Assembly: GCA_965227515.1 (NCBI GenBank)
Contig: CBDDFZ010000001.1
Coordinates: forward strand, 3,200,001 to 3,264,000
Source: Alphaproteobacteria bacterium
Lineage (GTDB): Bacteria > Pseudomonadota > Alphaproteobacteria > CALKHQ01
Length of the DNA stretch: 64,000 bases
Reading direction: 5' to 3'
Within the stretch, counting starts at the first letter, position 1, and each line of letters starts with the position of its first letter. Under the pieces are notes generated by a model that saw only the letters and a list, made by a program, of their open reading frames with translations, ran no database searches and was not told the origin of the DNA. A program made the position numbers and the translations under genes. Positions 1-64,000 of this stretch are shown here, one piece after another.

Positions 1-1769
1 ATCTCGACCTTGCCGGTACCCTTAAAGTGCTTGGCGATCAGCCGGTCGCGGTCGGCCTCGTCGCGGGCATAGACGGTGTCGCCGCCACGGCTCAGCCGGT
101 AGAGCGGCGGGATCGCGAGATAGAGGTGCCCGTCCTCGATCAGCTTCGGCATCTCGCGGAAGAAGAAGGTCATCAGCAGGGCTGCGATATGGGCGCCGTC
201 CACATCGGCGTCGGTCATGATGATCACGCGCTCGTAGCGCAGGTCGTCGCCGCGATAGCCCGCACCGCTGCCGCAGCCGAGCGCCTGGATCAGGTCGGCC
301 ACTTCCTGGTTCTGGCGCAGTTTCTCAGCCGAGGCGCTGGCGACGTTCAGGATCTTGCCGCGCAGGGGCAGAATCGCCTGGGTGTGGCGGTCGCGCGCCT
401 GCTTGGCCGAACCGCCGGCGCTGTCGCCCTCGACCAGGAAGATCTCGCTGCCCGCCGCCACGTTGGAGGCGCAGTCGGCCAGCTTGCCCGGCAGGCGCAG
501 CTTGCGCGAGGTCGCGGTCTTGCGCGCCAGTTCGCGCTGCTGGCGGCGGCGCTGGCGCTCCTCCGCACGCTCCAGGGCGTGGGCCAGCAAGGCATTGGCG
601 GTGGCGGTGTCGCTGGCGATCCAGTGGTCGAAATGATCCTTAATCGCGGCATCGACCAGGCGCACCGCGCCCGGCATCGCCAGCCGCTCCTTGGTCTGGC
701 CCTGGAATTGCGGGTCGCGGATGAACAGCGACAGCAGCACATGCGCCCCATCGACGATGTCCTCGGTGGCGATCTGGCCGCCGCGCTTGTTGCCGACCAG
801 CTCGGCATAGCCGCGCAGCCCCTTGGTCAGCGCGTTGCGCAGGCCCTGCTCGTGGCTGCCGCCCTGGGGCGTCGGCACCGTGTTGCAGTAGGAGCGCAGC
901 GCGCCGTCCTGGTCCAGCGGCCAGGCGATGGCCCATTCGACCTTGCCCTGCCCCTCGCCCAGCTCCACGGCGCCCGAGAACGGCGTGCCGGTAACCTGCT
1001 GGCGGTCGCCGAGTGTGGCGGCCAGGAAGTCCGCCAATCCGCCCGGGAAATGCAGGGTCGCTTCGGCGGGCGTGCGGCTGCCGTCGTCCAGCAGCGCCGA
1101 GTCGCAGGTCCAGCGGATCTCGACGCCCCGGTGCAGATACGCCTTGGAGCGCGCCATCTCATAGAGGCGCTGCGGCTTCAGGGACTGGGGGCCGAAGATC
1201 GCCGGGTCGGGGCGAAAGCGCACCAGCGTGCCGCGGCGGTTGTTGACCGCGCCCTTGTCCTGCAGCGGCCCGGTCGGCACGCCCTGGCGGAACGACTGGG
1301 TCCACAGACGGCGGTCCCGCGCGACCTCCATCTCCAGCTCTTCCGACAACGCATTCACCACTGAGAGGCCGACGCCGTGCAGTCCGCCCGCGGTGGCGTA
1401 GGCCTTGCCGCCGAACTTGCCGCCGGAATGCAGCGTGGTGAGGATCACCTCCAGCGCCGACTTGTCAGGGAACTTCGGATGCGGGTCGACCGGAATACCG
1501 CGCCCGTTGTCGCGCACCGTGACCGCGCCGTCGGCGGCGAGGTCGATGGCGATCCAACTGGCGTGGCCGGCCACCGCCTCGTCCATCGCGTTGTCGAGAA
1601 GCTCGGCGACCAGGTGATGCAGCGCGCGCTCGTCGGTGCCGCCGATGTACATGCCCGGCCGGCGGCGGACCGGCTCCAGCCCCTCCAGAACCTCGATGTC
1701 CTGGGCGGTGTAGTCGGTGTCCCGCGCGGTGGCGGAGCCGAACAGGTCGGCAGCTTCGGCATTGCTCAT
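1..1769 (-). CDS. parE: DNA topoisomerase IV subunit B (3' end runs off the window)
   Basis: Minus-strand translation from ATG 1769: MSNAEAADLFG...YTAQDIEVLEGLEPVRRRPGMYIGGTDERALHHLVAELLDNAMDEA...GGLHGVG...EIFLVEGDSAGGSAKQAR...LPLRGKILNV. The 'LEPVRRRPGMY' and 'DLF' N-terminus are typical of alphaproteobacterial ParE rather than GyrB. Confidence 0.9.
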   Translation of the reverse strand, partial: MSNAEAADLFGSATARDTDYTAQDIEVLEGLEPVRRRPGMYIGGTDERALHHLVAELLDNAMDEAVAGHASWIAIDLAADGAVTVRDNGRGIPVDPHPKFPDKSALEVILTTLHSGGKFGGKAYATAGGLHGVGLSVVNALSEELEMEVARDRRLWTQSFRQGVPTGPLQDKGAVNNRRGTLVRFRPDPAIFGPQSLKPQRLYEMARSKAYLHRGVEIRWTCDSALLDDGSRTPAEATLHFPGGLADFLAATLGDRQQVTGTPFSGAVELGEGQGKVEWAIAWPLDQDGALRSYCNTVPTPQGGSHEQGLRNALTKGLRGYAELVGNKRGGQIATEDIVDGAHVLLSLFIRDPQFQGQTKERLAMPGAVRLVDAAIKDHFDHWIASDTATANALLAHALERAEERQRRRQQRELARKTATSRKLRLPGKLADCASNVAAGSEIFLVEGDSAGGSAKQARDRHTQAILPLRGKILNVASASAEKLRQNQEVADLIQALGCGSGAGYRGDDLRYERVIIMTDADVDGAHIAALLMTFFFREMPKLIEDGHLYLAIPPLYRLSRGGDTVYARDEADRDRLIAKHFKGTGKVE

Positions 1770-1887
1770 GGCCGCGTTATAGGCACGCGACTCACGGCGC
1801 GGCAAGCGGGGCGATGGCAGCGGCGCTGCGCCATTGATCCCGCCGGTCGGTACCGCGACAATGCGTGGAACAGTCTTGAGGAAACAT

Positions 1888-2289
1888 ATGCCGGACAAAC
1901 CGTCCCAGTCGCCCGGCGACGGCCCGCGCGGCCAGCTCGCCACCCAGACCATCGCCATGCCGGCGGACACCAACCCGTCCGGCGACATCTTCGGCGGCTG
2001 GCTGCTCAGCCAGATGGACCTGGGCGGCGCCGTGGTGGCGCGCGAGCGTGCCGGCGGCCGGATCGCCACCGTGGCCATCGACTCGATGACCTTCCGCCGC
2101 CCGGTGCATGTCGGCGACCTGGTGAGCTGCCATGCCGAGGTCATCAAGGTCGGGCGGACCTCGATCCGCGTGGCGGTGGAGGCCTGGGCAACGCGCGCCA
2201 ACGGTGTGCGCGACCTCGTCACCCAGGGCACCTATACCTATGTCGCCATCGACGAGGATCGCCAACCCCGGGTGATTGGGCCAAGGTGA
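1888..2289 (+). CDS. acyl-CoA thioesterase (YciA-like hotdog fold)
   Basis: MPADTNPSGDIFGGWLLSQMDLGG motif; GAGGA RBS upstream of ATG 1888. Confidence 0.9.
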   Translation: MPDKPSQSPGDGPRGQLATQTIAMPADTNPSGDIFGGWLLSQMDLGGAVVARERAGGRIATVAIDSMTFRRPVHVGDLVSCHAEVIKVGRTSIRVAVEAWATRANGVRDLVTQGTYTYVAIDEDRQPRVIGPR

Positions 2290-2354
2290 TCTGCCCCGCC
2301 CCCTGCCCCTGACCCCTTCCCTGCCCACCGACAACCCTTCGAACAGGAACCGAC

Positions 2355-2657
2355 ATGATCAGACACATGGTTTGCGTGCGCTATCGCAGCGACGTGACGG
2401 ACGCACAAGTACGTGACATCCAGCAGGCGCTGGCGGCGCTGAAGGACCGCATCGGCGGCTTTCAATCCATTGAATTCATGAGTAATTTGAGCCCGGAGGG
2501 CATGGACCACGGGTTCAGCGAGGGCTTCCTGATCACCTTCGACGGCGTTGCCGCCCGCGATGCCTATCTGGCAGACAGTGAGCACGCGAAGGCCGGCGAG
2601 AAGCTGGTCGCGGCGGCAGAGGGCGGAAAGGATGGCATCTTTGTCTTCGATTTCTAA
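2355..2657 (+). CDS. Dabb (stress-responsive A/B barrel) protein
   Basis: MIRHMV...NLSPE...GF...YL..H..., ending in VFDF. Confidence 0.85.
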   Translation: MIRHMVCVRYRSDVTDAQVRDIQQALAALKDRIGGFQSIEFMSNLSPEGMDHGFSEGFLITFDGVAARDAYLADSEHAKAGEKLVAAAEGGKDGIFVFDF

Positions 2658-3024
2658 GGCGCTGAGTGCTGTGGTCGTGGCGGCGGCGCTGGCCGTGCCG
2701 TCGTCGCTGGCCCTGGCCGGCGAAGCCGACGTGGTGGCGGTGGAAGCGCACATGACGGCACCCGGCGTCTACCGCTTCGACGTGTCGGTGCGCCATGACG
2801 ACACCGGCTGGGACCACTACGCCAACGCCTGGGAGGTGGTGGCGCCCGACGGCACCGTGCTCGGCACCCGCGAGCTGCTGCACCCGCACGAAAACGAGCA
2901 GCCCTTCACCCGCTCGCTCTCCGGCGTCGAAATCCCCGACGACATCGCCACGGTCACCGTGCGTGCCGTCGACAGCGTGCACGACCGCGGCGGCGCCGAA
3001 ATGTCGGTGGACCTGCCGCGCTAG
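2632..3024 (+). CDS. conserved hypothetical exported protein
   Basis: Signal peptide followed by RHDDTGWDHYANAWEV...RELLHPHENEQPFTRSL; start uncertain. Confidence 0.75.
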   Translation: MASLSSISKALSAVVVAAALAVPSSLALAGEADVVAVEAHMTAPGVYRFDVSVRHDDTGWDHYANAWEVVAPDGTVLGTRELLHPHENEQPFTRSLSGVEIPDDIATVTVRAVDSVHDRGGAEMSVDLPR

Positions 3025-3098
3025 CATCCTGGATATGCGTCAGTCGCATGGGTAATGCCGCCGCGATGTGCTACGCAGCACGCAGCGGGAGGGGCCTC

Positions 3099-4073
3099 AT
3101 GCGCATCGTATTCCACGGATTGTTCGCCACCAGCTTTGCCGACGGCATGGCCGACGTGCTGCCATCTGGCGCCGAGGTCGCTTGCCTGCCGGACGATCTC
3201 GCGTCGGATGCCGACCGCGCAACCTATGCCGCGGCCGAGGTCATCGTCTCACCGGTGTTCAAGGAGAGCTTCCCGCGCCCCGATGGGCTGAAGCTGTTCC
3301 ACATTCCCGGCGCCGGTTTCGATGGGGTGGCGTTCGATGCGCTGCCGCCGGACGCGGTGGTCTGCAACTGCTTCGGCCACGAGGATGCGATGGCCGAGTA
3401 CGTGATGGCGACGCTGCTGGCGCGCACGATACCATTCGCTGAGGCAGACCGCGACCTGCGCCAGGGCGTGTGGACCCATCGCTCCGGCCCCATCGAAACG
3501 CTGCACGGCGAACTCGGCAGCCAGACCATGGGGCTGCTCGGCTACGGCCACATCGGCAAGGCGGTGGCGGTGCGGGCTAAGGCGTTCGGCATGCAGGTGC
3601 ACGTCGCCAATCGCAGCCCGGTCGCCCCGTCGGATGTGGTGGACACGGCATTCGGCCTCGACCGTCTGGACGAGTTCCTGGGCTCGGTCGACGTGGTTGT
3701 GGTCAGCGTGCCGCTGGTGCCGGAGACCGAGGGCCTTGTCGACGCGGCCGCGCTGGCGACCATGCGGCCGAACGCCGTGCTGATCAACGTCGCGCGCGGC
3801 CCGGTGGTGGACGAGAACGCGCTCTACGCGGCGCTACGGGACAACCGGATCGGCGGCGCGATCATCGACACCTGGTATCGCTATCCCACCGCCGACACGC
3901 CGCAGCCGTTGCCGTCGACCGCCCCGCTGCACGAGCTTCCCAATATACTGATGACGCCCCATATGTCGGGATGGACACAGGGCATGCGCGCGCGGCGGCA
4001 GCGCGTTATTGCGGACAATGTTGCGCGGCGCTTCGTGGGCGAGCTGTGCATCAATCGGATCTGGCCCCGGTAG
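3099..4073 (+). CDS. D-isomer-specific 2-hydroxyacid dehydrogenase
   Basis: GLLGYGHIG Rossmann motif, INVARGPVVDE, TPHMSG. Confidence 0.9.
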   Translation: MRIVFHGLFATSFADGMADVLPSGAEVACLPDDLASDADRATYAAAEVIVSPVFKESFPRPDGLKLFHIPGAGFDGVAFDALPPDAVVCNCFGHEDAMAEYVMATLLARTIPFAEADRDLRQGVWTHRSGPIETLHGELGSQTMGLLGYGHIGKAVAVRAKAFGMQVHVANRSPVAPSDVVDTAFGLDRLDEFLGSVDVVVVSVPLVPETEGLVDAAALATMRPNAVLINVARGPVVDENALYAALRDNRIGGAIIDTWYRYPTADTPQPLPSTAPLHELPNILMTPHMSGWTQGMRARRQRVIADNVARRFVGELCINRIWPR

Positions 4074-4306
4074 CGCGCTTTTACGCGCTGGGGTACACCG
4101 GCGCCGCTGCTTCGGCGGCGCACTGACCATACAGGTTGTGACGCGCCTCACAGTCGTGCCGGCATGTTCGCCAATTCCGACGAATTGCGGACATTATCGC
4201 CCGATAACCAACGTCGCGGCTAGCCCCACGCACTTTGGGGGTGGCCCGTCAACATCGGTTCTTGCCGGCCCAAAACCGCGGTCGGCCTATTGCCAGGGAG
4301 CAAAAT

Positions 4307-4966
4307 ATGTCGCTAAGGATCAATAGTGTAGCGCCGGACTTTGAAGCCGAAACCACGGAAGGCCGGATCAAATTCCATGACTGGATCGGTGACGGTTGGG
4401 CGGTGTTGTTCTCGCACCCGAAGGACTTCACGCCGGTCTGCACCACCGAACTCGGTTACATGGCGCGCCTCAAACCGGAATTCGAAAAGCGCAACTGCAA
4501 GATCATCGGACTGAGCGTCGACCCGGTGGACAACCACACCAAGTGGGCGCAGGACATCGCCGACGTCATGGGGGCAGCCCCGAACTATCCGATGATCGGT
4601 GACACCGACCTGAAGGTGGCCAAGCTCTACAACATGCTGCCGGAGGAGACTGCCGGTGGATCCGAGGGCCGAACTGCTGCCGACAATGCCACCGTACGCT
4701 CGGTCTTCGTCATTGGGCCGGACAAGCAGATCAAGCTGATCCTGACCTATCCCATGAGCACGGGCCGTAACTTCGACGAGATACTGCGCGTGTTGGACAG
4801 CATGCAGCTCACCGCCAAGCACAAGGTGGCGACGCCCGTGAACTGGCGGAACGGCGAAGACGTGATCATCGTACCGGCGGTGTCGGATGACGACGCCAAG
4901 AAGGCATTTCCAAACGGCTGGGACGCCAAGAAGCCATATCTGCGTGTGGTGCCACAGCCCCGATAG
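4307..4966 (+). CDS. 1-Cys peroxiredoxin (Prx6 type)
   Basis: FSHPKDFTPVCTTE motif, GRNFDEILR. Confidence 0.95.
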   Translation: MSLRINSVAPDFEAETTEGRIKFHDWIGDGWAVLFSHPKDFTPVCTTELGYMARLKPEFEKRNCKIIGLSVDPVDNHTKWAQDIADVMGAAPNYPMIGDTDLKVAKLYNMLPEETAGGSEGRTAADNATVRSVFVIGPDKQIKLILTYPMSTGRNFDEILRVLDSMQLTAKHKVATPVNWRNGEDVIIVPAVSDDDAKKAFPNGWDAKKPYLRVVPQPR

Positions 4967-5006
4967 GCGTTAGGGAATACCCGGTGATGGCGTCTCGTCC
5001 TGGAGC

Positions 5007-6257
5007 TCAAGACTCCGGTGCGAACACCATCACCAACCCCTCGGTCTCACGCACCGCCTCCTCGGTCGTATCCTCGTAGAGCACGATCGCATCCTCGGTC
5101 ATCGTGATGCTGACCTCGCCGTCGATGGTCATGTACCCCGTGGCAGCGATCCTGCCGTCTGGCAGGACCGTAACATCGTTGAAGTTGCTGCTCAGCGGAT
5201 GGTCGGATTCGAACCGCCAGACCACGTCTCCCGCCGCGTCGAAGCGCACGGCGAGCGCCCGCGAGCTCGCGTCGGCATCGTCCTTCAAGTAGCCGACCGC
5301 GACCGCCCCACCGTCCGGCATCGCGGCCACGGCGTCTATTATGACCGACCAGGCATCGTCGAGCGTGGCCTGGGTGGTGACCGCGCCATCGTCGTCGGTC
5401 CACAGCACGACGCCATGAAACGCCCGCACCTCCGGGTTCGGCCAGTGAAAGCCGGCCATGACCGCGCCGCCGTCGGGCAGTGCGGCCACCCCGTTCAGCC
5501 GGCCGATGAATTCGAAGGTCTGTTCCGAAACGACGGTGCCGGACCGGTCCAGGCGCACCGCCCACTGCTGCTCCAACTCCTCCGTACCGGTCCAGCCCAC
5601 CGCGAGCACGTCGCCATCCGGCAGACCCGCCACATCGCCGATGCCGGTGTCCTCCGGCCCCTGGAATTGCTGGTGCGCTCTCACGCTGCCAGACGGCGCG
5701 AACCAGATCAGGAAAGCGTCGGCGGCGAGCGAACCGCCGGGCGAGTACGGCTGGGCGAGCACGAAGTTGCCGTTCGCCGTCGTGTCCAAGGACGCCGAGA
5801 ACGAGTTCCTCGCAAGCTCGATCGTGCCCTTGTAGATGTTGGCGAGGTGGTTGGCGTCGAAGATGACGAGACCGGCGACGTAGCTGTCGCCCGGTTGCCA
5901 GCGGTCGAACGTGAGGCCGGTGATTCCGCTCGGCAAGATCGCGACGTCGGTCGACTTGGCGCGCATGCCGTCGCCGGTCAGTTGCTCGAACTTCACGACG
6001 TCGCCCTCGGGCGACAGAATCGCGTAAAGCGCGGTGAACCCGGCATCGATGATGCCGCTGCCGACAGCCACGATCCCGCCGTCCGGCCGCACGTCGATGC
6101 CGTGGAACGATTGAAGCCCGGCCATTTCGGTCAGGTACGACCATGCGATGTCAGGGGCGTCTTGGGTTTGCGCGCCTGCCGGCGCCGAGGCGACCGCCAG
6201 CCCCAGTGCAAACAGGCCGACAGCCGCCGTTCGACACCGGCTCCATCGCTCGCTCAT
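5007..6257 (-). CDS. secreted beta-propeller-like hypothetical protein
   Basis: Signal peptide (..APAGA-Q) and about 7 repeats of D/G-x-x-x-LPDG-x-x-x-A(V/A)G; very acidic; start 6257 or 6275. Confidence 0.7.
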   Translation of the reverse strand: MSERWSRCRTAAVGLFALGLAVASAPAGAQTQDAPDIAWSYLTEMAGLQSFHGIDVRPDGGIVAVGSGIIDAGFTALYAILSPEGDVVKFEQLTGDGMRAKSTDVAILPSGITGLTFDRWQPGDSYVAGLVIFDANHLANIYKGTIELARNSFSASLDTTANGNFVLAQPYSPGGSLAADAFLIWFAPSGSVRAHQQFQGPEDTGIGDVAGLPDGDVLAVGWTGTEELEQQWAVRLDRSGTVVSEQTFEFIGRLNGVAALPDGGAVMAGFHWPNPEVRAFHGVVLWTDDDGAVTTQATLDDAWSVIIDAVAAMPDGGAVAVGYLKDDADASSRALAVRFDAAGDVVWRFESDHPLSSNFNDVTVLPDGRIAATGYMTIDGEVSITMTEDAIVLYEDTTEEAVRETEGLVMVFAPES

Positions 6258-6326
6258 CACTCGCTCCCTGCTCATGGCCGCACCTCCCGAACGCGTCGGG
6301 CACAGGGTAGATTGCCGCCAGGCAAA

Positions 6327-6363
6327 GAGAAACCCCGCCGGAGAGGCGTCCGGCGGGGTTCTC
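6327..6363 (-). terminator. rho-independent terminator of glnBA
   Basis: AACCCCGCCGGA-N6-TCCGGCGGGGTT hairpin followed by a T-rich tail on the minus strand. Confidence 0.75.
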
Positions 6364-6430
6364 GTAGGCTTCCGCTGTGGGCCCTGCCAGGCAGGGCCCT
6401 TGGGGAGCGACTAGCAGGCCGTCAATACGA

Positions 6431-7840
6431 TCAGCACGAGTAGTACATCACGTACTCGATCGGATGCGGCGCGGTCTCGAAGGTCACCAGGTCCTCTTCC
6501 TTCAGCGCGATGTAGCCGTCGATCATGTCGTCGGTGAACACATCGCCCTTGGTCAGGAAGCTGCGGTCGGCGTCCAGCGCCTCCATGGCCTGGCGCAGCG
6601 ACGAGCACACCGTCGGCACGCCCTCCAGCTCTTCCGGCGGCAGGTCGTAGAGGTCCTTGTCCATCGGCTCGCCCGGATGGATCTTGTTCTGGATGCCGTC
6701 CAGGCCCGCCATCAGCATCGCCGCGAACGCCAGGTACGGGTTGCTGGCCGGATCCGGGAAGCGGACCTCGACGCGCTTGGCCTTCGGGCTGGAGCCGAAC
6801 GGAATACGGCACGACGCCGAGCGGTTGCGCGCCGAATAGGCCAGCAGGATCGGCGCCTCGAAGCCCGGCACCAGGCGCTTGTAGCTGTTGGTGGTGGAGT
6901 TGGTGAACGCGTTGATGGCGCGCGCGTGCTTGATGATGCCGCCGATGTAGTAGAGCGCGGTCTCCGACAGGTCGGCGTACTGCGAGCCGGCGAAGGTCGG
7001 ATCGCCGCCCTTCCAGATCGACTGGTGCACGTGCATGCCGCTGCCGTTGTCGCCGAACACCGGCTTCGGCATGAAGGTCGCGGTCTTGCCGTAGGCATGG
7101 GCCACATTGGCCACGCAGTACTTGTAGATCTGCAGCTCGTCGGCACCCTTCAGCAGGGTGTTGAAGCCGCAGCCAAGTTCGTGCTGCGACGGCGCCACCT
7201 CGTGGTGGTGCTTCTCGATGGTCAGGCCCATCTCGCCCATGGTCGACAGCATCTCGGCGCGCAGGTCGACGCCGCTGTCCACCGGCGGCACCGGGAAATA
7301 GCCGCCCTTGGGCCGCGGCCGGTGGCCGTGGTTGCCTTCCTCGAAGCGCTTGGCGCTGACGTAGGGGCCTTCCTCGCTGTCGATCTCGAAGCCCGAGCGG
7401 TTCATGGTCACTTCGTAGCGCACGTCGTCGAACACGAAGAACTCGGCCTCGGGGCCGAAGTACGCGGTGTCGCCGATGCCGGTCTGGGCCAGATAGGCTT
7501 CCGCCTTCTTCGCCACGCCGCGCGGGTCGCGCTCATAGGGCTGGCCGGTCAGCGGCTCCAACACGTCGCAAAACAGGATCAGGGACGTCTGCGCCGCGAA
7601 CGGATCGATGACCGCGGTCGACAGGTCCGGCATCAGGTTCATGTCGGATTCGTTGATCGCCTTCCAGCCGGCAATCGACGAGCCATCGAACATGATGCCG
7701 TCGGTCAGCAAGTCGGCGTCGACGCTGTCGACGTACTGCGCCGTGTGTTGCCATTTGCCGCGCGGATCGGTGAAACGGAAGTCAACGTACTTGACCTCGT
7801 TCTCCTCGATCATCTTCATTACTGTATCGGCATCCGACAT
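6431..7840 (-). CDS. glnA: glutamine synthetase type I
   Basis: [24 protein letters not shown], adenylylation site DLYDLPPEE. Confidence 0.98.
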
Positions 7841-7930
7841 CTTATGTGTTCCCCTCTCCGTTGAATGGGTCAGTGGCTCCGGTCAAACCGGAATGCCTTG
7901 GGTCTTGTGGCTGGGTGAATTGGCAGACGG

Positions 7931-8320
<390 letters not shown>

Positions 8321-8400
8321 TCAGGCGTCGGCCAGGCACGCGCAGCGAACTCAGGCACAGCCGCAGTGTCGCATGTCGTTTCGAACCAGCGCCGTCACGA

Positions 8401-8417
8401 AGCATGCTCCGTGCCAA
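8401..8417 (-). promoter_or_regulatory. sigma54 (-24/-12) promoter of glnBA
   Basis: Minus strand reads TTGGCACGGAGCATGCT, i.e. GG-N10-GC. Confidence 0.8.
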
Positions 8418-8509
8418 CATTGGCCGGGAATTGCCCGGCACGCGAAACCCGCGCCAATTGCCGCCGAATGCCCGCGCTTTCGGCTAAGCATGCCTTCTAA
8501 ACGATCAAT

Positions 8510-8526
8510 CGCCCAAAAAATAGGCA
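8510..8526. promoter_or_regulatory. putative NtrC enhancer site
   Basis: CGCCCAAAAAATAGGCA dyad about 100 bp upstream of the sigma54 promoter. Confidence 0.55.
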
Positions 8527-8528
8527 CA

Positions 8529-9704
8529 CTATCGCGACAGATATGAGCGCATCTTCGTCATCGCCGCCTCGATGTTCTCGACCGAGTTGGCGTAGGAGAA
8601 GCGGATATAGCCCTCGCCATTGGCGCCGAAGCTGGTGCCGGAGATGGCGGCGATGCCGAGTTCCTCCAGCAGTGTGTGCTGCAGTTCGCGCGATGTCTTG
8701 CCGGTGCCGGTGATATTGGCGAAGGCATAGAAGGCGCCGCCGGGCTCGATGCAGGTCACGCCCTCGATCTGGTTGAGCGCGCGGGTGATGACCTTGCGGC
8801 GCTGGTCGAAGGCGCGGACCATCTCGCCCACCGCATCCTGCGGGCCCTCCAGGGCGGCGATGCCGGCGTATTGGGTGGCGGCGTTGACGCAGGAATGGCA
8901 GTTGATCGACAGCCTGGTCGCGTGCGGGGCCAACTCCTTCGGCCAGATCGCATAGCCCAGCCGCCAGCCGGTCATGGCATAGGTTTTCGACCAGCCGTCC
9001 AGCATGATCACCCGGTCGCGGATCGCCGGGTAGCTCAGCATGCTGGTGTGCTCGCGCCCGTCATAGGTCATCTGCGAGTAGATCTCGTCGCTCAGGATAT
9101 GGACATGCGGGTGGGCCTCCAGCCCCGCCGCCAGCTTGTCCAGTTCCTCCTTCGGCACCGCGCCGCCGGTGGGGTTGGCCGGGGTGTTCAGGATGATCAG
9201 GCGGGTCTGCGGCGTGATCAGGTTCAGCACTTCCTCGGCGCTGAATGAGAAGCCGTTCGATTCATAGAGCGGGATCGGCACCGGGGTGGCGCCGGTGAAC
9301 TTGATGACGGACTCATAGATCGGGAAGCCGGGGTTCGGATACATGATCTCCACCCCCGGCGTGCCGAACATCAGGGTGGCGAAGAACATGGTGACCTTGC
9401 CGCCCGGCACCACCACCACCGTATCGGGGTCGATATCAAGGTCGTGGCGCTTGTTCAGGTCGTTGGCGACCGCCTCGCGCAGCGGCAGGATGCCATTGGC
9501 GGGCGTATAGCCGTGATGGCCGTCCTTCAGCGCCTTGCAGGCGGCATCGACAATGTGCTCGGGCGTACGGAAATCGGGCTGGCCGATGCCGAGATTGATG
9601 ATTTCGCGGCCTTCCAGTTCCAGCGCCTTGGCGCGCGCCAGCACCTCGAATGCCGTCTCCGTACCCAGCCGGCCCATGCCGGGCGCCAGCAAGTCCATGT
9701 CCAT
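8529..9704 (-). CDS. class I/II PLP-dependent aminotransferase
   Basis: NTPANPTG, SDEIY, GWSKTYAMTGWRLG. Confidence 0.93.
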   Translation of the reverse strand: MDMDLLAPGMGRLGTETAFEVLARAKALELEGREIINLGIGQPDFRTPEHIVDAACKALKDGHHGYTPANGILPLREAVANDLNKRHDLDIDPDTVVVVPGGKVTMFFATLMFGTPGVEIMYPNPGFPIYESVIKFTGATPVPIPLYESNGFSFSAEEVLNLITPQTRLIILNTPANPTGGAVPKEELDKLAAGLEAHPHVHILSDEIYSQMTYDGREHTSMLSYPAIRDRVIMLDGWSKTYAMTGWRLGYAIWPKELAPHATRLSINCHSCVNAATQYAGIAALEGPQDAVGEMVRAFDQRRKVITRALNQIEGVTCIEPGGAFYAFANITGTGKTSRELQHTLLEELGIAAISGTSFGANGEGYIRFSYANSVENIEAAMTKMRSYLSR

Positions 9705-9849
9705 CGTTTCCTGCCCCATTGGATTTGTTGCGCGCGAGAGAATGCGCAAATCCACCGCCAACGCAAGCCGCAGCTATTGGGGAGCTGTTGGGGCCGGCTG
9801 GTCCGCCGGTTGCACGGCAGCGCCACATAGCTGTCATCCGGTGGGGGCC

Positions 9850-10530
9850 ATGGACCTGCGCTTCTTCGAAATCTACCGCAACGAGGAATACCTGCTGCTG
9901 CTGTTGGAGGGCGCGATGACCAGCGCGGGCCTGACCATAGGCGGCGGCGTGCTGGGCTTCGTGCTGGCGGTGCTGCTCGCCTTCGCCCGGCATCGCGCCG
10001 TGCCGGTGCTGGCCCAGGTCGCGGCCGCCTATGTCGAGTTCATCCGCAACACGCCGCTGATCGTGCAGATGTTCTTCGTCGCGTTCGGGCTGCCGATGCT
10101 GTTCGGCTATCAATTGCCGTTCTGGGGCCACGCGCTGCTGGCGCTGACCCTGAACTTCTCCGCCTACTTCGCCGAGATCCTGCGCGCCGGCTTCGCGACC
10201 GTCGACGAGGGCCAGGGCGAGGCCGCGGCCGCGCTGGGTCTGAGGCCGCTGACGATCTTCCGCAAGATCGTGATGCCACAAGCGATCGGGCGGATGTTCC
10301 CGTCGCTTTCCAGCCAGTTCATCTTCCTGTTCCTGACCACGGGCATCATCGCCGAGATCGGCGTGCGCGACCTCGCCAACGCCGGCATGTACATCGACAG
10401 CCGGACGTTCCGCACGTTCGAGGTGTTCCTGACCCTGACCGCGATCTACATCGTGCTGTCGCTCGGCTTCAAGGCGGCGATGGCGCGCATCTATGTCCGC
10501 GTCTTCCCGTGGCGGGCGGTAAGCCGATGA
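9850..10530 (+). CDS. polar amino acid ABC transporter permease
   Basis: YVEFIRNTPL, EILRAG...GQGEAAAALG (EAA motif). Confidence 0.9.
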   Translation: MDLRFFEIYRNEEYLLLLLEGAMTSAGLTIGGGVLGFVLAVLLAFARHRAVPVLAQVAAAYVEFIRNTPLIVQMFFVAFGLPMLFGYQLPFWGHALLALTLNFSAYFAEILRAGFATVDEGQGEAAAALGLRPLTIFRKIVMPQAIGRMFPSLSSQFIFLFLTTGIIAEIGVRDLANAGMYIDSRTFRTFEVFLTLTAIYIVLSLGFKAAMARIYVRVFPWRAVSR

Positions 10531-10540
10531 CGGCCCGGCG

Positions 10541-11248
10541 ATGACGGAGTGGCTCAACGGTCTGCTCGGCGCGCCGCAGGGCACGGTGCTGGCGCAGCTT
10601 CTGGAGGCGACCCAGTTCACCATCTACCTGTCGCTGATCGCCTTCGCCGGCGGCGGCCTTGTCGGTGCGCTGATCACGCTGGTCCGCATCTCGCGCCGCC
10701 GCTGGGCCAAGCGGGTCGCCATCGCCTACATCTGGTTCTTCCAGTCGACGCCGCTGTTGATGCTGCTGTTCCTGGCCGGCCTTGGCATCCCGCGGGTGCT
10801 CGGCTTCGACCTGTCGCCCTGGGTCGCCGCCTCGGTGTCGCTGACGATCTATGCAAGTGCCTATCTTTCGGACGTCTGGCGGGGTGCCGTGGAATCCATC
10901 CCGGATGGCCAGTGGGAAGCGTCGCGCAGCCTGGGAGTGCGGTTCCTGCCCATGCTGCGGCTGGTGATCCTGCCCCAGGCCATCCGCGTTGGCCTGGCGC
11001 CAACCGTGGGTTTCATGGTCCAGATCATCAAGGGCACATCGCTTGCATACATCATCGGGTTCGCCGATCTCATGCTGATCGGCAAGCGCTGGGCGAACTC
11101 ACCGGTGGAGGGCACCGAGCCATTCATCATCTTCCCGCTGATGGCATTCATCTATTTCGCGTTGTGCTTTCCGTTGTCGGTGGCGTCGCGTCGCCTGGAG
11201 AAGCGCCTCGGCGGGATCGGCCGAACGACAACCCCGACCGCCGCATGA
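10541..11248 (+). CDS. polar amino acid ABC transporter permease
   Basis: STPLL, GQWEASRSLG, IKGTSL. Confidence 0.9.
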   Translation: MTEWLNGLLGAPQGTVLAQLLEATQFTIYLSLIAFAGGGLVGALITLVRISRRRWAKRVAIAYIWFFQSTPLLMLLFLAGLGIPRVLGFDLSPWVAASVSLTIYASAYLSDVWRGAVESIPDGQWEASRSLGVRFLPMLRLVILPQAIRVGLAPTVGFMVQIIKGTSLAYIIGFADLMLIGKRWANSPVEGTEPFIIFPLMAFIYFALCFPLSVASRRLEKRLGGIGRTTTPTAA

Positions 11249-11282
11249 GCCATTCGTCCAGCCAACCAACAATGGAGGCCAC

Positions 11283-12071
11283 ATGACACATCAGAAGACC
11301 TTTGGCGCTTGCGTGGCGCTGGCCATGGCGACCCTGGTGCCGGGCACGGCGTCGGCGGACCTTGCCGATATTCTTGAGGAAGGCACCATCAGCATCGGTG
11401 TGCCGGAGAGCTTCCCGCCGTTCGGCTCGTTGGGCGCGGAGGGCGAGTATGTCGGCTACGACATCGACATGGCGACCCTGGTGGCCGAGGCGATGGGCGT
11501 CGAACTCGAGCTGGTGCCGATCACGTCCGACCAGCGCATTCCGTATCTGGAGACCGAGCGCGTGGACCTCGTGATCTCGTCGATGGGCGCCAATCCGGAG
11601 CGCGCCAAGTCGATCTGGTTCTCCAGCGCCTATGCCCCGTTCTACTCAGGCGCGTTCGCCGCACCCGAGCTGGACATTTCCGCGGTCGCCGACCTTGGCG
11701 GCTACACCATCGGGCTGACCGGCGGCACGCTTGAGGACCTGGCGCTGACCGAGGAAGCGCCGGAGGACGCGGAGATCATTCGCTTCGGCGACAACGCCGC
11801 GACCCTGGCGGCCTACACCTCCGGCCAGGTCGATGTGCTGGTCACCGGCAACACGGTTGCGGCGGAGCTGGCGGCCACTAACCCGGACCTCGGCGTCGAG
11901 ACCAAGTTCATCCTGCGCAACTCGCCGTGCTTCATCGGCGTCAAGCAGGGCAACATCGACCTGTTGCAGTGGGTCAACGTGCTGATCCTCACCAACAAGC
12001 TCTCCGGCACCATGGACGAGATGGCCGTCCAGTGGTTCGGCGAGCCGCTGCCCGACCTGCCGACGTTCTAG
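11283..12071 (+). CDS. amino acid ABC transporter substrate-binding protein (family 3)
   Basis: Signal peptide, PPFG..GYDID, RIPYL...VDLVIS. Confidence 0.9.
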   Translation: MTHQKTFGACVALAMATLVPGTASADLADILEEGTISIGVPESFPPFGSLGAEGEYVGYDIDMATLVAEAMGVELELVPITSDQRIPYLETERVDLVISSMGANPERAKSIWFSSAYAPFYSGAFAAPELDISAVADLGGYTIGLTGGTLEDLALTEEAPEDAEIIRFGDNAATLAAYTSGQVDVLVTGNTVAAELAATNPDLGVETKFILRNSPCFIGVKQGNIDLLQWVNVLILTNKLSGTMDEMAVQWFGEPLPDLPTF

Positions 12072-12072
12072 C

Positions 12073-12197
12073 GCATGATCATTTAAGTCGGCACCGGCCC
12101 TCTCCCCCACCCGGCCGCCCCGGTACCATACTGACGTGGTCGGCCGGGAGCGGGAGAGGGCTGGCGCAGACTTCCGCGCAAGCTGATCCTGATCTAG
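12073..12197. repeat. palindromic intergenic repeat family A, copy 1
   Basis: GCATGATCATTT..CGGCACCGGCCCTCTCCCCCACCCGGCCG...CGGCCGGGAGCGGGAGAGGGCTGGCGCAGA..GCGCAAGCTGA; near-identical copy at 35232. Confidence 0.8.
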
Positions 12198-12348
12198 TCG
12201 GCAGCCTGTTACACTCTCCCTGGCCGGCGTCTGCGTATGCGACAAATGCCGGCCGGGGGCTTGCGCATCACTTGACCTGGAGCATCGCGAAGCGTAGGTA
12301 ACCGCGCTGGATCGCCCGCCGCATTGCGGTGGAGCGCCCGATCTTTGT

Positions 12349-12426
12349 GGTGGCTGTAGCTCAGCTGGTGAGAGCGCTGGTTTGTGGTACCAGAGGCCGT
12401 GGGTTCAAATCCCATCAGCCACCCCA
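12349..12426 (+). tRNA. tRNA-His (GUG)
   Basis: G-1 + GTGGCTG acceptor stem pairing with CAGCCAC, C73, encoded CCA; anticodon loop TTGTGGT; T-loop GTTCAAATC. Confidence 0.95.
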
Positions 12427-12481
12427 AACTCCACCCGTCATTTCCCCAACTTGAGAAACACAGCTTGCGGGCCGGAGCCGG

Positions 12482-12850
12482 TCAGCGCACCTGCCATTCA
12501 CCGGCGGCGTCGCGGCAGGCGACGTGTTCCTGTCCTGTGGCGCTGCCTGCGGTGTGCTGATAACGCCGGCAATAGGCGCCATCGGCCGCCTGAAAGGTCG
12601 TGCGGACGATGATGGCGCCACGCGCGCCATTGGGCTCGGTCCACTCCAGCGTCTCGCCATCGGGCAGATTTTCCAAGGCGACCGGCAACGCGATCTCGCC
12701 AGCCGGTGTCGGAGCCGCTGTCTGGGAGCCTCCGAAAGAGGCAGAACGCGGGTTCGCACACGCCGCCGTGGCAAGGACAACGACAAGAGCCGTCAGCGCC
12801 AGCGCCCCACGCGCGCGCTTGCAATCCTGCGATGCGTTGCCAGGGATCAC
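12482..12850 (-). CDS. small lipoprotein, 17-kDa surface antigen (RT0821/Lpp0805)-like
   Basis: Lipobox TAAC; ALE..PDGETLEW...YCRRY...ACRDAAGEW. Confidence 0.7.
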   Translation of the reverse strand: MIPGNASQDCKRARGALALTALVVVLATAACANPRSASFGGSQTAAPTPAGEIALPVALENLPDGETLEWTEPNGARGAIIVRTTFQAADGAYCRRYQHTAGSATGQEHVACRDAAGEWQVR

Positions 12851-12851
12851 C

Positions 12852-13931
12852 TCACCGCCCCCTTCCATCGCCCTCAGCCGGCCCCGGCGCCTCCACGGCG
12901 GGCGGACCAACATCGCCATAGTTGATAATGAGGGTTTCGCTACTCGACGAATCGCTGCTCGACACGTTCGAGCCGACCCTGGACACGCTTTGCTGTGGCG
13001 CCCCGCTGCTCGGCGCAAGGTTCAGAAGATTGCCGGCCCCGCCGGTCGCATCCTCGATTGTATCGGTGATGCCGCCGGTCGTGTCTTCGATTGTATCGGT
13101 CACCCCGCCGGTCGTGTCCTCAATCGTATCGGTGAGACCGCCGGTCGTGTCCTGAAGCGTCTCCGTGGCTCCGCCGGTTGCACCGTCGAGGGTTTCGTCC
13201 AGCGTATCGGTCACGTCCTCCAGGGCGCCCGCCGCCCCTTCGGTCACGGTGTTGAGCAACTCGTTGAGGGGCTGGATGCCGGATTGCGGCAGGATCTCGT
13301 TGGCGGCTTCGTCCAGCGGATCGGATATCGCGCTCGCTTCGTCCGGGCTGAGCGGCCGTAACTCGATGGTGTCCGGGCAAGGGTCGTCGACCGATACCGT
13401 GAAACCGGCCGGCACATCGACCGCGGCGCAGCCTTCGATGCTGCGCACGTTGACAACACCCTCCGTCACGCTCACCGATGAGGCGTCATTGGTAATCGCG
13501 AACTGGGTCCCCTTCACACCGGCGATCAGGAACTCGGCGAACACCTCGAACGAGGGCCCACGCCGTGGCGACACCAGGTAATAGACATTGCCGCCCTGCT
13601 GATTGATGCGCGTGTCGGCCCCGCCCGCAGCCGGTGCCGGCAAGGCAAGTGTCGTGTTCTCGCGTATGCGGATGATGTCGCCGCCGCGGGCCAGCACGAC
13701 CTCGCTGCCGGAACTCACGGTGATGGCCTGGTATGGGCCGATCAGGTCGCCCGGGGCCATGGGGCCTGGCTCGTTCCAGGGGTTGGAGCCTGCGGCAAGG
13801 TCGGCACTGCCGCGCACGTCGATCACGGTCCAGTACTCGCTCAGCGAAACGCCAGCGTCCTGGGCTGCGGCCTGTACGGCGGCGAGTACGCCAATCAGGG
13901 CAGCCGCGACAGCGGCCACGTGACGCTCCAT
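12852..13931 (-). CDS. secreted FecR-domain protein with acidic Thr/Gly repeat tail
   Basis: Signal peptide; GNVYYLVSPR...FEV...IAGVKGTQFAI...VSVTEGVVNV is FecR-like. Confidence 0.75.
   Translation of the reverse strand: MERHVAAVAAALIGVLAAVQAAAQDAGVSLSEYWTVIDVRGSADLAAGSNPWNEPGPMAPGDLIGPYQAITVSSGSEVVLARGGDIIRIRENTTLALPAPAAGGADTRINQQGGNVYYLVSPRRGPSFEVFAEFLIAGVKGTQFAITNDASSVSVTEGVVNVRSIEGCAAVDVPAGFTVSVDDPCPDTIELRPLSPDEASAISDPLDEAANEILPQSGIQPLNELLNTVTEGAAGALEDVTDTLDETLDGATGGATETLQDTTGGLTDTIEDTTGGVTDTIEDTTGGITDTIEDATGGAGNLLNLAPSSGAPQQSVSRVGSNVSSSDSSSSETLIINYGDVGPPAVEAPGPAEGDGRGR
13039..13203. repeat. five 33-bp tandem repeats (DTTGG(L/V/I)TDTIE) in the FecR gene
   Basis: CCGCCGGT units at 13039, 13072, 13105, 13138 and 13171. 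Confidence 0.9.
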
Positions 13932-14257
13932 CGAGCGCCACCGCATCGCCCCCAAGGCGCCATCTCGCATGCCGCGTTGCCGCCGTTCCATGCTTGCTCT
14001 TACAATATTTCGACCCGGTCGCGTAAGGCAACTCGCCTTTGAATGATGGATATCATAACGACACTGGCCGGTTGTTGTCCTAGATTGGGTTGGGAACGCA
14101 ACGGCTCGATGGTTGCTGGGTGATTCAATTCAGGCGTGCAATCACGCTGGCAGCGTGACCTGGCCAACGCCCCCCATGATGTCGAACTGGTCCGCCGGGT
14201 CGCGGCCAGCGTCATCGCGCAGGAGACAGAGCTTCCAGGCTCTCCAACGTCGATAGC

Positions 14258-16873
14258 ATGTCCGGTCCGCAGCGCGACACGTTTCGGTTCCTGCCGCGTC
14301 CCGTTTGGGGCGGCATCGGCATTGCGCTGGTGCTGGGCCTGACGTTGCTGGCCCACAGCGCGGGCCTGACGCGCGCGGTCGACAATGTCGTGCGCGATGC
14401 GGGCTTTGCCGCGTTCCCGCAGCCGACATCGGGGCAACTGGCGATGGTCGTCATCGACCAGGGCAGCATCACCGCACTCGGCACGTGGCCCTGGCCGCGC
14501 GGTTATCATGCCGCGGTACTGTCGCGTTTGCAGGACGCCGGCGCCCGGCGGATCGGGTTCGACATTACCTTCTCGTCCCCTTCCCAGCCCGACGAGGACG
14601 ACAGTTTCGCGCAGGCTCTGGAACGCGCCGGTGATGCGGTCGGGCTGCCGATGTTCGCCTCCGCGCCGCTCGATTTCGGCTCCGGGGGCATTGTCGTCAG
14701 CGCGCCGCTGGCCGGCTTCTCCGAGCACGCGGAGACCGTGGCGATCAACCTGCGGCAGGGGGCCGACGGATTCGTCAGGCAACTGCCCTATGCACTGGCG
14801 TATGACGGCGAGACATATCCGTTCATATCGACCTGGCTTGCCGGGCTGCCGGTTCCGGACGACGCCGGACGGACCTATCTCCTGGACCTTGCGCTCAATC
14901 CCGACGACATCCAGCGCCTGTCCTACTACGACGTCATGACCGGCGCATTCGACCCGGCCGCCATTGCCGGTCGCGACATCCTGATCGGCGCGACGGCCCT
15001 GGATGTGTCCGACGACAAGAATGTGCCGCTTTATGGCAGCCTGCCCGGCCTGGCCGTGATCGCGCTGGGTTACGAGGCCCTGGTGCAGGGACGCGCCCTG
15101 CAAGAAGCGTCGCCGGTCGTGACCTATCTGTCGGTCGTGGTGATGGCCTTCGGTGCGATCATGGCATTCTCGTCGATGCGGGCGCTGAATTGCGCACTGT
15201 CGATGCTGGGTATCGCGATCGTCCTACTGGCGGCCTATCTCTTCTTCTATCTGGGCAGCGCCGTGGCGATCGAGGTGGCGCCGCCCGCGTTGGCGGCGTT
15301 GCTGGCGTTCGTACTGGTGATCGCGCTGCGCTATGCCGAGCAGCACTGGCGCTTGGCCGCGCAGAGCCGCGCGATCATCGACCGGCAGAACCTGTTCCAG
15401 ACCATCTTCGACAATGTCGCCATGGGGCTGCTGACCGCGGACAAGAGCGGCCGGGTGATCAGTGTCAATCCTGCGATGCTGCGGATATTTCGCTGCGAGG
15501 AAGCTGATGTTCTGGGCCAGAACATCAGCACGTTCATTCAAAGCCCGGATCTGGCGTTGGATGGCGGCCAGGATACGGCCGCCGGCACCTGGCAGACCGT
15601 CGCGGCGCGGCGCAAGGGCGGAGGCAACTTCAAGGCGGAAATCCTGGTGGTCGGCGCGCATACCCACGACCGCGAGATCAATGTGGTGTGGCTGCGCACG
15701 CAAGCGCCGCACGATGAATCGGAAGCTGCCGTTCAACAGTCGCACAAGCTGCAGTCCCTGGGCCTGCTGGCCTGGGAGGTGGCACGCAAGACGAACGAGT
15801 ACTTCGCGTCGCTGCAGGCCTATGCCGCGCGCGGACGCGAGGTGGCCGCCGCGGCCGACCCCGCCTCCCCGGTCCTCGCCGAGATCGCCAGGGTGGCTGA
15901 CCGCGGCGCCGATCTTACCGAGCACCTGCTGAAGCTTTCCGACGTTGACGAGGTTGCCGGCCAGGCGACCGACGTCAGCGTTGTCGTCAACCAATTGGCT
16001 CCATTGCTGCGGCATGCTTTCGGCGACCGGTTTCAAGTGACGCTGACGCTGGCGGACGACACCAACGTCGTGGCCGTCAGCCCGGCGCAGCTCGAGACGA
16101 TCATCATCGCGATTTGCGTCAGTGCGCGCGACGCGATGCCGGATGGCGGGTTGATCGCCATCGAGACCGCGCGTTTCGACTACGTGGCCGAGCAGGACTT
16201 CGTCCACGAGGGTCCTTTCTCCGTGATCTCGGTCACCAGTGCTGCCACCGGCCTGGACGGCATTCGACCCGCCCCGTCGGCGCCCAGTACGGTTGCGGCG
16301 CACTTGTCGGCCAGCGGCGCAAGCCTGGGCAGCATCTATCGGTTGGTGAACGAGATCGGGGGCCGGATCCAGATCGAGAGCGAACTCGGCGGAGAGACCA
16401 CGGTGCGTGTGTACCTGCCCGAGCGGCCTGCCGGCGACGCCCCGCCGCCCCTGGCCGATTTCGACATTTCCCGGCTGCCCAGCGGCTCGGAGAAAATCCT
16501 GATGGTGGAAGACGATGCGGTGTCGCGCCGCCACAGCACCACCGTGCTGCGCTCGCTCGGCTACAACGTGGTGGAGGGCGGCAACGTCGACATGGCGCTC
16601 GGGCTGATCGACCAGGGGGTGGAGTTCGACTTGCTGGTTGCCTCGACGACATTGTCGGAGAGCAGGGATGGCCAGACACTGGCCGCCTCCGCCCAGCGGC
16701 GCTGGCCGTCGGCCAGGATCCTCTACACGGCACCCAGAGCCAAGGCCGGCATGGTCGCGAAGACGCTGTTCGACCGCAACGCGGCCGTCGTCGCCAAGCC
16801 CTATACGCCATCCGACATGGCAACGGCCGTCCGCGCCCTGCTCGATGGCCGGCCAGGGGCCAGCCGGATATAG
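14258..16873 (+). CDS. CHASE2-PAS hybrid sensor with degenerate kinase and receiver (pseudokinase)
   Basis: IDQGSI..LGTWPWPR..GFDI (CHASE2), 3 TM, PAS (NPA), HK-like ARDAMPDGG and IESELGGETTVRVYLP, REC-like ILMVEDD...KPY. Confidence 0.85.
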   Translation: MSGPQRDTFRFLPRPVWGGIGIALVLGLTLLAHSAGLTRAVDNVVRDAGFAAFPQPTSGQLAMVVIDQGSITALGTWPWPRGYHAAVLSRLQDAGARRIGFDITFSSPSQPDEDDSFAQALERAGDAVGLPMFASAPLDFGSGGIVVSAPLAGFSEHAETVAINLRQGADGFVRQLPYALAYDGETYPFISTWLAGLPVPDDAGRTYLLDLALNPDDIQRLSYYDVMTGAFDPAAIAGRDILIGATALDVSDDKNVPLYGSLPGLAVIALGYEALVQGRALQEASPVVTYLSVVVMAFGAIMAFSSMRALNCALSMLGIAIVLLAAYLFFYLGSAVAIEVAPPALAALLAFVLVIALRYAEQHWRLAAQSRAIIDRQNLFQTIFDNVAMGLLTADKSGRVISVNPAMLRIFRCEEADVLGQNISTFIQSPDLALDGGQDTAAGTWQTVAARRKGGGNFKAEILVVGAHTHDREINVVWLRTQAPHDESEAAVQQSHKLQSLGLLAWEVARKTNEYFASLQAYAARGREVAAAADPASPVLAEIARVADRGADLTEHLLKLSDVDEVAGQATDVSVVVNQLAPLLRHAFGDRFQVTLTLADDTNVVAVSPAQLETIIIAICVSARDAMPDGGLIAIETARFDYVAEQDFVHEGPFSVISVTSAATGLDGIRPAPSAPSTVAAHLSASGASLGSIYRLVNEIGGRIQIESELGGETTVRVYLPERPAGDAPPPLADFDISRLPSGSEKILMVEDDAVSRRHSTTVLRSLGYNVVEGGNVDMALGLIDQGVEFDLLVASTTLSESRDGQTLAASAQRRWPSARILYTAPRAKAGMVAKTLFDRNAAVVAKPYTPSDMATAVRALLDGRPGASRI

Positions 16874-17219
16874 CCCCACAGCTTGCCTGCCGTGTGCCGC
16901 TGCGCTGTTCGGCGCATGCCCTATCGTTCAATTATTGCGAACACTTGAGTTCACAAGAAGTTGTGGATGGCTAATCGTGGCCGACTAGTGGAGAATTTGT
17001 GAATTGTGACGGTCGTCACTCGCAAACTTCCCTAACGATTTCTAAATAAGCAAACCGGTTTACCTTAATGGTTAATTCATCGGCATGGTTAATGATGAAC
17101 CAATTGGGGGCAGCGGAAGAAAGGTTTCGCCAACACGCCGAGACGGGCACTGAATACTGAGTTTGATCGTTGTCCGGAACGGGCACGGCGCGAACCGTAC
17201 AGCCATTGCGAGGTGTTCC

Positions 17220-18005
17220 ATGGCTTTGACATTCGACGACCGCCCACGCGCAGCACCTGAGTTCGCTGCGTTCGACCGACTGACCGACCCGCTGCAGACG
17301 CCTTGGCGTCCGACTATTGGCTTGCGCCAGATCGCCGAGGCGATGACGCGCAACCAGCACCTGCTGGTGCTGCGCTTCGCCACGTTCAACATGGCCGGTA
17401 TCGCCCTGTTCGCGCTCGCCTGGAGCATGGGCTGGATCGGCACCGTTGTTGCCGGCGACGACACCATGATCACCGTCGGCATCGCGCTGGTGTTCGCGGT
17501 CGGCCTGATGTTCGCGGGCCGACTGGCCTGGCGGATCAGTGCCGAGAACAACGCTGCGATCGGCCACCGGCGCGAGCGCTCGGAATGGATCGACAGCTAT
17601 CTGCGCGAGGTCTCGGCAAAGGACGCGGGCAGCCGCGCGATCGCGGGTTCGGCCCTGCGGCTGCGGCTGGCGAACCGCATCGGCTCGGTCAAGCAAATCG
17701 CCAACAGCCTGGTGCTGCTGGGCCTGATCGGCACCGTCATCGGCTTCATCATCGCGTTGTCCGGCGTCTCGGCGGAGACCGCCGCCGACCCGCAGTCCAT
17801 CGCGCCGATGGTGGGCGACTTGATCCGCGGCATGTCGGTGGCGCTCTACACAACGCTGGCCGGCGCCGTGTTCAACCTCTGGCTCATGGTCAACTTCCAC
17901 ATCCTGGCCGGCGGCAGCGCCCGGCTGGCGAGCCAGTTGATCGAGGCCGCCGAGCGCGAGGCCGGCAGCCGCGTGGCGCCCTACCGGGCGGCCGGAGCGC
18001 GCTGA
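17220..18005 (+). CDS. MotA/TolQ/ExbB proton-channel family protein
   Basis: LVLLGLIGTVIGFIIAL...GMSVALYTTLAG. Confidence 0.85.
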   Translation: MALTFDDRPRAAPEFAAFDRLTDPLQTPWRPTIGLRQIAEAMTRNQHLLVLRFATFNMAGIALFALAWSMGWIGTVVAGDDTMITVGIALVFAVGLMFAGRLAWRISAENNAAIGHRRERSEWIDSYLREVSAKDAGSRAIAGSALRLRLANRIGSVKQIANSLVLLGLIGTVIGFIIALSGVSAETAADPQSIAPMVGDLIRGMSVALYTTLAGAVFNLWLMVNFHILAGGSARLASQLIEAAEREAGSRVAPYRAAGAR

Positions 18006-18006
18006 C

Positions 18007-18618
18007 ATGCTGTCGCTCAGCCAGTTCGACGACTCCAGCGAGGATGACGGCACGGTCTTTCGCGATGTCATCATGCTGGTGCTGTTCGGGTTCGTGACCA
18101 TCGTCGTGCTGCTGCTGCCGCACCTGAACCCACCGGTCGAGCCGGCCGAGGACATCCAGACGCCCGGCAACATCATGGTGGAAGTGCGCTGGCCCGACGA
18201 CGTCGACGCCGATGTCGACCTTTGGGTCGAGGCACCCGGCGATGTGCCGGTGGGTTATTCCAACAAGGACGGCCAGTACTTCAACCTGCTGCGCGACGAT
18301 CTAGGCCAGCGCAACGACCCGGCCGGCCTCAACTATGAGGTCGCGTTCAGCCGGGGGGTGCCCGAGGGCGAGTACACCGTCAACCTTCACCTCTACCGCA
18401 AGCGCGGCGACATCGGCCCGGTCGAGGTGGTGGTCGTCGTCTCGATCCGCGACGACGAGACCGACAAGACGATCCACTTGCTGGACCGCACCGTTACCCT
18501 GTCCAACCTGGGCGAGGAACTGACCGTCGTGCGCTTCAGCCTGGACGAGGACGGCGAGATGGTCGAGGGCAGCATGCACAATCTGCAGCGCAACCTGCGC
18601 ACGTCGAGTGCGGGCTGA
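18007..18618 (+). CDS. single-TM ExbD/MotB-like partner with periplasmic YfaP/DUF2135-like domain
   Basis: N-terminal TM FRDVIMLVLFGF carrying an Asp; W.DD..ADVDLWV..P...YSNK...DDLG...NYE...GEYTVNLHLY. Confidence 0.7.
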   Translation: MLSLSQFDDSSEDDGTVFRDVIMLVLFGFVTIVVLLLPHLNPPVEPAEDIQTPGNIMVEVRWPDDVDADVDLWVEAPGDVPVGYSNKDGQYFNLLRDDLGQRNDPAGLNYEVAFSRGVPEGEYTVNLHLYRKRGDIGPVEVVVVVSIRDDETDKTIHLLDRTVTLSNLGEELTVVRFSLDEDGEMVEGSMHNLQRNLRTSSAG

Positions 18619-18636
18619 GGCGGGCCGGAGAAACCC

Positions 18637-19110
18637 ATGGAACCTGCGATCCCGATCTTCTTCGCCATTGTCGCCCTCGGCACCGCGCTGGCGACCCTGA
18701 CCATTTGGTCGCGCCGCCGGCCGGCCGCGAAGGTCGCGGCGGTCGGTCTGACGGGCGCCCTGTTCATCTCAGGTTACTTCTCGCTAGTCGAGCTGTTGGG
18801 CCGGCCAAAGCCGATCGACCTGGAATGGGGGCAGCCGGACCTGGCCGACGCCACGGTGCTTGGCTCCGACATGCGCGAGGACGAGGCGATCTATCTGTGG
18901 CTGCGTTTCGACGGCGTGGACGTGCCGCGGGCCTATGTGCTGCCGTGGAGCCAGGATCTGGCGCAGCAGCTCCAGTCAGCCACGCGCCAAGCCGAGGAGG
19001 ACGGCACCGAGGTGCGCATGCGCGAACCGTTGAACGGCGATCGTCCGGACGACGAGGAGCCGGTCTTCTATGCCCAGCCGCAATCGCCGCTGCCGCCTAA
19101 GCCCGCCTGA
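18637..19110 (+). CDS. hypothetical membrane protein (2 TM)
   Basis: Good RBS (GGAGA); two hydrophobic helices, LGRPKP, IYLWL, PRAYVLPW, Pro-rich C-terminus. Confidence 0.75.
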   Translation: MEPAIPIFFAIVALGTALATLTIWSRRRPAAKVAAVGLTGALFISGYFSLVELLGRPKPIDLEWGQPDLADATVLGSDMREDEAIYLWLRFDGVDVPRAYVLPWSQDLAQQLQSATRQAEEDGTEVRMREPLNGDRPDDEEPVFYAQPQSPLPPKPA

Positions 19111-19362
19111 TTGCGATTACCCGAAACGACGCCAACAACCGCAATATTGATCTGGAAATTCGTGGCTGGTTGAAACTATCTGGCAATTTGTCGGCGGGTA
19201 TACCGACAAACACTTGATTTCCGGGCGTTTGCGGCACATCTTCCAGACACAGCATACGATTCATTTCGGTGCCGGCACATTGCGCGTGGTTCATGAAAAC
19301 TTCATCACGTCGCGCGCGCCTGCCACTTCTCATACACACTCACACCTGTTGCAGGGGGATTG

Positions 19363-20895
<1,533 letters not shown>

Positions 20896-20954
20896 TTGCC
20901 GCGCACGCCTGACGACACCAAGCCCGACGACCACCCAGACGGAGAGCGGATGTC

Positions 20955-21194
20955 ATGCAAACGATCTTTGTCATGGTGAAGTGCGAACTCGGCCGCGCCT
21001 ATGACGTGGCCGACGAGGCGGTCGCGGTCGAGGGCGTTTCGGAAGTTTATTCTACATCAGGGCAGTATGACCTGTTGTTGAAGTGCTATCTGGACGATGA
21101 CGACGACATCGGCCACTTCGTCAACAACGAGGTCCAGAAGCTGAGCGGGGTGAAGGACACCTTCACCCTCATCACCTTCAAGGCATTCACCTGA
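20955..21194 (+). CDS. Lrp/AsnC ligand-binding (RAM) domain protein, no HTH
   Basis: EVYSTSGQYDLL...GVKDTFTLI. Confidence 0.85.
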   Translation: MQTIFVMVKCELGRAYDVADEAVAVEGVSEVYSTSGQYDLLLKCYLDDDDDIGHFVNNEVQKLSGVKDTFTLITFKAFT

Positions 21195-21216
21195 CCGCCC
21201 CCTGGCGGCCCTTCCC

Positions 21217-21996
21217 ATGACCTCTCTGGCAGGCAAGACCGCACTGGTCACCGGCGGCAACCGGGGCATTGGCGCGGCGATTGCCGATGCGCTGGCCGGC
21301 CAGGGCGCCGATATCTGGATCACCGGCCGCGACAAGGCGGCGTTGTCCGCGACCGCGGCCGACATTGCCGCCCGGCACGGCGTCTCGGTCGAGCAGGCGG
21401 TGTGCGACGTCACCGACCGCGCGGCGATTGCCCGTCTGGCGGACGCCGTGAAGGCCACGGGCACCGACCCGGACATCCTGGTCAACAACGCCGGCGTTGC
21501 CCACAGCGCGTCCTTCGAGCGTCTGGACCCGGCGGACTGGGACCGATTGCTCGCCACCAACCTCACCAGCGTTTTCGCGCTGACCCAGGCCTTCATCCCC
21601 GCCATGCGCACCGCCGGCTTCGGCCGCGTGGTCAATATCGCGTCGATCGCCGGGCTGCAGGGCTATGGCTACATCGCTGCCTATTGCGCCGCCAAGCACG
21701 GGCTGATCGGGCTCACGCGCGCGCTGGCCGTGGAGTACGCCCGCACCGGCGTCACGGTGAACGCGGTCTGCCCCGGCTACACCGACACAGCCCTGGTGAC
21801 CGACGCGGTCGCCCGCATCGTCGACAAGACCGAGATGTCGCCCGACAAGGCCCAGGCGGCGCTGATCGCAGACATGCCGATGGCCCGCCTGGTGACCCCG
21901 GCGGAGGTGGCGGCGGCCGTGGTGTGGCTCTGCGGGCCGGGCAGTGACGTCGTCACCGGCACCTCGATTCCGGTCGCTGGCGGCGCGGTGATGTGA
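21217..21996 (+). CDS. SDR family oxidoreductase (3-hydroxyacyl-CoA dehydrogenase-like)
   Basis: TGGNRGIG, NNAG, YCAAK. Confidence 0.92.
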   Translation: MTSLAGKTALVTGGNRGIGAAIADALAGQGADIWITGRDKAALSATAADIAARHGVSVEQAVCDVTDRAAIARLADAVKATGTDPDILVNNAGVAHSASFERLDPADWDRLLATNLTSVFALTQAFIPAMRTAGFGRVVNIASIAGLQGYGYIAAYCAAKHGLIGLTRALAVEYARTGVTVNAVCPGYTDTALVTDAVARIVDKTEMSPDKAQAALIADMPMARLVTPAEVAAAVVWLCGPGSDVVTGTSIPVAGGAVM

Positions 21997-22066
21997 GCCC
22001 GTGCCACGGCATTTGCCCGCGAGCCATTTACCGGTGACATTTTAGGCAGCCGCGCCATACTTCGGC

Positions 22067-22924
22067 ATGGACTCAGCCGCCTTGCCCGCCCTTGCCAGCC
22101 TGCGCTTCGCCATAGCCGACCCGGCAACCCATGCCGCCGCGCATTTCGACTGGCGGGTGGCCGGCGCGGTCGGCCATGTCACGCTCGCCCGGCCGGAGCG
22201 CAAGAACCCCCTCACCTTCGAGTCTTATGCCGAGTTGCGCGACCTGTTTCGCGCTCTGGCCGACAACCGCACCGTCAAGGCCGTCGTCATCAGTGGCGCC
22301 GACGGCAATTTCTGCTCCGGCGGCGACGTGCACGACATCATCGGCCCGCTGGTCGGCGCCGACATGTCGGGCCTGCTGGCCTTCACCCGCATGACCGGCG
22401 ACCTGGTGCTGGCGATGCGTGCGTGCCCGCAGCCCATCGTCGCCGCCATCGACGGTGTCTGCGTCGGCGCCGGCGCGATCCTGGCGATGGCGTCGGACAT
22501 GCGTTTCGGCACCGCCGACAGCAAGGTCGCGTTCCTGTTCAGCCGGGTCGGCCTTGCCGGCTGCGACATGGGGGCGTGCGCGATCCTGCCGCGCATCGTC
22601 GGCGCCGGGCGGGCGGCGGAACTGCTCTACACAGGCCGCAGCATGGATGGCACCGAGGCCGAGCGCTGGGGCTTCTACAACAACCTATTTGCGCCCCAGG
22701 ATGTGGTCGATCACGCCTTGGCGATGGCGGAACGACTGGCCGGCGGCCCCAGCTTCGCGCACGCCATGACCAAGCGGATGATGCACCGCGAGTGGGATAT
22801 GTCGATCGAGGCGGCGGTCGAGGCCGAGGCCCAGGCGCAAGCGATTTGCATGCAAACGCGCGATTTCGAGCGTGCCTATCGCGCCTTCGTCGCCAAGCAG
22901 CGCCCCATCTTCGAGGGCGACTGA
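22067..22924 (+). CDS. enoyl-CoA hydratase family protein
   Basis: [27 protein letters not shown]. Confidence 0.9.
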
Positions 22925-24093
22925 TGGCCGACGCGGACTATCTGGACTGGCCGTTCTTCGACGACAGCCACCGCGACCTCGCCGGCGGCATCCGCGGCTG
23001 GGCGGCGGCGCATGCCGGCGGCGACCATGGCGACGATGTCGACGGGACCTGCCGCGGGTTGGTCGCCGGCCTGGGGGCGGACGGCTGGTTGCGCCATGCG
23101 GTGCCCGATGAGGGCGACCGCCACGATGTGCGCTCCATCGCGCTGATCCGCGAGGCGCTGGCCTACCAGGACGGGCTGGCGGACTTCGCCTTCGTCATGC
23201 AAGGGCTTGGCACCGCCGCCGTGCACCGCTTCGGCACGCCGGCGCAGCGGGACGCGATCCTGGGCGGCGCGCGGGACGGCACTGCCATCGCCGCGCTGGC
23301 GATGACCGAGCCGCAGTCCGGTTCCGACGTTGCCAACATCCAGGCCACGGCCAGGCGCACCGACGGCGGATATGTGCTCGATGGCACCAAGCGCTACATC
23401 TCCAACGCCGGGCTCGCCGACTTCTACCTCGTGCTCGCGCGCACTGGAGAGGCACCGGGCGCCAAGGGCCTGTCGATGCTGCTGGTCCCGGCCGATGCGC
23501 CCGGGCTGAGCTTGGGCACCCGCCACGCAGTGATGGCCCCGCACCCGCTGGGCGATATCGAATTCCGCAACTGCCAGGTGCCCGACGATGCCGTGATCGG
23601 CGTTGCCGGCGACGGTTTCAAGATCGCAATGTCGGTGCTGGACAGCTTCCGCGCCTCGGTCGGCGCCGCCGCCCTGGGCTTCGCGCGCCGCGCCCTGGAT
23701 GAGACGCTGGCCTGGAGCGAGCAGCGCCAGATGTTCGGCGGTCGCCAGAACGACCTGCAACTGGTGCAGGCCGCCATCGGCGACATGGCGACGGCCATAG
23801 ATGCCGCCGCCCTGCTGGTCTATCGCGCGGCGTGGCGGCATGATACCGGGGCTGCGCGGGTGACCCGCGAAGCCTCGATGGCCAAGCTCTTCGCCACCGA
23901 GGCAGCGCAACAGGTGGTCGACACCGCGGTCCAGCTTCACGGCGGCGCGGGCGTGATCGCCGGAAATGTGGTGGAGCGGCTCTACCGCGAGGTGCGGGCG
24001 CTGCGCATCTATGAGGGCGCGTCGGAGGTGCAGCGGCTGATCGTCGGCGGCCAGGTCCTGCGCGCGGCGCGTGACACGGCGAACGGAGACTGA
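22924..24093 (+). CDS. acyl-CoA dehydrogenase
   Basis: ATG overlaps the upstream TGA; AMTEPQSGSD, GTKRYISNA, ASMAK, RIYEGASEVQ. Confidence 0.92.
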   Translation: MADADYLDWPFFDDSHRDLAGGIRGWAAAHAGGDHGDDVDGTCRGLVAGLGADGWLRHAVPDEGDRHDVRSIALIREALAYQDGLADFAFVMQGLGTAAVHRFGTPAQRDAILGGARDGTAIAALAMTEPQSGSDVANIQATARRTDGGYVLDGTKRYISNAGLADFYLVLARTGEAPGAKGLSMLLVPADAPGLSLGTRHAVMAPHPLGDIEFRNCQVPDDAVIGVAGDGFKIAMSVLDSFRASVGAAALGFARRALDETLAWSEQRQMFGGRQNDLQLVQAAIGDMATAIDAAALLVYRAAWRHDTGAARVTREASMAKLFATEAAQQVVDTAVQLHGGAGVIAGNVVERLYREVRALRIYEGASEVQRLIVGGQVLRAARDTANGD

Positions 24094-24095
24094 AG

Positions 24096-25751
24096 GTGCA
24101 CCCCAGCGGGCATGTCGACACATTCGCGCGCGATAACCTGCCGCCGGCCGACCAGTGGCCGGTGATCGAGACCGGCGGGCTTGCCGCACTGGACTATCCG
24201 GCCCGGTTCAACGCCGCCGATGTGCTGCTGGGCGATGCGCTGGCCGCCGGCCACGGCAACCGGCCGGCGATCCACTGGCCCGGCGGGCGCTGGAGCTATG
24301 CCGAGCTTGCCGCCGCCGTCGACCGTATTGCCCACGTCATCGTGCAGGACATGGGTGTCGTGCCCGGCAACCGTATCCTGCTCCATGGCGGCAACAGCCC
24401 GATGCTGGCGGCGGCATGGCTCGCCATCGTTAAGGCCGGTGCCATCGCGGTCGCCACTATGCCCCAGCTCCGCGCCCGCGAGCTGGCCAAGATCGTGACC
24501 AAGGCCGAGGTCGATTTCTGCCTGTTTCAGAATGACTTGAAGGCCGAAATTGATGGCATGATCGAGCTGACCGGCCGCGACGTGAAGAGCGTTGCCTTCA
24601 ATGGCGATGGGGCTGGCGATGGCTCTGGCGACCTCGCCAAGCGCATGGCCGCGCACGATGCGCCGTTCGCGGCGGCCGACACGGCGTCGGACGATGTCTG
24701 CATCATCGCCTTCACCTCGGGCACCACCGGCCAGCCCAAGGGCACGCTGCATTTCCACCGCGACATGCTGACGATCTGCGACACCTTCTCCAAGCTGGTG
24801 CTGGAGCCGGTGGCCGACGACATCTTCATCGGCTCGCCGCCGCTGGCGTTCGCGTTCGGCCTTGGCGGGCTGCTGCTGTTCCCGATGCGCGCGTTCGCTT
24901 CCACCGTGCTCGGCATCAAGCCTGGCCCGCCGGCCCTGGCCGAGGCGATCGGCGTGTTCGGGGCGACGGTCTGCTTCTCCGCCCCCACGGCGTTTCGCGC
25001 CATGCTCGACCCGGCGTCGGCGCCGTACCTGAAGACCCTGCGCAAGTGCGTGTCGGCCGGCGAGACCCTGCCGGCGCCCGTCTACGAGCAATGGCGCGAG
25101 ACCACCGGCATCTCGATCATCGACGGCATCGGCTCGACCGAGATGTTGCACATCTTCATTTCCGCCCGCGAAGTCGACATGCGGGCCGGCGCCACCGGCA
25201 TCGCCGTGCCCGGCTACCGCGCCCAGGTCGTCGACGAGGACGGCAACCCCGTGTTCGCCGGCACGGTTGGGAAACTGGCCGTGCGCGGGCCCACCGGCTG
25301 CCGCTATCTGGCCGACGACCGGCAGTTGTCCTATGTCCAGAACGGTTGGAACCTGACCGGCGACGCCTATCTGATGGATGAGGATGGGTATTTCGTGTTC
25401 CAGGCCCGCACCGACGACATGATCGTCTCGTCGGGCTACAACATCGCCGGGCCGGAGGTTGAATCGGCGCTTCTGGAACACCCCGGCGTGTCGGAATGCG
25501 CTGTCGTCGGCGCGCCGGACCCGCAGCGCGGCCACATTGTAAAGGCCTATGTCGTGCTGCGCGATCCGGATGAGGCCGGCCCCGAAACTGCCAAGGCGCT
25601 GCAGGATTTCACCAAGAGTGTCATCGCCCCCTACAAATATCCCCGCGCCGTGGAGTTCGTCGCCGAACTGCCGCGCACGCCGACCGGCAAGGTCCAGCGC
25701 TTCCGCTTGCGCGAAGATGCCGCCGGTCGTGGTGGGCCGGGGCGTGGCTGA
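24096..25751 (+). CDS. 2-aminobenzoate/benzoate-CoA ligase family protein
   Basis: FTSGTTGQPKG, DGIGSTEMLHIF, TGD, PRTPTGKVQRF; N-terminus HVDTFARDNLP. Confidence 0.88.
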   Translation: MHPSGHVDTFARDNLPPADQWPVIETGGLAALDYPARFNAADVLLGDALAAGHGNRPAIHWPGGRWSYAELAAAVDRIAHVIVQDMGVVPGNRILLHGGNSPMLAAAWLAIVKAGAIAVATMPQLRARELAKIVTKAEVDFCLFQNDLKAEIDGMIELTGRDVKSVAFNGDGAGDGSGDLAKRMAAHDAPFAAADTASDDVCIIAFTSGTTGQPKGTLHFHRDMLTICDTFSKLVLEPVADDIFIGSPPLAFAFGLGGLLLFPMRAFASTVLGIKPGPPALAEAIGVFGATVCFSAPTAFRAMLDPASAPYLKTLRKCVSAGETLPAPVYEQWRETTGISIIDGIGSTEMLHIFISAREVDMRAGATGIAVPGYRAQVVDEDGNPVFAGTVGKLAVRGPTGCRYLADDRQLSYVQNGWNLTGDAYLMDEDGYFVFQARTDDMIVSSGYNIAGPEVESALLEHPGVSECAVVGAPDPQRGHIVKAYVVLRDPDEAGPETAKALQDFTKSVIAPYKYPRAVEFVAELPRTPTGKVQRFRLREDAAGRGGPGRG

Positions 25752-25762
25752 TTGATGGCCGC

Positions 25763-26563
25763 GTGACGACACACGATCCATTCGCACCGCCGCCGCGCCA
25801 AAAGGGGACCAGGCGGCGGGAGCCGATCTTCAATGCCAAGGGCCGCGGCTTCACCCTTGGCTTCGCGCTGGCCTGCGTTGCGGTCTACCTGTTCCAGCAG
25901 GCGGCGGGCCTGCGCGAGACCCGCGACCTGTTCGAGGCGTTCGGCCTGGTCCCCTACTACTTCCTGCTCGGCATAGACGTTACATATCATGGGGTTATCG
26001 TCCCTTCTTGGGCCAATATCCTCACCCATATGCTACTGCACGACGGGTTCTGGCACCTGGCACTGAACATGCTGGCGCTGGTGTCGTTCGGCGGCATGGT
26101 GGAGCGCACCATCCGCACCTGGCGCATGGCTGTGTTGTTCCTGGTCGGCGGGGTGGTGGCCGGCCTGGCCGAGGTATGGCTCAGCTCGGAGCAGTTCATC
26201 CTGATGGTCGGTGCCAGCGGGGCGATCTTCGCCGTGGTCGGCGCCTATGTGATGCTGTGGCCATTCACACGGGTCTATCTGTTGGTGATCCCGATGCCGG
26301 GCTGGGTGCTGCTGGCGGTGATCGTGGTGCTGCACCTGGTGCTCGGCTACGGCCTGCAGCTCGGCGGCATCGCCTGGTGGGCGCATATGGGTGGGCTGGC
26401 CGCCGGCATGCTGCTGATCCTGGTATTGCGGCCGCGCGGCGTGGTGCTGTTCCAGCAACCGCCGCCCCCGCCCCCGATACGCCGGCGCCGCCCGACGATG
26501 TTCCCGCCCTCCGGCGGTTCGTCGCCCTCAGGCAAGGAGCCCGGCGGCCGCCCCCTGCCCTGA
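25763..26563 (+). CDS. rhomboid intramembrane serine protease
   Basis: HLALNM, GASG, AHMGG. Confidence 0.9.
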   Translation: MTTHDPFAPPPRQKGTRRREPIFNAKGRGFTLGFALACVAVYLFQQAAGLRETRDLFEAFGLVPYYFLLGIDVTYHGVIVPSWANILTHMLLHDGFWHLALNMLALVSFGGMVERTIRTWRMAVLFLVGGVVAGLAEVWLSSEQFILMVGASGAIFAVVGAYVMLWPFTRVYLLVIPMPGWVLLAVIVVLHLVLGYGLQLGGIAWWAHMGGLAAGMLLILVLRPRGVVLFQQPPPPPPIRRRRPTMFPPSGGSSPSGKEPGGRPLP

Positions 26564-26660
26564 CTTGGCCGATACCTGATCGCACCCGGGCTCCCGCATT
26601 CGGCTGCATGGCCGGGGCCGCAACCCGTGTATACTCGGGGGGATTCGGAGGGGAGCGCGC

Positions 26661-28151
<1,491 letters not shown>

Positions 28152-28193
28152 TGCCGCTATCCCCCGCCCCCCTGGCCAACCCCCCGAAGGTGC

Positions 28194-29882
28194 ATGCCTG
28201 ACGACACAGCCCTGACACATCTGGTGATCCTGTTCGCCGCGGCGGTCATCGTGGTGCCGCTGTTGCGTTACGGCAAGGCGAGCCCGGTGCTGGGCTTCCT
28301 GTTGGCCGGCGTGATCGTTGGGCCTTCGGGTTTCGAGCTCGTGCCGGAATCGGAGCTGACGGCCACGCTGGCCGAGTTCGGCGTGATGTTCCTGCTGTTC
28401 GCCATCGGGCTGGAACTTTCCATCGAGCGCCTGCGGGCCATGCGCTACCTGGTGTTCGGGCTGGGCGCGGCGCAGTGCGCGGCCTGCGCCATCGTCATTG
28501 GCGGGTTTGTCTATCTGATGGGGGCGGGCGGAGCGGCGTCCATACTTATCGGTGCGGCCCTGGCCTTGTCGTCCACGGCGTTCGTCATGCAACTCCTGGA
28601 CGAGCGCGGCGAGCTGGCCTCCCAGCACGGCCGATCCGCGTTTGCCATCCTGCTGTTCCAGGACCTGGCCGCCGTGCCGCTGATCGCGTTGGTCGGCGTC
28701 CTGGGTGGCGATGCCGCCGAGATCGGCATGGCGGTGCTGACCACGTTCGGTGTCGCGCTGGGCGTTTTCGCCGGCATCCTGATTATCGGCCGGGTGGTGC
28801 TGCGCCCTGCCCTGCGGCTGGTCGCAACCAGCCGCAGCGCGGAGATCTTCACCGTCGTGACCCTGCTGCTTGTGATCGGTACCGGCTGGCTGACCCACCT
28901 GTTCGGGCTCTCCATCGTGCTCGGCGCGTTCCTGGCCGGCATCCTGCTGGCCGAGACCGAATACCGGCACCAGGTGGAGGCCGACATTCGGCCATTCCGC
29001 GGCGTGCTGCTGGGGCTGTTCTTCACCACCATCGGCATGTCCATCGACCTGTCGGTGGCGATGGAGCGCTGGGGCGAGCTGGTCCTCATCGTGCTGGGCC
29101 TGATGCTGACCAAGGCGCTGCTGATAACCCTGGTGGCCTGGGTTTCGTCCCGGCGATGGACCGATGCGGTGCGCACTGGCGTATTCCTGGCCCAGGGCGG
29201 CGAGTTCGCCTTCGTCGTTTTCGAACTGGCCGGCCGCGAGGGCCTGATCGAGGCCGACTTGCGGCAGATCCTGGTCGTGTCGGTCGCGGTCTCAATGCTG
29301 CTGACGCCGCTGTTGGTCGGTGGGGCGGCGCGCGCTATCCGTCATGTCGAAGCGAAGCGGCGCGGCGACCAGAAGTTTGCGGCGCCGGATGCCGAGGACG
29401 TCCAGAACCATGCCCTGATCGCTGGCTTTGGCCGCACCGGGCGCACGATCGCGGAGATCCTGGTGCGCCAGGGCTTCAACTACGTGGCGCTGGACCAGGA
29501 CCCCGCCGCCGTGGCGGAGGCGCGCAGCAAGGGCTTGCCGGTCTACTACGGCAACGTGAACCACTCCCACGTCTTGGAGGGCGCCGGCATCGCCCATGCC
29601 CAGGTCGCCATCGTCACCGTCAACGACACCATCGCGGCCGAGCGCACCGTGCACGCCATCAAGCGGGATTGGCCGCGCCTGCCGATCATTGCACGCGCCA
29701 AGGATGTTCCGCACGCCGAGCATCTGCAGCGCGCCGGCGCCGCCGTGATCGTGCCGGAGGTGCACGAGGCGAGCCTGCGCCTGGGCACCGAGGCATTGAC
29801 CAAGATGGGCCTGAGCCGCGAGGAAGCGCATCTGGTGATCGAGGACTACCAGACGCTGTTCAAGGACGCATGGCCGCATTGA
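28194..29882 (+). CDS. CPA2 monovalent cation:proton antiporter with KTN/TrkA-N domain (Kef-like)
   Basis: LFQDL, QGGEFAF, GFGRTG. Confidence 0.9.
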   Translation: MPDDTALTHLVILFAAAVIVVPLLRYGKASPVLGFLLAGVIVGPSGFELVPESELTATLAEFGVMFLLFAIGLELSIERLRAMRYLVFGLGAAQCAACAIVIGGFVYLMGAGGAASILIGAALALSSTAFVMQLLDERGELASQHGRSAFAILLFQDLAAVPLIALVGVLGGDAAEIGMAVLTTFGVALGVFAGILIIGRVVLRPALRLVATSRSAEIFTVVTLLLVIGTGWLTHLFGLSIVLGAFLAGILLAETEYRHQVEADIRPFRGVLLGLFFTTIGMSIDLSVAMERWGELVLIVLGLMLTKALLITLVAWVSSRRWTDAVRTGVFLAQGGEFAFVVFELAGREGLIEADLRQILVVSVAVSMLLTPLLVGGAARAIRHVEAKRRGDQKFAAPDAEDVQNHALIAGFGRTGRTIAEILVRQGFNYVALDQDPAAVAEARSKGLPVYYGNVNHSHVLEGAGIAHAQVAIVTVNDTIAAERTVHAIKRDWPRLPIIARAKDVPHAEHLQRAGAAVIVPEVHEASLRLGTEALTKMGLSREEAHLVIEDYQTLFKDAWPH

Positions 29883-29920
29883 TGGCGCCATCGCTTGCAC
29901 TGCAAACGAAAAACAGACTT

Positions 29921-30099
29921 GTCGCCCTCGCCCTTGTGGCGAGGGCCCATTTATGTCCGATACGCCAATGGGTTATCGCAATGACATTGGCTGAGGGGGC
30001 AGCCGTATGCCGGGCGCTGATGCACCATGATCGAACGCCATGAAGCACCGTTCGAGCCCCGCATTTGGGAGGGGCCCTTGCCACAAGGGCAAGGGCGAC
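29921..30099. repeat. palindromic intergenic repeat family B, copy 1
   Basis: GTCGCCCTCGCCCTTGTGGCGAGGGCCC ... GGGCCCTTGCCACAAGGGCAAGGGCGAC terminal inverted arms. Confidence 0.8.
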
Positions 30100-30129
30100 G
30101 AGGTATGACGGCTGAGACGTGAGCTTGGA

Positions 30130-31695
30130 TTGGTAGACGTAACCCAAATCGCCTCAGAGCATGCCGTTGTCGCCGCCGGGCACCGGCTGGCGTGCGATGC
30201 CGCGGCCGCGACCATGGGCGATGGCGGAACGGTGGCGGATGCCGCAGTGGCCGCAGGTTTCGTGCTGGCGGTCGTGAACCCGCATGCGGCCACGTTGGGC
30301 GGCGACGCGTTCGTGCTGGTCCGCGACGGGGCAACAGGCCAGGTGCATGGCGTCAATGGCTCCGGCGCCGCGCCAGCGGGTGTCGACCCGGCGATGTTTC
30401 CCGAGGGCATGCCGCGCGCCGGGCCGCAGGTCTCCACGGTGCCGGGTTTCGTTGCCGCCATGGGCGAGATGCACGAACGCTTCGGGCGCCTGCCTTGGGC
30501 GGAACTGTTGGCGCCTGCGACCGCCCTCGCCCACGATGGCTTTGAGGTCAACGCATACCTGGCGGCGAACGCTGAGCGCTGTGCCGCGTTGCTGGCGCCG
30601 AACATGCGTGCCGCCGAATTGTTCCTGCCTGGCGACACGCCATTGGCCGCAGGCGACCGGCTTGTTCAGCCCGATCTCGCACGCACGCTGGAAGCGGTGG
30701 GTGCCGACGGTGCGCAGGCATTCTATCGCGGCGCGTTGGCGGAACGGCTTGCCGCAGGCATTGCGGACACTGGCGGCCTGGTGACGGCGGCCGACCTCGC
30801 CGCCCACCGCACCCTGTGGCAAGACCCGGTCTCCGCACCCTTCTGCGGGCGCGAGGTGGTGACCATGCCGCCGAACTCCTATGGGCTGACCATGCTGTTG
30901 CAACTTCTGCTGCTGGAGCGCGTCGGCGTCGCCGACATGGAGCCGGACGGGCCAGAGTTCGTGCTGGCGGGGTTGGCGGCGCGGCGCCGCGCCTATGCCG
31001 CCGCGGCGGATGCGATCTGCGACCCGGTGGACGGCGAAGCGGCCGCCTGGCGGCTGCTCGACCGCGCCATCGACGGCGACCTCGCGGACGGCCCCACGCC
31101 AGCCGAGGCCGAGGGCGGCACCACCAACATCTGCATCGCCGACCGCAACGGCAACGCCGTCTCGCTGGTCGCCAGCGTGTCGGCGCCGTTCGGCAACTGC
31201 GTGATCGCGGGCGACACCGGCGTGTTGATGAACAACCGGCTTCGGGGGTTCTCCCTCGATGCCGCCAGTCCCAACCGGCTGGCACCGGGCCGGAGGCCCG
31301 CGCACACCCTGACGCCGGCCATGGTGCTGCGGGACGCGACACCGGAATGGATCATCGGCTCGCCCGGAACCGCCGGCCAGACCTGCGTGATGGCGCAACT
31401 GATCGCCCGCCTTGTCGCCTGCAATCTGGCGCCGGCGCAGGCCCTGGCCGCACCACGTTGGTCGGTCGATTTGCAGGGCAAGCCCATTGTCGAAACGTCT
31501 CTTGATAACAATGTATTCGACGCTATTTCTGCCAAGGAAGCCGAACTGCGCCGCATGCCAGTTGGCTGGCAGACATTCGGGTCGGCCAAGGCCTGCCACT
31601 ACGGCCCCAACGGCCTGACCGCCTATGCCGATCGCCGTCGCGCGGCCGATGTTGGCGCACTGGATCGCACTCTGGACCGGGCGCCCGGGCCATAG
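30130..31695 (+). CDS. gamma-glutamyltransferase family (Ntn hydrolase), cytoplasmic
   Basis: LGGDAF, TVPG, QPDLARTL, nucleophile region GTTNICIAD, PGRRPAHTL, GSPG; start uncertain (TTG). Confidence 0.85.
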   Translation: MVDVTQIASEHAVVAAGHRLACDAAAATMGDGGTVADAAVAAGFVLAVVNPHAATLGGDAFVLVRDGATGQVHGVNGSGAAPAGVDPAMFPEGMPRAGPQVSTVPGFVAAMGEMHERFGRLPWAELLAPATALAHDGFEVNAYLAANAERCAALLAPNMRAAELFLPGDTPLAAGDRLVQPDLARTLEAVGADGAQAFYRGALAERLAAGIADTGGLVTAADLAAHRTLWQDPVSAPFCGREVVTMPPNSYGLTMLLQLLLLERVGVADMEPDGPEFVLAGLAARRRAYAAAADAICDPVDGEAAAWRLLDRAIDGDLADGPTPAEAEGGTTNICIADRNGNAVSLVASVSAPFGNCVIAGDTGVLMNNRLRGFSLDAASPNRLAPGRRPAHTLTPAMVLRDATPEWIIGSPGTAGQTCVMAQLIARLVACNLAPAQALAAPRWSVDLQGKPIVETSLDNNVFDAISAKEAELRRMPVGWQTFGSAKACHYGPNGLTAYADRRRAADVGALDRTLDRAPGP

Positions 31696-31739
31696 CATAA
31701 CTACGCCCTCGCACCGACCAGGGGGAGACGCATACCGCG

Positions 31740-32807
31740 ATGGCCGAACAGCTCAACTACGAGGTTGCCTGCCTGCAAACCCGCTCGCGGCAGGTCTCGC
31801 GCGACGACGACGCCCAGCGCGACGCCGATATCCGCGCCAACCTAGAGCGGATCTTCGAGCTCATCGACTACATCACAGCGTTCGGCAATTCCGAGGTGCG
31901 GCTGATCGTGCTGCCGGAATACGCCATCAACGCGCGCTGGCACCGCATGGAACTGGAAGACTGGATGCGCATCTGCACCACCATTCCGGGCCCCTACACC
32001 GACCTGATCGGCGAGAAGGCGAAGGAGCGCAAGGTCTTCATCGCGGCCAACCTGTTCGAGGTGCACGAGGCCTATCCGGGCCGGTTCTTCAACTGCTCCT
32101 GCCTGATCGGGCCCGACGGGAAGGTGCTGATCAAACACTGGAAAAACAACAACAATGCCTGGGTCTTCCCCTACACCACGCCGTCCGACATCTATTCCGA
32201 CTTCGTCGCCCGGTTCGGGCGCGAGAACCTGTTCCCGGTCGCACGCACGGAGATCGGCAACATCGGGCTGTTGACCTGCGGCGAGCTCGGATTCCCCGAG
32301 AACGCCCGCTGCACCATGCTGAACGGCGCCGAGGTGCTGCTGCACCTGACGTCGGAGCCGCACAACCTCAGCCACGGCGACGTACGCAACTGGGAGGCGC
32401 TGCGCACCGCGCGCGCCTATGAGAACAAGTGCTTCTTGGCGATGGCCAATATCGGCATGTACGAGGGCGCGCTGCGTGGCCTGCATGGCAGCCACGGCGA
32501 CAGCGCCATCCACAATTTCGACGGCTCGATACTGAACAAGATCAATGGCGGCGGCGAAGGCACCATCAAGGGGCCGATCGACCTGAACGCCCTGCGCCGG
32601 GTGCGCGCCAAGCCGTTCCACCCGGTGACCCTGCGCGCCGAGATGTATGCCAAGGAGTACGAAGCCACCGTGAGCTGGCCCAATGACGGCTTCCTGGAAA
32701 AGCCGATCGAAAGCATTGAGGAGACGCGCGCCCAGTTCCGCCGCCTGGTGGAGGAGCGCCGCGCCCGCGGCATCGACAAGGCCCCCCGCGACTATGCCCC
32801 CGAGTAG
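31740..32807 (+). CDS. nitrilase/carbon-nitrogen hydrolase family protein
   Basis: E-K-C triad: LPE, HWK, LTCGE; RAYEN. Confidence 0.88.
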   Translation: MAEQLNYEVACLQTRSRQVSRDDDAQRDADIRANLERIFELIDYITAFGNSEVRLIVLPEYAINARWHRMELEDWMRICTTIPGPYTDLIGEKAKERKVFIAANLFEVHEAYPGRFFNCSCLIGPDGKVLIKHWKNNNNAWVFPYTTPSDIYSDFVARFGRENLFPVARTEIGNIGLLTCGELGFPENARCTMLNGAEVLLHLTSEPHNLSHGDVRNWEALRTARAYENKCFLAMANIGMYEGALRGLHGSHGDSAIHNFDGSILNKINGGGEGTIKGPIDLNALRRVRAKPFHPVTLRAEMYAKEYEATVSWPNDGFLEKPIESIEETRAQFRRLVEERRARGIDKAPRDYAPE

Positions 32808-32858
32808 CGCCTTGCCCCCTCGCCGCCGCGTCAGCGTTCATCTGAAATCGAAGGAATG

Positions 32859-33012
32859 TTGACGCCCTCGGCCCTGTGCCGAGGGCCCATTCATCACGCG
32901 TTCACTTGGCTTGCGGTCCTGGCTCGCTATCGCCCGCAGGTGCGGCGCGAATCTTGTAACCGATTGGGCATCGGACAAAAATGGGCCCTCGGCACAAGGC
33001 CGAGGGCGTCAA
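32859..33012. repeat. palindromic intergenic repeat family B, copy 2
   Basis: TTGACGCCCTCGGCCCTGTGCCGAGGGCCCAT ... ATGGGCCCTCGGCACAAGGCCGAGGGCGTCAA. Confidence 0.8.
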
Positions 33013-33076
33013 GATGGTGGGTTGATATGCCGATAGAGGCAACATGCGCGCTCTGTTGTATCTCAAGGTCGCTCAA

Positions 33077-33646
33077 ATGCGCCGCCTGATCGTCGGCATC
33101 ACAGGCGCGTCCTGCGCCATCTACGGCATCCGCGCGCTGCAGGTTCTGCAGACCGTGGACGATGTTGAGACCCACCTTGTGCTCTCGCCCTCGGCCCTGC
33201 GCACCATTGTCGACGAAACCGACGTGCCTGCGGCTGATGTCCGCGACATGGCCGACGTGGTGCACGACTACCGCGACATCGGCGCCGGGCCGGCCAGCGG
33301 ATCGTTCCTTGCCCACGGCATGCTGGTCGCCCCCTGCTCCATCAAGACGCTGAGCGGCATCGCCAATTCCTACGACGACAATCTGATCGTGCGCGCCGCC
33401 GACGTGTGCCTGAAGGAACAGCGCCGCCTGGTCCTGATGTTGCGGGAGACCCCGCTGCATGCCGGCCATCTGGAGTTGATGCTGCGCGCGGCGCGCATCG
33501 GTGCGGTCATCGCGCCGCCGATGCCGGCGTTCTACCCCCGGCCGCAGACGCTGGACGACCTGATCGACCACGCGGTCGGTCGCGCGTTGGACCTGTTCGA
33601 CATCGATGCAGGTGTGGTGAAGCGCTGGAAGGACAGCGCGGGATAG
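33077..33646 (+). CDS. ubiX: flavin prenyltransferase UbiX/Pad1
   Basis: GITGAS, SGSF, PCS, RAADV.LKE.R.LVL..RETP, PAFY. Confidence 0.92.
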   Translation: MRRLIVGITGASCAIYGIRALQVLQTVDDVETHLVLSPSALRTIVDETDVPAADVRDMADVVHDYRDIGAGPASGSFLAHGMLVAPCSIKTLSGIANSYDDNLIVRAADVCLKEQRRLVLMLRETPLHAGHLELMLRAARIGAVIAPPMPAFYPRPQTLDDLIDHAVGRALDLFDIDAGVVKRWKDSAG

Positions 33647-33772
33647 CTCGGCGACTGCGTAGATGGGCTAACGGCCCTTGTTTGGTGGCGTGCATGAGTG
33701 GTCGTCCCTCAAGATGTCGGTGTCATACACGGAGTCGGGTTTGCCGCTCCAAGACATCGAGGAGAGACGACC

Positions 33773-34816
33773 ATGAACTACTATGCCGGGATTGACGTTT
33801 CTTTGGAATGGTCATCGGTGTGCGTTGTTGACGGCGCGGGCGGGATTGTCTGCGAGGCTCGTATTGCGAGCACGCCGGCGGGTTTGTTGTTGTGGTTTGG
33901 GTCTTTGGGGATTTCGGTTGAGCGGATTGGTCTTGAGGCGGGGCCGTTGTCGCAATGGCTTGTGCGGGGATGTAGCGAGGGCGGTCTTTCGGTTGAGTTG
34001 CTGGAGACGCGTCATGTTGCGCGAGCGCTTTCGACGATGCCGGTGAAGTCGGACCGCTCGGACGCACGCGGGATTGCTCAGCTGATGCGTGTGGGCTGGT
34101 TTCGGCCGGTTCACTGCAAGTCTTTGGCGGCCCAGGAGATGCGGGCCCTTTTGAAGGGTCGCGACCAGCTCCGCGCGAAGCTGCACGATCTTGAGATGCA
34201 CCTTCGTGGTCAGCTGCGGAACTTCGGGCTGAAGGTAGGGCACACCACCAGGCGCAGCTTTTCGACACGTATTTCGGAGCTTGTGGCGGGGCATCCGGTA
34301 CTGGAGGCGGTGGCGGGGGCGCTGCTGTCGGCACGCGATGGCCTGTTGCTATCGTTCACGGCGCTGGACCGGCAGGTCCGGGCGGCGGCGCAGGCCGACG
34401 ATCGCGCTCGCCTGCTGATGACGGTGCCGGGCGTGGGGAGCATTGTCGGACTGACCTACTTGTCGGGAGTGGACGACCCCGGGCGGTTTGCCTCGTCGCG
34501 CCTGGTGGGTGCGCACTTCGGCCTGACGCCGACCAAGCGCCAGTCGGGCGAGAGCGAGGTGATGGGGCGGATATCGAAGGTAGGGGACGCCGATGTGCGC
34601 TCGGCCCTCTATGAGGCGGCACACGTGGTTCTGACCCGGCCGATCGAGGGCGGCTGGCTGAAGAGCTGGGCGATGAAGCTGGCCAGGCGTGCGGGCATGA
34701 GGAAGGCGAAGGTCGCGCTGGCGCGCCGGCTCGCCGTGATCATGCACCGGATGTGGGTTGACGGCACACCGTTCAACCATGCCGGACCGGTGCGCCCGGC
34801 GATGGCGACAGCATGA
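33773..34816 (+). CDS. IS110 family transposase (bridge recombinase)
   Basis: DEDD RuvC residues: GIDVS, LEAG, KSDRSDA; C-terminal VPGVG...GLTP..RQSG with catalytic Ser; VALARRL. Confidence 0.95.
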   Translation: MNYYAGIDVSLEWSSVCVVDGAGGIVCEARIASTPAGLLLWFGSLGISVERIGLEAGPLSQWLVRGCSEGGLSVELLETRHVARALSTMPVKSDRSDARGIAQLMRVGWFRPVHCKSLAAQEMRALLKGRDQLRAKLHDLEMHLRGQLRNFGLKVGHTTRRSFSTRISELVAGHPVLEAVAGALLSARDGLLLSFTALDRQVRAAAQADDRARLLMTVPGVGSIVGLTYLSGVDDPGRFASSRLVGAHFGLTPTKRQSGESEVMGRISKVGDADVRSALYEAAHVVLTRPIEGGWLKSWAMKLARRAGMRKAKVALARRLAVIMHRMWVDGTPFNHAGPVRPAMATA

Positions 34817-34883
34817 TGGCCGCGGCATAAGGAGAACCGACACACGAGCTTCGACGGGCACCGACACCGGCCCGTCGAGCGCC

Positions 34884-35042
34884 GTCCCGCGCCGGGACGA
34901 TGGATCAGGTCAGGCCGCCATCCGGGATGTCGCCTCGCATGAGAGCACGCTTCCGTAGATTGGACCGACCGATCCTCGCATATCCATCTTGGCGGCGGCC
35001 CTGCGCCGACCCCGTACAGAAGCATGACCCAGGCGCCGGGAC
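34884..35042 (+). ncRNA. putative bridge RNA/seekRNA of the IS110 element
   Basis: Closing stem GTCCCGCGCC/GGCGCCGGGAC; two internal loops carry segments matching the target (CATCCGGG, CGTAG) and the donor junction (CCATCTT, TACAGAAG). Confidence 0.75.
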
Positions 35043-35080
35043 GACGAAAAAGGGATTGACCAACAATGGCCCGTTACAGA

Positions 35081-35135
35081 AGCCTGGGTGAAGCGCAGCG
35101 AAACCCGGGTTCCACTTCGTTCCACCCAGGCTACG
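35081..35135. repeat. GTAG-type REP, interrupted by the IS
   Basis: Removing the IS restores CGTAGCCTGGGTG...CACCCAGGCTACG, a perfect 13-bp inverted repeat. Confidence 0.8.
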
Positions 35136-35231
35136 AGCCTGAGCGAGGCCGCCACCTCCTCACAAAATTACCTTTGTAATTTCGCGAAAGAAAAAAGCTA
35201 TTGTTCCGCGCCATTTTTCGTTAGCCTTGAT

Positions 35232-35356
35232 GCATGGTCATTTCATTCGGCACCAGCCCTCTCCCCCACCCGGCCGCCCAACGACAGTATCCTGCTGGGT
35301 GGCCGGGTGGGGGAGAGGGCTGGCGCAGATTCAGCGCAAGCTGAGCTTGAGCTAGG
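35232..35356. repeat. palindromic intergenic repeat family A, copy 2
   Basis: GCATGGTCATTT..CGGCACCAGCCCTCTCCCCCACCCGGCCG...GGCCGGGTGGGGGAGAGGGCTGGCGCAGA..GCGCAAGCTGA. Confidence 0.8.
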
Positions 35357-35431
35357 CACCAATCGTGCCGATGAGGCCGCCGCGACGGGTGCATCCGCCT
35401 GGCGCCGGTGCCGTGAAACGAGGAGATTGTC

Positions 35432-36616
35432 GTGCGTAAGGGATTCCGGGTCATCGACGTAGACAGCCACGTGACGCCGTCGCTTGAGGTGCTGCACAAA
35501 TACGCCAGCCAGGCACTCAAGGACCGCTGGGACGAGTTCAATCCCTATCTGCGCGAGATGAACTCACCCCCGGGCCGCGGCCACCCGACCGGACCCTGGC
35601 ACACCATCAAGGTCAACCCGATCCCCTACAACCGCATTGCCGGCGAGAAGCCCGGCGTGGAGTTCGCCGAAAAGGGCGGCAAGGGCGCCTTGGAATCGCG
35701 GGTCAAGAATATCTCGAAGTACGAGTGTGCCGAGCGCATCCAGCACGACAATCCCGATGGCCGTGTCGCCGACATGGACACCGAGGGCGTGGACGTGAAC
35801 GTGCTGATCCCGGGCACCTGGGCCTCGGCCTCCACCGCACTCGATCCTGGCCTGTCGTCGCTGCTCTACGGCGCCTATCACGACTACATGGCGGATTTCT
35901 GCAGCGGTCACCCCAACCGTCTGCTGGGCCTGTTCCTGGCGCCCGGCAACAACATCGAATGGGCGGTGGAGAACCTAAAGAAGCGCGGCGAGGAAGGCTG
36001 GGTCTCGTGCGTCTGGCCGTGCCTGCCCGAGGGCATGCCGATCGACGACCCGGACCTGGAGCCGTTGTGGGAGGTGATGAACGACCTGCACCTGCCGATC
36101 ATCCACCACTCGTTCTTCTATGAGCCGCCGTACTTCCCGGGGTATCGCGACATCTGGGGCAACGCCGCCATCGCGCGCACCGCCGCCCACCCCTGGGGCG
36201 CGCAGCGCCTGCTCGCCTACGTGATTGCCGGCGGCATCCTGGACCGGCACCCCAACATCAAGGTGGGCTTCGCGGAAACCGGACACGGCTGGCTGCCCTA
36301 CTGGGTGAAGCGTCTCGACAGCCAGGTGACCTATGTCGCCGGCACCGTGCGCCCGCTGAAGTACCTGCCCAGCGAATACGTCAAGATGGGCCGGGTGTTC
36401 TGCTGCATCGAAAGCCACGAGGGCCCGGAGATGACCAAGGCGGTGATCGACGTGCTGGGCGACGGCTGCCTGATGTATGCCTCCGACTTCCCACACCCGG
36501 AGTGCGACTGGCCGCATTCGGTCGACAACGTGATCGCGTGGGAGAACCACCTGGGCAACGAGCCGCTGCGCAAGCTGTTGGGCGCCAACGCCGACAATTA
36601 TCTGCGCGTCGCCTGA
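35432..36616 (+). CDS. amidohydrolase_2 family metal-dependent hydrolase/decarboxylase
   Basis: IDVDSH, IIHH, AETGHGW, YASDFPH. Confidence 0.88.
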   Translation: MRKGFRVIDVDSHVTPSLEVLHKYASQALKDRWDEFNPYLREMNSPPGRGHPTGPWHTIKVNPIPYNRIAGEKPGVEFAEKGGKGALESRVKNISKYECAERIQHDNPDGRVADMDTEGVDVNVLIPGTWASASTALDPGLSSLLYGAYHDYMADFCSGHPNRLLGLFLAPGNNIEWAVENLKKRGEEGWVSCVWPCLPEGMPIDDPDLEPLWEVMNDLHLPIIHHSFFYEPPYFPGYRDIWGNAAIARTAAHPWGAQRLLAYVIAGGILDRHPNIKVGFAETGHGWLPYWVKRLDSQVTYVAGTVRPLKYLPSEYVKMGRVFCCIESHEGPEMTKAVIDVLGDGCLMYASDFPHPECDWPHSVDNVIAWENHLGNEPLRKLLGANADNYLRVA

Positions 36617-36668
36617 TCGGCAGGCGTGGCGTAGACTGCGGGCTTCGGCGAACAGCGGGACACCGGTC

Positions 36669-37496
36669 TTGGATTACGAGGACGCGCACCGCTACGTCGC
36701 CCGCGCTCGGGCGGAAGGGGCAGCCCGAGACACCAAGGTGACGGTGGCGATCCTGGATGCGGCGGGCCACCCGGTGCTGGTGGCGCGCGGCAAGCCGGAT
36801 ACGTGGCACGGGCCGTACATGGCCATGGGCAAGGCGCGGCTGGCGGCGGCGTTTCGCAAGCCGACCGCCGACCTGCTGGAGCGCTGGGAGGACCGGCCGC
36901 TGTTCGCCCAGAGCCTGACCGAGGTCATCCCCGGCGGCGTGACCCTGAACAAGGGTGGCTACCCGATCTTCCGCGACGGCAAATGCGTCGGTGCGATCGG
37001 GGTTGGCGGCGGGTCGCCAGATATCGATGATGCGGTGGCCAGGGCGACGGTGGAGGCGCTGGCGGATGATGCGCCCGATGATGCGAGCAATGAGGCGGAA
37101 GTGACTGATAATTTGGAAAAGACGCCGATCCACACCGATGGCGCGCCGACGCCGACCGGGCCGTTCAACCAGGCCATGGTCTGGAACAATCTGGTGTTCA
37201 CCTCGGGCCAGGCCGGGCGCAACCGGGAGACCGGCCAGATGGGCGACATCTCCGATCAGGCGCGGCGCTGCATCACCAACATCGGCAATGTGCTGGAGGC
37301 GTCGGGCAGCTCGCTCGCCCACCTGCTGAAGGTGACCGTGTTCCTGAAGGACGCCGCCGACTGGAAGGCCTTCAACGAGGTCTACGTCGAGTTGGTGCCG
37401 GAGCCGCGCCCTGCCCGCTCCTCCGCGGTCGTGCAGCTCAAGAACCCGGACATGCTGGTGGAGATGGAGGCCGTGGCCTACGTGCCCCAGAAATGA
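36669..37496 (+). CDS. GlcG/HbpS heme-binding domain fused to a RidA (YjgF) domain
   Basis: N-half: VAILDAAGH..KARLA..GG.PI..GAIGVGGG; C-half: GPFNQA..TSGQ..KVTVFL..RPARS..VEMEA. Confidence 0.85.
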   Translation: MDYEDAHRYVARARAEGAARDTKVTVAILDAAGHPVLVARGKPDTWHGPYMAMGKARLAAAFRKPTADLLERWEDRPLFAQSLTEVIPGGVTLNKGGYPIFRDGKCVGAIGVGGGSPDIDDAVARATVEALADDAPDDASNEAEVTDNLEKTPIHTDGAPTPTGPFNQAMVWNNLVFTSGQAGRNRETGQMGDISDQARRCITNIGNVLEASGSSLAHLLKVTVFLKDAADWKAFNEVYVELVPEPRPARSSAVVQLKNPDMLVEMEAVAYVPQK

Positions 37497-37523
37497 TGAC
37501 AGCACGGCACCACCACACCCACC

Positions 37524-37701
37524 CGTCATCCTCGCCCTTGTGGCGAGGATCCATTCATGGCCAGCGCGCGAGCCGCGGGCTCGGCTTGCGGCGCACCGTG
37601 GTGGAGCGCATAGATGTCCTTGCAGGACCGGCAATCACGAACAAGGCCCGCAATCGCGCCCTGCACAGCGATGGGTCCTCGGCACAAGGCCGAGGACGAC
37701 G
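37524..37701. repeat. palindromic intergenic repeat family B, copy 3
   Basis: CGTCATCCTCGCCCTTGTGGCGAGGATCCAT ... ATGGGTCCTCGGCACAAGGCCGAGGACGACG. Confidence 0.8.
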
Positions 37702-37719
37702 ATATTTTGTTGGAAAAGC

Positions 37720-38841
37720 ATGCTCCGCATCGTCGACCTGAAGAAGAGCTACATCGCCGACGACGAGCGGGTCGACGCCCTGCGCGGCATCTCGTTCGAG
37801 GTCGACGAGGGCGACTTCTTCACCCTGCTCGGCCCCAGCGGCTCGGGCAAGAGTACGGCGCTGCGCTGCGTCGCCGGCCTGGAGCACGCCCAGGGTGGCG
37901 AGATCTGGATCGGCGACCAGTGTGTGTTCTCGGCCGAAAAGCGGATCATGGTGCCGCCGGATGCGCGGCCCATCGGCATGGTGTTCCAGTCCTACGCCAT
38001 CTGGCCGCACATGTCAGTGTTCGAGAACGTGGCCTTCCCGCTGCGCCACGGCTCCACCGAGGGTCGCCTCGGCCGCGAGCAGATCCAGGAACGGGTCGAC
38101 GAGGCGCTGGGCAAGGTGCACTTGCAGGGCTATGGCGCGCGGCCCGCGCCGCAGCTTTCCGGCGGTCAGCAGCAGCGTGTCGCGCTGGCCCGCGCCCTGG
38201 TGCGGCGGCCGAAGCTGCTGCTGCTCGACGAACCGTTGTCGAACCTGGACGCCAAGCTGCGCGAGGAAATGCGGATCGAGTTGAAGGAAATCACTGAAGC
38301 GCTTGGCATCACGGCATTTTTCGTCACCCATGACCAGATCGAAGCGCTGGCGATGTCCGACAGGATCGGCGTCATCATGGAAGGCAATTTGATCGAAATA
38401 GGCACCCCGCACGAGGTCTACACCAACTCGCCGAGCCGGGTGGTTGCGGGCTTCCTGGGCGTGGTCAACGTGATCGAGGGTCGGGTGACCGCGTGCGACG
38501 CCGATGGCTGCGTGACGGTGGAGACCGACTGCGGCCGGGTGCGCTCGACACGGGCCGGCGGTGTGGCGACGGACACCCAGGCCGCCGTGGTCATCCGCCC
38601 GGAGGCGCCGATTTGCAGCCGCATCGCCCCCGCTGACGACCCGACGGCCAGCAATGTGTTCGAGGGCACGGTGACCAGCGTGTCGTTCCTGGGCGGCTAC
38701 ATCGATGCCGAGGTCGAGATTGCCTCCAATGGCGCCGGCCCGCGGCAGCTCAAGGTCAGCCTCAACCCCTACGACCACTTCACGCCGGGCGAGCGCATCT
38801 ACGTCCAGGTGCCGCAGGACCGCTGCCAGGTACTGCCTTAG
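37720..38841 (+). CDS. ABC transporter ATP-binding protein (PotA/FbpC-like, TOBE)
   Basis: GPSGSGKST, LSGGQQQR, LLLDEP. Confidence 0.93.
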   Translation: MLRIVDLKKSYIADDERVDALRGISFEVDEGDFFTLLGPSGSGKSTALRCVAGLEHAQGGEIWIGDQCVFSAEKRIMVPPDARPIGMVFQSYAIWPHMSVFENVAFPLRHGSTEGRLGREQIQERVDEALGKVHLQGYGARPAPQLSGGQQQRVALARALVRRPKLLLLDEPLSNLDAKLREEMRIELKEITEALGITAFFVTHDQIEALAMSDRIGVIMEGNLIEIGTPHEVYTNSPSRVVAGFLGVVNVIEGRVTACDADGCVTVETDCGRVRSTRAGGVATDTQAAVVIRPEAPICSRIAPADDPTASNVFEGTVTSVSFLGGYIDAEVEIASNGAGPRQLKVSLNPYDHFTPGERIYVQVPQDRCQVLP

Positions 38842-38867
38842 CGACAACGACCGGTGTGGCCTTACGT

Positions 38868-38903
38868 AAGAAAGGGCAGCGCCCGTCGGCACTGCCCTTT
38901 CTT
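38868..38903. terminator. bidirectional terminator
   Basis: AAGAAAGGGCAG...CTGCCCTTTCTT hairpin between convergent genes. Confidence 0.7.
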
Positions 38904-39038
38904 GTGGCGCCTTTGCTCGCCCATCGGCGGCGTTTGCTTGCCTGTTCGCCTGCGATGCGTGGCCTGCATGTGTCGCGGCCGATGCTCACACGGCGGTCAT
39001 AGGCGCCAAGAATGGTTTAGGTGGTGTGCGGTTCCCGA

Positions 39039-39800
39039 TCAGGAGCTGGTTGCGACGGCGGTGCTGCCGGCGTGGCGCCACCACATGGTCTGGTTGAGGC
39101 TGAAGTAGGGCCGGTAGTGGCTGATGGAGGACGCGCGCACCACCTGGTCGATCTGGTTGTCGAGCACGTAGGCCTCGTCGTTGTGATAGACGATGAGGAT
39201 GGCGTGCACGAGGTTGAGCTGGGTGTCGTGGACCACGGCGATGCGCATGTCGCGGTCTGAGAAGCCGAGCTCGCGCAGCGTCATGTACTTGGCGATGGCG
39301 TAGTCCTCGCAGTCGCCGGAGCGGGTGAAGAACTGGCCCGGGGTCGCCCAGTAGTCGCTGGCGCCGTAGTTGCGCGCATCCTCGATATAGGCGGCCGAGT
39401 TCATCCGGGTGTTGACCTGGACGATCTGGCTGAACCGGTCCAAGCCGCGCAGGCTTTCCACATAGACCAGCCACTGCTGCAGCTTGCAGTCGCCGCCGGC
39501 GCAGGGCTGCTCGGCCTGGGCGCGTTCGGTCTGGAAGGCGGCCAGCATCCGGGTCCACTTGGTGAACTGGGAGACGTCGGGGGACGGCGTGCCTTGCGAC
39601 CCGAACAGCGGCGGCGCGGAGGCCATGAGATCGACGGCCTGTGCGGTGCCGGCAAGCCCGGTGAGGGTAGCTGTGGCAACCGCGACGGCGGCAACGAACC
39701 GGCGCACGGTGTTGGCGGGGCGGGCCGTGGCGGCCCGGCGGAGAACGCGATCGAGCCGTGAGTACCGGATCGTGTTCGGTGTGTTTTTCATCGCAGACAT
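39039..39800 (-). CDS. transglutaminase-like cysteine peptidase (BTLCP/LapG-like)
   Basis: DYWATP..GDCEDYAIAKY..HAIL..VLDN (C-H-D triad); signal peptide. Confidence 0.9.
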   Translation of the reverse strand: MSAMKNTPNTIRYSRLDRVLRRAATARPANTVRRFVAAVAVATATLTGLAGTAQAVDLMASAPPLFGSQGTPSPDVSQFTKWTRMLAAFQTERAQAEQPCAGGDCKLQQWLVYVESLRGLDRFSQIVQVNTRMNSAAYIEDARNYGASDYWATPGQFFTRSGDCEDYAIAKYMTLRELGFSDRDMRIAVVHDTQLNLVHAILIVYHNDEAYVLDNQIDQVVRASSISHYRPYFSLNQTMWWRHAGSTAVATSS

Positions 39801-39823
39801 GAGTTTGTTTTACCTGCGACCTT

Positions 39824-39838
39824 TTAAATAGCGCTTAA
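39824..39838. promoter_or_regulatory. putative CtrA box
   Basis: TTAA-ATAGCGC-TTAA in the AT-rich region upstream of the peptidase. Confidence 0.45.
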
Positions 39839-40045
39839 TAATTACACGACTGTTCTTCCATTATTATCTACATACTTGACAAACATTCCACATTCACTTG
39901 ATTATTATTTTCGACAAACACAGATAAAATTTGAGCGGCATTGCCGGCGGTGGCACCGGAAAGCGCTTGAATTCGGGCACAAGAGTAAGTAGTTGCTTAC
40001 GCTATCGGTGGTGAGACCGCCGCGATCACGAGGGCGAGTGCGACC

Positions 40046-40384
40046 ATGGCCTATGACGAAGACCTGGCTGACCGGTTCCGGCGGGCGATCGAAGGCGTTC
40101 AGGGAACGTCGGAGAAAAAGATGATGGGCGGCATCTGCTTCTTCGTGAACGGGAACATGCTGGGCGGCGTCAGCACGGCCAAGAACGGCCGCCGGTTCAT
40201 GTTCCGGGTCGGCAAGGAGAACATCGCCGAAGCCGAGGCGATGAGCGCGGGCGAGGAAGTCGTGATGGGCGCGCGCCGGATGCCCGGGTTCTTCCATGTC
40301 GAGGCCGATGCCTGCGACGACGACCTGTTCCGGCAATGGACCTCGCTGGCGCTCAGCCACGCCACCGCCCTGCCCCCGAAGTGA
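40046..40384 (+). CDS. TfoX N-terminal domain protein
   Basis: MAYDEDLA...EKKMMGG.CF.VNGNM...LPPK. Confidence 0.85.
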   Translation: MAYDEDLADRFRRAIEGVQGTSEKKMMGGICFFVNGNMLGGVSTAKNGRRFMFRVGKENIAEAEAMSAGEEVVMGARRMPGFFHVEADACDDDLFRQWTSLALSHATALPPK

Positions 40385-40391
40385 GCGTGCC

Positions 40392-41027
40392 ATGACCATG
40401 TTGAGCGCCGAGACCTGTACCTTCCTGCGCGACCTGAAGGCGAACAACACCCGCGAATGGTTCCAGGCCAACAAGCCCGCCTACGAGGCCGCGCTGAAGG
40501 CGCCTTCGGCGGCGTTCGCCGATGCCATGGCGGCGGCGCTGGAAGCGGCCTGCGGCGAGCCTTGCACGCCCAAGGTGTTCCGCATCCACCGTGACGTGCG
40601 CTTTTCCAAGGACAAGACGCCCTACAACGCCCACCTGCACATCTCGTTCGCGCCAGAGGGCAAGCCGCCGGCCTGGATGTTCGGGCTGGAACCGGACCGG
40701 CTGGTTCTTGGCGTCGGCACGTTCCAGTTCGACAAGGCGGAACTGGATGCGTACCGGGCGCGCATCGACGGACCGGATGGCGCGGCACTGGCCGAGACCC
40801 TGGCCAAGTTGCAGGCAGATGGCGTGCGGCTGAGTGATCCCGACCTGAAACGGGTACCGGCCCCCTACCCCGCCGACCATCCGCGCGGCGACCTGCTGCG
40901 GCACAAGGGTCTCGCCGCCTGGATCGACGATCTCGATCAATCGCAAGCGTTCGCAGACCAGGGCCCGGCCCGCTGCACTGCGGCGCTGGTGCGCCTGAAA
41001 CCGGTGTTCGATTGGTTGAGGGGGTAG
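40392..41027 (+). CDS. DUF2461 (TIGR02453) protein
   Basis: NNTREWF, FRIHRDVRFSKDKTPY, LKRVP..HP..LL. Confidence 0.88.
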   Translation: MTMLSAETCTFLRDLKANNTREWFQANKPAYEAALKAPSAAFADAMAAALEAACGEPCTPKVFRIHRDVRFSKDKTPYNAHLHISFAPEGKPPAWMFGLEPDRLVLGVGTFQFDKAELDAYRARIDGPDGAALAETLAKLQADGVRLSDPDLKRVPAPYPADHPRGDLLRHKGLAAWIDDLDQSQAFADQGPARCTAALVRLKPVFDWLRG

Positions 41028-41033
41028 ACTGCT

Positions 41034-41645
41034 CTAGCGGTCGGAGAATGCCAAGCGTGCGCTCAGTGCGGCAAAGGCGCCGGCGAAGCCGCAGCGTAGC
41101 CACAGCATCACCCGCGGGCGGGAAATGACGTAGCGCCGCGTGGCAGCGGCAAACGCACCGTAGCCCGCGAACACCACGAACGTCATTGCCATGAAGACGC
41201 CGCCCAGCAACAGCGCCTGCCACGTGCCGTTCGTCGCGTCCGCCGGCACGAACTGCGGCAGGAAGGCAAGGAAGAACAGCGACAGCTTCGGATTCAGGAT
41301 GTTGATCAGGAAGCCGTTGACGACGATGCGCAGGCCCGCATGCGGTGCCGCATTGCCGCTCACCTCCAGAGCGCCGCCGCTACGCAGCACGCCCCAGGCC
41401 ATATAGAGCAGGTAGGCGACGCCCAAATAGCGCACCACCTCGAACGCCACGGCGCTGGTGTGCAGCAGGGCTGCCAGCCCGGCCACCGACGCCGCGATAT
41501 GGGGCAGGATGCCGAGCGTGCAGCCGAGGGCCGCCACCACGCTGGCCCGCCAGCCACGGCCAAGCCCGTAGGCGAGCGTGTAGAGCACGCCGGTGCCCGG
41601 CAGCAGGATGACCACCAGAGATGTCAGCAGGAATTCAGGTGTCAT
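41034..41645 (-). CDS. LysE/RhtB family exporter
   Basis: PGTG, YLLYMAW, NILNPK..FFLAFLPQF. Confidence 0.9.
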   Translation of the reverse strand: MTPEFLLTSLVVILLPGTGVLYTLAYGLGRGWRASVVAALGCTLGILPHIAASVAGLAALLHTSAVAFEVVRYLGVAYLLYMAWGVLRSGGALEVSGNAAPHAGLRIVVNGFLINILNPKLSLFFLAFLPQFVPADATNGTWQALLLGGVFMAMTFVVFAGYGAFAAATRRYVISRPRVMLWLRCGFAGAFAALSARLAFSDR

Positions 41646-41773
41646 GGCGATCTGCCTTTCCGTCCTATCTCGCGCCCGATACTGGCCGCAGACCGGTGTT
41701 GGCGGCAACATCGCCATGCGCGGCAATTGAACCCGCCTGCCCGTCCCGGTGACAGACGTGCATGTCCCATCCC

Positions 41774-41820
41774 TTGACATCGCGTCCTTGCATTCCGATA
41801 TTTCTGTCATGACAGAAATA
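41774..41820 (+). promoter_or_regulatory. sigma70 promoter and 22-bp palindromic operator over the start codon
   Basis: TTGACA (41774), 17-bp spacer, GATATT; perfect palindrome TATTTCTGTCATGACAGAAATA at 41799-41820. Confidence 0.7.
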
Positions 41821-42390
41821 ACAGACAAATCCGACCTGCCCGCGCCGGTGGAACGCTTCATCCTGCAATGGGGCGACATGGGCACCGCCTGGGGGGTCAA
41901 CCGCTCGGTCAGCCAGATCCATGCGCTGCTCTACCTCTCCGAACGCCCGCTGACGGCGGAGGAGATATCGCAGACCCTGGAGATGGCGCGGTCCAACGTC
42001 TCCAACTCGCTGAAGGAGCTGATGGGCTGGGACCTGATCCGGCGGGTGCCGATCAGGGGCGACCGGCGCGATCATTTCGAGGCCGAGACCGATATCTGGG
42101 AGATCGTCAGCCGCATCGCCGCCGGCCGCAAGGAGCGCGAGCTGGACCCCGCGTTCGAGGTGCTGGCGCGCTGCGTCGACGAGGCCAAGGCGGACCGATT
42201 TGTGCATCCGGTGGCGCTGCAACGCCTGCGCGAGATGCAGGAATTCACAGCACTTGTCGACCGCTGGTACAGCCAGATGTTGCGGGTGCCGAAGACCAAG
42301 CTCGCCATCGCGCTGAAACTGGGCGCGCGGATCATCGATTTCCTGCCGAAGGGCCGGGGCCGAAAACAAGAAAACCAAGACAAGGACTGA
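41809..42390 (+). CDS. GbsR/MarR family transcriptional regulator
   Basis: FILQWGDMG..WGVNRSVSQIHALLY...RSNVSNSLKEL...GDRRDHF. Confidence 0.9.
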   Translation: MTEITDKSDLPAPVERFILQWGDMGTAWGVNRSVSQIHALLYLSERPLTAEEISQTLEMARSNVSNSLKELMGWDLIRRVPIRGDRRDHFEAETDIWEIVSRIAAGRKERELDPAFEVLARCVDEAKADRFVHPVALQRLREMQEFTALVDRWYSQMLRVPKTKLAIALKLGARIIDFLPKGRGRKQENQDKD

Positions 42391-42394
42391 GGCC

Positions 42395-43087
42395 ATGAGC
42401 ACGCAACCGAAATGGGCCGAACCGGCCGATCCTCCCGCCCCAGCCGCCCCTGCTGCTGCCGCAGGCGAAACCGCGGCACTCGGCGACCTTCGGTTTCGCG
42501 CGCTTCTGGATGACGAGGGCTGGGCAAACCTGGCGCCGGAAGTGCGGGCGCGGTTCGCACGCAAGGCCGGCCCCGGCCAGTCCATCGTATTCAGCGGCCA
42601 GGTGACCGAATGGCACGCGACCAGGGTCGGACGCCTGCTCGCCTGGGCCTGCTGTGCCATCGGCGGGCCACTGCCGATCCGCTGCGTGGAAGGTGGCGCC
42701 AGCGTCGTCACCATCACCGAAGACCCACGTGGCGGCGGCCAGACCTGGACCCGCATGTACGCGCGGCGCACCGGTTTTCCGCAGGTGATCCACTCCTCCA
42801 AGCGTTTCGCCGGTCCCACCGGGCTGGAGGAGCACGTTGGGCGCGGCGTCGGCATGACCCTGGACGTGGCGGCCGAGGACGGCGGCATCGCGTTCCGCAG
42901 CGTGCGCTACTTCATGCAAGTGCTTGGGCGGCGCTGCTACCTGCCAAGCTGGCTTTCGCCGGGCGCGCTGACAGTGCGCCACGACCCCATCGATGCCACG
43001 CATTTTGAATTCTCGCTCACTATCGACCATCCGCGCCTGGGGTGCATCCTCAGCCAGACGGTCGTGTTTCGGGAGACGGGCCAATGA
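42395..43087 (+). CDS. DUF4166 domain protein
   Basis: QTWTRMY, GLEEHVG, LPSWLSPG, HPRLG..Q..F. Confidence 0.75.
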   Translation: MSTQPKWAEPADPPAPAAPAAAAGETAALGDLRFRALLDDEGWANLAPEVRARFARKAGPGQSIVFSGQVTEWHATRVGRLLAWACCAIGGPLPIRCVEGGASVVTITEDPRGGGQTWTRMYARRTGFPQVIHSSKRFAGPTGLEEHVGRGVGMTLDVAAEDGGIAFRSVRYFMQVLGRRCYLPSWLSPGALTVRHDPIDATHFEFSLTIDHPRLGCILSQTVVFRETGQ

Positions 43088-44706
43088 TCTCCGATCTCAT
43101 CTGGGCGCTGGTTGCGGTGCAGATGGCGCTGGGGCTGTTCGACACCCTCTATCATCACGAATTGACCGAGCGGCTGGCCTGGCGGCCGACCCAGGCGCGC
43201 GAACTGCGCCTGCATGCGGTGCGCAATTGGCTCTATGCCGTGCTGTTCGCGACCCTGGGCTGGCTGGTGCCGACCGGCGCCGTCGCCTGGGCGGTGATCG
43301 CGATTCTGGCGGTCGAGGTCGTGATCACGCTGTGGGACTTCGTGGAGGAGGACCTGAGCCGCAAGCTGCCTGCCACCGAGCGGGTCGCCCACACCCTGCT
43401 GGCGCTGAACTACGGCGCGATCCTGGTGCTGCTGGCGCCGGTGCTGATCGGCTGGGCGGCCCAACCGACAGGGCTTGCGACGGCGGACCATGGCACCTGG
43501 TCGTGGCTGTGCAGCATAGCGGCGGCCGGCACGCTGGTCTTCGGCCTGCGCGACTGGACCGCCGCCCTCCGTGCCCCCCACCTGCGCGAGGCGCCGGCTG
43601 GTGGCCTGCTCCCGTCGCTGGGTGGCCGGCGGACCGTGCTGGTGACCGGCGCCACTGGCTTTATTGGCCGGCGGTTGGTTGCAGCCCTGGTGGCCGACGG
43701 TCACGCGGTGATCGCGCTGGTGCGCAACCCCGAGAAGGCGGCAGCCCTGCCGATGCCGATCACGCTCGTCGACGACCTCGACCGGATCGACCCGGCAACG
43801 CCCATCGACGCCATCGTCAACCTGGCCGGCGAGCCCATCGCCAACTTCTGGTGGACCAGGGCCAAGCGGCAACGGATCGTCGCCTCTCGCGTTGAGACCA
43901 CGCGCGCTGTGGTGGCGCTTGCGGGGCGGCTGGCGACGCCGCCAAAGGTGCTGGTCAATGGCTCGGCCATCGGCTGGTACGGCGCGCGCGACGGTGCCGA
44001 GACGCAGGATGAGACGTCAGGTCCCGCGCCCTGCTTCACCCACGATGTCTGCGCCGCCTGGGAGGCTGAGGCCGCGCGCGCCGAGGCTCTTGGCGTCCGT
44101 GTGGTGTGCCTGCGCATCGGGCTGGTGCTCGGCCAGGGCGGCGGCATGCTGAGCCAGATGCTGACGCCGTTCGAGTTCGGCCTGGGCGGGCCGATGGGCG
44201 ATGGCCGTCAGGTCATGTCCTGGATCGCCCGCGACGATCTGGTCGGCCTGATCGGCCACGCCATCGCGACGAAAGACCTTTCCGGCCCGGTCAACGCGAC
44301 CGCGCCAGAGCCTGTCACCAACCGGGCGTTCTCGCGCGCCCTGGGTCGCGCCCTCCACCGCCCTGCCCTGCTGCCGGTGCCCGCCTTCGTGCTGCGCCGG
44401 CTGGCGGGCCAACTGGCGGAGGAGTTGCTGCTCGGCGGCCAGCGCGTGCTACCGGCCAAAGCGCTGGCCTCAGGCTACCGCTTCCGCCACGCCACTATCG
44501 ATAGCGCATTGGCGGATGTCGTTGGAAGCAAGCAACGACGCGCGTTCAAGGATGCCACGCTTGTGGGGGGCGGTGCGCCGCGGCGACGCACCACCGCCAA
44601 TGGCGCCTACTCGAACAGGCTGCTGCCGCCCTCGGCTTCGTCCTCTGCGCCGCCGTCGCTCGCGACGTCGCCCAACGTCCCCTCACCCACCGCGTCGGAG
44701 AAGTAG
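43084..44706 (+). CDS. membrane domain fused to a TIGR01777 (YfcH-like) epimerase/oxidoreductase
   Basis: N-terminal TMs with FDTLYHHE and EEDLSRKLP; TGATGFIG, NLAGEPI, GSAIGWYG, WE, LRIG, SWI, NATAP. Confidence 0.85.
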   Translation: MISDLIWALVAVQMALGLFDTLYHHELTERLAWRPTQARELRLHAVRNWLYAVLFATLGWLVPTGAVAWAVIAILAVEVVITLWDFVEEDLSRKLPATERVAHTLLALNYGAILVLLAPVLIGWAAQPTGLATADHGTWSWLCSIAAAGTLVFGLRDWTAALRAPHLREAPAGGLLPSLGGRRTVLVTGATGFIGRRLVAALVADGHAVIALVRNPEKAAALPMPITLVDDLDRIDPATPIDAIVNLAGEPIANFWWTRAKRQRIVASRVETTRAVVALAGRLATPPKVLVNGSAIGWYGARDGAETQDETSGPAPCFTHDVCAAWEAEAARAEALGVRVVCLRIGLVLGQGGGMLSQMLTPFEFGLGGPMGDGRQVMSWIARDDLVGLIGHAIATKDLSGPVNATAPEPVTNRAFSRALGRALHRPALLPVPAFVLRRLAGQLAEELLLGGQRVLPAKALASGYRFRHATIDSALADVVGSKQRRAFKDATLVGGGAPRRRTTANGAYSNRLLPPSASSSAPPSLATSPNVPSPTASEK

Positions 44707-45656
44707 TACAGCGTGTAGGTGCCCGGCGTGCCGTCGGTCAGGAAGTAGAACGACTTGTCGAACGGGTCGCCGACGATGTCGCCGGAGATCGAGTTGGAGG
44801 TGCTGCGGGTCAGCACGCCCTCGCCAAGCTCCTGGCCGACCGGGATTGTCGGCAGGCCGTTGGGGCCCACGAGCTGGATCGAGTTCGTGTAGAACGAGAA
44901 GCCCTCGTAGCTGGAGCCAATCGAGTTGTACATGAGCGGCGTGATGTTGAAATCCACCCGCACCATCTGGCCGGCGCTGGGGTTCACCGTGCCCGCCACC
45001 GGCTGGCGGTAGTAGCTGTGGGCGGTCACGATGCCGTCGACCGGCGTAATGCCGGTGACCTCGAAGTCGGCGGTGTCGCCGGGCATCAACGGTTGGCTTG
45101 CGTCCTGCGGGATGTCGATCTCGACCGCATACAGCTCACCGAAGGTCAGGGTCGCGGTGGTGGCGTCGGCGGGCACCGACCAGATGTGCTCCATGAACAC
45201 GTGCTCGTCGTCCTCGGCCTCGTGGTCGGGCCAGTCGCGCGGACGCGATGCGGACAACGAGCGGGTGCCGGTCTCGAACACGCCATAGCGCTCCAGGAAC
45301 CCGATCATGGTGATCGGCTCTTCCAAGCCGTCGATGGTCAGCGTCAGGTCGGTGTAGGAGACGGAAACGCGGTCCATGTCCTCCGACCACGGCACGTCGA
45401 TCTCGGCGGAGATGTGCAACAGCACCTGGTCAGGATTGGACACCACATGCGGGAAACAACACGGCAGGCCCACGTCTTCCTCGGTGTTGATCAGGCTGTC
45501 GTAGCGCATGATTTCGAGTGATACGAACGGCCAGGGCTCTTGCGCCTGGGCCAGCGCACCGCCGGCCTGAAGCGTAACAAGGGCGGCGGCGGCAGTCGCA
45601 CCGGCCAACGGGAAAGGTCGAGGAAGGGTCACGTTATCACTCCATAAAGGCATCAA
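44607..45656 (-). CDS. secreted acidic hypothetical protein
   Basis: Signal peptide (..GALAQ) and strong GC3 codon bias; start uncertain. Confidence 0.7.
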   Translation of the reverse strand: MMPLWSDNVTLPRPFPLAGATAAAALVTLQAGGALAQAQEPWPFVSLEIMRYDSLINTEEDVGLPCCFPHVVSNPDQVLLHISAEIDVPWSEDMDRVSVSYTDLTLTIDGLEEPITMIGFLERYGVFETGTRSLSASRPRDWPDHEAEDDEHVFMEHIWSVPADATTATLTFGELYAVEIDIPQDASQPLMPGDTADFEVTGITPVDGIVTAHSYYRQPVAGTVNPSAGQMVRVDFNITPLMYNSIGSSYEGFSFYTNSIQLVGPNGLPTIPVGQELGEGVLTRSTSNSISGDIVGDPFDKSFYFLTDGTPGTYTLYYFSDAVGEGTLGDVASDGGAEDEAEGGSSLFE

Positions 45657-45777
45657 ACAGGGCCCCCGGATACCATGGACCGAAGTGTCAAAGAAGCAGC
45701 AATGCCGCGAAAACAGCCAAGTGCATTCGAATTGAACTTGGTGCCGGGAAACCCGGTGTCACGCGGCCACGGTGCGA

Positions 45778-47556
45778 TCAGCCGGTGCCCTGCTGGCGGC
45801 TGAACTTCACCACCATCATCCGCCCGACCACGGTGAATGCGACCAGGGCGACGATCAGCAGCACGCCGAGTGCGGTCGCCTTGCCGGGATAGCCGTCGTC
45901 CCAGGCATGCCACAGCTCGACCGACAGCACCCGGTTGTCATGGCTGGACAGCAGGACGGGGATCGAGAAGTTGCGCAGCCCGTGCGCGGCGACCCAGATC
46001 CAGCCCGAGATGAACGATGGCAGCAGCAGCGGCAGCACGATCTTGCGCATCACGGTCGCCCACTTGGCGCCGCTGGTTCGCCCCGCCTCCTCCATCTCGA
46101 CATGGAGCTGCGCCACGGCACCGTTCATGGTGCGGGTGCCGAAGGCGAGGTAGTGGATGGTCAGGCCCAGCACGATGATCCAGATCGTGCCGTAGAGCTG
46201 CAGGTCGATCAGCCCTGGCAGGCTGAACACCAGCAGGATCGAAATACCGACGATCACGCCCGGAATGGCGTTCGGGAGGAACATGATGCCGTCGACCACG
46301 CCGCGGCCGGGGAAGCGCATCCGCTGGATGCCCCATGAGACCACCAGCGCCAGCAGCATGGTCACCGTGCCGGCGACGGCCGCGACGACCAGCGTGTTCA
46401 GCGTCGTCGACCAGATGTCCGGGTCGTTGAAAATCTCCTGGTAGTTGCGCAGGGTCGAGTTCATCAGCCGGTCCCAGGTCGGCACCCGGTAGAGCGGCTG
46501 GAACGAGGTCCACAGCAGGATCAGGCACGGCGCCACGATGGTCAGCAGGGTGTAGAGCACCACGACCGCGAAACACGGATAGCGCCACTTGCCGAGCTTG
46601 ATGATGCGCGGGCGGTAGCCCTTGCCGGTGATGGTGACGTAGCGGCCGAGCTTGCCGGCCTGGCGCCGGTACCACCAGACCAGCACGATCGACAGGATCA
46701 GGAAGGTGGCGCCCAACGCTGCCGAGATGCCGTATTCCGGCGGCGAGGCGCGCTGGGTGGAGAAGAAGATGTACGACGAGAACACATAGACGTTGCCCGG
46801 CAGGCCGATGACCAGCGGCACCTCCAGCGATTCCAGGCTGGTCATGAACGAATAGATGCCGCCGGCCAGGATGGCCGGGGACAGCAGCGGCAGCAGGATG
46901 CGGAAGAAGGTGCGGGTGTTGCTGGCGCCGGAGATGCGGGCCGCCTCCTCCAGGTTCGGGTCCATGGTGCGGAAGGCGCCGACGATGATCAGGAACACCG
47001 TGGTCACGCCCCGCAGCCCGTCGAGGAAGATCATGCCCCCCATGGTGCGGATATCGAACGGGCCGGTCGTCATCTCGATCCCGAATACGCCCGCGACGTC
47101 GCGGATCAGCACGTTGATCAGGCCGATGCGCGGCTGCAGCAGGAAAATCCACGAGATCGCGTAGAGGATGCCCGGAATGGCGATCGGCACCAGCAGCAGC
47201 ATCCACGCCACGTTGCGGAACGGCATGTCCGTGCGCTCGGTCAGGAACGCGAAGAACACCGCCAGGCTGACCGAGATGACCGTGCCGCTGACCGCCAGGA
47301 TCAGCGTGTTGCCCAGCATGCGGTAGGTCAGGGCCTGGGAATAGGCGCCGGTGTAGTTACCGAGAGTGAAGTCGCCGGGGTTCCAGGGGGTGCCTTGCCG
47401 GAAGCTGAAGATCAGCAGCACGGCCAGCGGCACCAGCACCATCAGCACCGACACGGCGATGATGAAGCCGGGCAGAAGGTTGCCGGATCCGCTGAAGACG
47501 TACCGGCGCCAACCGCCGGTCGCTGGATGCGTCATTGTCACGGGCGCACCCGCCAC
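45778..47556 (-). CDS. FbpB/ThiP-type ABC permease (two fused TM domains)
   Basis: Two EAA loops (LEEAARISGAS, MEEAGRTSGA); ERTDMP. Confidence 0.9.
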   Translation of the reverse strand: MAGAPVTMTHPATGGWRRYVFSGSGNLLPGFIIAVSVLMVLVPLAVLLIFSFRQGTPWNPGDFTLGNYTGAYSQALTYRMLGNTLILAVSGTVISVSLAVFFAFLTERTDMPFRNVAWMLLLVPIAIPGILYAISWIFLLQPRIGLINVLIRDVAGVFGIEMTTGPFDIRTMGGMIFLDGLRGVTTVFLIIVGAFRTMDPNLEEAARISGASNTRTFFRILLPLLSPAILAGGIYSFMTSLESLEVPLVIGLPGNVYVFSSYIFFSTQRASPPEYGISAALGATFLILSIVLVWWYRRQAGKLGRYVTITGKGYRPRIIKLGKWRYPCFAVVVLYTLLTIVAPCLILLWTSFQPLYRVPTWDRLMNSTLRNYQEIFNDPDIWSTTLNTLVVAAVAGTVTMLLALVVSWGIQRMRFPGRGVVDGIMFLPNAIPGVIVGISILLVFSLPGLIDLQLYGTIWIIVLGLTIHYLAFGTRTMNGAVAQLHVEMEEAGRTSGAKWATVMRKIVLPLLLPSFISGWIWVAAHGLRNFSIPVLLSSHDNRVLSVELWHAWDDGYPGKATALGVLLIVALVAFTVVGRMMVVKFSRQQGTG

Positions 47557-47586
47557 GTGGTTTGCTGCCGTCGGGCCGTGACCGGC

Positions 47587-47970
47587 CTACTCATCATTGT
47601 CGTAGTAGTGGATTTCCAGCAGCAGGCAGCCCTTCTCGGACTTGAAGGGGCCGTGGTGCACACCCGGCGGGCGGCAGGCATAGGTGTTGGGGTCGAAGCT
47701 CTCGCCGCCCCGTCCCTGGTCGTCATTGCCGACGATCAGGTCTCCCGACACCAGATAGACCTCTTCCCAATAGTCATGCACGAAGGGCGCGGTGGTGAAG
47801 GCGCCCGGCTGAAACCTGAGCAGGCGCGTGCGGGTGCCCGATTTGGCCTGCTCGTCGAGCGCTCCGGTCAGGATCTTCTGCTCCAGCCCATCGGGATAGC
47901 CGGGCGGCGTCTCCCAGCCGACGGCCAGGTCGACCGGATGGAACTCCAAATGGTCCTTGTTGATCGTCAT
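47587..47970 (-). CDS. ChrR-like cupin protein
   Basis: HDYWEEVY...RPPGVHHGPF. Confidence 0.85.
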   Translation of the reverse strand: MTINKDHLEFHPVDLAVGWETPPGYPDGLEQKILTGALDEQAKSGTRTRLLRFQPGAFTTAPFVHDYWEEVYLVSGDLIVGNDDQGRGGESFDPNTYACRPPGVHHGPFKSEKGCLLLEIHYYDNDE

Positions 47971-47994
47971 GCGTCGCCCCCGTATGGCCTGCAA

Positions 47995-49488
47995 TCAGGC
48001 CGCAACCCCTTTGGCCTTGGCCGTGCTCGTCTCGTCCTTCAGCGTCCCTTCCAGGTCGTAGCCGGCCAGGAAGTCGTCCAGCATCGCCTTCGACCGCTCC
48101 CAATCGAAGCAGCGGAAGGCGTGCCCCTTGGTCACGAACGCGGCGCCGGCATAGAACATCTCGTACTGCAGGTGGCGCGAGGCGAACTCCGACCCGACGG
48201 CGTCCCACGCCAGGCGGTAGAACTTCACCTTGTCCTCGGCATCGGCGGCCGGCGATTGCTGGGTCTTCTCGATCAGCGCGGCCAGCTCCGGATTGGCGAA
48301 GTCGCGCGCGGAAGACGGCTGCATGATCATGCCGCCGCCGGCCAGTTCGCGGATGGCGGTGGTGAACTTGGGATAGAGCTGCTGGGTCAGCACCTGCGCG
48401 GTGTAGAGCGTGTGCTTGTCCGGAATGAAATAGGCGCCGACCTGGCTGCCCTTCGCCTCCATGCCGGCGACCAGCCCCTCCACCATGCCGACCTCCGCGG
48501 AGATCTGGCCGAGCATCTCGCGGACCTGCGGGAACCCCATGGTGCCGTTGATCTCGGCGATGCGGTGGGCGATGCCGGCCAGGAAGCGCAGCTTCACCAT
48601 CAGGCGAATTTGCGCCTGGTAGTTCTGGTAGACGTGCGCCGGCGTGGCGTGGAACTGAGCCATGCAGCGCTTCACGTCGTTGGCGACGAAGACCCGGTCC
48701 CACGGCACGTGTACGTCGTCGAAATAGAGCACCGCGTCGTTCTCGTCGTAGCGGGACGACAATGGGCTGTCGAACACGTTGTCGGCGCCCGCCTCATACG
48801 ACTTGCGCGACAGGATTTTCAGCCCGCGCACGTTCATCGGCACCGCGAACGAGACCGCGTAGCGCTCCTCGCCTTCCTTCAGCGGCTGGATCGTGGTGAC
48901 CAGCACCTCGTTGGCCATGATGCCGGCGGTCGACAGCATCTTGGCGCCGCGCACGGTAATACCCTCGGCATCCTCGTCGACGATGCCGGCCACGAAATCC
49001 TCGGTCTGCTGGTCGCCGGCGGAGCCCGCGCGGTTGGCCTGCGGGTTGATGATCACATAGGTGAGGTAGAGGTCGTTGTCGCGGGCGAAGCGGTAATAGT
49101 CGGTCAGCGCCCTGCCGCGCTCGTCGCCGAACACCTCTGGCGCCATCGCCATGCCGGTGATGCACGACGCCACGTGATCGGGCGAGCGCCCCAGGAAGCC
49201 GGCATGCAACGACGACCACCGCTCCAGCGCCTCGCGGCGCGACACCAGTTCCCGATAATCGGCGGGCATCTGCCACATGCGGTTGGCCGGGCCGTCGCCG
49301 TCGGCCGGGGTCCAGGTCAAGAGCTTGCCCAGCGCCGGATCGTGCTGGGCGTCGTACAGCCCGCATACCGAGGCAATGGCATTCTTGAAGGCCGGGTCGG
49401 TGGTGACGTCCCTGACCAGCCCACCGTCGATATAGACCTTCCGTCCATCGCGGAGCGAAGCCAGGTGTTGCGCGCCGGTCTTGATCAC
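47995..49488 (-). CDS. 4-hydroxyphenylacetate 3-hydroxylase (HpaB)-family flavin monooxygenase oxygenase component
   Basis: TG..HLASLRDGR.VY, GRSPDH, VRGAK, YDENDA...VPWDRVF, SEFASRH..YE.FY.G. Confidence 0.9.
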   Translation of the reverse strand: MIKTGAQHLASLRDGRKVYIDGGLVRDVTTDPAFKNAIASVCGLYDAQHDPALGKLLTWTPADGDGPANRMWQMPADYRELVSRREALERWSSLHAGFLGRSPDHVASCITGMAMAPEVFGDERGRALTDYYRFARDNDLYLTYVIINPQANRAGSAGDQQTEDFVAGIVDEDAEGITVRGAKMLSTAGIMANEVLVTTIQPLKEGEERYAVSFAVPMNVRGLKILSRKSYEAGADNVFDSPLSSRYDENDAVLYFDDVHVPWDRVFVANDVKRCMAQFHATPAHVYQNYQAQIRLMVKLRFLAGIAHRIAEINGTMGFPQVREMLGQISAEVGMVEGLVAGMEAKGSQVGAYFIPDKHTLYTAQVLTQQLYPKFTTAIRELAGGGMIMQPSSARDFANPELAALIEKTQQSPAADAEDKVKFYRLAWDAVGSEFASRHLQYEMFYAGAAFVTKGHAFRCFDWERSKAMLDDFLAGYDLEGTLKDETSTAKAKGVAA

Positions 49489-49506
49489 GGCCGTGTCTCC
49501 CCTGCC

Positions 49507-50085
49507 CTATTTTTGATCCCGGATTGCCGCCGCCGGGTTGGCAACGCCGCCGGCCAGGTAGTCGACCAGCGCCACCGCCTCGTCACCGGAGCTGATCAGC
49601 TTGCCCATAAGGGCGCTCAGCTCCTGGAACATCTCGCGGTCCAGCGGGCGGAACAGCAGATCGTTCACCTCGCTCTGCGCCGGCGCCAGTTCCGCCAGCA
49701 GCGCCATGCCCTTTTCCGTTACGCGCAGGCGCACCCGGCGCCGATCCTCGGGATCGGGCTGCTTCTCCACCAGGCCAAGCTTGACCAGCTGCCCGCTGAC
49801 CAGGGTGACGAACGACCCGGTCAACCCCAGATCCTCGGCAATGCGGGTCACGCCCACCCGCTCGCCGTCTTGCAGGTGCGCGATCGAAATCAGCGTCGTG
49901 TACTGGATGCCGGTCAGCCCGATGATGGAGCCGAAACCGGAACGCACCGCCTCCAGCCGTGCCGAGAACGCCAGCAGGCGATGCACGAAGGTTCGAAAGG
50001 CCTGGTCGGACCCGTCGACGAGCAGCGCCGGCGACGTTACGGTGGTCTGCGCCGCGGTCGGGGTGGATTTCTGGTCTTTGGTCAA
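49507..50085 (-). CDS. MarR family regulator
   Basis: wHTH: IAEDL...LVKLGLVEK.PDPEDRRRVRL; start uncertain. Confidence 0.85.
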   Translation of the reverse strand: MTKDQKSTPTAAQTTVTSPALLVDGSDQAFRTFVHRLLAFSARLEAVRSGFGSIIGLTGIQYTTLISIAHLQDGERVGVTRIAEDLGLTGSFVTLVSGQLVKLGLVEKQPDPEDRRRVRLRVTEKGMALLAELAPAQSEVNDLLFRPLDREMFQELSALMGKLISSGDEAVALVDYLAGGVANPAAAIRDQK

Positions 50086-50276
50086 GGGGCTGATCCGGTT
50101 TGGTTTTCGTTGGCATGCGCAGCGATCGAAGCGTGCGAGCATTGCGAATGCCTGCTCAAATTAGCTTTGAGACTTCGCAAAGTTCTAAAGGTATCTTATC
50201 CTGGCTGTCAACGGTCAGCGCCACCTGGCGCCGCTGATCGAACCCGGTTCAAACCGACATTACATGAGTGCACCCC

Positions 50277-50966
50277 ATGCAGAATCCGCCCCTAAGGTTC
50301 GTATGCATATCCGGCGACCGCGAGGAAGAGCGCACGGTCGCCATACACACGCTGATCATCGCCGGATGGACCGGGCGCGACCAGGCCAAGGTCGATGCCC
50401 ACATCGCCGAGTTGGCGGCACTGGGGGTGGCGCCGCCGGCAACCACGCCGTGCTACTACCGGGTCGCCGCGAACCAGCTCACCACCGCCGATGAGATCCA
50501 GACCGCCGGGCGTGCCGCCACCGGAGAGGCCGAGGCCGTGGTGATCGCCATGGACGATGGCATGTGGGTGGGTGTCGGCTCCGACCACACCGACCGCGAA
50601 CTTGAGGCGACCGGGGTCACGCTCTCGAAGCAGCTTTGTGCGAAGCCGGTCAGCCCGCAATTGTGGAAGCTGGACGATATCGCGGACCACTGGGACCGGA
50701 TTGCGCTCACCGCCGATGCCACGATTGGCGGTGCGGTGCGCCGCTATCAGGACGGCACGCTGGCGGCCATGCGCACGCCGGACGACCTGATCGCGCGCTA
50801 CGGCCAGGGCCCGCTGGCGCCGGGGACCGCGATGTTCTGCGGCACGCTGGCGGTGCAGGGCGAGATCACATTCGCCGACCGCTTCGCCGTCGCGCTGGAG
50901 GACCCGGTGCTCGGCCGGCGACTGGAACATGCCTACGATATCGAGGCCCTGCCGATTGCGGGGTGA
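50277..50966 (+). CDS. DUF2848 protein (FAH-like fold)
   Basis: IAGWTGRD..HIAEL...GEAE...GSDHTDRELE...SKQ.C.KP...YQDG...FCGT. Confidence 0.85.
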   Translation: MQNPPLRFVCISGDREEERTVAIHTLIIAGWTGRDQAKVDAHIAELAALGVAPPATTPCYYRVAANQLTTADEIQTAGRAATGEAEAVVIAMDDGMWVGVGSDHTDRELEATGVTLSKQLCAKPVSPQLWKLDDIADHWDRIALTADATIGGAVRRYQDGTLAAMRTPDDLIARYGQGPLAPGTAMFCGTLAVQGEITFADRFAVALEDPVLGRRLEHAYDIEALPIAG

Positions 50967-50999
50967 CGGCCGCGCGTCGCACCAGGGTGCCGCGGGCGA

Positions 51000-51827
51000 T
51001 TACCACACCCTTGGCAGTACCGTGGTGACACCCATATGGCGGCGGTCTTCGCCCTCGAAGCCGAAGCTCGCCACGTCCACCAGCACCAGCATGACCAACT
51101 CTTCGTAGCAGCAGGCCGCCTGCTCCGGCAGGCCCGGCGCGTACACGATCACGCTGTGGATGCGATAGCCGGTGGCGCACCCTCGGCTTTCGGGCAGCGT
51201 GGTGTCCTCCTGCAGGATCATGAGGCGGTCGTAGCCGTGGAAGTAGAGTTCCAGCGACATCATCGCCACCTGCCCCAGGTCTTGCGCGTCGCAGGCATGG
51301 CCTGTGATCGGGCGCTCGGTCACGGTCAGGGTCTGGCGGTCGCCGCCATAGGGTGAGAATGCTGCGTCGATGGCGAAGTCGACCACATGGTCAGGTGCCG
51401 TGAGGTCGCTCAACGGATGGTGGATCAGCGTCGTCCCGGTTTCGCCGGCGACGATGCCGTGGCGGTCTAGCAGCGGCTGCGCCGCGGCCATCGCGCGGTC
51501 GCGGGCCATGCCGACCTCATCCTCGACGGCGCTCCAGTCCTCGGCGTCATCGAAGTCCAGCTCGACCCGGATCGGAGAACCCGGCACCCAAGCGTTGGCC
51601 GCCACGTCGATCACATGGACGATCGAATAGGGCAGCCCCTCGTTGAAGGTGCCGTAGTCCTCGAACGCCACGTACCGGCCATCGAGGGAGAAGCCGATCA
51701 GGACCGGCCGGGCGATATCGCCGGCACCTGCCGCACCCGGCCACATGCCCAACGCGACAGCCGCAGCCACCAGCATCGCGGCCAGCCGGACGGCCGGCGT
51801 GCAAGAAGTTCTGTGGCGTTGCCGCAT
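51000..51827 (-). CDS. DUF2259-like secreted protein, paralog 1
   Basis: AGD..IGFS.DGRY.AFEDYG...LPESRGC..GYRI...GFEG.D.R. Confidence 0.8.
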   Translation of the reverse strand: MRQRHRTSCTPAVRLAAMLVAAAVALGMWPGAAGAGDIARPVLIGFSLDGRYVAFEDYGTFNEGLPYSIVHVIDVAANAWVPGSPIRVELDFDDAEDWSAVEDEVGMARDRAMAAAQPLLDRHGIVAGETGTTLIHHPLSDLTAPDHVVDFAIDAAFSPYGGDRQTLTVTERPITGHACDAQDLGQVAMMSLELYFHGYDRLMILQEDTTLPESRGCATGYRIHSVIVYAPGLPEQAACCYEELVMLVLVDVASFGFEGEDRRHMGVTTVLPRVW

Positions 51828-51855
51828 CGGGTCGCTCCTGATCTGTCCGGAACAG

Positions 51856-52680
51856 CTAGAGCAGATCGTGCAGCATGGTCGTGACGCCCATGTGGCGGTA
51901 GTCGGGTCCTTCGAAGCCGAAGCTCGACATCGACAGCAGAACCAGCATGGCCAGGTCGTCATGGCAGCACACGCTCTGGTCGGGCGTGTTGGGTGCGTAC
52001 ACGTAGACGCTGTGGATCCTGTAGCCGGTGACGCAGCCGCGACTGTCCGGCAGCCGGGAGTCCTGCTGCATGGTGATGGTCCGGCCCTGGTTGGGCATGC
52101 TGAGCTGCAGCGACATCATCGAGACCGGGCCCAGGTCGTAGCGGTCGCACGCGTGACCGGTCACCACCTGCTCGCTCAGAATCAGGCTCTGGCTGTTCCC
52201 GCCATAGGGCGAGTAGCCGCCCATGATGGAGAAATTGGCCAGGTGGTCGGCCGCGTCGAGGTCGCTCAGCGGGCGATAGACCAGCAGGGTGCCGGTCTCC
52301 CCCGCGACGATGCCGTACTGGTTCAGGGCCGCCTGGGCCTGGCCCATCGCCTGGTCGCGGGCGCGGGTCACGCCGTCGACGATCAATTCGGGGTTCGGCA
52401 GCGACTCGATGTCGAGCTCGACCCGGATCGGCGTACCCGAAACCCAGTCATTGGCGGCGACATCGATGACGTAGATGGTGGAATAGGTGAAGCCGGAGGC
52501 ATCCTGCATGCCATAGTCTTCGTAGGCGACATAGCGGCCGTCGCGCGAGAAGCCGATCACCTCCGGCCGCGCAAGATCGCCGGCCTCGGCCGCGCCCGTC
52601 GCCAGCCCGGCCGCCAGCCCGGCCGCCATCGCGATTGCAGCACCGGTCCGAATCAATGCTGCGGCTAGGGTCCGTTTCAT
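51856..52680 (-). CDS. DUF2259-like secreted protein, paralog 2
   Basis: AGD..IGFSRDGRY.AYEDYG.QDASG...LPDSRGC..GYRI...GFEGPD.R. Confidence 0.8.
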   Translation of the reverse strand: MKRTLAAALIRTGAAIAMAAGLAAGLATGAAEAGDLARPEVIGFSRDGRYVAYEDYGMQDASGFTYSTIYVIDVAANDWVSGTPIRVELDIESLPNPELIVDGVTRARDQAMGQAQAALNQYGIVAGETGTLLVYRPLSDLDAADHLANFSIMGGYSPYGGNSQSLILSEQVVTGHACDRYDLGPVSMMSLQLSMPNQGRTITMQQDSRLPDSRGCVTGYRIHSVYVYAPNTPDQSVCCHDDLAMLVLLSMSSFGFEGPDYRHMGVTTMLHDLL

Positions 52681-52971
52681 TCCCGTGATCCTCCGACGAC
52701 CTGTAAGTGACGACGCCATTGCCAAGACGCCGCGCCCATTGGAACGCAAATGTGAACGCGCCGACCACTATTGAGACGCCGCCGGGCGACTTCATGCAAC
52801 CAAAGGACTTGGCGACATTGCATGCGCGGGCGTACTCTTGTTGTGCCGCCCCTGAGCACGACAAAGCAAACAGAATTACAACGTCGTTCTCGCGAATGGA
52901 CGGGGCTGGCTGGAACCGGCGGGTGCATTCACGCAGCCCGGCCGAACACCAAAAAGTTGCGGGAGGAACAC

Positions 52972-53424
52972 GTGGTTTCACTAACAGTCAATGGCGAGGA
53001 TCGCACTTTCGAGGGCGATCCCGATACCCCGGTCTTGTGGTACGTGCGCGACGAGTTGGGGCTCGCGGGCACCAAGTACGGCTGTGGCCAGGGCCTGTGC
53101 GGTGCGTGCACCGTGCATGTCGACGGCGTCGCGGTGCGCGGTTGCCAGACACCGATCTCGTCGGTCGAGGGCAAGTCGATCACCACGATCGAGGGCCTGT
53201 CGGAGGACGGCAACCATCCGGTCCAGGTGGCGTGGCGCGAGCTCAACGTGCCGCAATGCGGCTTCTGCCAAACCGGCCAGATCATGCAAGCCGCATCCCT
53301 GATCGCGCAGAACCCGAACCCGTCCGACGACGACATCCTAGGCGGCATGCAGGGCAATATCTGTCGTTGCGGCTGCTACCAGCGGATCGTCGCCGCGGTG
53401 CGCCAGGCCGCGACGGGAGCATAG
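52972..53424 (+). CDS. [2Fe-2S] subunit of an isoquinoline 1-oxidoreductase-like molybdoenzyme (IorA-like)
   Basis: [20 protein letters not shown]; GGAGG RBS. Confidence 0.92.
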
Positions 53425-53428
53425 AGCC

Positions 53429-55759
53429 ATGTTGCAATATCTGAACGACAACAGCGCCCCTGCATCCGCACCGGAGACAGGGACCGCGATCATCCAGAAC
53501 GTCAGCCGGCGCAATTTCCTGGCCGGTGCCACCGGCCTTGTGGTCGCGATGCAGTTCGTGCCGACGCGCGATGCGCAGGCGTTCGATTCCTATCCCCATG
53601 GCGGCCAGGGCATGCCCCACGGCGTGGTCAACGACCCGCATGTGTTTGTGTCCATCGACCCCGACGGCACGGTCACCATCGTGGCGCACCGTTCCGAGAT
53701 GGGCACCGGTTCGCGCACCAGCATTCCGATGATCATCGCCGACGAGATGGAAGCCGACTGGGACCGCGTGACGATCGTCCAGGCGCCCGGTGACGAGCCG
53801 AAATACGGCAACCAGGACACCGATGGCTCGCGCAGCCTGCGCCACCACATCCAGCCGGCCCGCGAAATCGGCGCTGCGGTCCGCCGCATGCTGGAAGAGG
53901 CGGCCGCCGCCGAGTGGGGCACCGACGTGCGCAACGTCACCGCCATCGGCCACGAGGTGGTGCACAACACGCTGGGAACGCGTCTCGGCTATGGCGACCT
54001 CGCCGAGGCGGCGATGTCGCTGCCGACGCCAGCGCGCGAGCTGCTGCGCTTCAAGGACGAGCGCGAGTTCCGCTATATCGGCCGGGGTGCGGTGCAGATC
54101 ACCGACCTGCACGACATCACCACCGGCAAGGCCGTGTACGGTGCGGACGTCTCGCTGCCCGGCATGCGCTTCGCTGCCGTCGCCCGGCCGCCCGTCGTGG
54201 GGGGCACGGTTGTCAGCGTCGATTCCAGTGCGGCGCTCGCCGTGCCTGGCGTAGAGCAGGTGATCGAGATTCCCGGCAGCATTCCGCCTGCGAAGTTCGC
54301 GCCCCTGGGCGGCGTCGCCGTCATCGCCACCAGCACCTGGGCGGCCATGAAGGGCCGCGATGCGCTGGTGATCGAATGGGATGATGGCCCGCATGCCGGC
54401 TTCACGACGTCCGAGTACCGGCAGGAGCTCAGCGCCTCGGCCAATGCGCCGGGCAATGTGGTCCGCGACCAGGGCGATGTCGATGCGGCCATGGCGGGTG
54501 CGGCACGCGTGTTCAGTGCCGAGTACTACCAGCCGCACATGGTGCATGCGCCGATGGAGCCGTTGGTGGCGCTCGCCAATTACGCCGACGGCAAGTGCGA
54601 GATCTGGGCGCCTGTGCAGAGCCCCTATGTCGCGCGTGTCGATGCGGCGGAGTTCCTGGGCATGGACCCGGCCGACGTGACCATGAACGTCACTCTGCTG
54701 GGCGGCGGTTTCGGCCGCAAGTCGAAGGGCGACTTCGCCACCGAGGCGGCGTTCCTGTCGCGCGAGGCCGGGGTTCCGGTGCGCGTGCAGTGGACGCGCG
54801 AGGACGACATCCGCCACAGCTTCTACCACACCACCTCGGTGGAGCGGATCGACATCGGGCTGGATGCCGACAACACGCCGGTCGCGTGGCTGCACCGCAG
54901 TGCCGCACCGTCGTTCCTGTCGACGTTCGCGCCTGACCAGGGCGTGCAGCATCCGATCGAGCTCGGCATGGGCCTGATCGACATGCCGTTCGACATCCCG
55001 AACATCCGGGCCGAGCAGTGCCAGGCCTTGGCGCATACCCGTGTGGGCTGGTTCCGGGCAGTGTCGAACATCCCGCGCGCGTTCGCGGTGCAGTCGGCAG
55101 CGGCCGAACTGGCAGCGGAACTCGGTGTCGACCAGAAGGACTTCCTGCTGCAGCTGATTGGCGAAGGCCGGGTGCTCGACCCCGCGTCGTCGGGCCTGCC
55201 GGAGGACTTCTGGAACTACGGCGAGCCTTATGGCGAGTTCCCGAACGACACCAGTCGGCTGCGCAACGTGGTCGAATTGGCTGCCGAGGAGGCCGGCTGG
55301 GGCCAGGATCTGCCGGAAGGCGAGGCCATGGGCATTGCTGCGCACCGCAGCTTCGTGTCCTACGTCGCCGCGGTGGTGCGCGCGAAGGTGGCCAACGGCA
55401 CCGTGACCGTGCCGGAGGTTCACGTCGCCATCGACTGCGGCTTCATGGCCAACCCGGAGCGGGTGCGCTCGCAGATGCAGGGTGCGGCGGTGTTTGCCAT
55501 GACGGCGGCGATGCATGGCGGGATCACGTTCGAAAACGGCCGTGTCGTGGAGTCGAACTTCCACGACTACCAAATGGTGCGCTCGTCGAACTTCCCGGAG
55601 GTGGTGCACACCCATGTTGTGCCGCATCCGTTCGCCGTCCACGCCACCGGCGTCGGCGAGCCCGGCGTGCCGCCGTTCATTCCGGCACTGACCAACGCCA
55701 TCTTCAACGCCAGCGGCATTCGCATCCGTGACCTGCCGATCGGCAATCAGTTGGCATAG
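53429..55759 (+). CDS. molybdopterin-binding subunit (IorB-like) with Tat signal
   Basis: SRRNFL, SEMG.G, TDGS.S, HAPMEP, GGGFGRK, GVGEPG. Confidence 0.92.
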   Translation: MLQYLNDNSAPASAPETGTAIIQNVSRRNFLAGATGLVVAMQFVPTRDAQAFDSYPHGGQGMPHGVVNDPHVFVSIDPDGTVTIVAHRSEMGTGSRTSIPMIIADEMEADWDRVTIVQAPGDEPKYGNQDTDGSRSLRHHIQPAREIGAAVRRMLEEAAAAEWGTDVRNVTAIGHEVVHNTLGTRLGYGDLAEAAMSLPTPARELLRFKDEREFRYIGRGAVQITDLHDITTGKAVYGADVSLPGMRFAAVARPPVVGGTVVSVDSSAALAVPGVEQVIEIPGSIPPAKFAPLGGVAVIATSTWAAMKGRDALVIEWDDGPHAGFTTSEYRQELSASANAPGNVVRDQGDVDAAMAGAARVFSAEYYQPHMVHAPMEPLVALANYADGKCEIWAPVQSPYVARVDAAEFLGMDPADVTMNVTLLGGGFGRKSKGDFATEAAFLSREAGVPVRVQWTREDDIRHSFYHTTSVERIDIGLDADNTPVAWLHRSAAPSFLSTFAPDQGVQHPIELGMGLIDMPFDIPNIRAEQCQALAHTRVGWFRAVSNIPRAFAVQSAAAELAAELGVDQKDFLLQLIGEGRVLDPASSGLPEDFWNYGEPYGEFPNDTSRLRNVVELAAEEAGWGQDLPEGEAMGIAAHRSFVSYVAAVVRAKVANGTVTVPEVHVAIDCGFMANPERVRSQMQGAAVFAMTAAMHGGITFENGRVVESNFHDYQMVRSSNFPEVVHTHVVPHPFAVHATGVGEPGVPPFIPALTNAIFNASGIRIRDLPIGNQLA

Positions 55760-55785
55760 CCCGACCTTCAGGTTGGATATCTGCG

Positions 55786-55816
55786 ACCGGCGGGGTCTTG
55801 GCCCCGCCGGTTTTTT
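55786..55816 (+). terminator. rho-independent terminator
   Basis: ACCGGCGGGG-loop-CCCCGCCGGT followed by a T run. Confidence 0.85.
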
Positions 55817-55919
55817 CGCGTCACCGACACATAACGTCCTTTATGTGATAGAGTTGAGGTGATGGCTCAACTCCCGCACACTATCGGATTATTCTACGGC
55901 TCAGCATGGCAACGGTCTT

Positions 55920-56351
55920 TCATGGCTCTTGGTCATGCCGTGTGTTGGAGTGGTCTGCCAAGGCGTCAACAATGTGACACCGTTTGATGCTGCCTCCGCT
56001 GCAAGCTCGGACCATGCGTTCCAATTCCGCCCTTAGGGCCGTGAGGAGAGCGATGCGTCCGGTCACGTCGTCAAGGTGCGCCTTCGCAATCGCAGTGACT
56101 GCCTCGCATGACTGATCCGGATGATCGGTTAGCTCCAGCAACTCGCGCACGGCCGTTTGCGGAAAACCGAGTTCACGGCAGTGTCGGATAAAAACAAGCC
56201 GCGCCATGTGCGCGGATCCATAGAGTCGCGTATTGCCGGCTGACCGGCAGGGCTCTGGCAACAGGCCGATTCTCTCGTAGTACCGAATTGTAGGAACCTT
56301 GCAGCCAGTCTCACGCGCCAGATGGCCGATTGTGAACGCCGGCGGGGCCAT
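55920..56351 (-). CDS. MerR family metal sensor (CadR/PbrR/ZntR-like)
   Basis: TIG.LA..TG....TIRYYE.IGL; three Cys (QSCE, ACSGG, RCHI). Confidence 0.9.
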   Translation of the reverse strand: MAPPAFTIGHLARETGCKVPTIRYYERIGLLPEPCRSAGNTRLYGSAHMARLVFIRHCRELGFPQTAVRELLELTDHPDQSCEAVTAIAKAHLDDVTGRIALLTALRAELERMVRACSGGSIKRCHIVDALADHSNTRHDQEP

Positions 56352-56361
56352 CAAATTCTCC

Positions 56362-56392
56362 TTGAATCTATAGGTGCTATAGATCGTAGAGT
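56362..56392 (+). promoter_or_regulatory. MerR-type promoter with 19-bp spacer and dyad operator
   Basis: TTGAAT-19 bp-TAGAGT; dyad ATCTATAG-GTG-CTATAGAT at 56366-56384. Confidence 0.85.
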
Positions 56393-56475
56393 GACGACCC
56401 GTCAGCGTGCAAGGCTCTGCCGGAGCGCAATTGCGATGAACAAGCTGTGTTTGAATATCGAAGTGGAGCGAATCA

Positions 56476-56865
56476 ATGAGCTACACCGTGGATCGTACGA
56501 TTGTGGACCAGGATTTTGAATCGCTAGTGCAGAGGACTCGAACCGCGCTCGCCGATCAGGGGTTCGGCGTGCTTACCGAGATCGATGTAAAGGCGACACT
56601 CAAGAAAAAACTTGGTGTAGATATCGGCGACTATCTGATCCCGGGCGCATGCAATCCACAAATGGCACACAACGCGATGCAAATTGAGCCGAAGGTTGGC
56701 GCAATGTTGCCATGCAACATCATACTGCGAAGTGTCGAAAAGAGCGGCGTCATGGTCAGCGCAATCGATCCCGTCGAGTCCATGGCATCAATTGACAACG
56801 CAGAACTGAAATCTGTTGCCGGTGCGGTCAAGGAAATGCTGGCAACCGTGGTTGCCAATATCTGA
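56476..56865 (+). CDS. DUF302 protein
   Basis: GFGVLTEID..ATLKKKL...GACNP..A...GAMLPCN...DP. Confidence 0.9.
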   Translation: MSYTVDRTIVDQDFESLVQRTRTALADQGFGVLTEIDVKATLKKKLGVDIGDYLIPGACNPQMAHNAMQIEPKVGAMLPCNIILRSVEKSGVMVSAIDPVESMASIDNAELKSVAGAVKEMLATVVANI

Positions 56866-56889
56866 CGGTCTGAACCGGAAGCGGTTGCC

Positions 56890-57522
56890 ATGTCTGGTTG
56901 TGGATGCGGGAGTGAGTCGAAGTTCGAGGGTTGCTCGACAGGCTATCGGCGTGTCCTTTGGGCGGTGATCGGGATCAATGCGACGATGTTCCTGGTCGAA
57001 TTGGCTGTTGGCATGGTTGCCGAATCCCAGGCCTTGCAAGCCGACGCGCTCGATTTTCTGGGCGATACGGCGACTTATACCATTTCGCTATTTGTTATCG
57101 GCATGCCCTTGATGTGGCGCGCACGAGCCGCCCTTTTTAAGGGATTGAGCCTCGGCCTGATGGGTCTATGGGTGCTGGGCTCCACGATCTATCACGTCGC
57201 CATCCTGGGTAATCCGCAGCCGGCATTGATGGGCGCAATCGGCTTCGTCGCTCTTGCCGCCAACCTGATCAGTGTTCTGCTTCTGCTCAAATACCGCGAT
57301 GGCGATGCAAATGTTCGGTCGGTCTGGTTGTGCAGTCGTAACGATGCAATCGGCAACTTGGCCGTTATCTTGGCGGCGAGCGGGGTTTGGGCGACGGGTA
57401 CTGCCTGGCCGGACCTCGTCGTGGCAGTTGCCATGGCGAGCTTGTTCCTATGGTCGGCGGTACAGATCATCCGACAGGCTCTCGTCGAACTGCAAAGAGC
57501 AAAGGCGATCCCGGCTGAGTAA
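56890..57522 (+). CDS. cation efflux (CDF-like) transporter lacking the C-terminal domain
   Basis: MSGCGC; SQALQADALDFLGD; SVWLCSRNDAIGN; WPD. Confidence 0.88.
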   Translation: MSGCGCGSESKFEGCSTGYRRVLWAVIGINATMFLVELAVGMVAESQALQADALDFLGDTATYTISLFVIGMPLMWRARAALFKGLSLGLMGLWVLGSTIYHVAILGNPQPALMGAIGFVALAANLISVLLLLKYRDGDANVRSVWLCSRNDAIGNLAVILAASGVWATGTAWPDLVVAVAMASLFLWSAVQIIRQALVELQRAKAIPAE

Positions 57523-57536
57523 ACGGAGCAGATGCC

Positions 57537-58127
57537 ATGCGTAGACATAAGATCTATTGGCTGATCACAGGACCGTGCGTGGGCGTGGTTTTGGCTGTCC
57601 TGTGCAGTGGCATGACGGGTCTCGATCGTGCATTCGCCCAATCGCCACCCCAGAGCGCGCAGCCTGGCCAATGGGATATGTGGGATCCATATTGGATGCA
57701 GCGTGATTTGTGGGATCATGGTCAGATGGGCACCGGCATGCCGCAAAGGATGGTGCGCCACTGGACTTTCATGCATCAAGGAATTCCGGCGGATTACCAG
57801 GGTGCGGGCAATCCCTTTGGGCCGGATGCGGAAACCATTGCAACAGGGCGGGTGCTGTATCAGGCAAACTGTGCGATCTGCCACGGGCCGACAGGCATGG
57901 GTGACGGTGAAGCCGCCAACTCGCTCAGTCCGTCGCCGGCATTGCTTGCCTACATGATCCAAATGCCGATGATGGTTGATGAGTACATGCTCTGGACCAT
58001 TTCTGAAGGTGGTGAAGCGTTCGGCACAGCGATGCCCGCCTTCAAAGGCATTCTGACAAAAGACGAAATCTGGTACATTATTACTTATATGCGAACCGGG
58101 TTTCCTGCCGAAGAGACGCAACAATGA
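57537..58127 (+). CDS. Met-rich monoheme cytochrome c
   Basis: Signal peptide, CAICHG, MPAF. Confidence 0.88.
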   Translation: MRRHKIYWLITGPCVGVVLAVLCSGMTGLDRAFAQSPPQSAQPGQWDMWDPYWMQRDLWDHGQMGTGMPQRMVRHWTFMHQGIPADYQGAGNPFGPDAETIATGRVLYQANCAICHGPTGMGDGEAANSLSPSPALLAYMIQMPMMVDEYMLWTISEGGEAFGTAMPAFKGILTKDEIWYIITYMRTGFPAEETQQ

Positions 58128-58468
58128 GGGCTATTCCTATGACTAGGTTCCTCCGTTTTCTAGTTTGGTTGGGTGGGGCTTTTTTTGCCTCGGCCCCAGT
58201 TCTCGCGCAACAAGCCCAGGGGTCCTCCTACGGACCGCATATGTGGGACGGCGGCTGGTTTTTTGGCCCGATCATGCTGATCGTGTTCATCGCCGTGGCG
58301 GTGGTCGTGGTCGTGCTCCTGGTCCGCTGGCTTGGTGGACCTGGGCATGGCGGTGCTATTCACGGCCCACCCGGCAAGACACCTCTGGATGTGCTCAAGG
58401 AAAGATTTGCCAGAGGCGAGATCGACAAAGATGAGTTCGAAGAGCGGCGGCGCGTACTTGGTGAATAG
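58124..58468 (+). CDS. SHOCT-domain membrane protein
   Basis: LKERFARGEIDKDEFEERR. Confidence 0.88.
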   Translation: MRAIPMTRFLRFLVWLGGAFFASAPVLAQQAQGSSYGPHMWDGGWFFGPIMLIVFIAVAVVVVVLLVRWLGGPGHGGAIHGPPGKTPLDVLKERFARGEIDKDEFEERRRVLGE

Positions 58469-58629
58469 AGGGCACGCACATCGCACTGCAAATGACGGTT
58501 TTGAGTCATTTGTCACCGTTGCCAGGCAACCTGATACACGTCTGAAAGGCCACAGAATGCGGGCATATTAAATGTCCCATTTATGGCAAAAATATCTGCC
58601 CGAATCGTCGCGTCGAGTGACGGTGCCTA

Positions 58630-58776
<147 letters not shown>

Positions 58777-58908
58777 TCATAACCACTTTTGTGTAATAAA
58801 TCAGCGTGTTGAGCTGGATAGCTGCCCACTTTCCACAATCCCAATTATGCAACCATCACTGTCGATGCCCGAAGGAATTGATCCCTTAGGCAACACTCAG
58901 TCTCTCCC

Positions 58909-60297
58909 CTACCCCGCCGTGTCGGCGCCGCCCAGATAGGGTTCCGGCAGCCAGGTGCCGTCGGTCGGCACGCCGGCGCGGGCGAACAGGTCGTCGCGCT
59001 GGGCATAGACCCGGCTCCGGACGTGGTCGAGGTCGACACCAACAAGCTGCTTGCCGCGTTTCTTGGTCTCACCGGCGACCCAGATGCTGTCGACATTGCC
59101 TGTGTTGGCGCATTCCACGATGGCGCCGTAGGGGTTGTTCATCGGGAACATGTTGAGCGCGCCGGTGTCGACCAGGATCAGGTCGGCCTGCTTGCCGGGC
59201 GTCAGGCTGCCGATCCTGTCGTCCAGGCCGCATGCCTTCGCGCCCTGCTGGGTCGCGAAGTCCAGAATATCGGTGGTCATCAACGGCACCGGATCGACCA
59301 GCCGTTTCTCGTCCAGCGCCTTGCCGTTGAGCACCACCCTGGTGCCGGCCAACAGCATGCGCATGGCGCCGAACATGTCGCCGGCGATGGAGGTCACGAT
59401 ATCGATGGAGATCGAAGGTCGGATTCCGACCTCCAGCATGCGCATGGTTGCGAGCCAGCCATGGCCCATGGATAGTTCGACCTCGGGCGAGATCGACGTC
59501 GTCGCGCCGCAATCCGCGATCATCGGAAACTCGTCGTCAGCCAGCGTATTGCAGTGGACGAACGTCATGTCGTCGCCAAGCAGGCCGCGATCTCGCATCT
59601 GCTCGATAGGGCGGGTGGTTCCCCACAGGCCGTCGCCGACGTGCATGGTGATGCGCAGTCCCAGATCGCGCGCGTGGTTCAGTTCCTGCTCGGTGATGTC
59701 GAGGCTGGTGAACTGCGGCCCCCTCGCCGCGAACGCCATGGTGGCCAGCCCATCGTCGGACGCGAAGTGGGTGTTCCGGACCCGGGTGATGTCGGCCAGG
59801 TTGGCGGGCTGGTCGCTGGGCGGCACCCATTCGTCGTTGGTGTTGCCGTAGCCGAACACGCCGCGCAGGCCGGCGTCCTTCAGCCCCTTCACCGCCGCGT
59901 CGGCGTGGTCGGGCGTGTTGTTGTTGTGCGACCAGTCGTAGAGCGTGGTGATGCCGCTATCCAGTGCTTCCAGCGCGCCCAGATGGTTGGCGACGTACAT
60001 ATCCTCCGGCGTGTAGAGCCGGCCCATCACGCCCCGCACCCCGGCGAAATACTGGCCGAGCGTCCAGTCGGCGGCGGTCCCGCGCAACAACGCCTGCCAG
60101 GTGTGGCGGTGGGAGTCGACGAAGCCGGGCAGCGCGATCATGCCGTCGGCCGCGACGATTTCGGCATCGTCGGCGGAAATCGATGGCGCGACCTCCATGA
60201 TCTTGTCGTCGCCGATCAGAATGTCGGCGCTGGGGAAGTCGCCCAACGCCTTGTCCATGGTCAGCACCGTGGCGCCGCGAATCAGTGTCTTGCGCAA
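58909..60297 (-). CDS. amidohydrolase/deaminase (SsnA/AtzA-like)
   Basis: PGFVDSHRH, MHVG, VHC, SID, GSLTPGKQADL. Confidence 0.9.
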   Translation of the reverse strand: MRKTLIRGATVLTMDKALGDFPSADILIGDDKIMEVAPSISADDAEIVAADGMIALPGFVDSHRHTWQALLRGTAADWTLGQYFAGVRGVMGRLYTPEDMYVANHLGALEALDSGITTLYDWSHNNNTPDHADAAVKGLKDAGLRGVFGYGNTNDEWVPPSDQPANLADITRVRNTHFASDDGLATMAFAARGPQFTSLDITEQELNHARDLGLRITMHVGDGLWGTTRPIEQMRDRGLLGDDMTFVHCNTLADDEFPMIADCGATTSISPEVELSMGHGWLATMRMLEVGIRPSISIDIVTSIAGDMFGAMRMLLAGTRVVLNGKALDEKRLVDPVPLMTTDILDFATQQGAKACGLDDRIGSLTPGKQADLILVDTGALNMFPMNNPYGAIVECANTGNVDSIWVAGETKKRGKQLVGVDLDHVRSRVYAQRDDLFARAGVPTDGTWLPEPYLGGADTAG

Positions 60298-60456
60298 TGC
60301 CTGTTCCTCCCGAGTGCCGCCTGTTGAGGGGCGGCTTTGGGTCTAGCTTAGCCGGCATTGCGGCGGCTCGCCACGGGCGGGGCCGCTTCAGTCGGTCCAT
60401 GCGTGCTGTATAGTGTCTACACCAAGATCAAAAATGTGACATCGGAGGGAACGCGC

Positions 60457-61695
60457 ATGGGCCACGCCATTGTGGTGGGTGGGTCGCTGGGCGGCCTGTT
60501 TGCGGGCTGCAACCTGCGGAAGATCGGCTGGGACGTGACCGTCCTGGAGCGCACGGCGGGCGAGCTCACCGGGCGCGGCGCCGGCCTGGGCGTTCACGCG
60601 CCGATGGTGCAGACCCTGCTGGCGGCTGGGTGCCACGTGGATACGACGCTTGGCGTCCCGATCCCCGGGCGGGTGTGCTTCGCGCGCGACGGCAGCGAGC
60701 TTGCGCGCATCGACATGCCGCAGTTCGGTATCTCGTGGGGCAAGCTCTATGCCCTGCTCAGTGAGGTGTTTCCAGCCGAGCACATCCGCCGCGGTGCCGC
60801 GGTGCAGTCCGTGGAGCAGGACGCGGATGGCGTGACCGCGCACCTTGAGGATGGCTCCACCGTGCACGGCGACATCCTGATCGGCGCCGATGGCGTGCGC
60901 TCCGCCGTGCGCCGTCAATTCCTGCCCGAGGTCTCGTTCGAATATGCCGGCTATATCTGCTGGCGCGGGCTGACGCCCGAAGCAGCGCTCTCCCCCGAGG
61001 CGCACGCCAAGCAGTTCAACATCTTCGCGTTCGCAATCCCGGAGGGCGAGCACATCCTTGGCTACCCGGTCCCGGGCGACAACGAGGACGTGCGCCCCGG
61101 CCACCGTTGCTACAACGTGGTCTGGTACCGGCCCGTCGACCCGAACAACGGCCTTAAGGACATGCAGACCGATGCCGAGGGCAACTACTATCCGGACGGC
61201 ATTCCACCCCATCTGATCCGGCGCGACGTGGTCGAGCGGATGTACCGCGATGCCGAAGCGTCGTTGCCGAAGGCCTATGTGGAGTTCGTGAAGGCCATTC
61301 CGCAGCCCCTGTTCCAGCCGATCGGCGACCTTGAGTCGCCCCGCATGTCGTTCGGCCGGGTGGCGACGCTGGGCGATGCCGCCTTCACCGCCCGCCCCCA
61401 TGTCGCGCAGGGCGCCATCAAGGCCGGGTTCGATGCGATGGAACTTGCCGCGTCGTTGAGCGCGGAAGACAGTGTGGAGGCTGGGCTCGCCCGCTATGAC
61501 TCGATCCGCCAGCCGGCCAGCCAGGCGGTGGTCGAGGAGTCGCGCCGGCTGGGCGCCTATCTGGAAGGCAAGCTCGGCAAGATCGACCGCGATCCGGAGA
61601 AGGTGCTGCGCGACAATGGCGGGGTGAACGATGACGATGCCAACGCCGATGGCGGGGTGATGATCGGCCTGCTGAAGGAACTGGGTTACGCTTGA
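60457..61695 (+). CDS. FAD-dependent monooxygenase (2,6-dihydroxypyridine hydroxylase-like)
   Basis: GGSLGG, GAG, GADG.RS.VR, YAGY..WRG, GDAAF.ARPH. Confidence 0.88.
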   Translation: MGHAIVVGGSLGGLFAGCNLRKIGWDVTVLERTAGELTGRGAGLGVHAPMVQTLLAAGCHVDTTLGVPIPGRVCFARDGSELARIDMPQFGISWGKLYALLSEVFPAEHIRRGAAVQSVEQDADGVTAHLEDGSTVHGDILIGADGVRSAVRRQFLPEVSFEYAGYICWRGLTPEAALSPEAHAKQFNIFAFAIPEGEHILGYPVPGDNEDVRPGHRCYNVVWYRPVDPNNGLKDMQTDAEGNYYPDGIPPHLIRRDVVERMYRDAEASLPKAYVEFVKAIPQPLFQPIGDLESPRMSFGRVATLGDAAFTARPHVAQGAIKAGFDAMELAASLSAEDSVEAGLARYDSIRQPASQAVVEESRRLGAYLEGKLGKIDRDPEKVLRDNGGVNDDDANADGGVMIGLLKELGYA

Positions 61696-64000
61696 TCGCG
61701 CCCGTTGTCGTGGGGGTGGGCGTCGTCCTCCGGCGCCACCGCCGGGAAGATGGCGTGAACGATGGTGCCGCGGCCCCGGTTGCTGCGAATCCAAAGCCGG
61801 CCGCCGTGCTTCTCCGTCGCCAGCTTGGCGATCGGCAGGTCCAGGCAGACACCGCTGTTGCGCTCGTCCAGCCGGCTCCCCTGGTCGTGCGGCGGCAGCA
61901 CCACACTGTCCAGCTCGCTCTCGTCGAAGTCTGAGCTGGCATCGGCCACGCTGATCGAAAGCCCCAACCGCTTCTCGCGTCGTGGCACGATCAGAATGGT
62001 TCCGCGCGGCGGCGTGAAGCGCACCGCATTGGCCACCAACCCGTCGATGATCTTGCGCAACAGTCCGGAATCGCCCACCAGCGGTGGCAGATCGCTGTCC
62101 CCGGCCAGGCTCAGGGCAATCGACTTCGCCTTCGCCTTGTCCTGGTGCTCGGCGCAGACCTCCTTCAGGATCGGCAGCACGTCGAACGCCTCGGACTCGT
62201 CGCGAAGCGAGTGCGCGTCGATTTCCACGACCTCCAGGATCGTCTCGATAACCTCCAGCAGGTGCTGCCCGCTGTTGTGGATGTCATCGACGTAGCTCTG
62301 GTAGCGGCTGTCGCCCAGCGGCCCGTAGGGCGCCGACTGGATGATCTCCGAAAAGCCGATCACCGCGTTCAGCGGCGTGCGCAGCTCATGGCTCATCATG
62401 GTCAGGAATTCGCTCTTGGCGGCGTTGGCGCGACGGGCAGCGGCCTCGGCGGTGCGGCGCGCCGTGACATCTCGGATCACGAACGCGAACACGTGGTCCC
62501 GGTCGTGATAGAGCGTGCTGACGGCCACGTCGGCCTCAAAGGTCTGGCCGCTGCGGCGCCGGCCATCCAGGGTCTGGATGCCGCCTGCCTCGACCAAATG
62601 CACCGCAAGCGGCTTCTTCGGATCGGGCGCATCCAGCCGCGGGTCGATGAGCAGATCGGACAGCGGTGTCGGCCGCTCGCCGCTCGGTTTCAGGCCGAAC
62701 AGGTCCGCGGCGGCCTGGTTGTATGTCATCAGCCAGCCGTCGCTGTCGGTGGCGACGATCGCGTCGAAGGTGTTTTGCATGATGTCGCGCATCAGGCGGT
62801 TCACCTTCAAGGTGGCGTCGCGGTCTCTTTCCTCGCGCCGGTAGCTCGCATAGCCGATGACGATGGCCACCGCGACCGTGGCGGCGATGGGGAAACTGAC
62901 ATCGACGAGCAGGTCGGAAAGGTAGGCGATGCCGAACCCGACAACCGCGATTGCCGCGATCACGCCGATGCCCACGCCCAACTGACGGCGCGCCCGCATG
63001 CGCGGAAGGGTCATCACCAGCGCCAGCCCGAGCAGCAATGTGATGCCGAATTCGGCCATGACCACCTGTGGCGGCCGCGACAGATAGGTGTCGGACATCA
63101 GCGCGTCGATGGACTGGGCCATCAGTTCGACCCCCGGAACCGCCGGGCCATGCGACGAGGTGCCGACGTCGGCCAGGCCCTGCGCGGTGGAGCCGATAAT
63201 GACGATGCGGTCGTCCAGGCGCGCCGGGTCGTAGTCCCCGGCAAGCACGGCCCAGGCCGGCAGCCGGCGTTCCGTTGCAATCGGTCCCGGTCGAAGCCAG
63301 ATCGAGCCGTTGGCGCCGGTGTTGATGACACGGTCGCCGATCTGGACGGCGCTTACGCCCCAGTATCCGTCGGTGCGCAGCTCCACCTGTTCCACGCCCA
63401 GGGCAACACGCATGATCTCGAGCGGGAATCCCGGCAGCACCATGGGGCCGGATCGCGCGACCAGCGGCAGACGGCGGATCACACCGTCGCGATCCTGCGG
63501 CACGCTCAGATAGCCGCTGCCGACCGCCACGGCCTCCAGGACCGCGATGTTGCGGACCCGGCTGGACGCACTGGGCAGGAACTCGGCCGGGTTGTCCCCC
63601 GCCACCTGCAGGGATGGTGCAACGGCCAGCACGGAGCCAGCAGCGGACGAGCGCCCGAAGATGGCATCGCCCAACACCACCGGTGCCTCCGCCAGCGCAT
63701 CGGCGAAAACGGCATCGGAGTCCGGCATCTCCGCCGCGCGCGCGGCCACATCCGGCGCATAATCGCCAAGCGCCTGCGCCATCGCCTGTGGCGACATGCG
63801 GTCCGCTTCCACGAACATGATGTCGAAGCCGATAGCGCGCGGCCGCGCCGTGTTGATGCCCCGGGTCAACTCCGCCATCATCATGCGCGGCCAGGGCCAC
63901 TGGCCGTGGCGGGTCAGGCTTTCCTCGTCGATGTCGATGACGACGACATCCGGCTGGATGGGGTCGATCAGGCCGAGCAAGCCGATCGTGATGTCGAAGC
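61686..64000 (-). CDS. CHASE2-PAS sensor histidine kinase (5' end beyond the window)
   Basis: IDIDEESL..GQWPWPR..GFDI; PAS; H-box KSEFLTMMSHELRTPLNA. Confidence 0.88.
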   Translation of the reverse strand, partial: FDITIGLLGLIDPIQPDVVVIDIDEESLTRHGQWPWPRMMMAELTRGINTARPRAIGFDIMFVEADRMSPQAMAQALGDYAPDVAARAAEMPDSDAVFADALAEAPVVLGDAIFGRSSAAGSVLAVAPSLQVAGDNPAEFLPSASSRVRNIAVLEAVAVGSGYLSVPQDRDGVIRRLPLVARSGPMVLPGFPLEIMRVALGVEQVELRTDGYWGVSAVQIGDRVINTGANGSIWLRPGPIATERRLPAWAVLAGDYDPARLDDRIVIIGSTAQGLADVGTSSHGPAVPGVELMAQSIDALMSDTYLSRPPQVVMAEFGITLLLGLALVMTLPRMRARRQLGVGIGVIAAIAVVGFGIAYLSDLLVDVSFPIAATVAVAIVIGYASYRREERDRDATLKVNRLMRDIMQNTFDAIVATDSDGWLMTYNQAAADLFGLKPSGERPTPLSDLLIDPRLDAPDPKKPLAVHLVEAGGIQTLDGRRRSGQTFEADVAVSTLYHDRDHVFAFVIRDVTARRTAEAAARRANAAKSEFLTMMSHELRTPLNAVIGFSEIIQSAPYGPLGDSRYQSYVDDIHNSGQHLLEVIETILEVVEIDAHSLRDESEAFDVLPILKEVCAEHQDKAKAKSIALSLAGDSDLPPLVGDSGLLRKIIDGLVANAVRFTPPRGTILIVPRREKRLGLSISVADASSDFDESELDSVVLPPHDQGSRLDERNSGVCLDLPIAKLATEKHGGRLWIRSNRGRGTIVHAIFPAVAPEDDAHPHDNGRDQA

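What the first reader, a model, noticed from the sequence alone, without database searches (positions are those of the whole stretch)
33658..35135. IS110/IS1111 element in a REP, with all four bridge-RNA guides readable
Seen: the element lies between two AG dinucleotides (33661-62 and 35081-82). Excision restores a perfect GTAG-type REP (CGTAGCCTGGGTG...CACCCAGGCTACG) and gives the circle junction CCGTTACAGA-AG-ATGGGCTAACGG. The 3' non-coding end can fold into two internal loops. Loop 1 holds CATCCGGG (34919-26), which pairs with the right target CCTGGGTG using two wobble pairs and would pair perfectly with a CCCGGATG variant, and CGTAG (34954-58), which equals left target plus core. Loop 2 holds CCATCTT (34984-90), the reverse complement of junction AAGATGG, and TACAGAAG (35015-22), which equals left donor plus core. 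Established: IS110 recombinases use a bispecific bridge/seek RNA, encoded at the right end in IS1111-type elements. Inference: this is an intact, programmable recombinase with an AG core that targets CGTAGCCYGGRTG REPs.
Basis: partly seen in the sequence, partly recalled or inferred. Interest (0 to 1): 0.85.

Follow-up and report, generated by a model that had tools for sequence, protein, structure and literature searches.

The report
REP-targeting IS1111 element with bridge RNA
This is an intact insertion sequence of the IS110/IS1111 family whose own small RNA reads both its landing site (a common genomic repeat) and its own ends; the reading is right, but this kind of element has been described since 2024.

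Summary
Window 33663-35082 is a 1420-bp IS110-family element of the IS1111 group: a 347-aa DEDD/Ser recombinase, subterminal inverted repeats and a 266-nt 3' non-coding region. It sits between two AG cores in the head of a GTAG-type REP doublet.

- **Copies:** the genome holds 20 full copies, all with open recombinase frames, plus 1 deleted copy. All 21 lie at NGTAG|IS|CCYGGRTG.
- **Empty site:** a contig from another sequencing run bridges this locus, skipping exactly 1420 bp.
- **Guides:** In 12 further sequences of a 13-row alignment, from relatives with different targets, the same alignment columns match each element's own target and ends. A covariance model recovered the RNA in further loci, and 5 of 6 testable held-out loci match their own right flank.
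- **Guide alleles:** two alleles coexist here. CATCCGGG copies sit at CCC-type sites in 11 of 13 cases; CATCCAGG copies sit at CCT-type sites in 7 of 7 (Fisher p = 0.0005).
- **Correction:** the donor guides lie in a three-way junction, not a simple internal loop. The C of "CGTAG" is not discriminating.

RNA expression, circles and activity were not shown. Verdict: a well-supported new member of a known kind, of modest interest.

The parts
33658..33662 (+). Left target plus core (CGT + AG). This is the head of the REP; the AG at 33661-62 is one of the two core copies.
   Evidence: NGTAG precedes all 21 copies.
33663..35082 (+). The insertion sequence, 1420 bp counted with one AG core copy.
   Evidence: 20 full copies plus 1 deleted copy share these ends; a contig of run X10 skips exactly 1420 bp here.
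33663..33668 (+). Left terminal extension ATGGGC, which is the right donor (RD) in the circle junction.
   Evidence: the homologues begin ATGGGG/ATGGCG/ATGCCG directly after AG.
33669..33686 (+). Left subterminal inverted repeat.
   Evidence: I7: 18 nt, 78% complementary to 35059-35076; the relatives have a 10-nt perfect GTAACGGGCC.
33773..34816 (+). Recombinase gene, 347 aa, starting MNYYAG. Residues D8, E55, D94 and D97 and the motif GLTPTKRQSG (250-259, with S258) are present.
   Evidence: Homologues align from residue 1.
34884..35042 (+). Bridge/seek RNA core (159 nt) enclosed by basal helix P1 (34884-34896 with 35029-35042).
   Evidence: Model R1 hits the window once, at 34877-35051 on the + strand, with 139.6 bits.
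34902..34975 (+). Target-binding arm. Helix P2 is 34902-34914 with 34965-34975. Helix P3 is the hairpin 34929-34948. The internal loop between them carries the two target guides.
   Evidence: P2 has 6 of 10 pairs with compensatory changes, P3 has 3 of 4. The window coordinates of P2 and P3 are my own mapping from the alignment columns.
34919..34926 (+). [quoted passage not shown] The sister allele reads CAUCCAGG.
34954..34958 (+). Left target guide (C)GUAG, identical to the left target plus core, which pairs with the bottom strand.
   Evidence: The homologous columns read CACTTAG, CCGATAG, GTGAG and CAGAG, matching those elements' own left flanks.
34984..34990 (+). Right donor guide CCAUCUU, complementary to A-AG-ATGG of the circle junction.
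   Evidence: L041 has GGCAT against its own end ATGCC; L036 has CATGC against its end CATGAG.
34991..35013 (+). Helix P4, the hairpin between the two donor guides.
   Evidence: 4 of 7 pairs have compensatory changes and 95.6% of cells are paired.
35015..35022 (+). Left donor guide UACAGAAG, identical to the left donor plus core.
   Evidence: a 7-8 nt match in 13 of 13 rows, co-varying as CAGAAG, GAGAAG and GCGAAG with the element's own right end.
35056..35061 (+). TTGACC, a -35-like box. After circularisation it would face GAAGAT across the junction at a 17-nt spacing. The hybrid promoter is inferred.
   Evidence: TTGAC lies 21-22 nt from the right end in 14 of 15 elements. No sigma-70 consensus promoter was found in the linear element.
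35059..35076 (+). Right subterminal inverted repeat.
   Evidence: I7.
35083..35135 (+). The rest of the REP doublet. The right target CCTGGGTG is at 35083-35090. A second, unoccupied inverted REP head ends at 35135.
   Evidence: I1; 114 uninterrupted NGTAG+CCYGGRTG sites in the genome.

Best explanation
Window 33663-35082 is a complete, probably active insertion sequence of the IS110 family, IS1111 group.

**Parts**
- It encodes a DEDD/Ser recombinase at 33773-34816.
- Downstream, it encodes a bridge (seek) RNA of about 160 nt at 34884-35042.

**RNA architecture**
- Basal helix P1 closes a three-way junction.
- One branch (P2, internal loop, P3) is the target-binding loop.
[quoted passage not shown] - The donor guides flank hairpin P4 inside the junction.
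[quoted passage not shown] **Inferred mechanism**
- The element excises as a circle whose junction is right end, AG, left end.
- The RNA-recombinase complex then recombines that junction with an AG in the head of a GTAG-type REP.
- No duplication is left beyond the shared AG.

**Shown here:** anatomy, copy number, insertion-site rule, empty site, helix covariation, and guide covariation with targets and ends.

**Inferred from the published family mechanism (IS621, ISEc11, ISPa11):** transcription of the RNA, circle formation, the junction promoter and catalysis.
For: **Protein**
- Both family domains are found: PF02371 at 2.3e-20 and PF01548 at 9.5e-13.
- The C-terminal domain matches the ISCro4 and IS621 transposase structures at E 1e-11 and 7e-11.
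- The D, E, D, D residues and the SG motif are present.

**Copies**
- There are 20 full copies at 89.8-100% identity, all with open frames of 345-347 aa.
- All 21 copies lie at NGTAG|CCYGGRTG.

**Empty site**
- An X10 contig skips 1420 bp at this locus with a 2-nt ambiguity.

**RNA structure**
- RNAalifold on 13 sequences gives P1, P2 and P4, with 17 of 30 pairs compensatory.
- With P3 added, 88.4% of cells pair, against 74.5% in shuffles (0 of 500 reach it) and 37-46% in slid controls. Twenty pairs show double changes.

**Guides**
- Right target guide (RTG) columns: cognate matches are 9, 8, 8, 9, 11, 9, 12, 11 and 10 nt in nine relatives. The 132 non-cognate pairs average 3.77 nt with a maximum of 6.
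- Left donor guide (LDG): 7-8 nt in 13 of 13 rows.
- Left target guide (LTG): mean 4.69 nt against 3.06 nt non-cognate.

**Held-out loci**
- Model R1 gave 25 hits over the window and 29 loci.
- In loci not used to build it, the RTG matches the element's own right flank in L042 (9 nt), L044 (10), L045 (10), L047 (7) and L036 (7).

**Within-genome alleles**
- Guide G or A against target C or T gives the table [[11,2],[0,7]], Fisher p = 4.6e-4.
- Nine of 13 G-allele copies sit at the perfectly matching CCCGGATG, which makes up only 27 of 135 sites (p = 1.7e-4).

**Order of guides**
- The top-strand match lies 5' of the bottom-strand match, as published for IS1111 seekRNAs.
- A multiloop position for the donor guides is noted for IS1111 orthologues.
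Against: **Not measured**
- No RNA, circle or transposition was observed. Transcription start, RNA ends and processing are unknown.
- No sigma-70-type promoter was found in the linear element.

**Single-sequence folding**
- Folding energy is not distinguishable from shuffles (z = -1.58 and -1.74). The minimum-free-energy structure pairs part of the target loop internally.

**This copy's own pairing**
- This copy sits at CCTGGGTG, so its own guide needs two wobble pairs.
- The guide carries only one of the two core-complementary bases (AU where CU would pair).

**Exceptions among relatives**
- L025 (RTG 5 nt, LTG 2 nt), L032 (RTG 4 nt) and L048 (3 nt) do not match their present flanks.
- The LTG match is short: in L031 and L038 it is only 3 nt, no more than the AAG ending in the core.

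**Limits of the covariation evidence**
- Donor-guide covariation rests on few independent end variants: three LDG types, and two or three right-donor-guide (RDG) types.
- The 13 aligned sequences are related, so the shuffle control overstates significance.
Confidence: 0.88

Rival explanations
1. Only the target-binding arm is a functional guide, as a short seekRNA of about 80-100 nt like those co-purified with ISEc11, ISPa11 and ISKpn4 transposases. The 'donor guides' would then be incidental similarity to the element's own ends, with the ends recognised by the protein through the subterminal repeats.
For: - Siddiquee et al. report that the predominant RNAs are 82-96 nt and describe only target matches in them.
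- Ends are highly conserved in this clade, so donor covariation has few independent events (the non-cognate sample is only 8 and 14 pairs).
- RDG matches are short, 4-8 nt.
Against: - The LDG tracks the element's own right end in 13 of 13 rows through three variants: CAGAAG, GAGAAG and GCGAAG.
- The RDG follows the odd left ends of L041 (GGCAT against ATGCC) and L036 (CATGC against CATGAG).
- P4 and P1, which frame these guides, carry compensatory changes.
- Durrant et al. predict donor-binding nucleotides in IS1111 bridge RNAs.
Confidence: 0.08
2. Site choice is made by the protein reading the REP hairpin. The REP-like words in the non-coding region would be captured REP fragments, or chance in GC-rich DNA.
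For: - The targets are structured repeats.
- A preprint on ISPpu10 reports that a target stem-loop adds specificity beyond pairing.
- CATCCGGGATG is itself REP-like and nearly palindromic.
Against: - Relatives that land in non-REP sequences carry, in the same columns, words complementary to their own flanks.
- A single G/A change in the guide tracks C/T in the target inside one genome, where the recombinases differ by only 5-30 residues.
- The ISPpu10 preprint itself finds base pairing indispensable.
Confidence: 0.03
3. The copies are fossils: the element is no longer mobile.
For:
- One copy is internally deleted.
Against: - Five copies are 99.8-100% identical over 1420 bp.
- All 20 full copies keep open frames.
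- This very insertion is absent from a contig of another run.
- 114 free target sites remain.
Confidence: 0.03

Closest known systems
ISPa11 and other IS1111-group elements with a 3' seekRNA (Siddiquee et al. 2024, Nat Commun, PMC11187229; abstract and sections 6, 9 and 13 read, plus passages)
   Same: - The long non-coding region lies downstream of tnp.
- Subterminal inverted repeats are present.
- The transposase is about 330-350 aa and carries GLxPxxxxS/TG.
- The RNA carries a top-strand match 5' of a bottom-strand match.
- ISPa11 also targets REPs.
   Different: - This is a different host lineage. Relatives found here are alphaproteobacterial, with at most 69% identity to any recombinase found.
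- The terminal extensions are 6 nt on the left and 4 nt on the right, plus the AG, rather than the 7 and 3 quoted for the group.
- I could not compare sequences with ISPa11 itself.
IS621 bridge RNA system (Durrant et al. 2024, Nature, PMC11208160, passages read; PDB 8wt6)
   Same: - A bispecific RNA carries a target-binding and a donor-binding module.
- Left guides pair with the bottom strand and right guides with the top strand.
- A 2-nt core is shared by target and donor.
- The recombinase is DEDD plus Ser.
   Different: [quoted passage not shown]
- Here the RNA is in the right end, the order is reversed, and the core is AG.
- Here the donor guides lie in a multiloop.
- Here the right guides carry the core complement only variably.
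ISPpu9 and ISPpu10 of Pseudomonas putida (Pares-Guillen et al. 2025, NAR, PMC12288879, passages read; Na et al. 2026 bioRxiv 10.64898/2026.03.19.712850, outline, section 7 and passages read)
   Same: - Both are IS110-family elements that insert at a fixed position in REPs, often in REP pairs.
- ISPpu9 recombines at an AG.
- Wobble pairs are tolerated at guide-target interfaces.
   Different: - In those elements the bridge RNA is transcribed upstream of tnp, and ISPpu10 has a CT core.
- The stem-loop reported for ISPpu10 lies 5' of the target. Here the REP hairpin arm is itself the right target.

Membership tests
IS110 family (DEDD recombinase insertion sequences) | Recombinase with an N-terminal DEDD (RuvC-like) domain and the C-terminal PF02371 domain carrying the conserved Ser | tested here: met
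   - PF01548 at 48.6 bits and PF02371 at 73.2 bits, both above their cut-offs.
- D8, E55, D94, D97 and S258 line up with GIDVS, EA, D..D and SG of ISCro4. The N-terminal alignment is weak (4.5 bits).
IS110 family (DEDD recombinase insertion sequences) | Site-specific insertion with no duplication beyond a shared 2-nt core | tested here: met
   - AG is present on both sides of all 21 copies.
- the empty site skips 1420 bp with a 2-nt ambiguity.
IS110 family (DEDD recombinase insertion sequences) | Circular intermediate with a junction promoter | not testable with these tools
   Only a conserved TTGAC 21-22 nt from the right end in 14 of 15 elements. All runs laid were contigs.
IS1111 group | Subterminal inverted repeats | tested here: met
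   -, I7: 33669-33686 against 35059-35076, 18 nt, 78% complementary.
- relatives have a 10-nt perfect repeat.
IS1111 group | Long non-coding region downstream of tnp | tested here: met
   110 nt upstream of the start codon against 266 nt downstream of the stop codon.
IS1111 group | Terminal extensions of 7 (or 6) nt on the left and 3 nt on the right, as quoted by Siddiquee et al. | tested here: inconclusive
   Here there are 6 nt on the left and 4 nt on the right, plus the AG. The result depends on how the shared AG and the first repeat base are assigned.
IS1111 group | RNA with the top-strand match 5' of the bottom-strand match | tested here: met
   The RTG (34919-26) precedes the LTG (34954-58), and the RDG (34984-90) precedes the LDG (35015-22). 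The order is the same in all aligned relatives.
Bridge / seek RNA | Guides co-vary with the target and with the element's ends across relatives | tested here: met
   The exceptions are L025, L032 and L048.
Bridge / seek RNA | Conserved secondary structure supported by compensatory changes | tested here: met
   20 of 34 pairs have double changes, and the slid controls give 4-7.
Bridge / seek RNA | The RNA is transcribed and binds the recombinase | not testable with these tools
   No RNA run was listed as a holder. No binding test was run.
REP (GTAG-type repetitive extragenic palindrome) as the target | A short palindromic repeat with a GTAG head, present in many intergenic copies, with a RAYT-type Y1 transposase in the genome | tested here: met
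   - 114 free sites plus the occupied ones.
-, I1: the palindrome.
- two PF01797 matches above the cut-off. Whether these are RAYTs was not examined.

The most novel reading that the evidence does not exclude
Two guide alleles of one element coexist in a single genome and divide the REP variants between them.

- The CAUCCGGG allele prefers the perfectly matched CCCGGATG. Through rG-dT and rU-dG wobble it also reaches CCCGGGTG and CCTGGGTG.
- The CAUCCAGG allele is confined to CCT-type sites, in 7 of 7 copies, although these are about a third of all sites.

This would be a natural one-nucleotide retargeting with an asymmetric specificity rule: wobble is tolerated and A-C is not. It would be readable from a single genome.

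A second possibility concerns the whole clade. The left guides always include the core (13 of 13 rows) while the right guides include it only variably. That would suggest top-strand core pairing is dispensable in this IS1111 clade.
Probability: 0.7. Interest if true: 0.4.

Novelty: new member of a known kind. Interest (0 to 1): 0.3.

Why it matters
The finding adds a cleanly delimited, multi-copy, apparently live IS1111-type bridge-recombinase system from an alphaproteobacterial lineage.

- All four guides, the helices, the core and the target rule are defined.
- Two natural guide alleles and 114 free sites sit in the same cell. That makes it a convenient natural system for asking how pairing, wobble and target hairpins set specificity in the less-studied IS1111 branch.

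It does not change the picture of how these elements work. REP targeting, 3'-encoded guide RNAs, multiloop donor guides and wobble tolerance are all in print.

Tried and rejected
**Searches that found nothing useful**
- Rfam with the E-value threshold over 33000-36000 found no bridge-RNA family. The only hits were sub-threshold miRNA and snoRNA models on the neighbouring hairpin at 35245-35331.
- Single-sequence folding of 34817-35082 and 34884-35042 gave z = -1.58 and -1.74 and did not leave the target guides unpaired. I did not rely on it.
- The look-up of sequencing runs listed no RNA holder, so expression could not be examined.
- Read laying used contigs only. No circle joint could be expected or was seen, and parts without cover are not interpreted.
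- Megablast of the element against plasmids gave no match.
- The bridge-RNA region was searched in the family's held genomes. Only 3 other genomes were available and none matched. The same search found 21 matches in the own genome, so there are no orphan copies of the RNA.
- The sigma-70 scan found no promoter in the linear element.

**Analyses replaced or set aside**
- A longest-match test over the whole non-coding region was confounded by ACCCAGGC at 35027-34, so I replaced it with the column-restricted test.
- The C of CGTAG as a guide position is rejected: occupancy does not differ from that of free sites.
- Reciprocal presence of the core complement in the RTG and the RDG was considered as a rule and rejected. 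L035 has both, and L024 and L026 have half of each (windows).

**Tools and files not available**
- Supplementary files were not opened. Durrant's Supplementary Table 5 and Extended Data Fig. 10, and Siddiquee's Supplementary Figs 6-8, may already show IS1111 structures like this one.
- ISfinder could not be queried, so I cannot say whether this element has a name.
Full report
**What is in the sequence.**
- CGTAG lies at 33658-62, and a second AG at 35081-82.
- Between them is a 1420-bp segment (33663-35082, counted with one AG).
- After it comes CCTGGGTG...CACCCAGGCTACG. With the CGTAG on the left, this forms a palindrome with 13-nt perfect outer arms.
- (I1) shows that the palindrome is two inverted, overlapping REP units, a doublet. 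The second GTAG head, on the minus strand and ending at 35135, is unoccupied.
- The segment carries one long frame. From the ATG at 33773, where the homologues also start, it gives 347 aa.
- Pfam finds DEDD_Tnp_IS110 and Transposase_20.
- The C-terminal domain matches the solved ISCro4 and IS621 transposases.
- D8, E55, D94 and D97 and the motif GLTPTKRQSG with S258 are present.
- Subterminal inverted repeats lie at 33669-86 and 35059-76 (I7).
- 110 nt precede the gene and 266 nt follow it.

**Boundaries and copies.**
- The genome (two contigs, 5.5 Mb) has 20 full copies at 89.8-100% identity and one 825-bp internally deleted copy.
- Every copy ends at the same bases, and all 21 are flanked by NGTAG on the left and CCYGGRTG on the right.
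- All 20 full copies keep an open frame of 345-347 aa.
- In contigs of another public run (X10), one 238-nt contig covers 33477-33660 and continues at 35081-35134. It skips exactly 1420 bp with a 2-nt ambiguity. This is the empty site, and it shows that the AG is shared rather than duplicated from a longer target.
- The genome holds 114 uninterrupted NGTAG+CCYGGRTG sites: CCCGGGTG 60, CCTGGGTG 33, CCCGGATG 18 and CCTGGATG 3.
- It also holds 68 AG+CCYGGRTG places without GT, a count that includes the deleted copy's own right junction. None of the 20 counted insertions uses such a place (P = 2.7e-4).
- The base before GTAG is not selected (Fisher p = 0.79).

**Relatives.** One scan of representative genomes returned 29 loci encoding relatives at 43-69% identity. 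Nearly all are alphaproteobacterial records.
- For 14 of them I could define both ends from the subterminal repeats.
- All have an AG core.
- Left ends read ATGGGG, ATGGCG, ATGCCG, ATTGGC or CTGGGG followed by TAAYSG.
- Right ends read ...TTA(C/G)(A/C)GAAG.
- Their flanks differ widely. Examples are GGCGGATT, CCCGCATG, ACTCGAA, CGGACATG, AAGGTTTG and CACTAC.

**The RNA structure.** I aligned 13 non-coding regions.
- RNAalifold predicts three helices, with 17 of 30 pairs showing double changes.
  - P1 is a basal helix at 34884-96 with 35029-42.
  - P2 is at 34902-14 with 34965-75.
  - P4 is a hairpin at 34991-35013.
- Adding the base of the inner hairpin P3 (34929-48) gives 34 pairs.
  - 88.4% of cells pair, against 74.5% in column shuffles (0 of 500 reach it) and 37-46% when partners are slid.
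  - 20 pairs show double changes, against 4-7 in the slid controls.
- The sequences are related, so the shuffle figure is not a probability. The slid control is the fairer one.
- The architecture is a three-way junction.
  - The P2, internal loop, P3 branch carries the target guides.
  - The donor guides flank P4 in the junction strands.
- Durrant et al. remark that many IS1111 orthologues place the donor-binding nucleotides in a multiloop.
- The single-sequence minimum-free-energy fold reproduces P1 and P2 but closes part of the target loop, and it is no more stable than shuffles.

**The guides.** I used windows restricted to the aligned columns and compared the longest exact match with each element's own flank.

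| Guide | Cognate match (nt) | Non-cognate comparison |
|---|---|---|
| Right target guide (RTG) | 9 (L024), 8 (L026), 8 (L041), 9 (L028), 11 (L030), 9 (L031), 12 (L033), 11 (L038), 10 (L035) | 132 pairs, mean 3.77, maximum 6 |
| Left donor guide (LDG) | 7-8 in 13 of 13 rows | follows the own end: CAGAAG, GAGAAG or GCGAAG |
| Left target guide (LTG) | mean 4.69 | mean 3.06 |

- The window copy and its sister allele score low in the RTG test (3 and 5 nt) only because exact matching ignores their wobble pairs.
- L025 (5 nt) and L032 (4 nt) do not match their flanks.
- The LTG always ends in AG just before the invariant AGAT. It reads CACTTAG, CCGATAG, GTGAG, CAGAG and CCGTAG where the left flanks read the same. 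It fits poorly in L025, L031 and L038.
- The right donor guide (RDG) follows the unusual left ends of L041 (GGCAT against ATGCC) and L036 (CATGC against CATGAG).

**Held-out test.**
- A covariance model built from the alignment gave 25 matches over the window and the 29 loci.
- All matches lie on the recombinase strand and downstream of the gene. There is one in the 64-kb window, at 34877-35051.
- Thirteen of the hits are in loci not used to build the model. Three of these (L027, L037, L040) score the same as a training locus.
- Among six more divergent held-out loci whose right end is present, the RTG matches the element's own flank in L042 (9), L044 (10), L045 (10), L047 (7) and L036 (7). 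It does not in L048.

**A natural retargeting inside this genome.** The 20 full copies fall into two guide alleles.
- Thirteen copies read CATCCGGG. Their sites are CCCGGATG in 9, CCCGGGTG in 2 and CCTGGGTG in 2.
- Seven copies (89.8-97.6% identical to the window copy) read CATCCAGG. Their sites are CCTGGGTG in 6 and CCTGGATG in 1.
- Guide G or A against target C or T gives Fisher p = 4.6e-4.
- The G allele is enriched at its perfect match, which makes up only 27 of 135 sites (p = 1.7e-4).
- The A allele is confined to CCT-type sites (p = 5.3e-4).
- The left flanks all differ, so these are separate insertions.
- The window copy is one of the two G-allele copies at CCTGGGTG.
- Wobble tolerance at these interfaces has been reported for ISPpu10 and IS621.

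**How it most likely works.** By analogy with IS621, ISEc11 and ISPa11, the steps would be as follows.
1. The element excises as a circle.
2. The joint right end, AG, left end is held by the donor guides.
3. A REP head is held by the target guides.
4. The recombinase exchanges strands at the AG.

A TTGAC box sits 21-22 nt from the right end in 14 of 15 elements, and it would face GAAGAT across the joint. This suggests the junction promoter known for the family. None of these steps was observed here.

**Comparison and novelty.** Every defining feature I could test for the IS110 family, the IS1111 group and a bridge/seek RNA is met. The exception is the quoted 7 and 3 nt terminal extensions, which here are 6 and 4 nt plus the AG. 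The following are all published:
- REP targeting by this family;
- 3'-encoded guide RNAs with the reversed guide order;
- natural reprogramming;
- wobble tolerance.

I searched the held literature for seekRNA with IS1111, for bridge RNA with IS110 and target-binding loop, and for bridge RNA with wobble and IS110. I saw no description of this particular element. I could not query ISfinder or the papers' supplements.

**Verdict.** This is a new member of a known kind, with a neat within-genome pair of guide alleles. Interest is modest.

Noticed in passing
window 35231-35356 (hairpin 35245-35331): A second repeat family lies next to the IS. It is a palindromic unit of about 113-126 nt. It gives 82 blastn HSPs of 100 nt or more in this genome and only sub-threshold miRNA-model hits in Rfam. 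A contig of run X10 lacks it (skip 35230 to 35357), so it is polymorphic and possibly a MITE- or REPIN-like mobile unit.
   Followed up: partly
G000 C1:2017088-2017375 and C1:1603908-1604246: Two Y1_Tnp (PF01797) matches score above the cut-off. They are candidate RAYT genes for the GTAG-type REPs that this IS uses as landing sites.
   Followed up: no
G000 C1:998357-999181 (locus L021/L022): An 825-bp internally deleted copy at a normal CGTAG|CCTGGGTG site. It keeps both ends and the donor-guide part, but lacks the 3' half of the gene and the right target guide.
   Followed up: partly
L025, L032, L048: The target guides of three relatives do not match their present flanks. L032 sits in the same CGGACAT site type as its sisters but has a different right target guide. 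This could reflect off-target insertion or guide change after insertion.
   Followed up: no
alignment A1 columns 42-60 and 120-138: Both left guides end in AG in all 13 sequences. The right guides carry the core complement CU only variably. The RTG has it in L041, L028, L030-L038 and L035. The RDG has it in the window copy and L035. Elsewhere it is half present or absent.
   Followed up: partly
window 35027-35034: ACCCAGGC, in the 3' strand of P1, is complementary to the core G plus CCTGGGT of this copy's right target (I25). The homologous positions are conserved as part of P1 in relatives with other targets, so this is probably chance.
   Followed up: partly
window 34849-34879: A strong hairpin (CGACGGGC...GCCCGTCG) lies directly after the recombinase stop codon and upstream of P1. 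It has no T tract and is not conserved in sequence in the relatives.
   Followed up: no
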